DNA of 41,998 bases from Chiloscyllium plagiosum (GCF_004010195.1 NC_057718.1:54541062-54583059), one strand, 5' to 3'; positions 1 through 41,998 are shown, counted from the first letter of the stretch. Notes: generated from the sequence alone by a model not told the origin. A program made the numbers and translations.

Positions 1-165
1 TTGACCTCTTTCCACCTATCACATTTCCGACGCCCCTCCCCCAAGTCCCTCCCCCTACCTTTTATCTTAGCCTGCTGGACAAACTTTCCTCATTCCTGAA
101 GAAGGGCTTATGCCCGAAACGTCGATTCTCCTGTTCCCTGGATGCTGCCTGACCTGCTGCGCTTT
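1..165 (+). mobile_element. Penelope-like element 3' end (pLTR region)
   Basis: C-rich 3' UTR, then cctgaagaagggcttatgcccgaaacgtcg...gatgctgcctgacctgctgcgc, homologous to the 3' end of the RT/GIY-YIG element at 5538-7465. Confidence 0.85.
92..127 (+). ncRNA. Minimal hammerhead ribozyme motif (Penelope-type)
   Basis: CUGAAGA (96-102), extra A, stem II GGGC-UUAU-GCCC (104-115), GAAA (116-119), palindromic ACGU, cleavage triplet GUC (121-123). Confidence 0.75.
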
Positions 166-559
166 CTAAGAATAGTTATGGCACTGTATTGGCTATTTAA
201 TTAATAAAAGAAGTTTATAATAAGGCAGTAGTATTAGGGTACTTTATTCTTTGCATAAATCAGACAAGTCAAACTGACAGTGTTTGCAGGACAAATTCTT
301 GAAATGCATTTGAAACTGCTAGAACAATCCATTGCGGAACAACCAGAGAACAGGATAGTTTAATCTTGTCTTGTGTGATAAGAAAGAGTTAATTAATAAT
401 GTCATAATTCTTGTCTAGTAATATCATAATCCTGCAGAACTTCACATTTCAGAATGACACACTTGATTCCAAAATTAGACTCTAAACTTAAATGAAGCAG
501 TTGCATAGGTATGTGTGATGATTGGGTATGATACTTTGTAAAACCGGATGGAAGGATAT

Positions 560-1411
560 GATAAAGCAATGGCAAACACTTAAATAAGAGTTGCAGGTAA
601 ATAGGATAGTGGAGAAGGCATTTAGTCTGCTTGACTTTATTGGGCAATGCGTTGAGTATCGGAGTTGGGAGGCCATTTTGCGACATTGGCTCGGCTACTT
701 TTGGAGTATTGTGTGCAATTCTGGTCTCCCTTCTACAAGAAGGATGTTGTGAAACTAGGAAGTGTTCAGAAAAGATTTATGATATTGGAGAGTTTGAGCT
801 ATAGGGAGAGGCTGAATAGGCTAGGGCTATTTCCCTGGAGTGTCAGAGGCTGGAAGGTGACCATATGGAGGTTTATAAAATCTTGAGGGACATGGACAGT
901 AATAGACAAGGTCTTTTCCCTGGGGTGGCAGAGTCCAAACCAAGAGGGATTAGATTTTGGGTGGGAAGGGAAAGATATAAAAGGGACCAAAGGGACAACT
1001 TTTTCATGCAGAGGGTGAGTATGGAATAAGCTCCAGTGGAAATGGTGGAGGCTGGTAAGATTACAGCATTTAAAAGGCATCAGAATGGGTATATGAATAG
1101 GAAGGGTTTATAAGTAAAGAGGCCAAATGTGACAAATGAGACAAGATTAATTTAGGATATCTGGTTGGCACAGGCGAAAGTGAGGACTGCAGATGCTGGA
1201 GATCAGAGTCTAGATTAGATGGTGCTGGAAAAGCACAGCAGGTCAGGCAGCATCCAAGGAGCAGGAAAATCGACGTTTCGGGCAAAAACCCTTCATCAGG
1301 AAAATACTTTCATCCTGATGAGCTTTTGCTCGAAGCGTCAATTTATCTGGTTGGCATAGTGAGTTGGACTGAAGAGTCTGTTTCCTTGATGTATATCTCT
1401 ATGACTATAAC
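560..1411 (+). mobile_element. CR1 (HER1-like) LINE 3' fragment, interrupted by a Penelope mini-insert
   Basis: LEYCVQFWSP...LSYRERLNRLGLF, the CR1 ORF2 C-terminus; ends in the tctctatgactata tail. Confidence 0.85.
1171..1343. mobile_element. Fold-back Penelope mini-insert with 13-bp TSD
   Basis: TSD tatctggttggca at 1158-1170 and 1344-1356. Minus-strand pLTR with an intact hammerhead core (1272-1299), followed by a degenerate plus-strand core (1315-1340). Confidence 0.85.
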
Positions 1412-1449
1412 TAAATATTTTGGAAGTCTTATTGAATATTAGATGGAAA

Positions 1450-2202
1450 TTTTTCTGCCTGGAAGTCAGTGTTGAGTGGGGTCCCACAGGGCTCTGTTCT
1501 TGGGCCTCTGCTGTTCGTAGTTTTTATAAATGACTTGGAGGTTGAAGAAGGGTGGGTTAGTAAATGTGCAGATGACACAAAGGTTGGAGGTGTCGTCGAT
1601 AGTATCGAAGGCTATTGCAGGCTGCAGCACGACATAGACAGGATGCAGAGCTGGGCTGAGAAGTGGTAGATGGAGTTCAACCTGGATAAATGCGAAGTGA
1701 TGCATTTTGGAAGGTCAAACTCGAATGCTGAATATAGGATTAAAGACAAGATTCTTGGTAGTGTGGAGAAACAGAGGGATCTGGGTGTGCAAGTACATAG
1801 ATCCCTCAAAGTTGCCACCCAAGTGGATAGGGTTGTTAAGAAAGCACATGGTGTTTTGGCTTTCATTAACAGGGGGATCGAGTTTTAAGAGCCACGAGGT
1901 TTTGCTGCAGCTCTACAAGTTCCTGGTGAGACCACACTTGGAATATTGTGTCCAGTTCTGGTTGCCCGACTATAGGAAAGGTACAGAGGCTTTGGAGAGG
2001 GTGCAAAGAAGGTTTACCAGGATACTGCCTGGAATGGAGGTGGCGGTGGAAGCAGAGTCATTAGGGACATTTAAACAACTGCTGGACAGGCACAGTGAGT
2101 TGAGGGTGCATGGGTGAAGTTATTTTGTGTTAGGATTAAGCTTCTGCACAACATCATGGGCCAAAGGGCCTATTCTTTGCTGTACTTTTCTATGTTCTAT
2201 GA
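1450..2202 (+). mobile_element. CR1 LINE RT fragment with internal deletion
   Basis: SGVPQGSVLGPLLFVVFINDL...KCADDTK RT motifs; KFLVRPHLEYCVQFW; ttctatgttctatg tail. Confidence 0.9.
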
Positions 2203-2385
2203 ATATGCTTTCTACTGACAATGAAAAAAATCCACAGGAAGAGTAATCCAATTGTGCCTAATTAAACAGTTCAAGGATGCATTTAGATTTTTATAAATAC
2301 ATATGTTGCAAAGAAGAATAATAAGGCTGAGGATTGGACGTGTTTTCAACCAAAAATAGTGATAGACGGACAAAATAGAATTAGA

Positions 2386-2549
2386 TAGGAGAAAGTGAGG
2401 ACTGCAGATGCTGGAGATCGGAGCTGAAAATGTGTTGCTGGAAAAGCGCAACAGGAATTCCTGAAGAAGGGCTTATGCCCGAAACGTCGATTCTCCTGCT
2501 CATTGGATGCTGCCTGACCTGCTGCGCTTTTCCAGCAACACATTTTCAG
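2386..2549. mobile_element. Fold-back Penelope mini-insert with 15-bp TSD
   Basis: Direct repeat caaaatagaattaga at 2371-2385 and 2550-2564. Inverted arms gctgaaaatgtgttgctggaaaagcgca / tgcgcttttccagcaacacattttcagc enclose a hammerhead motif. Confidence 0.88.
2454..2496 (+). ncRNA. Minimal hammerhead ribozyme motif (Penelope-type)
   Basis: CUGAAGA (2461-2467)-A-GGGC-UUAU-GCCC-GAAAC-GUC (2486-2488); core identical to the copy at 96-123. Confidence 0.75.
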
Positions 2550-2559
2550 CAAAATAGAA

Positions 2560-4790
2560 TTAGAGCCTAAAACAGCAAGAATTATAAAAACGCATTTTAA
2601 AATTTCTACGAGTATGTATGAAGGGGTAGGGTGACGAGAGTAAACATGGGCCGCAACAGCTGAAACAGCAGAAATTATAAGGGGAATAAGCAAATGACAG
2701 ACGTTATATAAATATTTTGTATGCTTCTACACAATAGCGGACACAAACCTGAATAGGAGAACAGACCTGATAAATGCAGAGTTGGAGAGATGCTATAGGA
2801 GGAAGGGATTTAGATTCATGAGATAATAGGGCTGTGTCTCTGCTGGCTGGGCAAATTATATTCCAGCACGATCAGGACCAATATCCTCACAGTGGCATTC
2901 ATTTATTCTGTGGGGCAGGGTTTAAACTAGAGCTGGAGAGAGCAAGGAATCTTGAGCAGGGAGACACGAGAGGGAACCACAGTTAGGAATGAAAGGTAGT
3001 AGAGTAGAAAGCAAAAACAGTTGCCAGAGGAAACAGGACTAGCATTAAGTAGGGCAGAGTTTGTTTAAAAAAAGCAGAATTGTTAAGACAAATCTTGATT
3101 CTGCAGAAAATCTAAATATTTCTCAGTTCATAGACTGTTTGCAATAAATTGGATGATTAACAATGCAAATAGTTATAAACAGGTACAATATCATTGTAAT
3201 TGCAGAAACATGACTGTAGACTGGGAACATCCAAAGGTATTCGATGTTTGGAATGGACAAGGAATAGGAAATGAGGATGGCATTATAAGTGAAGGATAAA
3301 ATCAGTGCAGCTGCGAGAAGGGATTTTTGCTGAGAAAACTTAGATGTAGGATCAGTCTGAGTGGAGTTAAGAAACACGTGACCCATTTGTGCAATAGGCA
3401 AGATGACTTTTTGGCTTGATGGCAGGTATGTTTAGTGGCAAATACCACTCCTGTTGCTACTCGTAATATCACTAGCTTCCCCTAAAGATTGGACTTTTGT
3501 GTTGGGTAACCTGAGATAGACTGGGCACTTCTCAGGACCAAAATGGTAGCTTTGTGCCTGTTCATGATTTTGAAAATATACAGTGAAAAATGATCTAATC
3601 AGGGTAGCCATTATCTTACTGGACAACTTTGTATTTAATTTCATCCTTCAAGCTTGCACAGTGCGCAAGGGTATGTGACCTTATTTACAAGGTTACTGAT
3701 AATATAAATGTTAGCCTTCACTGCAAGAAGATTCAATCCAGGAGCAAAGAGTCTTATTGCAGCTCTATAATACCTTGGGACCACACCTGGAGATGTGTGC
3801 AGTTTTGATATTTGTACCGAAAGGAAAAATATACTTGCCATATAGGGCATGTTTCAAAAGTTAGTTAAACTGATTTCTAGGATGGCAAGAATTTCTTATG
3901 AGTAAAGATTGGAACAACTAGGCCTGCATTCACTGGAGTTTAGAAGAATGAGAGGGAATCTTGACAAAAAGTGTACATTTCTTGCGGGGCTGGGCAGACC
4001 GAAGACATGCTGTTTCCCAAGACTGGGCGGGATGGGTCTAGAATAAGTAGTAAAAGTCTCATGATACTGGGTAAACCATTTAGGACTGAGATGAGATATT
4101 TCTTCACTGAGGATTGTGAACCTGTTGAATCCTCCACTGTAAAAGGCTGTGTAGGCCAAATCACTGAACATATTTGAAAAATAAGTAGATTTCCTGAGAC
4201 TAAAGGTGGCAAGGAGTATAAGGAGAGCCCAGGAGTACAGTGTTGAGTTTAAATAATTAAATGGTAGAGCAGGCTCTATGAACTGAATGGTGTACTTTTA
4301 CTTTCTATGTTTTTCTGTCAGAAATGGCAGGGAACTGAAAATCTAATGAGTTGGGGAATTAAAATAATTACTTTTAGTAAAAGAAATATCGAAGAAGTTA
4401 ATTGAACTAATAAGTGACATGTACCCTGATGGCTTACATTTTGTAACAATTTTACACAATTTTTAAAAGAAATGCTGCAGGTGTAGTGGATGCATTGACT
4501 GTGATTTTAAATTCCCTGGATTCTAGATCAGTCCCAGTGGATTGGAGCATAGAAAATGAAATGCTGCTTTTCAAGAAAGAAATGGAAAAGAAAATGGAAC
4601 AACAGATCAGTCAGCTGATCACTTGGCATTGGAAAACTGATGCAATGGATTTTAAGGAAGTAGTAACAGGCAATTAGAAAATCATAATGTGATTGTGATG
4701 AGTCAGCGTTGTGTAAAGAAAAGAAAATGGTGGTTGACAAATAATATTTAGTGTTTGAGGTTTTGTTGGGAGGTAGATATAGGAGAAAAG
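2560..4790 (+). mobile_element. Patchwork of old CR1 fragments, with a short minus-strand Penelope-like piece near 3410-3620
   Basis: Degenerate CR1 ORF1, endonuclease and RT-like text, with a 3' end near 4310. Minus-strand FGPEKCPVYLRLP resembles the PLE linker region. Confidence 0.55.
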
Positions 4791-5537
4791 GAAAAGCCTC
4801 TCTGTGATTAGATGGAAACTTTAAGGTTGGCTATCTGAAAGTGTTTGCAAAATTTTAGTTCTGCCAGCCACACTTATCCCTTCTTTGTGCAAAAGAAAAT
4901 ATTTTGTACCAGCAGTATCTTGGGGCTTATGCTTTAATAATTAAATACTTCTGTCGATAAATCTTTTTGAAGTTTTGAAGGTTGAGTAACCTGTGCATTG
5001 TTAGCAATGTTTATACAAAAATTACAATGTCAGTTTTGTTCATCCTTTTGTACTTGTCTTTTAACAATTCACTTTTTTTTCTGTTTGAAACAGAAAATGG
5101 CATGCGTTGACATGGAGTAAAGCACCTCTAGGCACTTTTACAAGGAAGTGCACAACCTGCTTTCATTTCACAATTGCATTAATTCAAATTATCCAACTTT
5201 ACATTTGCTGCTAAATTTACATAGTTTGCCTTTCTATTAATGCTACATCATACAAATTATTGGCTAATGCAATCGTTTTCGTACAAAAATAAATTGTCAG
5301 AAACAGACTATTTGTTTTTCTGTTTTTTTTGTTGTCTGCTACTGGTGTTGACTACATCTAGTTTGTAACATCTCAATAGAGTTTTCAAAAGTAAATATAC
5401 ATTATTGCAGTGCAATCGTTATTGTCTTTTACTTCATACATCTATATACTTCATGCTTCACAGAATAATAGAATCCCTACAGTGCTGAAAGAGGCTATCT
5501 TCCACCTCCCCACCCTATCCCTATAACCTCACAATTC

Positions 5538-7465
5538 CACCTGGACACCCCGCGCTGGCCTATTACCTGCCCTCGACCTCTTCACTTCCAACTGCCGCCG
5601 GGACATTAACCGCCTCAACCTGTCTACCCCCCTCCCCTACTCCAACCTCTCACCCTCACAACGTGCAGCCCTCCAATCCCTCTGCTCCAATCCCAACCTC
5701 ACCATCAAGCCAGCGGATAAAGGGGGCGCAGTGGTAGTCTGGCGCACTGACCTCTACACCGCTGAAGCAAAACGCCAACTCGAGACACCTCTTCCTACTG
5801 CCCCCTCGACCATGACCCCACCCCCCATCACCAAACCATCATCTCCCAGACCATACAGAACCTCATCACCTCAGCAGATCTCCCACCCACAGCTTCCAAC
5901 CTTATAGTCCGGGAACGCTGCACTGCCCGGTTCTACCTCCTTCCTAAGATCCACAAGCCTGACCACCCTGGCCGACCCATTGTCTCAGCATGATGCTGAG
6001 ACACTGGGTCGGCCAGGGTGGTCAGGCTTGTGGATCTTGGGAAGGAGGTAAAACCGGGCAGTGCGGGGTTCCCAGACTATGAGGNNNNNNNNNNNNNNNN
6101 NNNNNNNNNNNNNNNNNNNNNNNNNNNNNNNNNNNNNNNNNNNNNNNNNNNNNNNNNNNNNNNNNNNNNNNNNNNNNNNNNNNNNNNNNNNNNNNNNNNN
6201 NNNNNNNNNNNNNNNNNNNNNNNNNNNNNNNNNNNNNNNNNNNNNNNNNNNNNNNNNNNNNNNNNNNNNNNNNNNNNNNNNNNNNNNNNNNNNNNNNNNN
6301 NNNNNNNNNNNNNNNNNNNNNNNNNNNNNNNNNNNNNNNNNNNNNNNNNNNNNNNNNNNNNNNNNNNNNNNNNNNNNNNNNNNNNNNNNNNNNNNNNNNN
6401 NNNNNNNNNNNNNNNNNNNNNNNNNNNNNNNNNNNNNNNNNNNNNNNNNNNNNNNNNNNNNNNNNNNNNNNNNNNNNNNNNNNNNNNNNNNNNNNNNNNN
6501 NNNNNNNNNNNNNNNNNNNNNNNNNNNNNNNNNNNNNNNNNNNNNNNNNNNNNNNNNNNNNNNNNNNNNNNNNNNNNNNNNNNNNNNNNNNNNNNNNNNN
6601 NNNNNNNNNNNNNNNNNNNNNNNNNNNNNNNNNNNNNNNNNNNNNNNNNNNNNNNNNNNNNNNNNNNNNNNNNNNNNNNNNNNNNNNNNNNNNNNNNNNN
6701 NNNNNNNNNNNNNNNNNNNNNNNNCCTTCCCCTGCCACCACAGGAACTGTAAAACCTGCGCCCACACCTCCTCCCTCACCTCCATCCAAGGCCCTAAAGG
6801 AGCCTTCCACATCCATCAAAGTTTTACCTGCACATCCACTAATATCATTTATTGTATCCGTTATCCCGATGCGGTCTCCTCTACATTGGGGAGACTGGGC
6901 ACCTCCTAGCAGAGCGCTCTGGGAACATCTCCGGGACACCCACACCAATCAACCACACCGCCCTGTGGCCCAACATTTCAACTCCCCCTCCCACTCTGCC
7001 GAGGACATGGAGGTCCTGGGCCTCCTTCACCGCCGCTCCCTCACCACCAGACGCCTGGAGGAATAACACCTCATCTTCCGCCTCGGAACACTTCAACCCC
7101 AGGGCATCAATGTGGACTTCAACAGTTTCCTCATTTCCCCTTCCTCCACCTCACCCTAGTTCCAAACTTCCAGCTCAGCACTGTCCCCATGACTTGTCCG
7201 GACTTCTCCGACCTGCCTAGCTCCTTTTCCACCTATCCACTCCACCCTCTCCTCCCTGACCTATCACCTTCATCCCCTCCCCCACTCACCTATTATACTC
7301 TATGCTACTTTCTCCCCACGCCCACCCTCCTCTAGCTTATCTCTCCACGCTTCAGGCTCTCTGCCTTCATTCCTGATGAAGGGCTTTTGCCCGGATTGTC
7401 GATTTCGCTGCTCCTTGGATGCTGCCTGAACTGCTGTGCTCTTCCAGCACCTCTAATTCAGAATT
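5538..7465 (+). mobile_element. Penelope-like retroelement (Neptune-type), 5'-truncated, contains assembly gap
   Basis: LTIKPADKGGAVVVW and RFYLLPKIHKPDHPGRPIVS (PLE RT N-terminus); Cys linker FPCHHRNCKTC; GIY-YIG NIIYCI...CGLLYIGET; 3' end carries a mutated hammerhead (7373-7400). Confidence 0.92.
6085..6724. other. Assembly gap (N run)
   Basis: Run of n. Confidence 1.
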
Positions 7466-7944
7466 ACCATAGATAGCCCACCTAGTCTGCACAACCATGG
7501 ACACAATGGGACAATTTAGCATGGGCCAATCCACCTAACCTGCACGTCTTTGGGCTGTGGGAGGAAGCCAGAGCACCCAGGGGAAACCCACGCAGTCACA
7601 GGGAGAATGTGCACATTCCACACAGTCACCCAAGGCTAAAATCAAACTTGGGTTCCTGGCGCTATGAGGCAGCAGTGCTAACCACTGAGCCACCATGCCG
7701 CTGTAATTTTGTATGCATTCCTGAAGATGAGTCATCTTAATTGAGTACAGATAGGGTTAGAATGATGGTGCCAACTAGTATCTTTTATTCCTATTCTGTA
7801 TGTTATAAAGTTGAATGGTTTGCTTTCAGGTGTTCGGATGTAGGAACAAAAGTTTAAGTTATTGCCCATTACGATACTCTTTGCAGTAATGTAGAAAGCA
7901 AATAATGCACAACTCTGATTATTAATCCTCTATTTTGGTTTTAG

Positions 7945-8049
7945 CCAACCACAGGAGGCCTGTATAAACCTGATGACTACATAATTATCACTACAGTGCA
8001 TAATGAAAGGTACAAATGTATGTTGCCTTCAGTTGGGAGTGAAGACCAG
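7945..8049 (+). CDS. ERLEC1: ERLEC1 coding exon 2
   Basis: ttttag|CCA...CAG|gtaagc; 105 nt, phase 0/0. Translates [35 protein letters not shown], matching human ERLEC1 [28 protein letters not shown] (recalled sequence). Confidence 0.96.
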
Positions 8050-8942
8050 GTAAGCCTTGTATTAAAGTACATTTTGTTGGAGATGCTTACTTCATAACTA
8101 TATAATGTAATGGGTTATGTATTACTTTACATTGTATGTATGTTTTTTTAAAATTTAACATTGATTTCAGACTACAGTCAATAACTCCAAGTTAATTTAA
8201 GTCTGTGTATTCTGTTTGTTTTTCTGTGCAAAGATGTAATGATTCTTGCTTAAAAGCAATCTATTTTGTGTAATAAACCTGTTTTTGAAAGTATGCAAGT
8301 GCTTTTTTTTTCCAACTGTCTTCACATTCAGGATTGGTGCCAGAAGACTGGAAATTTGAAAATGTAACTTTTTTGATGGAAAAGAAAGCATAAACTTAGC
8401 TCAACAATTATAGCCCAGTTGGTTTGACTTAATTGACGGGTGGGGAAGCTTGCAGAAACGATAATTCAGGATAAAATTAATAGTCACAAATTTAGATTCA
8501 TTAAAGAAAGCCAGCTTGTGTTTTAAAAGCAAAAATTGTAACTTGCAGGACCTTTGTGAAGAGGTAACAGAGTTGAGGGCAATGCAACTGATACATGGAA
8601 TTCCAAAAGTTATCTGATGCAGTGTCACTCAACAAACTTAAGTAAATGTATAGTTAATGGGATAAAGGTTTCAGTGGCAGCATGAACAGGAACTGGCTGA
8701 ATGGTACCCTGGTTAATGGATGGCTCTTTGGATTGGATGTAGCTTTAGAGAAGAGTTCCCCAGCGGTCAGTGCTGGAACCCTTAGTTTTTCTCGTATATT
8801 GACGGCTTAAACCTTTAGTTTCAACATTTGTGGATGGTTCAAAACCCTGGAGGCATTGTAAATTGAGGAAGATGTAAATTGAGGAAGATGGTGCAAAACT
8901 TCAGTAGGATTTGGTCAAATTGGTCAGAAAATGACAGATTGA

Positions 8943-9271
8943 AGCTCAAAACAGAGAAATGTAATGATTCATTTATGTAGGAACGACTTAGAGAGATAAA
9001 CAGCACAATTCTAAAGGGGAATCAACGAGTTGTGGGACCTGGTGAATATATGCATTAATCATAGAACATAGAAGAATACAGCGCAGTACAGGCCCTTGGG
9101 CCCAGCTCAAAGCAGAGAAATGTAATGATTCATTTATGTAGGAACGACTTAGAGAGATAAACAGCACAATTCTAAAGGGGAATCAATGAGTTGTGGGACC
9201 TGGTGAATATATGCATTAATCATAGAACATAGAACATAGAAGAATACAGCGCAGTACAGGCCCTTGGGCCC
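8943..9271. repeat. Tandem duplication (161/168-bp units)
   Basis: 8943-9103 and 9104-9271 differ by two substitutions and one extra catagaa unit. Confidence 0.9.
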
Positions 9272-10395
9272 TCGATGTTGCGCCGATCCAAGCCAAACTG
9301 CACACAATATTCCAGATGTGGCCGTACCAGAGTCTTATACAACTGCATCATGACCTCAGGACTCCGGAACTCAATTCCTCTACCAATAAAAGTCAGTACG
9401 CCATATGCCTTCCTCACCGCACTATTTACCTGGGTGGCAACTTTCAGAGATCTGTGTACATGGACACCAAGATCCCTCTGCTCATCCACACTACCAAGTA
9501 TCCGACCATTAGCCCAGTACCCCATCTTTTTGTTATTCTTCCCAAAGTGAATCACCTCGCACTTAGCTACATTGTATTCCATCTGCCACCTTTCTGCCCA
9601 GCTCTGCAGCTTCTCTATATCCTGCTGTAACCTGCCATATGCTTCCTCACTGTCAACAACTCCTCCGACTTTTGTGTCATCCGCAAACTTGCTCACCCAA
9701 CCTTCTAACCCCTCCTCTAGGTCATTTATAAAAATGACAAACAGCAATGGTCCCAAAACAGATCCTTGCGGAACACCGCTGGTGACGGCACTCCAAGATG
9801 AACCTTTGTCATCAACTACTACCCTCTGTCTTCTTCCATCCAGCTAATTCCTAATCCAAACCTCCAACTCACCCTCACTGCCATACCTCCGTATTTTTTG
9901 CAGTAGCCTATCATGGGGAACCTTATCAAACGCCTTACTAAAATCCATATATACCACATCTACCGCTTTCCCCTCATCAACTTCCTTCGTCACCTTTTCA
10001 AAGAATTCAATAAGGTTTGTGAGGCACGTCTTGCCCTTCACAAAACCATGCTGACTATCCTTGATCACATTATTCCTATCCAGATGTTCATAAATCCTAT
10101 CCCTTACAATTCTCTCTAAGACTTTGCCCACAATAGAAGTGAGACTCACCGGCCTATAGTTACTAGGGTTATCCCTACTCCCCTTTTTGAACAAGGGAAC
10201 CACATTTGCTATCCTCCAGTCTTCTGGCACTACTCCTGTAGACAAAGAGGACATAAAAATCAAGGCCAATGGCTCTGCAATCTCCTCCCTTGCTTCCCAG
10301 AGAATCCTAGGATAAATGCCATCAGGCCCAGGGGACTTATCTATTTTCACCTTTTCCAGGATTTCCAACACCTCCTCTCTACATACCCCAAAGCC
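9221..10395 (-). mobile_element. Young CR1 LINE fragment (RT domain)
   Basis: ORFs 9844..10371 (KSPGPDGI, NYRPVSLTS, QHGF, YMDFSKAFDKV) and 9220..9756 (KFADDTK), separated by a stop; (ttctatg)n tail; internal deletion after EYCVQF. Confidence 0.95.
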
Positions 10396-11019
10396 TCAAA
10401 TCATAGAATCCCCTACAGTATGGAAGCAAGCCATTCAACCCATTGAGTTGAGCATCCAATCCTGAACCCCTCCTCCCAATTGTTATTGAATTTGGCAGGG
10501 TGGATTGAGAGCATGGTTAATAAAGCATTCTGTACCCTAGGCTTTATTCATAGAAGTATAGAGTAAAAGAGCAAGGAGTTTATGTTGAACCTGGAGAAGA
10601 CATTCTACCTCAGCTGAAGTATTGCATCCAGTTCTGGATGCCACATTTTGGCATTGGTGAAAGTGCAATGAATGAACTCTGGTATGAGGAACGTCAGTTA
10701 TGAAGACTGGAGACTGTAGGACATATTTCTTTTGGGAGAAAAAAGGCAGAGAGGAGTTTGGATAGAGGTTTTCAAATCATGAAGAGTCTGAATCAAATAG
10801 ATAGGAAGAAACCGTTTTAACTCATGAAAGAATCAAAATGAGAGAGTGCAGACCTAAATTATTGGCAAAAGAAGCAAAATCAACATGAGAGAGAATGTAC
10901 ACAGTGACTGGGTTACGATTTGGAATGCATTGACACAATATTTATTCCATTGGTAGGTGATTAAGTAGTGAGTAGCTCAATCATGCATATCAGTTAATTC
11001 ATGGGTTTGTTCCAAGTCA

Positions 11020-11700
11020 TTGTATCACTTGTATCAAAGTGTCCCTTTCAACCCCCATATCCTTGCCTCTGGGGTTCTTCAAGAATCTAGCCTTGGGAGC
11101 CTCCTTTTCCTGCAGGGTGTTCTATGGGAGCATTATCCAGACACATTCCACACATGCAGCCTCCTCCACCATGATCATCCCTACTCCATCTATCTGTCAC
11201 CCCTTTCAACCTCTTCACTGTCTTATTGCTATCAAACTGCTTGTTCAGCTGTGTGATAAGCTACAAATTCCTAAAAGTTCCTCTAGTCAAACATTGGGAA
11301 AAAAACAATATCTAAGTACCCTCCACAAACACTGTTTATCTTACAACCAATCTTCTCTCTTCCCCAGCCAGGCTGCTATTTGGTGTTTTATTAAATTTCC
11401 AAACCATTTAAAAGCCTATTTAATTTCATCTCTCTGACACTGGCTTGCTCTTCATCAACCCATTTGCTGCTGAAACTTTATTTATGTTTGTTACTTCTAA
11501 ACTCTCCTAGCTACCTTCCATAAACTTGAGCTGATCCAAACCTTGGACTGCCACTACCCTATCCCGCATCAAGTTACACTCGCCCATCTCTCCTGTCCTT
11601 GCAAACATATATTAGCTCCTAGTCCACTAATGCCTCAAATTTAAAATCATAAGCACTGAATTTATCTTGCTTCAAGATTTTACCACATTCTCTGTCACAG
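11020..11700 (+). mobile_element. Degenerate L2-clade LINE fragment
   Basis: SGVLQESSLGSLLF (decayed GVPQGSxLGPLLF); HKLELIQ...SPISPVL, typical of the L2 C-terminus. Confidence 0.55.
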
Positions 11701-12069
11701 TTGCTGCCCACAGCTGCCATGTTTTCTCTGCCTCTACCCCACCCTGACCCCAACACCAACTCCAAGTCCCTCTGAGTACATAAGTTATACTGTAAAAGAC
11801 CCTGAAAGTTGCTGAGTTTTGTTTTCTTCTTCTGTGTCATCAGTCACTCAAATCTTAGTAACAACTCGGTACCATTTGTGTTAAGTATAACAGAATGCTT
11901 TAACTCATCGTTTTGACTGTGTGTATAATAAAATGTGCCACTCAGCAATAAGGGAAATATGATTGATATTTACAGCAAATCTAAAGACATTCAACAACAA
12001 TTTTGTTGTTGCTATCTTAACAATTTTGTTAAGGTAAGAAATTAAACCATATTTTGTGCACAATCGAGT

Positions 12070-12315
12070 TTTGTTTAGAACTGAGATGAGGAAAACTTAC
12101 TTCAGCCAGAGGGGGATGAATCTGTGGAATTCATTGCCTCAGAAGGCCAAGTGTGTTTTAAAACTGATTGGGTCCTTGATTAGTAAGGGGATCATGGATT
12201 TTGAGAAGGCAGGCAGGTAAATGGGGTTGAGAAATAGATCAGCCATAATCAAATGGTGGCGGAGACTCAATAGGCCGAATGGCCTAATTCTGCTCCTATG
12301 TCTTATGGTCTTATA
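12070..12315 (+). mobile_element. CR1 3' end
   Basis: tttagaactgagatgaggaaa...gaatggcctaattctgctcctatgtcttatggtcttat tail. Confidence 0.8.
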
Positions 12316-12711
12316 GTTTCTATTACACAGTTCTGATTGCTGCTGTGGAAAACTTGAACCAATGTTTCTATGAATACTCTAGCATAATATGTACTTGAGT
12401 CCAGTAGCTTATTTGAATTGTTCAACTCTGATGAATTATCATTATTGCAACATGTTTTCTGACACTTCTATGAAGGTTAAATATAAATAACACATTCAAT
12501 CAATTTTGTTCTGGTGGGGAGAATAAGTCTTAAACTTGTCGAATACTTCACAGCAGATGCAAAACATTCAGTTTATTTTATAGCTGCAGTATTGTCTATC
12601 CTACAAATCCCTGACTTTTTTTAATGGTGGCTGTCTAAAGTAGAATAGGTGCCTAATCTGATTAGAAATGCATGCTTTCTATTTAATTTTTTTTTCTTTT
12701 TATACTTGTAG

Positions 12712-12792
12712 GATGAAGAGCACGATTACAAAGGACATGGGCCTGGTGAGCTATTGGAACCACTCTTCAAACAGAGCAGTTGCTCTTACAGG
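12712..12792 (+). CDS. ERLEC1: ERLEC1 coding exon 3
   Basis: Long poly-T tract, ttgtag|GAT...AGG|gtgaag; 81 nt. DEEHDYKGHGPGELLEPLFKQSSCSYR, start of MRH domain 1. Confidence 0.97.
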
Positions 12793-13189
12793 GTGAAGTA
12801 GTTTTCAGTTAATTAATTAACAGAATCTGTTTGAGGAAGGATAAATCACTTCCCTGAGCTCAACAACATAGGTCATAGCTTCATGTGTAGTTTTCTGATC
12901 AACTTCAGATGGGGTGGGTTTGTGATCTTTTTAGCAAACACAGAATCACTGTCAAAAGCTATAATGATAATGGAGAAACAAATATCTAATCTTAAGACCA
13001 GTCTACTACTTTCCTTATTGGTAAGTGATTGATAACTCATTGTCATTTTACATTCAAATACATTTCTTTACCGACATTGTTCTTTTCTAATGTTTAAGGG
13101 TTCTCCCACAACAACATATAACCATAAAGTGTTCATCTGCTTTATTTAGATTTCATTGCTGTTCCAAATTGTAGACTTGTTTGTTATAG

Positions 13190-16045
13190 TGTTAGAGAGT
13201 CATAAAGATGTACAGCACAGAAACAGACCCTTCGGTCCAATTTGTCCATGCTGACCAGATATCCCAACCCAATCTAGTCTGACCTGCCAGCACCTGGCCT
13301 ATATCCCTCCAAACCCTTCCTATTCATGTACCCAAGCAGATGCCTTTTAAATGTTGCAATTGTACTAGCCTCCACCACTTCTCCTGGCAGCTCATTCCAT
13401 ATATGTACCACCCTCTGCATGAAAAGGTTGCCCCTCAGGTCTCTTTTATATCTTTCCTCTCTCGACCTAAAACTATGCCCACACCCCAGTGAAGAGCCTT
13501 TGTCTATCTATCCCATCCATGCCCCTCATGATTTTATAAACCTCAATAAGGTCACCCCCTCAGCCTCCGACACTCCAGGGAAAACAGCCTCAGCCTATTC
13601 AACCTCTCCCTATAGCGCAAATCCTCCAACCCTGGCAATATCCTTGTGAATCTTTTCTGAACCCTTTCAAGTTTCACAACATCCTTCCGATAGGAAGGAG
13701 ACCAGAATCGCACGCAATATCCCAACAATGGCCTAACCAATGTCCTGTACAGCCCCAAAATGACCTCCCAACTTCTATACTCAATGCTCTGAGCAATAAA
13801 GGAAAGCATACCCAACGTTGTCTTCACTATCCTATCTACCTGCGACTCCACTTTCAAGGAGCTATGAACCTGCACTCCAAGGTCTCTTTGTTCAGCAACA
13901 CTCCCTCAGACCTTATTAAGTATATAAGTCGTACTAAGATTTGCTTTCCCAAAATGCATTCGTCTAAGTTAAACTCCATCTGCCACTTCTCAGCCCGTTG
14001 GCCCATCTGATCAAGATCCCGTTGTAATCTTCGCTGTCCACTACACCTCCAATTTTGGTGTCATCTGCAAACTTACTAACTATACCTGTTATGCTCACAA
14101 CCAAATTATTTATATAAAGTGATGTAAAGTAGTGGACCCAGCACCAATCCTTGTGGCACTCCACTAGTCACAGGCCTCCAGTCTGAAAAACAACCCTCCA
14201 CCACCACCCTCTGTCTTCTACCTTTGAGCCAGTTCTGTATCCAAATGGCAAGTTCTCCCTTTCTTCCATGAGATCTAACCTAGCTTACCAGTTTCCCATG
14301 GGGAACCTTGTCGAACGCCTTACTGAAGTCCATATAGATCACATCTACTGCTCTGCCCTCATCAATCCTCTTTGTTATTTCTTCAAAAAACTCAAATCAA
14401 GTTTGTGAGACACTATTTCCCACACACAAAGCCATGTTGACTATCCCTAATCAGTCCTTGCCTTTCCAAATACATGTACATCATGTCCCTCAGGATTCCC
14501 TCCAATAACTTGCCCATCATCAACATCAGGCTCACTTGTCTAAAATTCCCTGGCTTGTCCTTACTACTCTTTTTAAACAATGGCACCATGTTAGCCAACT
14601 TCCAGTTTCCGGCACCTCACCTGTGACTATCGATGATACAAATATCTCAGCAAGAGGCCCAGCAATCACTTCCCTAGCTTCCTACAGAGTCCTATGGTAC
14701 AGTTGATCAGGTCCTGGGGATTCATCCATTTTTATGCGTGTCAAGCCATCTACCACTTCCTCCTCTGTGTAATATGGACATTGTTCAAGATATCACCATC
14801 TATTTCCCTACATTCTATGCCTTCCATGTCCTTTTCCACAGTAAACACTGATGCAAAATACTCGTTTAGTATCTCCCCCATTTCCTGCAGTTCCATACAA
14901 AGGCCGCCTTGCTGATCTTTGAGGGGCCCTATTCTCTCCCTAGTTACCCTTTTGTCCTTTATTTATTTATAAAGACCCTTTGGATTCTCCTTAATTCTAT
15001 TTGCGAAAGCTATCTCATGTCCCCTTTCTGCCCTTCTGATTTCCCTATTAAGTATACTCCTACTTCCTTTATACTCTTCTCAGGATTCATTTGATCTGTC
15101 TTGTCTATATCTGACATGTGCTTCCTTTTTCTTAACTAAACCCACAATTTCTTTAGTCATCCAGCATTCTCTACACCTACCAGTCTTTCCTTTCACCCTA
15201 ACAGAAACATACTGTCTCTGGACTCACATTATTTCATTTCTGAAGGCTTCCCATTTTCCAACCGTCACTTTACCTGCGAACGTCCGCCCTCAATCAGCTT
15301 TTGAAAGTTCTTGCCTAATACCGTCAAAATTAGCCTTCCTCCAATTTGGAATTTCAACGTTTAGATCGAGTCTATCCTTTTCCAACACTATTTTAAACTA
15401 ATAGAATTATGATCACTGACCCCAAAGTGCTCCCCCACTGACACCTCAGTCACCTAACCCTGCCTTATTTCCCAAGAGTAAGTCAAGTTTTGCATCTTCT
15501 CTAGTAGGTACATCCACATACTGACTCAGAAAATCTTCTTGTACACATTTGCCTTCCGATGTCATTGGTTCCAATGTGTACAATGACCTCCTACTGGCCC
15601 CTCTCCCCCTTTGAGAACATTCTGTACCCTCTGTGTCATCCTTGATCCTGGCACACCATTCTGATTTTTTGCTGCTGGTCACAAAAACATCTGTCTATAC
15701 CTCAGACTAGAGAGTCCCCAACACAATCAATCTTTTGGAACCCGACGTTCCCCTCATTGCATTAGAGCCAGTCTCGATACCAGAAACTTGGCTGTTCGTG
15801 CTACGTTCCCCTGAAAATCCATCACCCCCTACATTTTCCAAAACAGCATATTTGTTCGAAATGGGGATAGTGCAGAAGCCTCCTGCACTATCTGCCTTAC
15901 CTCTCTTACCTTTCCTGGAGTTAACCCATCCATGTGACTGTATCTGCAACTTTTTCCCTTCCTATAACTGCCATCCATTACATTCCCTTGCTCTTGTAAA
16001 TTCCTCATTGCCTCTAACTGTCTCTCCAACTGATCCATTCGTGTT
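13190..16045 (-). mobile_element. CR1 (HER1-like) LINE with ORF1 remnant (coiled coil plus SGNH esterase) and decayed ORF2
   Basis: MDQLERQLEAMRNLQE; ISNKYAVL; LIVLG-DS and GTNDIGR esterase blocks; PTREDAKLDLLLGN endonuclease end; SQHGF and KFADDTK RT motifs; 3' tail near 13195. Confidence 0.92.
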
Positions 16046-16359
16046 CAAAGTTGATTGACTAATTACTCACTTTTTTTCTATAATGTATCATATCATTGTA
16101 TTTCTTCTTTCATGAAACTTATGGGAATTAAACCTAGATTCAATCATGATAAGGAGTCTCCTTATTTTGATACTTAACCATGTGCTATTGCTAGTTACCT
16201 GTTCAATGGAGGAACCACAGTGTTTTAAAGAAGGCCACAGGCATTCAATTCAAATTTAAAGATCTTTTAGATTTTATTTGGATCCATACTTGTTTGGTGC
16301 TCTTTCTGAGTGTAACTTTTTTATTTAGATTTTCTGTGTCACTTACTTAAAAGATATAG

Positions 16360-16680
16360 TTAATGTAGAAAATACAGCAGACAGGTTGTACATAGCAAGC
16401 TGTCACAAGCACTAATATGTTAACAACATATTTTGCTTCATTGATGTTGACTCATAATTACTGACCTGGTCACTGGGAATAATTCTCCTGCTCTCCTGGA
16501 TCTTTTACATCCAGCTGGGGGAATAGATGGGACCTTGATTTAACACCACATCTGACAGTGCAGCATTCCCTCATTGCATTTTTTTTTAAATGTCAGCCTA
16601 GGTTGTAGTGCTCAAGTCTCTAGTGAAGGACTTGAACTCACAGCTTTCTGATTCTGAGGTAGAGTGCCACAAGCTAAAGC
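16360..16680 (-). mobile_element. Deu-domain SINE (SacSINE1-like)
   Basis: Reverse complement shows a tRNA-like head with B box gagttcaagtcc, then gagacttgagcac...ggctgaca...tgagggaatgctgcactgtcaga...ggatgtaaaagatcc, resembling the recalled Deu-SINE core. Confidence 0.7.
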
Positions 16681-17392
16681 ATTCCTAGCATCAACAAGAT
16701 TCTAGCCAACCTAGAATAAGCAGCTTTAATCTTAGTACAGCAATTGTAATTGTTCATTATTTTCCACCAGTTCCACCAGAAGGTCCTATATCTAGAAATT
16801 CCAAGGCAGACAAAACACTCCATTCTATTTTCTACTCTCAAAGTACTGGTGTTGCTGCAGTATCTGTTGACCAGCAGAAATCGCCCCTGGCTGTCTAAGA
16901 CAGTTCATTTTGGATCATCCTCTTCTGTGACCAGCTTCATATGATGAGCACTGTAAAATCCATTCTTTGCTGATACTATTTGTCAATTATCTATTTACCA
17001 TTTAAGAAACGTTTTATAGCTAAAGCAACAAACTAGTAAATATTTAATCTTCTGTCTTTCAAATCGATGAATATCATATTGAGCGCATATATAACCACAG
17101 GGACTAAATGTACAAACAAGGGTCTACTGTTCATTCCCTGGGTATGTTGGTAACGTGCTTTTTTTTTTTGGAGATATGCTTCCTATGAAGAATATTGTAT
17201 TCAGTAATTTTAAATTTGTATCGCATTGCTTCAAAAGTTCTAAGTATTTGGTATTTAAGGTGTTCTTCAATCTCCATGATTTCGTATTTTTTACAAAATT
17301 AATGTTAAATTTGTAAATATTCTTTTGAGTTGTTGATTTAGAATCGAATATAACTTGCTAAATATTTCTAACAATTCTTTCAAAATTTGCAG

Positions 17393-17470
17393 ATTGAGTC
17401 TTACTGGACATACGAAGTGTGTCATGGAAAACATATTCGCCAATACCATGAGGAAAAGGAAACTGGTCAG
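17393..17470 (+). CDS. ERLEC1: ERLEC1 coding exon 4
   Basis: ttgcag|ATT...CAG|gtactg; 78 nt. [26 protein letters not shown], the MRH1 WxYExC motif. Confidence 0.98.
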
Positions 17471-17553
17471 GTACTGTGTGTCATTTTATCATGTTTTATT
17501 CATATCAATTTTTAGGTTATTTCACTGTTAACTTTATATCTTTGATTTAGCAG

Positions 17554-17617
17554 AAAGTTAATATTCAAGAATATTATCTTGGTACCATGAGAACACCAGC
17601 TGATTCTGAAACCAAAG
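17554..17617 (+). CDS. ERLEC1: ERLEC1 coding exon 5
   Basis: tttagcag|AAA...AAAG|gtatga; 64 nt, phase 0/1. KVNIQEYYLGTMRTPADSETK. Tandem acceptor allows an alternative start at 17551. Confidence 0.93.
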
Positions 17618-18768
17618 GTATGAAGCCATCTACATCAGTAAGCACTGAATTTTCATTTATGTAGCACAGGCATACATATCAAGCGTGTTACCTCAAACCT
17701 GTCAAGAAATCTTCAGTATGATGATAATCACAATGAAAGATTAATTGCGTTAAAGCAGCAACAATTAAAAAAGTCTCTTTGGATCAGACCATTTTAGGTA
17801 CTGTTTCATCACTTACTGTTGTATCTGATCATACTATGTAGCTCCAGCAATCTGTATTAGCAATATAGCTTTTAAGGTAGTAAAGCATTTCATTCCTGTA
17901 AAGCCACTTGCACTCAGCCAAAAAGTGATCCAAGCCAAATTGCCATTGAACTGGTGACCAAAAAGGAAGGAATTTCACTGTTTAGGAGCTAGGTGACTGA
18001 AAGCATGTCACGAGTGCTGCTGTGAAGGTTATAGGGGAATGCTGAAGGACAAAGATAGAAGAACACAGAATTCTTGCAGTGTTGAGGACATGGAAAAGGT
18101 TAGAAAGTTGGGCAGGAGGTACTGTGTGCCATCAGGGAATCTGAGAGTGATTATTTAGAATCAAAAAGAAATTTTAATTTGTGTCATTGATTCTACAAGT
18201 TAAAATTTCATTTTAACCCTGGCTAATAGAATTTTAAAAATTGATACAGAAGTTTTTACCATAATTCATTCATTATCTCTTTGTGACACGTATTTTCATT
18301 ATGCTTTAAGTATCGTGCCAAAAGAATCAAGTTTTAGATGACAGTAGATCCTCGAGCTTGTCCAGAACCATATGGAAACCCTTAGAATAGATTTGGAAGA
18401 TGTGACAGCTCCCCTGAATAAACATACACACTTTCATTCTGTATTAGTGTTCAGTCTTTCGCTGAGACAAATTTTGAATCGCAAAAAGACTCACCATTCT
18501 AGGCATATATTAACACAGCTAAACTATTAACTCCTAAGATGGAGCAACAAATTCAGTGCCAGTCCAAGAATTAGCATTGTGGTTAGATAAACAGTTGTGA
18601 CATTACCATGGATGTTTCCTCCTATTAAAATTCTGCAGTTGGGTTTCTAACAGGAACACAGTCCTGGGGAGATGTTTGTTCCTGTCACTTGTGTGAAATT
18701 ATGTTGAACAATTCATGAAAATGCACTTGTATTTTAAACACATTCTGGATTTTTATGTCTTTGTCTAG

Positions 18769-18815
18769 ATTCTATTCCCGAACACTCAGAAGAATCTGGA
18801 AGTGAGAAATTGAAA
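18769..18815 (+). CDS. ERLEC1: ERLEC1 coding exon 6 (variable acidic linker)
   Basis: tgtctag|AT...AAA|gtaagt; 47 nt, phase 1/0, which exactly bridges the phases of exons 5 and 7. (D)SIPEHSEESGSEKLK, acidic like the human linker but poorly conserved. Confidence 0.85.
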
Positions 18816-19290
18816 GTAAGTGGAATACAGCCTTTTGCAGGATGATTCCGAATGGTACATACAGATTTCAAGTACAAAACTTTGAGCAGATTAATGAGGC
18901 ACTTACATCAATACAGCACCTTGCTCCTCTTCAGATTGCTCCAAAAACATTTGTAGCTAAACTATTATTTCCAGAATTGTGATTGATTGGCCACCAATTG
19001 ATAGTAACATGTTTCATGATCCTGAGCTTAGGTATTGGAAATAATTTGATACAATTGTAGGATTTAAATCTTGTTCCTTATCAACAAGTTGCACGATATG
19101 TAAAATGTCAGCCTATTGCCCACAGCAACTCCAGTAAACTCTCATTCTTTAGTGTTCTACCTGAAGCCAAGTCCTAGGCTGATTGCCTGCTGATGCTTCA
19201 TTCTGAATCGTTTTCTTGGCAGTTTTTGTCAGTGCTGACACAGTATTACTCTCAGGTTTGGCTGTGTGTACTTTTGAGTTATATGACACC

Positions 19291-19309
19291 GCCCCTCCAG
19301 GTGGCACTG
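19291..19309 (+). promoter_or_regulatory. Candidate CTCF binding motif
   Basis: gcccctccaggtggcactg fits the CTCF core CCWCYAGRKGGCR; lies in non-repetitive intron 6 sequence. Confidence 0.45.
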
Positions 19310-19560
19310 CTAATTCGAATTTGTGAAGCGAAGCAGTACAACAGTGTTTGATCGCAGGCAGATTTTTGTTGTCAATGGCAAAGTGACTGCATTTATTTTG
19401 AAGAAAGGTGCCCACAGAGATTTAGCCATGCAGATGGATTTCACCTTCCCCTGTGTTAATTTGATTCTGGCTCCAGCTCAAAATCTCCAGCAGCTGTAAT
19501 ATCATCAAGAAGACTAAACAGCCTATCACATTGAACACAGGAAGCCAACAAGTTAAATGC

Positions 19561-19650
19561 TGAAAAATGTGTTGCTGGAAAAGTGCAGCAGGTCAGGCAG
19601 CATCCAAGGGTCAGGAGAATTGACGTTTCGGGCATAAGCCCTTTTTCAGG
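19561..19650 (-). mobile_element. 90-bp Penelope pLTR mini-insert with exact 10-bp TSD
   Basis: agttaaatgc at 19551-19560 and 19651-19660. The insert is a hammerhead motif (CUGAAAA variant) plus the downstream pLTR segment. Confidence 0.88.
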
Positions 19651-19754
19651 AGTTAAATGCACAAGTCATCCTTCCCTTTTAATCATTTTGATAGGCAGTT
19701 TGATGACAGGCATTTTTCCATCTGCAAGAGATGAAAGGGGAGTGCAGTCTCAAA

Positions 19755-19930
19755 TTCATAAACGAAAACAATGCTGGAGAGACTCAGCAGGTAAGGCAGC
19801 ATCTGTGGAAAGAAGACATAGATAAAATTTTTATTCTGATATAACTCTTTCAGAACTGAAAGGGGCTGGAAAATGGTGGTTTTGGTCTGTTGACAAAGAG
19901 AGTGGGAGTGAGTGGAACAGGTCACGAGGG
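19755..19930 (-). mobile_element. Older Penelope-like 3' end
   Basis: aatgctggagagactcagcaggtaaggcagcatctgtgga, a diverged version of the same pLTR motif. Confidence 0.6.
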
Positions 19931-20827
19931 TGCCTAGACCTCATCAAATCTGACTTCAGGTGTGATCATTCGCTTTTGATAGTTGAACAAGCTAATTCTA
20001 GAAAGGCACTTCCTGCCACGTGCCACACATAAAGTTGTCCCTTACTGATGGTGCAGAATGATTTATGCTGACACTGTTTTCAGGCTGACATCTACCTTGG
20101 AACCTCTAAAATCAAGTGTCATGATGATGTCACACAACTGCCCATAAACAGTATAGCTATTTGCATCAACCTCAGTGAGAGTTTTTCACTTACTGTGATT
20201 AATATTGAGGGTTTTTGTGTCTCTTGTTGACAGTAACCTTGAATCCACGCTTTGGGTACCTTGCTGGTCTCTTGGTACAGACAACCTCCCCATATGTCAT
20301 TATCCTTGGATGCAGCCACCTTACATTCAGGATACATGCTGAAGTCAGAAAAATTTTCTTTGCTTGATTAGCACAAGCATACTTGATATCTTTGACATGG
20401 AAAGGACTACATTGTTGTTAACTTTGTCTTTCTACGTACCTGTAATGCTTTTCTGTATCATGCCAAGGATATACATTGACACCGGAGCCTTTTTTCTTGA
20501 TAGATCTAGGATGTCCAGGCTTCAATACCTCTAGCACTGAACTAAGGATACAAGCCTTTCAGGGAAGTATATTAGTCCTGCAGATCAGTTTGTTGTTTTG
20601 CCATGCTATTTTGTTAGCTGGCCAGAGTTGGTGGCATCCTTTCCAATGCATGTGCTGAGCTAGACTTTAAGAGACAGTTTGTCTGTCATAAATCCAAGCT
20701 AGCTGAAGGTTTTGACAGCTGGAGAGGTGCGTTGACATGTCTGGATATTTCAATACTTTTCTCTCTGCAAAATGAATGATTGGAACTTACAGTTAAGGTG
20801 GAAGCTGAAATATCATAAATGGAAAGT

Positions 20828-21005
20828 AAAACAAAAACTACATTGAAAACCTGCGCAACAGTTCTTTGGTTCTGAGGAAGGATCACTGGACACAAAATGT
20901 TAAGACTACTTTCTCTCCAAAAATGTTACCAGACCTGCTGAATTTCTCTGGAATTTCTGCTTTTGTTTGTTTCAAATCTCCACAGTTCAATGTTTTCTGG
21001 TTTGC
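20828..21005 (+). mobile_element. Older Penelope-like 3' end with decayed hammerhead
   Basis: tctgaggaaggatcactggacacaaaatgtt...atgttaccagacctgctgaatttct. Confidence 0.55.
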
Positions 21006-21984
21006 TGTAGATGTCCCTACCCAAGATGCTGCTAAGCCACTTGACAAACATTCTAATTAATCATGTTTGCTGATTTCAGCTGTCAAAAAGAACATTCTTC
21101 AATGGGGATGAGTAACTCGATGACCGAATCTAAATTATTTTTGTTTCTATAAATGCAAGATTTTCAAAACAAACATAAAACCAGAAGTCATTTATTATTT
21201 GTAAATTTCTCGCTATTCCTATGGTCTTTTGCATTCTATATAAAAGAGCAGTCTGTACAACCAAAATATGGATTTAAGAACATTTAGAAAAACATTATTA
21301 GTTCCCTGTCAGCAGCAGTTTTGCTTAAACTGAACCAAATGATCTACCTTATCTGTCCTTCAAAGCAACATCTATTTTTAAAGTTTAAAATCAGCAACGT
21401 CAAGTAATTGATCAGTATTAACAAAGTAAAATATAATCAAATCCCTCATTATTGTAAACTTCAGTTACTGATGTAGAATCAATTAAAATTATAATTTGTT
21501 TTTGATAGTGAAAGATGTAACTTCTGATATGCTTTTTAAGTGATATCATTGTAGTTCAGGCTTTCTTCTGGGTAGTCACCCCTTTTTAAATTAAAATTAA
21601 TTTATTTTTGTTTTATAATTTTTAACCCATCTAAATTCCCATTTTACATTTTATGCATACAGCTTTAGATGCATAATTTCTGATATAGTCCCCTTTTTGC
21701 ACCAGATCTAACTTTTAAACTTGTTTTCGAAGATTCAGCTAAAGATAAAAAACTTTTTCTCCATCTCAATTTTTTTTTGCATCTTTCGTAGAACTACTGT
21801 GTGAAACATGAAAACTGATTCTCCTAAAAAGGTTACAAAGAAGACAAACTTGTAACATTTTTGTTGCTATGATATATATTGCTATATTCTGAGTTGTGAA
21901 TGCTTCCACTAATGATTAAAGATAAATCCTGTCAATGGTTGTTAATACTTTAATATACTAAAGTGGCAATTATTTAATTTTAAG

Positions 21985-22208
21985 GTTCACACCAAAAACA
22001 TAGAAGGACAAATCACTCCTTATTACCCAGTGGTAATGGGAAATGGTACACCTTGCAGCTTAAAACAGAACAAGCCAAGAGTCACCACTGTGATGTATGT
22101 CTGCCACCCTGAAGCCAAACATGAGATCCTCTCAGTTGCTGAAGTCACCACCTGTGAATATGAACTAGTAATCTTGACACCACTATTGTGCAGCCATCCT
22201 AAATACAG
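21985..22208 (+). CDS. ERLEC1: ERLEC1 coding exon 7
   Basis: ttttaag|GTT...AG|gtaaag; 224 nt, phase 0/2. [74 protein letters not shown](R); matches ORF 22030..22212. Confidence 0.98.
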
Positions 22209-22363
22209 GTAAAGTAGCCAACAACACCATGTAATCTCAATTATCATAAACATTACCTATTTTTAACCTTAGTTTATAATAATCCGTTTGAACTGCAATT
22301 TTGTATTCATTCTTAATAACTTGGTGGCATTTGTGAGTGTTAACTTTGTTTTATCTTGCTCAG

Positions 22364-22502
22364 ATTTAAATCCTCCCCAGTTAATGACATATTTTGTCAG
22401 TCAGTACACGGCTCACCATTAAGGCCTAAAAGTCTTGAACAGTTAGAAAAACAGCAAGAGGATCTGCTGAAACCACCTTTCACTACCCAGAGAGCCCAAG
22501 AG
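22364..22502 (+). CDS. ERLEC1: ERLEC1 coding exon 8
   Basis: gctcag|A TTT...GAG|gtaagt; 139 nt, phase 2/0. FKSSPVNDIFCQSVHGSPLRPKSLEQLEKQQEDLLKPPFTTQRAQE. Confidence 0.96.
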
Positions 22503-22571
22503 GTAAGTATTATATGTTTGCTATTCTCACAAAAAGCTAAGGGAATGTATTCCTGACTTCTATGTATAACT

Positions 22572-25294
22572 TGGGGAGATAGGGAGGACCACAGATGCTG
22601 GAGAAGTCCGCATCAATAAAGTGTGGCACTTGAAAAAAGCACAGCAGGTCAAGCAGCATCTGAGGAGCAAGAAAGTCAATGTCTTGGGCGTAATCCTTCA
22701 TCAGGATTAGGGAGGGAGAATGGGGCTGAGAAATAAATAGGGGGTAGGACTAGCAGAAAGATAGATGAGATGGCGATCAGTGGGCAAAGGTAGGAGGTGA
22801 TAGTGATAGGTCGATGAGAAATGTGTGGAGCCACTAGGTGGGAAGGAAGATGGACAGGTAAGTCAGGTCAAGAGGACGGAGCCAGGTCAGGTCAAGAGGA
22901 TGGAGCCAAGTCAGAGGGTTGGATCTGGAATGGGGTGGGGAGAAGGGACATTTGGAAACTGGTGAATTCCGTGTTGAGGCCATGTGATTATAAGCTACTG
23001 ACGTGGAAGGTGAGCTGTTCCTCTGCCAGTTTGTGGGTGGCCTTGTTTAGGTGGTAAAGGAGGCCCAGAATGGACATGTCACTGGGGGAGGGGTAGGATA
23101 GATGGTCATAAGAAGATAAGGTTGGTTGGTGCAAATGGACCAGAAATGTTCCCTAAACTGTTTGCGCTTGCTCTCTCTGATATAGAGGAGACCACATTGT
23201 GAGCAATGGATGTAGTAAATAAGGTTTGAGGGTATGCAAATAAATCTCTGCTGGATTTGGAATGATCCTCTGCCACCTTGGACGGAGGTGAGGGGGGAGT
23301 GTGGGTGCCAGGGGAAGATGCCAGGTGTGGAGAGGAAGTTGGTGGAGAGTGTAGAATTAACGAGAGAGTTGTGGTGGGAATGCTCCCTGCGGAATGCAGG
23401 TAGGGGTAGGGAGGGAAATATATTTTTGGTGCTGGAGTCTGACTGTAGCGCTTCTTCCTCTCCCGCCTACCCACCCAGTCCCCCTCCACTGATACTCTCT
23501 TTTGATTGGCTGAACTGATCCTCGCCCTAAACAACTTTTCCTTTCAATCCTCCCACTTACTACAAACGAGAGGGGTGGCTATGGGTACCCGTATGGGTCC
23601 CAGCTATGCCTGGCTCTTCATAGGATATGTGGAACAGTCCATCTTCCACAGTTACACAGCACCAACCCCCAACTTCTCCTCTGCTACATTGATGATTGTA
23701 TCAGTGCTAACTTGTGCTCTCATGAGGAGTTTGAACAGTTTATCCACTACACCAACACCTTCCACCCTGACCTCCTATTTACCTGGACCATCTCCGACAC
23801 CTCTCTCCCCTTCCTGGACCTCTCCCTCTCTGGCGACCGACTTTACATTGACATCTATTTCAAACTCACTGACTCCCACAGCTACCTTGACTGCACCTCC
23901 TCCCACACCCACTCCTGTAAAATGCGCGGTCCTTTACTCCCAATTCCTCCAACTTTGCTGTATCTGCTCCCAGGATGAGCAGTTCCAATCCCAGACGGGT
24001 TCTCCTACTTGTAGGACTGTAATTTCCCCTCCTGTTATCAACAATGCCCTCAATTGCATCTCCTCCATTTCCTGCACTTCCACCTTCAAACCCCAAACAA
24101 TCCTCTTTGGTCCTCACATTCCACCTCACTAATCTCCAAATCCAGTGCATCATGCTCTGCCATTTTCGCCACCTACAGACAGTCCCCAACACCAAAAATA
24201 TATTTCCCTCCCCATCCCTATCTGCATTCCATAGGGACCGGTCCCTCCGTGATTCCCTAGTTAGGTCCACATTCCCCACCAATCCTGTCTCCACATGTGG
24301 CACCTTCCCTTGCAACCGTAAGATGTGCAAAACTAGTGCCCACACATTTCTCTCTCCCCCCCCACCCCCCACCCAACCTCCGGACCAGGTCCCAAAGGAT
24401 CATTCAAAATCAGAGATTTACTTGTACACCCTAGAACCTCACTTACTGCAGATGTGGTCTCTTCTACATCAGCGAGACAGAGCACAAATTCGCAGGACAG
24501 TTCAGGGAACATTTCTGATCCGCTCGCACCAACTAACCTTCATCTTCCTGTGGCCATCTATTTCAACTCCCCCAGTAACATGTCCATTCTGGGCCTCCTC
24601 CACTGCCGAAACAAGGCCACCCACAAACTGGAGGAGGAGCACCTCATCTTCTCCCACTGGAGCCTACAACATTGAATACGCTAGTTTCACAATCTCCCAT
24701 CCACGGGAGTGGCACTGTGGCTCGATGGTTAGCACTACTGCCTCAAAGTACCAGGGACCTGGGTTTGATTCCAGCCTCAGGCAACTGTCTGTGTGGAGTT
24801 CGCACATTCTCCCCGTATCTGTGTGAGTTTCCTCCCATAATCCAAAGATGTGCAGTTTAGGTGAATTGGCCATGCTAAATTACCCATTGTATTCAAGGAT
24901 GTGTAGGTTAGGTGCATTAGTCAGAGGTAAATGTAGGATAATAGGGTAAGGGGATGGGTCTGAGTGGGTTAGTCTTCAGAAGATCCATGTGCACTTGTTG
25001 GGCACACTGTTTCCACACTGTAGGGGTTCTATGATCCAACCCTTTGATTCAGCTCTGATTTGTTGACTTGACCTGACCTACTGTCCACCTTTCTTCCCAC
25101 ACATCTGCTCCACCCTTCCCACCAACCTACCACTATCACCTCCTACCTTTCCACAGCCCCATCCCCCCCCATTTATTTCTCAGCCCCCTTGTCCCTCCCC
25201 TGTCCTGATGAAGGGTTATGCCCAAAACATTGACCCTCTTTCTCCTCAGATGCTGCCTAACCTGCTTTGCTTTTACCAGTGCCACACTTTATTA
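22572..25294. mobile_element. Penelope-like element with inverted arms (minus about 22572-23450, plus about 23450-25294)
   Basis: Plus arm: QTRGVAMGTRMGPSYA and YIDD-like RT motifs, SLPFLDL, FPCNRKMCKT, GIY-YIG remnant. The minus arm repeats the 3' part. Degenerate TSD acttctatgtataact (22556-22571) / acttctgcgtataatt (25295-25310). Confidence 0.9.
24704..25033 (+). mobile_element. HE1-type V-SINE nested in the Penelope element
   Basis: ggcactgtggctcgatggttagcactactgcctc A box, gggtttgattcc B box, V-domain-like core, actgtaggggttctatg tail; atcca on both flanks. Confidence 0.88.
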
Positions 25295-26079
25295 ACTTCT
25301 GCGTATAATTCACAATCAAATTGGTTGTGAAATAGAATATTTCTATTGTTGTGCCTGTTCTAAAACGAATTAGTGAAATTTATATTTGTTTTGACCATGC
25401 TTCGAAACAATGGTAATATATTCAGATTCTATATTATTTAGGCATTTAAGTAATTAACAATTTTGTTGTGTAAGAACAATTGTCTAAATAATAACTATAT
25501 CCAATTTTTTGCATGTCTGTTGCAAATTATTAAGTGTGGATTTAAGATATTTCTAATTTTGTTATCTTTGTTCCATGTAACTCACCAGGTGAGCATATGG
25601 TCCTTCCTCAGTACCTTCTTATTATACTCCTTAACTAACATAAAGAATTAAGGGATCATCCCATTTCTATGTAATGACGGGAGATATTACAACTTAACAT
25701 CAAAGCTGCTGAAGTTACAGACTTCTTACCTTCCACTTTATTTTGCATTGTTACTTAAATCTCAATGTAATTTGAGTGCTGTACAAAATTATTTCAAATT
25801 GATAAAGATTGGCAACACATTTGAAACTGTGAAATGTACAAGACAGGAACATTAATCCATGACGATGTTAGTGAGATGGATGTCCTGAGAGCTTTGTATG
25901 AAAAGAAAGTTCTACTTGGAATGTCTTTTTTTTTTCCAAGTATTTCAGCTGTGTAACCAGCGGATATGATTTATTTTCCATACTGGGCTTAAGAGTTGAG
26001 CAGACTTTTTTTTTTGATAGTGTTCATGCACTTTAATGAATGACATTTTGAAATGGTGTCTTTGTTGGGTTAACAATAG

Positions 26080-26241
26080 GAACTTGACACAACAACCACA
26101 AGTGATGAAAAGTTTGTATCCCACAAGTCGATCAGTGTTGGAGGACAGCAGCCAGTTGTTGTAGGAACTACTCACATCTCAAAACTGACTGATGAACAGC
26201 TTATTCAGGAATTTCTAAGTGGCTCCTATTGCTTCCATGGG
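26080..26241 (+). CDS. ERLEC1: ERLEC1 coding exon 9 (162 nt, symmetric)
   Basis: caatag|GAA...GGG|gtaaga; phase 0/0. [54 protein letters not shown]. Confidence 0.95.
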
Positions 26242-27169
26242 GTAAGAGTCCAGTCCTTTGCTCGTCTTTTTGAACAGTAGTCATAAGAATTAAATTAGGG
26301 TCACAGCAATAAATATAAAACTGAATCAATTGGCTGAAAGTTTGTCTTTGAGAAATAAAGCCAGAAGCTAATTATGTCTATTTTGAACTATTAGTTCAGT
26401 GTAAACTTGTAGAAGAGTGATGGACAGTCTATACGCAAATGCTGGAATGGATAAAAGCCTGTGTTTCATCTGCTAAACAGGATTCCAGCTCCAGATTAAT
26501 CAGGAAATAAAGTTAGCATTGGAATAATCAGCAGTGAAACTATTCCAATATGAAATACATGATTTCTGAAATAAATACATCCTTCTCTAGCAAAAAATCT
26601 AGTTCTAATGAAAAAGAAACAAACTTAGCTCAAGTTGTCTCAGTAATATTACAAATTACAGAATCGTGAATGTGAGAAATGTTGGAAGGTTGAAAAGTGA
26701 GATTGAGGAAGAATAAGAAAAATGACCTTCAAGTGATTTATTGTTGAAAGTCAATTTTAAATGATCCCTTTGACAATGAGAAGGGCTGTTAGGAAAAACT
26801 ATGCCAGAAATGTTTTGAAGCATGGAATAATTTGATTCCTGAATCAAATGTCATTGTATCTTTTAAGGGAAAAGGGCATAAACATTTTGAAGGAAGATAA
26901 AGAGCTATGGAAGAGACAAGGGAAATGAGATTCGTTGTCAGCGAGACATGATTTATATTGCATTCTATTGCTGTAAACTGGCATTCGAAAATGTGATGTG
27001 AGATGAAAATTTGTGATGATTATTTTGTTGGAAACATGAGTTTAAAGAACAATGTATGAATTTAATGTACGGAAGTTTGATTTTATTTATGTAGTGTGTG
27101 TTAACAGGGGAGACCATCATTTTTTAGTTTTGTATGGTACTGGAGCATCTAAGATTTTGTTCAGTGCAT

Positions 27170-27750
27170 CTAAATAACATCTTTGAAATGCTTGGTAAAT
27201 AGTTCAGTGCAGGACTAACAAAGATAGAAGCAAAAAACTGCTGTTATCTAATGGCAGGAGCCCAGTACCTCAGAAGTTCAAAACCTTCTGCGAGGTCAGC
27301 CAGTATGTGATGGTTCAATCGGATTAAAAAGGAATTTTTTGTCAAATTTCAGACTGGAGGAATTACAGATATTGAGCAAAATTTAAACCGGCATTTTAAT
27401 TTTTTTTAAGAAAATGTCTGACTGAAAGATGACTTCATATAAATCGATAAAATTGAGGAGGTTCAACAAGCTACTTGTGGAGCGATTCTTTACATTTGTG
27501 GGAGAATCCAAAACTATGGACGATGAATATAAGATAGTTACTAATAGGCGCATAAGAAATTTACTCTGGCTTGAATTTGGAATTGACTACCATAGAAAGT
27601 GGCTTAGGTATTTAGCTTGTTTTCGAAAGGAAACTAGATAACAACAGATGGAAAGACACACTGAAAGGCTAAGATGAGAAAGATGGAATGGAAAAAAGTT
27701 CACATGAAGAACAAAATTCCTACCAGTTAGATTGGAGCACCAGTTTCTGC
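27170..27750 (+). mobile_element. Highly degenerate CR1 3' fragment
   Basis: Decayed CR1 C-terminal text (tttacatttgtgggagaatccaaaactatggacgatgaatataag). Confidence 0.45.
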
Positions 27751-28535
27751 AATGTATCTTGTATGTCTTGAATGTTTTGTGTTTTAGAGAATTTGTTTTT
27801 ATTTATATGGAAATCCTGAGTTTGTATGGGTGTCATGTTGCTTGTTGCATGATGGTTTCCTATTTTTGTGTAAAGGAGTGTTTGAATCTGTTGTGCATCA
27901 GGTTTTGTATTTCAGCAAACTCTTAGCAGGAGATTTTTTCCATATATTTCTGATCCTTGGTTCTAAAGGTGAATATTCCTAAGCCAGTGAATCAAACAGA
28001 GAATCTAAATAGAATTGAACTGACGATTATCAAACTGAATTTTCAAAAGTAATTTTAAAAATAGAAGACGTGAGGGAAATTTCAGCCGAACATCTTGTAT
28101 ACATCTCCCGCTCCCTGCATTTCAAACAGTACAACTGCAGTATTGGGGCTGTGTAGGTGAATGCTTGGCTATGGATAGTGGGTAGTAAAGGAACACCATT
28201 GTTAGTGTGAAATAGTAAACACACTTTGGGGAGTTAAGCCATCAAAGACAAATAATTGCAATTAAAACAACTTTGAGAATGCTTTGTTCCTTTGCCAGAA
28301 GTTTAACTGTCCATCTCTCTTTTGATTTGTCTGTTTTTGTATAGTTTATTCCTGTTTTAAAAATGGTAATGAAAGGGAGTTTAATCAGCAGTGATTGAGT
28401 AGAACATCTTTAGAAGTTACTAATATTTCCTGTTTCTCTAGTTTAGATCTCGTTCCTGAAATATCTATTCTGGTTGAATTATTTGTGTCATGGCATTTCA
28501 AATATGGATAATTTGCTTTACTGTTATATTGGCAG

Positions 28536-28595
28536 GGTGTGGGATGGTGGAAATATGAATTCTGCTATGGTAAGCATGTGCAGCAATACCATGAG
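28536..28595 (+). CDS. ERLEC1: ERLEC1 coding exon 10
   Basis: tggcag|GGT...GAG|gtatgt; 60 nt. [20 protein letters not shown] (MRH2). Confidence 0.98.
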
Positions 28596-28847
28596 GTATG
28601 TGTGATTGCATAATGTTTTATTTTGTTTCCAGTAAAATGATTTTTTAAGATTTTTAATTAACGTTTAGAGGTTGAAATTAGAAAGGCCATCTGGGTGTTT
28701 TTCTGGCAGCATGGGTAAGTGGGGCCAAATGGCCCCCTTTGGTACTGTATATACTGTAACAAAATGTTGAAGCAAAATTAAAAGCTTACATCGGCATTGC
28801 CTATACTTAGACTGTATAGTGTTTTTTATCAATAATTTTATTTTTCA

Positions 28848-29260
28848 ATAGATGTGGGTGACAGTAATTAGGCCAAAATTTATTGCTGATCCTTGTTTGT
28901 ACTTGAGAAATTGCTGATGAGCTGCCTTCTTCAATCACAGTACCCCATCTGGTATGGGTACATGCACAGTGGTGTGAGGATGGGTGTTCCTAGATTTTGA
29001 CCCAGCCACATTAAGGAAACAGCAGTGCAGTGGCAATTCAAGACAGTGTGTAGCTTGGAGGGGAATTTGCAGGTGGTTGTGTTCCCATGCACCTTCTGCA
29101 CTGGTCCTTCCAGAAGATAGAGATTTTGATTTTTGGAAGCTGCTACGTAAGGAGTCTTAGTAAATTACTGCACTGCATCTTGTAGATTGTACACACTAGT
29201 GTGCGCCAGTTCATCAGTGATTGTTGGTGTGAATGTTGAAGATGGGGACATTCAAATTTC
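28848..29260 (-). mobile_element. Degenerate LINE 3' fragment (same family as 33250-33620)
   Basis: Shared blocks gatgtggg...ttattgc...gattttgacccagc...ttggagggga...ttgc...gtgcatcttgtagat in both copies. Strand inferred. Confidence 0.6.
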
Positions 29261-30170
29261 GATACAATAGTTAAAAAATTGTAACAATCTGGTTTTCTTA
29301 ATTTTATGGTATTCTTTATATACAAATTAGAGAGTGTTCATACATATTTTTCCCATGGCTGAACTCATTAAGATAATGAGTAACTAAGCCAAACACCAGG
29401 AAGCATACAAGATCAGTATTTATTGAGTTAAATGATATACACCTAGATGATCCATAGAATTGCTGCTTTCAAAATGAGACAATGATGATGTGGAGGATGC
29501 ATCACCCAGAATTTCTACTCCTGATCACTATGCAGTGAAATATTCATATGTGGCCATTAAACCCATTAGGATGCTCCACCAAGGAGTCCCTGGCTTTGAA
29601 ATAAAGAGGAGAAACATGGCAAAGCAACAACATATTTGCATATTCACTTACTCAGGTTCGCGAATATGAAGATTTTCATGTCATAGATTGCAATGTAAAT
29701 TTGGCAGTAACTTGTCTCTCACTGAGTTACTAGCTTTAGTATAGGGAACAGTAATGCTTGGTGGGTGTGACAAGCATTGGTGCGTGTCTTAAATAGTGTT
29801 GATGACTTATTAAAGAACCACAAAAGATCGCTACCATGTATATAATTCATGCTGTGCTCAAAGCCTGGAAGTGCTAAGTGCAGACACTGAGTGCAAAAAG
29901 TGGGGGATAAGATAGGAGGAATCATTGGACTCAAAATGGTAACTGTTTATTCTTCCAAAAAATGCTGCCAGAGTTGCTGAGTTTCTGCAGCATTTTCTGT
30001 TTTTAATATATGGCCTGACTTTAAGGTGAAGGCTAGTGGCTACTTGGTGTGCTAGTCTTCCCCAGAAGATAGCCTCTAATACTTTCTGTCTCCAAACTGA
30101 TTTTTCTTTCGTTTTGTTTTAAGCTATGACAAACACATTACAAGATAATTACTTTTTATATTGTCTAAAG

Positions 30171-30295
30171 GATAAAGGAGCTGGAAAAAGCATCATAGTG
30201 GTTGGTACCTGGAATAAAGAAGAACATGTCACGTGGGCTGCAAAAAATTCAGCACGGTCTTATCAATGGAGAGAAGATGGAACACAGAAAGTGAG
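30171..30295 (+). CDS. ERLEC1: ERLEC1 coding exon 11
   Basis: tctaaag|GAT...AG|gtgaat; 125 nt, phase 0/2. [41 protein letters not shown](R). Confidence 0.96.
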
Positions 30296-30319
30296 GTGAA
30301 TTTGTAAGGATTTAATGCA

Positions 30320-31650
30320 TAACTCACTGAGTAGCTTCAGCTGGAACATTGAACAACTTTGAGCATCATACTTCAGGAAAAATACAAAAGTCTATAAAAG
30401 GTAGAGGAGGTTTATCAGGACATTGTCAGTAATAAGAGTCTTAAGTTATGAAAAGAGATTCCAAAAGTTAGGACTATTCTCCTTCGAGCAGAGAAGGCTA
30501 TGAATGACCTAATAAAGGTTCTCCAGATAATACGTGCCAATAGATTTTCAATATCTACTCTATTCCCACCAACAGGTAGGTCAACAAACAGAGGTCATAG
30601 ATTAAAATGTTTGTTAAAAGATCTAAAAGGAAGACACAAAGATTTTTTGTTATTGGAATCTGAAAAGCTGCTAATAGTAGATTTCATAAAGTTGGATAGC
30701 AATTGAGATGGGCCAAAGTGCCAGATGGAGTTTAATTTAGATTAATACGAGATGCTGTATTTTGGGAAAGCAAATCTTAGCATGATTTATACACTTAATG
30801 GTAAGGTTAGGGGAATGTTGCTGAACAAAGAGACCTTGGAGTGCTGGTTCATAACTCCTTGAAAGTAGAGTCACAGGTAGATAGAATAGTGAAGAAGGCA
30901 TATGGTATGCTTTGGTCAGAGTATTGACTACAGGAGTGGGGAGGTCATGTAGCAGCTGTACAGGACTTTGGTTAGGCCACTTTTGGAATATCGTATGCAA
31001 TTCTGGTCTCCTTTCAGTGGAAGGATGTTGTGAAACTTGAAAGGGTTCAGAGAAGATTTTCAAGGATGTGGCCAGGGTTTCAGCTATAGGGAGAGATTGA
31101 ATAGGCTGGGCCTCTTTTCTCTGGAGCGTCGGTGGCTGAGGGCTGACCTTATAGAGGTTTATAAAATCATGAGGAGTATGATAGGATAAATGGACAAAGT
31201 CTTTTCCCTGGGGTGGGGAAGTCCAGAACTAGAGGGCATAGGTTTAGCGTGAGAGGGGAAAGATATAAAAGAGGCCTAAGGAGCAACTTTTTCTCACAAA
31301 GGGTGGTACATGTATGTAATGGGCTGCCAGAGGAAATGGTGGAGGCTAGTACAATTACAACATTTAAAGGCATCTAGATGGGTATATGAATAGGAAGGGT
31401 TTGGAGGGATTTGTGCCGGGTGCTGGCAGGTGGGACTAGATTGGGTTGGGATATCTGGTCGGCATGGATGGATTGGACCAAAGCGTCTGTTTCTGTGCTG
31501 TACATCTCTATGACACTATGACTCTTAATTGAGGATGAGGATATTTTCTAGTTATGGACCAAAAGCTGGATGTGGGGTTAAAGACAGTAATTTATTCAAA
31601 AAGCCAACACTGACGTAATGGGTTGAATGACTTCCTTTTGTCTTCAATCA
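30320..31650 (+). mobile_element. Old CR1 fragment interrupted by a younger CR1 (30708-31526)
   Basis: The younger copy has RTLVRPLLEY.MQFWSP and the tctctatgacactatgact tail, flanked by aattgag at 30701-30707 and 31527-31533. Confidence 0.85.
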
Positions 31651-32416
31651 TTTCTGTGGATAACATCTTTTGAGTTATCATGAGCTATCAAATAAATCTG
31701 AATTTTTCAGTTCACACAACATTTATTAAGTAAGAGTAGTTAACAGAATGTGTGATTCAATCACAACAAATATTATTCAGTCACTGTCGACTATGATATT
31801 TTTGACAGTGGAGATGTCTATCTCAGTAATTATTTTATAATGCAAGACAGCAGGCAGACATGGGATCATGTTGATACCAAGCTGTGATAATTCATGGCAG
31901 TGTGTGAAGGCCTCTCTTGCTTTTTAACACGAGACTGAGGTACACATACATTTAACTATTATCTTTGTGTATTTGAAATATGCATTGCACACTAAGTTTC
32001 TTGATTGCAATAATTCGTAGTGGCATTTGTAATAAATATTGTTTAAGATTGTAGACCTATAACACAAAAGCAAATTATCAGTTCTTGTTAGCAATCTTTC
32101 TCTGAAGCCAATGTATAAAATTACACAATTATTTTTCTGCTTCAAGGTTCGGCTACATTTGAAATCTACAATTACTTGAATAAATCTGGAATCAAGTTTT
32201 CCATGATAGAGTTATGCAAATCGTTTGGCTGATCTCCGCATGTGTTTAGTACTTTGTGGATGTATTAAATCTTCTCACTTGAATTCCATAAAGTGTTAGT
32301 AATGTAGCTCAGTCATGACTAAATGTGTCAACTATTAGTGCACCTTTTACTAAAATTAGCTGAAAATTGATGTTGTAAATACTGTTCTAATTACAGTTAA
32401 TTGCATTTTTTTTCAG

Positions 32417-32494
32417 AGTTGTTTCACATTTTTATGGAAATGGTGATCTTTGTGATTTGACAGGAAAGCCACGACAAGTGGTTGTAAAATTGAA
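32417..32494 (+). CDS. ERLEC1: ERLEC1 coding exon 12
   Basis: ttttcag|A GTT...AA|gtaagt; 78 nt, phase 2/2. [25 protein letters not shown](K). Confidence 0.98.
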
Positions 32495-32559
32495 GTAAGT
32501 CTAAGATCTTTGTCACATCGCAGATCTATTTTTATTCAGGCGTATAGATTTAACTCAGT

Positions 32560-32962
32560 CTTTTCATTTTCCAAATTGCTACACCATAATTTTAAAATTC
32601 TCATCCTTGCTTTAAATCCCCTTATATTACCCTTTCGTATCTCTGTAATCTTGACCAGGCCCACAATCTTGCAACATATCTGTACCCTTTTAATTCTGAT
32701 ATCTTGAGCAGGCCCATTTTTAATCACTGCCCCATGGGTGACCTGGTGTTACCTTGGCTATTGACTCTGGGATTACATCCATTAATCGCTTTGTGTATCT
32801 ACTGCTTTCTTTTATGACGCTCCTTGAAACCTACTGGTTCAACTAAGCTTGGCATCTGCCCTAATATCTCCTGGGGATGTAACTTGGGTCTTTTTTTCAC
32901 AATGGTCACATGAAGCATCTTGTATTATTGCATGAAAGGTGCCACACAAATGCAAGTTAGCT
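32560..32962 (+). mobile_element. L2-clade LINE 3' end
   Basis: FKILILAL and a tail ending tgaaaggtgccacacaaatgcaagtt. Confidence 0.6.
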
Positions 32963-33071
32963 GCACAAAGAGTTTGAATTTCGGGACAGCATTCATATTT
33001 GTTATGTTCTGTAACTGTCAGTCAAATTTTCTTTTTGCTTTTAACTTAAATAAATGTATACTCTGTCATAG

Positions 33072-33147
33072 ATGTAAGGAATCAGAGTCTCCTCATGCAG
33101 TTACAATCTACATGCTTGAGCCGCAAACCTGCCAATATATTTTGGGG
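33072..33147 (+). CDS. ERLEC1: ERLEC1 coding exon 13
   Basis: tcatag|A TGT...GGG|gtgagt; 76 nt, phase 2/0. [25 protein letters not shown]. Confidence 0.98.
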
Positions 33148-33249
33148 GTGAGTAACATATACCTGTTCTAACATGAGTAATATTTTCTGTGTGCATTTTA
33201 CACTTTGTTCTTTTTAGTTTCTTTGGAATAAACAGCCCATTTCTTTCAT

Positions 33250-33620
33250 TTGTTCTTGGGGTGTGGGCGTTGCTACCGTTTATCGTCATTCCCTAATTGC
33301 CCTTGAAGGATGTGGTTTACTGCCAGTTTGAACCACTACAGTTCATGTGATGTACATACACCTTTAGTGGTATTAGAAAGAGAATTTCAGGATTTTGACC
33401 CAGCAACAGCAAAGGAATGACTATATTGCTCCAAATCATGATGGTATATGACTTGGAGGGAAACTTGCTGGCATTTGAGTGTCCATGAGCCTGTCACGTT
33501 TTTCTTTGAGGTGGCAGAGAGAGGTCATGGGTTTGAAAGATGCTGTAGAAGAGCCCTTTAGGTTTCTGCAGTGCATCTTGTAGATAGTAGTAGACCCTGC
33601 TGCCACTGTACAGGAGGTGG
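33250..33620 (-). mobile_element. Degenerate LINE 3' fragment
   Basis: Homologous to 28848-29260. Confidence 0.6.
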
Positions 33621-34554
33621 GAAAGCGGGAGGTAAATTGTAAGAATTTCCAGACTCTGAACAACTTTTATAGTCACTGCCATTGTAATGTTACTAGAGCA
33701 GCTAAATTTCTCATCCGTGTAACCCCAAGATATCTCAAATTATTTATCTTATCCTTTCACTCTGTTTTCTATTCTCTTTTTCTCTCATACGCTCGTCCGG
33801 TTTGCTTTTGAAAGCATCTAAAATCTTTAACTTGACCTTTTTTCTTGGTTACAAATTCCATATTGTCAAGGCATTCATACAGCACTTAGTTAAATAATAT
33901 GGCAATCAAATGGAAAATAAGATGAGGATGTTGGTACATCTGAGCCTCCAAATAAAGCTGGAAGAAACTGATTTCCCCTGTTGACAATATGTGCAGCAGG
34001 TTTTTTCTTAAAAAAAAGTTATACATTAGCCATCATAACCTTCTAGAAGTACTTTAGAAATACACTAGTGACACCAAGGCATGCAAGAATATGGGGGCCA
34101 AGTGTTGGAAAATGGGATTGGAGTAGTTAGGTGGTTCTTTCCAACTGGCACAGAGTTGTTGGGTCAAAGGGTTTTTCTTTTCTGTGCTATAGATCTCTAC
34201 CTAGAAAATCAGCAAGTCAAAGATACCATCAAGTGAAATCGTAATGCCAGCTCTTGCAGAGTGTATCTGTTTTCCAACACCATTTTTAAATGACAGCAAT
34301 ATACTCTAATTGTATGGACAGCCGATTTTTTAATGTTATGGGCCTGCAGCAGTTTCTGTGATCTAGTTTGCTTTATCTATTGACTCCGCTGGGTCATGCA
34401 GCAGCAAGGTTTCAGGCTCATTCTCTGGTCTGTGCTAAATTAATTGATTTCTTGTATCTGGGACACTGATGTGTGATATTGATATGTAAATTATATTGAC
34501 TTCTGTTCATTGACATGATTGGCAAGGCTCAATCTGATATTTTGTTTTTCTCAG

Positions 34555-34626
34555 GTGGAATCACCGATAATTTGTAAAATTCTGGACACAGCTGATGAAA
34601 ATGGATTACTTTCCGTACCCAGCTAA
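34555..34626 (+). CDS. ERLEC1: ERLEC1 last coding exon 14 (to TAA stop)
   Basis: ttctcag|GTG...[29 protein letters not shown], matching the human C-terminus [23 protein letters not shown] (recalled). Confidence 0.98.
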
Positions 34627-35255
34627 AACAACAGCACAGACTAGATTTCTGTTGGAAGAACAAGATTTAATGTGCTAATTATGAGGGAATGAATACAGAT
34701 GTAGTGTGGAAACTCCATTATCAGCATTTATCTTGTATCTATTTCTTTTAAAATGGACATTTAAAAATAAGTATTTGATATTTTCGTAATAAGACAGTGG
34801 AGTGAGTTATTTCACTGCAATGAGTGCTTGTAAATATATTGTATAAAAAATGTAGACTGCGTTGGGATATCTTTGAATTTGTATAATGATTTAAATGCTA
34901 CTTGAAACTTGTACATCTGATGTGCTAAGTGTAATTTTACCAAGATGTAAATTTTAAATTTAAACTATTTTACAGATCTTTATTACAAGAGTCATCTTTT
35001 TTGTTAAATTCCTAAGTATTCAAATTTCATAGGCTATCAAAGAGCATTTATAGACTGCACCTCAACAATTGGAACTCCTGGATTGTTTTTGAACATTATG
35101 TTGTATTTCTTATTTTTATTTTCCATTGAGGTTTTGTAACATTTTTGAAAAGTATTATGACTTCTGAATCCAGATGTCTTAAATGTACCTTCTGCTTAAT
35201 TGGAATAAGCAAATGTTGTGGCTAAATTGAATAAATTCTTTTCAGACTAGAATTA
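34627..35255 (+). other. ERLEC1: ERLEC1 3' UTR (end approximate)
   Basis: AT-rich, repeat-free sequence after the stop. The first canonical AATAAA I found is at 35230-35235; the cleavage site is inferred. Confidence 0.6.
35230..35235 (+). terminator. Candidate polyadenylation signal AATAAA
   Basis: Canonical hexamer about 600 nt after the stop, followed by T-rich sequence. Confidence 0.55.
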
Positions 35256-35943
35256 TGTAACAGGATTTCTTTATGGCTGTGAATGAAAATCAAATAGCTG
35301 GCATTAGTAACCGGTGCAGTGCACTTCATAACATGTATGTTCACCATAAGTAATGTCTGTTTAGAACTAACTAACTGATCCACACAGACTAAGAGAAATC
35401 AATCATCAGTTAGAATTGAGGGGTAAAAGAGGACTGAAAACTGTAATGGGAGTTGTCTACAAACCTAGCAGCAATGAACTGGCAGGATATTTTAATTCTG
35501 AATTGAGGCTTGTAGCAAAAGAAATGTTTTAATGAAACTGTAGTTTTCACATGAATGTGGGAATAACACCATAGCACATGTCAGAGGTAGTGAATTTTGA
35601 CTCGTCCGATTTTCTGAAATAATATGTTCCAGAACCTACAACAGGCAGGCCGTGCTAGGTTTATTAATGAGCCTGACTTTGCTCGATTTGCAGTAAAGAA
35701 ACATTTATCTAGCCACAATCGTAACCTGATTAATTGAAAGTTAGGTTTGAAAGAGGCAATGCAAGAATCTAGATTTTTGATAACGTTAATTAACAGGATA
35801 AGGCAGAGACTGACAACTGCAAACTGGTCAAAACTGTTATTGGGTAAAACTGCAGAAAATGGATATTCAAAAAAAAAATTATTAAATACAAGACCAATAT
35901 ACACCTCTTGTGGATAAGAATTCCACTTTCCAAATTAGGCAGC

Positions 35944-36594
35944 AGTGACAATCCTGCAGCTTTAAAAGGTATTTTTGTCCTTTGTCTTTAGAAAAATGAG
36001 GTTTAAAGACCGAGGTAACAAGCTGTCTACTTGGAGAGCCAGTAAACAACTTATGAGGTCTTGGGATTTTTAAAAGTTGGAATAATAGAAGTAGCCTGGA
36101 TGGGTGTGGCCAGCTCTCTGAAACCCGGATTTCAAGGGTTTTTTTTTACTATTTAGCTTCAGCTTTAAGCAGTTGCTGTATAATCTCAAGTAAGAAGCTG
36201 CTGGTGTTTTGAAGAAGTAGAGGCTCTTTTTTTCCTCTGTTATAGCTAGAAGGGGTTTCTCTCCGCTGTTGGGTTACCTATGAAACAAATCTATTTTCTT
36301 ACTTTGCCCAGGGGTGTGTTTATGGGACTCTTTTTTACTAAATTGGAACAGTTAATTACTAATAGTTACTGTATCTATTATTCTGTTGTTTTCTAATAGA
36401 GTTAAGTTACGTAAGTTTTTTTTTGTATTTTAACTATAGTGTTTAAATTGTGTTTTGCTTAACATCAAGTAGTTTGACCATCGAATTGCATCTGGAACCC
36501 AGCATGTTACTTCTGCCTTTAAAGCAAAAAAAAAGTTAGTATCTAAGCTACTTTCTTAAAATATTTTTGAGGAGATTTGGTCTGGTCCATTACA
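35944..36594 (+). repeat. Probable 5' LTR of the Gmr1-like element
   Basis: Begins (a/t)gtgacaatcc and ends ggtccattaca, just upstream of gag. The partner LTR is not in the window, so the boundaries are inferred. Confidence 0.55.
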
Positions 36595-37346
36595 AATCAG
36601 GAGCTGTTGTCAAGATCAAAATCTCTAATTTCAGGTTGGATTTAGAATAAGGTAAGGCAGTGAGTGCTAGGTATTAGTATCTTTTTGTTTCAGGTGTTGA
36701 ATTTGATTGGTTTAACATGGTGTACCTTGTGTAATAATGACTTTTTCAGTTACTAGGAGTTTTCTGGGGATGGACGAAGTCACTGCGAGTGTTTTACAGG
36801 AAGAGAGCATGGCAAAGCTTTTGGAATTGGCAGACCAGTTGGAGTTGGGATTGCCTTTGTCTGTGTGAAAAAGGGTGGTAACTGCAGTAATAGCTCAACA
36901 ATTACAATAGCTGGAAATGCCATTGGAATGGCTAAAATTCAATTGTAAATGAAACCTTTTGAATTAGAGGCAAAAAAAGAGGAAAGAATAGGCCTGGCAA
37001 AACAAGAAAGAGAAAAGGAAGTGAAACAGTATGAATTATGATTAAAAGCAAAGGAGAGAAAGACCATAACAGAAGAAAGAGAGAAGAAAAGCAGAAAGTG
37101 AGAGAGTTTGAACTTCATAAGTTGGCAATTAGAGAGGAAAATTGACTTAAAAGAATGGATGTGAAGGTAGGAGGTACGTTTAGTGAGGAGGACAAGGATG
37201 ACAAACAAACCCATCATCGTGAAAGGCCTGGTGGGGATTTATTTAAATATGTCCAAGCTTTGCCTAAGTTCAACGAGAAGGATGTAGAAGCCCGTCTCCT
37301 TTGAGAAAGTTGCTAAACAAATGAAATGGCCAGTGACCATGTGGGT

Positions 37347-38119
37347 CATAGAGTCATAGAGATGTACAGCATGGAAACAGACCCTTCAGTCCAACCCATC
37401 CATGCCGACCAGATATCCCAACCCAATCTAGTCCCACCTGCCAGCACCCGGCCCATATCCCTCCAAACCCTTTCTATTCGTATACCCATCCAAATGCCTC
37501 TTCAATGTTGCAATTGTACCAGCCTCCACCACATCCTCCGGCAACTCATTCCATACACGTACCACGCTCTGTGTGAAAAGGTTGCCCCTTAGGTCTCTTT
37601 TATATCTTTCCCCTCTCATCCTAAACCTATGCCCTCTAGTTCTGGACTCCCCGACTCCAGGGAAAAGACTTTGCCTATTTACCCTATCCATGCCCCTCAT
37701 AATTTTGTNNNNNNNNNNNNNNNNNNNNNNNNNNNNNNNNNNNNNNNNNNNNNNNNNNNNNNNNNNNNNNNNNNNNNNNNNNNNNNNNNNNNNNNNNNNN
37801 NNNNNNNNNNNNNNNNNNNNNNNNNNNNNNNNNNNNNNNNNNNNNNNNCTTTGTTCAGCAACACTCCCTAGGACCTTACCATTAAGTGTGTAAGTCCTGC
37901 TAAGGTTTGCTTTCCCAAAATGCAGCACCTCACATTTATCTAAATTAAACTCCATCTGCCACTTCTCATCCCATTGACCCATCTGGTCCAGATCCTGTTG
38001 TAATCTAAGGTAACCTTCTTTGCTGTCCACTACACCTCCAATTTTGGTGTCATCTGCAAACTTACTAACTGTACCTCTTATGCTTTCATCCAAATCATTT
38101 ATGTAAATGAGAAAAAGTA
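37347..38119 (-). mobile_element. Young 5'-truncated CR1 inserted in gag (contains gap)
   Basis: YINDLDESIRGTVSKFADDTK...ESRTRGHRF...VWNELPE; ctctatgactctatg tail. Confidence 0.93.
37709..37848. other. Assembly gap (N run)
   Basis: Run of n. Confidence 1.
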
Positions 38120-38762
38120 TATTGCTGAACCAAACAAAGTTGATAGCTAGAGATAGTAATGCAAATGTCTCACTATCAGAGCAGCTATTTGGGGTGTATG
38201 ATGAGGTGAAAAATGCCATCTTAAGTGCATATGAGGTTAGTACCTGAAGCATACTGACTCCTTTTCAGGAATCTAAGGAGGGATCTTGGTCAAACGTACA
38301 TTGACTTCGAAAGGATCCAACAAAGTAATTTTGATAGGTGGATAAGAGCAGTGTTTAGATCAGCAATACCCACATGGTCACTGGCCATTTCATTTGTTTA
38401 GCTACTTTCTCACAAGAAAGGGGTTTCTACATCCTTCTTGTTGAACTTAGGCAATGCTTAGACATATTCAAACAGATCCCTACCAGGCCATTGAAAATAG
38501 ATAAAATGTTTGATGGAGGAATTCAAAACTTCACTTCCTGAAGTAGTGAGAACTCATGGAAGAGCAGAGAGATAAATTGGCAAGATTAGCAGTGGCAATG
38601 GCTCATGATTATGATATGGTTCGTAAATCAAAGTTTAGCTACTGACATCAATTTCAATCTGTGCAGGATAGAAGTTGTGGAAAAGAGAAATTCTCAATTG
38701 GTAAAAGAAAAGGCGATCTCATTGAATTTTACCACAGGGTAAAAAGGAAATCCAAGAAGGGG

Positions 38763-39498
38763 TGTTACACACTGGGTAACCCCCCACCCCCAGCTAATTA
38801 AAACTGCAACACGGAAATGATTTAACCAGTGCTGTAATCTGTTAAAATTCGAGAGGCAAAGAACTATCCTAAAAGTCGCTATTTAAAGTAAAAATTAACA
38901 ACTTTTTAAAAATTAAAGTCTAACAGAATAATTAACTAACACCTATTTATAAATCATTTATCTAAACCTATCTTTTACCTTCCCCTCTATAATACTAGTC
39001 TGATAAAACCCCCGATTAAGATTTACAGAAAAATTAAAATTTCTATACTAGCCAGCTATCGAATTTTCTCTTGGTATCTTCCTCTGTAGATTTGCTTTCC
39101 AAGTCCATGTTGAACTTTTTTCCTGTGCAAACTCCTTCTCCAGACAGAGAGTTCTTACTACCAGCCTACATCTGTTGGTCTTTTGGCAGTTCTCCTCTCA
39201 ACTATTCCATTTTTTCCAGTCTTATACCCCAAAGCATTGGATTGTTTAATTGATTATTGATATTGTCAATATACTAAATTCAACCTTGATTGAAGTTTGG
39301 TATTTTCCGGGGGGAGGGGGTATAATTTAAATTTATTGGCCTAATTTGAATTTGTTTTTATCTCAAGGCAACCAGCGACTCTAGCTGCTGGACCAAAAGG
39401 TTACGTTACATGTTGTTCAGAACACTTTTTGCTGTCAGGTAGTTCTGCTAGCTTTTAACTTTCTTAAAGGTATAATGCCTTTCTACACCTTCATCACA
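38763..39498 (-). mobile_element. Probable solo LTR of a second family inserted in gag
   Basis: 736-bp non-coding block with TGT...ACA termini, interrupting gag just before the zinc knuckle. No clear TSD; strand inferred. Confidence 0.6.
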
Positions 39499-40390
39499 TG
39501 AAAGAGAAGTTTAAAAAGCTCATGTTTTCACTGTGATAAAATTGGCCATATGAAGTCACAATGGTGGTGGTTTAGAGAAACCCCCCCCCCGGGAAGACTG
39601 ATATGGGAAAACAGGACAATTTTATGAAATGGTAAAGCAAAGCACAGTGGAAGCTAAAAAGTCTGAACAGAATGAATGACCAGCAGGGATTGGTTGAGAA
39701 GAAAGTGCCAGATCTGCTTACTCAATTTACTTGCGAGGGTAAGGTTTACTAGCACATGCTAAGAGGAGTAGGGACAGAAATTAAAATTTTGAGAGATACA
39801 TAAGCATGCCAATCTTTGGTGAGAGATGAGGAGATATATAATTCAGAAGGAATATTGCCAGAAAAAGTGGTAATAAAATTCATGGTGAGCCGAGGTGTTC
39901 CATTATGTAAAGTGAGGTTGGAGAGTTGAGTGAAAAATGGAGAAGTGGTGGTAGGAGTACTAGAGAAACCCTCGGCTCCAGGAGTAGAATTCCTTGGTAA
40001 TGATATAGCTGGATCACAGGTGGGGGTGATGCCTAATGTGGTTGAAATGTCAGTGGAGAATCAAGCAACTGAAGTATTAGAGAAAGTACCCTCAGATTTT
40101 TCCTGACTCTGGTAACAAAGTCACAAAGCCATAGATTCAAGCAGGAGGAGAAATCAAAGGACAGAGATAAGGAGGTTGAGGCACAATTAGCAAAGACTGC
40201 ATTTGATCAAATGGTTGGGAGAAAGACAAGAACAGATGGAAGACAAAGTGGATGCTTTTAGTCAGAGAAATTATAACAAAGATGAAAAACTAAAGTAATT
40301 ATATCAAAAAGTGCACACAGAAGAGTAATCTGAGTGTAGCCCAGAATGTTACTGTCTTAAAAACAAAGTCTTGATGTGGAAATGAAGACC

Positions 40391-40870
40391 ATCATGGCTG
40401 ATATGTTTCTCAATCCCATTCTTCCACTTTCTCCCCAAACTCTTGATCCCTTTGACAATCAAGAACCTATCTATCTCTGTCTTAAATATACTCAATGATC
40501 TGGCCTTCACAGCCTTCTGTGGTAGTGAGTTCTATAGATTCACCACTCTCTGGCTCATGAGATTTCTCCTTATCTGCATTCTAAAAGGAATTCTTTTTAC
40601 TTTAAGGCTGTATCATTGGGTCCTAGTCTCTCTTACCAATGCAAATGTTTTTCCAACATCCACTCTGTCCAGGCCATTCAGTATTCTGTAACTTTCAATT
40701 AGATTCCCCCCTCATTCCTCTGAACTCCATTGAGTATAGTCCCAGAATCCTCAAACGTTCCTCATATGTTAAGCTTTTCTTTCCTGGGACCATTCTCATG
40801 AAACTCCTCTGAACCCACTCCACGGTCAAACATCCTTCCTGAGATATGTGGCCCAAAACAGTGCACCAAA
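40391..40870 (-). mobile_element. CR1 fragment occupying the position of the integrase core
   Basis: Reverse complement of the CR1 ORF2 C-terminus and 3' UTR; terminal tail missing. Confidence 0.85.
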
Positions 40871-41593
40871 GGAATCGATCAAATCAGAACATTTGAATTA
40901 GTTTTTGGGCATGGAGGTGAGAGGACCACTGTAATTAATTAAGGAAAAATTGGTGAGTCAGAATTCAGAGACCATATATTTAGACTGTGTCAAATTTTAG
41001 GAAAAGATTAAATAGAGCTAGTGAGTTGGCTTGACCGCATTTAGAAGCACAGAATTTGATGAAACAGGAAGCAGATAAGAAATTTAAAAATTGCAATTTT
41101 GCTAATGGAGATAGTGTTCATGCTAGTTCCTGTGGTCGGTGAACTTTCACAAGCAAGCTTTAATGGGTCTTATTAAGTCAAAAGGAAATTGAATGAGGTG
41201 AACTATTTGATAAAGACTCCAGATGGAAAGAAATCTCAGAGGGTGTGCCATGTCAATATGCTCAAAAGGTATTTTGATAGGGAAGGAAAATCAAAGGAGA
41301 CTGTGTTATTGGTTACAACACAGAGTTAAGAACCAACTTCAGACGATTCTGAATTGGACATTCCTTGAATTAAATTGGACTATGAGGACATACTCAAAAC
41401 ATTGGGATACATTACTGAGATACCTTTCAGAGAAAAATGAAAATGACCTGAAAGAGTTATTACATCAGATGGGGCGATATGTAGGAATAAGTTGGGGAGT
41501 ACTAGTCTAATTATGCATGATGTAGCTATTGGAAATGCTTTTCCAATTAAGCAACATCCTTATAGATTTAACTCTCTAGAGTTGTCACAGGTT

Positions 41594-41998
41594 CACCCTC
41601 TGATGACCCCTTCTCCTGCCTCCAGCACACCCCATCCACCTGGACACCCTGTGCTGGCCTCTTACCCGCCCTCGATCTCTTCATATCCAACTGCCGCCAC
41701 GACATTGACCGCCTCAACCTGTCCACCCCTCTCACCCACTCCAATCTCTCCCTCACAACGCACAGCCCTCCACTCCCTCCGCTCCATGGCTGAAGCTAGA
41801 CGCCAACTCATGGACACCTCCTCTTACTGGTACCTTGACCATGACCCCACCTCCCACCACCAAACCATCATCTCCCAGACCATCCATAACCTCATCACCT
41901 CAGGAGATCTCCCATCCCCCACCTCCAACCTCATAGTCCCACAACCCTGCACCACCCGTTTCTACCTCCTACCCAAAATCCACAAACCTGACTGCCCC
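41594..41998 (+). mobile_element. Penelope-like element fragment (runs off the window)
   Basis: Homologous to 5538-5990; ends RFYLLPKIHKPDCP; the ADKG segment is deleted. Confidence 0.9.

Follow-up and report, generated by a model that had tools for sequence, protein, structure and literature searches.

Hammerhead ribozyme cores in the presumed first intron of ERLEC1 of the shark Chiloscyllium plagiosum ride on truncated end pieces of a Penelope-like element

The DNA upstream of the second exon of ERLEC1 in Chiloscyllium plagiosum contains two identical copies of a minimal hammerhead ribozyme core, both in the sense orientation of the gene, which raises the question of whether the two can pair within one pre-mRNA and cut the intron that carries them. 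An earlier note on this DNA had proposed such a double hammerhead. The window, meaning the whole stretch that was analysed (41,998 nt; NC_057718.1:54541062-54583059), holds the following cores.

96-123, plus strand: core A, CUGAAGA-A-GGGC-UUAU-GCCC-GAAAC-GUC, with C3 at 96 and a predicted cut at 123/124
2461-2488, plus strand: core C, with the same boxes as core A and a predicted cut at 2488/2489
1299-1272, minus strand: core B, a CUGAUGA version with one U·G pair in stem II

The reading favoured here, at a probability of about 0.9, is that these cores ride on 5'-truncated end pieces of an abundant Penelope-like element, that the pieces entered the ERLEC1 intron as separate insertions and that they are likely inert passengers in the pre-mRNA.

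The coordinates that the earlier note gave for the three cores are correct, and the cut sites it named agree with the predicted ones. A hammerhead scan, which it had put forward as a check, is divided in its outcome. A strict descriptor run on both strands (CUGANGA, 0-1 extra nucleotide, a perfect stem II, GAAA, a complementary 15.2/16.2 pair and UH) finds exactly three matches in the window, at 96 and 2461 on the plus strand and at 1299 on the minus strand, while Rfam returns 0 hammerhead matches over the window at gathering score and no hammerhead family among the five weak matches with E up to 10 in positions 1-3000. Twenty local shuffles, searched on both strands, gave a single match to the strict descriptor in total, which indicates that the three motifs are not due to chance. 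Permitting one mismatch adds 19649 on the minus strand. The loose boxes CTGANGA..GAAA alone occur 6 times in the window against a mean of 5.1 expected, i.e. at chance level. The exact 28-nt core pattern was found in 0 stretches of a metagenome collection and 0 of a prokaryote collection; a relaxed pattern retrieved three viral contigs, and the one inspected has no likeness to the shark repeat beyond the core.

Cores A and C are identical at 28/28 nt. The extra nucleotide after position 9 and before 10.1 is an A, the 10.1-11.1 pair is G-C in all seven aligned copies of the motif described below, and the palindromic 15.2-16.2 pair is C-G in copies A, B, C and E. Helix III is absent from A, B and C, and a palindromic ACGU stands in its place. 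Helix I of A and C is composed of C-G, U-A, U·U and A-U (2 bp, a U·U at position 3 and 1 bp) and is thus imperfect, as had been remarked earlier. The U·U is also present in copies B and D; helix I of copy G has 3 bp, and that of copy F has 2 bp, a mismatch and 1 bp. None of the catalytic positions has been lost from the young copies. The core boxes, together with a location in terminal repeats, bear out the assignment to the Penelope-type minimal type I hammerheads in which palindromic ACGU replaces stem III.

ERLEC1 is encoded on the plus strand, with 13 coding exons located by tblastn from 7945-8049 to about 34558-34623, and its exon bounds in the window carry AG/GT. The closest protein, P0001, belongs to the ERLEC1 cluster of Chiloscyllium punctatum. 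The first exon in the window is exon 2.

7945-8049, plus strand: ERLEC1 exon 2, 35/35 residues identical to P0001 59-93, with AG/GT bounds

Residues 1-58 of P0001 have no credible tblastn match anywhere in the window and exon 2 begins at 7945, so positions 1-7944 lie upstream of exon 2. The sense location claimed for cores A and C stands to this extent; the placement in intron 1 is presumptive, positions 1-7944 probably being intronic with exon 1 outside the window. A pyrimidine tract with an AG 18-25 nt before the core was considered as a splice acceptor and rejected, as the candidates rank 592, 302 and 1172 of 2713 AGs and score 3.7 or less, below all 13 true acceptors (3.8-17.0).

The core and the 45-95 bases that follow it are present eight times in the window, within 41 kb: A at 96 (+), B at 1299 (-), B' at 1314 (+), C at 2461 (+), D at 7373 (+), E at 19649 (-), F at 22704 (-) and G at 25205 (+). 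Five of these, at 1314 (+), 7373 (+), 19649 (-), 22704 (-) and 25205 (+), are decayed copies that come in addition to the three described earlier. Relative to the gene, five of the eight copies are sense and three antisense, and the intact cores are divided into two sense and one antisense. The core is broken in 5/8 copies, several times at CpG sites. The copies and the elements to which they belong are as follows.

1-165, plus strand: copy A, the 3' end of a Penelope-like terminal repeat, cut short at 165 and running off the window start
1172-1302, minus strand: copy B, an antisense stub with core 1299-1272 and about 100 nt including a 36-nt tail at 1172-1207
1312-1343, plus strand: copy B', a short piece of decayed hammerhead in inverted orientation, at the 5' end of insertion B (nhmmer E 2.8e-8)
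2387-2455, minus strand: inverted 5' part of insertion C, with a 36-nt tail (2387-2422) and a 33-nt arm (2423-2455)
2457-2550, plus strand: copy C, a sense stub with its core in the loop of a 33-bp hairpin (2423-2455/2518-2550)
5536-7460, plus strand: decayed Penelope-like element D, with the N-terminal part of a reverse transcriptase (RT) and a terminal repeat with a mutated hammerhead at 7373
19559-19651, minus strand: copy E, a stub of about 90 nt whose core has G8 changed to A
22574-25292, no single strand: decayed Penelope-like element F/G, with an inverted 5' part carrying a tail and with both cores decayed

Copy A matches copy C at 96% over 92-165. Positions 1-91 have no match elsewhere in the window, are highly repeated in DNA reads (depth 400,263 at place 52, run X1) and probably belong to the terminal repeat. 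Element D shares 82% identity with P0121 over 5536-5990 (tblastn; P0121 has Pfam RVT_1, DKG and YIDD) and features a DKG motif at 5716, a C-X4-C-X2-C linker at 6733 and a GIY-YIG-like remnant at 6879; an assembly gap of 640 bases (6085-6724) lies inside it. Element F/G is laid out as a tail and hammerhead F (22704, -), an RT with YIDD at 23685, an endonuclease remnant and the terminal hammerhead G (25205, +), and its RT also matches P0121. The CxxC-GLLYIG-like motifs at 6879 and 23187 lie in broken frames and are seen by motif only; Pfam analysis of nine translated fragments gave no endonuclease match and scored only one LINE RT, and the homolog search with the endonuclease remnant provided no hits at E 0.001 or better. 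The cores are end segments of a Penelope-like retroelement, the same segment ending elements D and F/G. By its sequence, the C-X4-C-X2-C linker of D points to a possible membership of the Neptune or Nematis clades.

The segment is also abundant outside the window. In 3/3 DNA runs the contig depths summed over the three hammerhead bins come to 0.9-3.4 million, a figure that is not a copy number, and the unique intron bins 184-549 and 2563-3477 have a depth of about 8-24. The read depth of the segment is about 10^5x that of the unique intron, and this contrast indicates massive repetition of the segment. With eight copies in 41 kb, a sense pair 2.4 kb apart requires no special explanation, and two intact sense cores per intron are to be expected, which calls for caution in reading function into such pairs.

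The short copies are bounded by the footprints of individual insertions.

1158-1170, plus strand: left target-site duplication of B, 13 bp, TATCTGGTTGGCA
1344-1356, plus strand: right target-site duplication of B, 13 bp
2371-2385, plus strand: left target-site duplication of C, 15 bp, CAAAATAGAATTAGA
2550-2564, plus strand: right target-site duplication of C, 15 bp
19551-19560 / 19651-19660: target-site duplication of E, 10 bp
587-1409, plus strand: LINE 3' fragment interrupted by insertion B, with paralogues in the window

Random position pairs match as well as these duplications in 10/2910 cases for B, 9/2910 for C (15 nt or more) and 19/2910 for E. No convincing target-site duplication was identified for elements D and F/G, where the best matches are 6 nt. 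The LINE paralogues match 587-1170 and resume at 1344 with a 13-nt overlap (37403/37415), so that the empty site of insertion B is seen. A further LINE remnant in the window, at 9847-10395, carries Pfam RVT_1. The arms of insertion C match at 32/33 and its junction (2452-2463) is a 12-bp palindrome; insertion B has a tail and an inverted fragment, and F/G has a tail on one side only. C carries a duplication of its own, and what separates it from A is LINE remnants and copy B, so A and C are not the two repeats of one element. A tandem retrozyme unit was also considered and rejected, as 0/7 tandem rows overlap a hammerhead copy.

Copies of apparently different age lie at the locus. In run X9, from organism B, whose long contigs carry 2.4-4% other letters, there is a 2181-nt contig whose fit to 164-616 starts no earlier than its letter 1727; the 1726 preceding letters are unlike 1-163, and letter 1727 falls where copy A ends. 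A contig of run X1 spans the right junction of A (139-726). Copy A is apparently absent at this site in organism B, as judged from a single table row for that run. Contigs of X9 cross C at its two junctions (2178-2408 and 2509-3945), and copy C is older and common to organisms A and B. Between copies A and C there are differences at 0/28 core and 3/42 flank positions (Fisher p = 0.27). The core is thus no better conserved than the flanks and no selection on it is seen by this comparison; the identity of the two cores, remarked on earlier, is no higher than the flanks predict. RNAalifold analysis of seven copies recovers stem II only, with two-sided change in 0/4 pairs.

The integration footprints suggest how the stubs arose. 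The protein of the element would begin to copy the element's RNA at either of two points, ahead of the tail end or at it, would work back roughly to the hammerhead's front edge and would insert the product at a staggered cut. Youth would explain why A, B and C look intact; D, E, F, G and B' have decayed. The short copies B, C and E start 3, 4 and 2 nt 5' of C3 and not at the cut site, so their templates are taken to be uncut RNA. Such a start point fits either the transcript start or a stop of the reverse transcriptase at the front edge of the ribozyme, and it is the only part of the locus that touches an open question.

On the same evidence it is possible, if on balance doubtful, that the motif is no longer catalytic and has been kept as a structural mark of the mobile RNA, as a stem II hairpin, an RNA 5' boundary or a protein-binding site. 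The whole cores left by uncut templates in B, C and E are consistent with this, as are the U·U in helix I of A, B, C and D and the ribozyme mutants reported in the cited part of PMC11167929 to be without effect on insertion in vitro. Against a loss of catalysis, the young copies retain every catalytic position, and the published motifs include examples with a 2-bp helix I. A structural mark is compatible with the passenger reading given at the outset, from which it differs only on the role of the motif inside the element.

Folding predictions bear on what the cores could do within the host transcript. Copy B is complementary to A at 66/73 nt and to C at 76/83 nt, with predicted net energies of -93.9 kcal/mol for the A·B duplex and -104.2 kcal/mol for C·B. 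The hammerhead dimer of A and C is predicted at +5.2 kcal/mol relative to stem II alone when its short helices are used. The inversion junction of C offers by chance a longer helix I (CAGGA with UCCUG), and with this extended helix at one site the dimer is predicted at -2.7 kcal/mol and the single site cutting A at -6.9 kcal/mol, so that one trans site is plausible on paper. In the folds of 1-1400 and 1-2600 the A core is paired with B at 0.87 and 0.85 per nt respectively. The fold of 1-2600 gives the A-C stem III a pair probability of about 1e-46 to 1e-48, and pairs the C core with B at 0.02 per nt. The 33-bp hairpin of C has an MFE of -71.3 kcal/mol (z -5.7). Without B the A-C stem III has a probability of 1e-30, partly because nested models forbid pairing into the C loop; when nothing but the two cores is folded, one next to the other, the values are 2e-3 for stem III and 5e-5 and 2e-6 for the two helices I. 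The ViennaRNA models omit tertiary stabilisation of the core, Mg2+, proteins, A-to-I editing and kissing or pseudoknot pairings, so these tiny probabilities are not literal, but the predicted gap of 90 kcal/mol exceeds such model error.

The order of transcription would reinforce the predicted outcome. B is transcribed 1.2 kb before C, and A would therefore be occupied before its partner C exists. In the nascent transcript, A would zip with antisense B over about 70 bp before C is made, C would then close into its own hairpin, and the weak double hammerhead of A and C would have practically no chance of forming. An antisense copy between two sense cores changes the fold completely, and the predicted pairing with and blocking by the opposite-facing B make the motifs likely inert in the host gene.

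An improbable alternative is that single intronic copies such as C cut only when remodelled by the element protein or by a trans partner supplied by the many other copies that are transcribed, for example in germ cells, and so now and then place a mild load on host transcripts. In vitro, protein assists the hammerhead of Anolis Poseidon (cited part of PMC11167929), and the low pairing of the C core with B in the fold of 1-2600 leaves this core unsequestered by B. RNA of the segment is also present, in that RNA run X21, sampled to about 2 in 100, includes 1598 reads from the segment on both strands, 94% of which continue into unlike sequence and so come from other loci; the depth of the unique intron in this run is 0 to about 1, and reads this sparse show no position at which molecules start or stop in numbers. 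On the other side, the cited part of PMC11167929 describes no RNA-seq ends at the Poseidon cut site, the helix I of these copies is less strong than that of most published examples, and the gene carries the copies in both orientations with no visible purge of the sense ones, although the numbers (5 sense, 3 antisense) are tiny. Slightly less probable still is a broader version, in which the very many intact sense stubs in shark introns are conditional cutters of nascent host RNA, cleaved in the presence of Penelope protein or of free stub RNA, and antisense copies nearby, B for one, are built-in quenchers that pair with them. Were it true, the sense-antisense-sense arrangement in ERLEC1 intron 1 would be a compact test case. 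Should cleavage take place in vivo, the introns of shark genes would hold a very heavy load of RNA-cutting motifs, and the role of Penelope hammerheads would be testable by strand-bias statistics.

The double hammerhead of the earlier note, here taken to mean that A and C pair through ACGU and both helix I strands, cut intron 1 and affect ERLEC1 output, is not supported and is very unlikely. In its favour, neither core lacks any part, the two are identical and run in the sense of the gene, the junction of C gives the extended helix I noted above for the site cutting A, and minimal hammerheads, which as monomers show no cleavage, have published if low activity as dimers (cited part of PMC4209133). 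Against it, the binding of the intervening antisense B to A is predicted to be stronger by about 90 kcal/mol, C is inside its hairpin, helix I contains a U·U, the copies are separate insertions, A is apparently missing in organism B, and splicing usually puts up with slow cuts in an intron, being reported to stay efficient where a hammerhead cuts the intron (PMC2995048, in the passage citing Dye 2006 and Fong 2009).

The passenger reading places these cores among systems that are already described. The class of minimal hammerheads was defined, and placed in Penelope terminal repeats, by Cervera and De la Peña in 2014 (PMC4209133), and the cited part of that paper describes most copies as scattered singles of truncated elements and also reports close pairs on opposite strands. 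The shark cores share with this class CUGANGA with an extra nucleotide, the G10.1-C11.1 pair, GAAA, C-G at 15.2/16.2, a GUC triplet, the lack of helix III and the location in Penelope terminal repeats; an Acropora Neptune example (PMC4209133 Fig. S3), whose stem II has 4 bp and whose loop has 4 nt, is built almost alike. They differ in their shark host, the words 'shark' and 'Callorhinchus' being absent from two supplement files of PMC4209133, and in helix I, which has 2 bp, a U·U and 1 bp here against 3-5 bp in most of the examples in the cited part of the paper and 2 bp in a few. Read depth points to a copy number far above the 4,000-9,000 reported there for coelacanth and Xenopus. No paper on Penelope hammerheads of sharks was found by the literature searches; one chondrichthyan genome is included in bioRxiv 10.64898/2026.07.22.740005, the supplements of which may bear on the matter.

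The architecture of the insertions is likewise familiar. Penelope-like insertions are described as 5'-truncated, with a neighbouring copy in inverted orientation, a palindrome at the junction and, at one end, a tail of 30-40 bp (cited parts of PMC8557442 and PMC3846280), and in the lizard element the tail corresponds to two reverse-transcription start sites (cited part of Frangieh 2024, PMC11167929). The copies here resemble these endonuclease-bearing insertions in the inverted copy, the junction palindrome, the one-sided tail and the target-site duplication, and the elements share the DKG and YIDD motifs of Penelope-like elements and the linker known from Neptune and Nematis. In contrast to them, the copies here are extreme stubs (about 90-170 bp) that start at the front edge of the hammerhead, and the duplications are 10-15 bp as opposed to 8-10 bp in the rotifer insertions of the cited sources. 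The lizard Penelope hammerhead is reported in the same part of PMC11167929 to cut only with the protein of the element and not to be needed for insertion.

Two further kinds of hammerhead-bearing sequence are comparable. Non-LTR retrozymes (cited parts of PMC7229834 and bioRxiv 10.64898/2026.07.22.740005) are also non-coding and Penelope-derived with a type I hammerhead, and the vertebrate ones work better as dimers; they are described as head-to-tail tandem repeats of about 150-450 bp in which neighbours can dimerise, whereas the shark copies are dispersed and lie in both orientations. Domesticated intronic hammerheads of amniotes (RECK-type; cited part of PMC6155905) also lie in sense in an intron of a host gene. 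They are few, ultraconserved and canonical, with tertiary contacts, unlike the shark cores, which are members of a repeat family both huge and young, are without helix III, draw no match from Rfam and include a copy, A, that is apparently missing in a close relative. The cores of the ERLEC1 intron are of a known kind, ordinary transposon stubs that provide one more shark example with clean integration footprints.

The short duplication-flanked copies of the Penelope-like end segment begin at closely similar places relative to C3, the first core nucleotide of the hammerhead. In all three, the start point lies 2–4 nt 5' of C3 rather than at the cut site:

1302, minus strand, start of a short duplication-flanked copy
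2457, plus strand, start of a short duplication-flanked copy
19651, minus strand, start of a short duplication-flanked copy

Six of the seven contig joints inside copy A (the copy with its core at 96) fall at 88–103, among the joints listed (12 of 601 rows). The depth in DNA read run X1 is 400,263 at place 52, far under the mean of 2.37 million for the bin 1–183. Taken together, the joints in copy A and the low depth at place 52 indicate that most genomic copies appear to start at the front edge of the hammerhead.

Copy C (core at 2461) has a palindromic inversion junction that happens to allow a longer helix I, pairing CAGGA with UCCUG (2452–2498), and this predicted helix is the sole feature that would favour trans cleavage. 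At position 3 of helix I, copy G (core at 25205, part of the older insertion at 22574–25292) has G-C where copies A–D have U·U. The pre-mRNA also contains two long inverted repeats:

93–165 with 1230–1302, long inverted repeat
2423–2455 with 2518–2550, long inverted repeat

Both are likely double-stranded in the pre-mRNA and are candidate substrates for A-to-I editing.

Three further, more diverged stubs look like other Penelope end families:

20860–20990, plus strand, diverged stub seen by eye, CUGAGGA box decayed
19771–19809, minus strand, diverged stub, nhmmer E 8e-6
29962–29993, plus strand, diverged stub, nhmmer E 0.02

An older Penelope insertion at 22574–25292, in the intron downstream of the exon at 22364–22502, has a complete architecture, with an inverted 5' part carrying a tail followed by an RT and endonuclease remnant; it contains a SINE-like insert at about 24700–25030. 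Within element D, a decayed Penelope-like element, a perfect abutting inverted repeat of 92 bp (5900–6084) adjoins an assembly gap; it could represent a fold-back insertion, or else an artefact of the assembly. Contigs from all three DNA runs break at about 3931–3951, possibly at a polymorphic insertion, and one contig of run X5 continues with 97 other letters. A 161-bp tandem duplication (8943–9271, 94% matches) is located at a LINE insertion end.

Outside the shark, viral contig L002 has at 401–428 a hammerhead-like core whose stem II is 4 bp long; beyond this core the contig is unrelated to the shark repeat.
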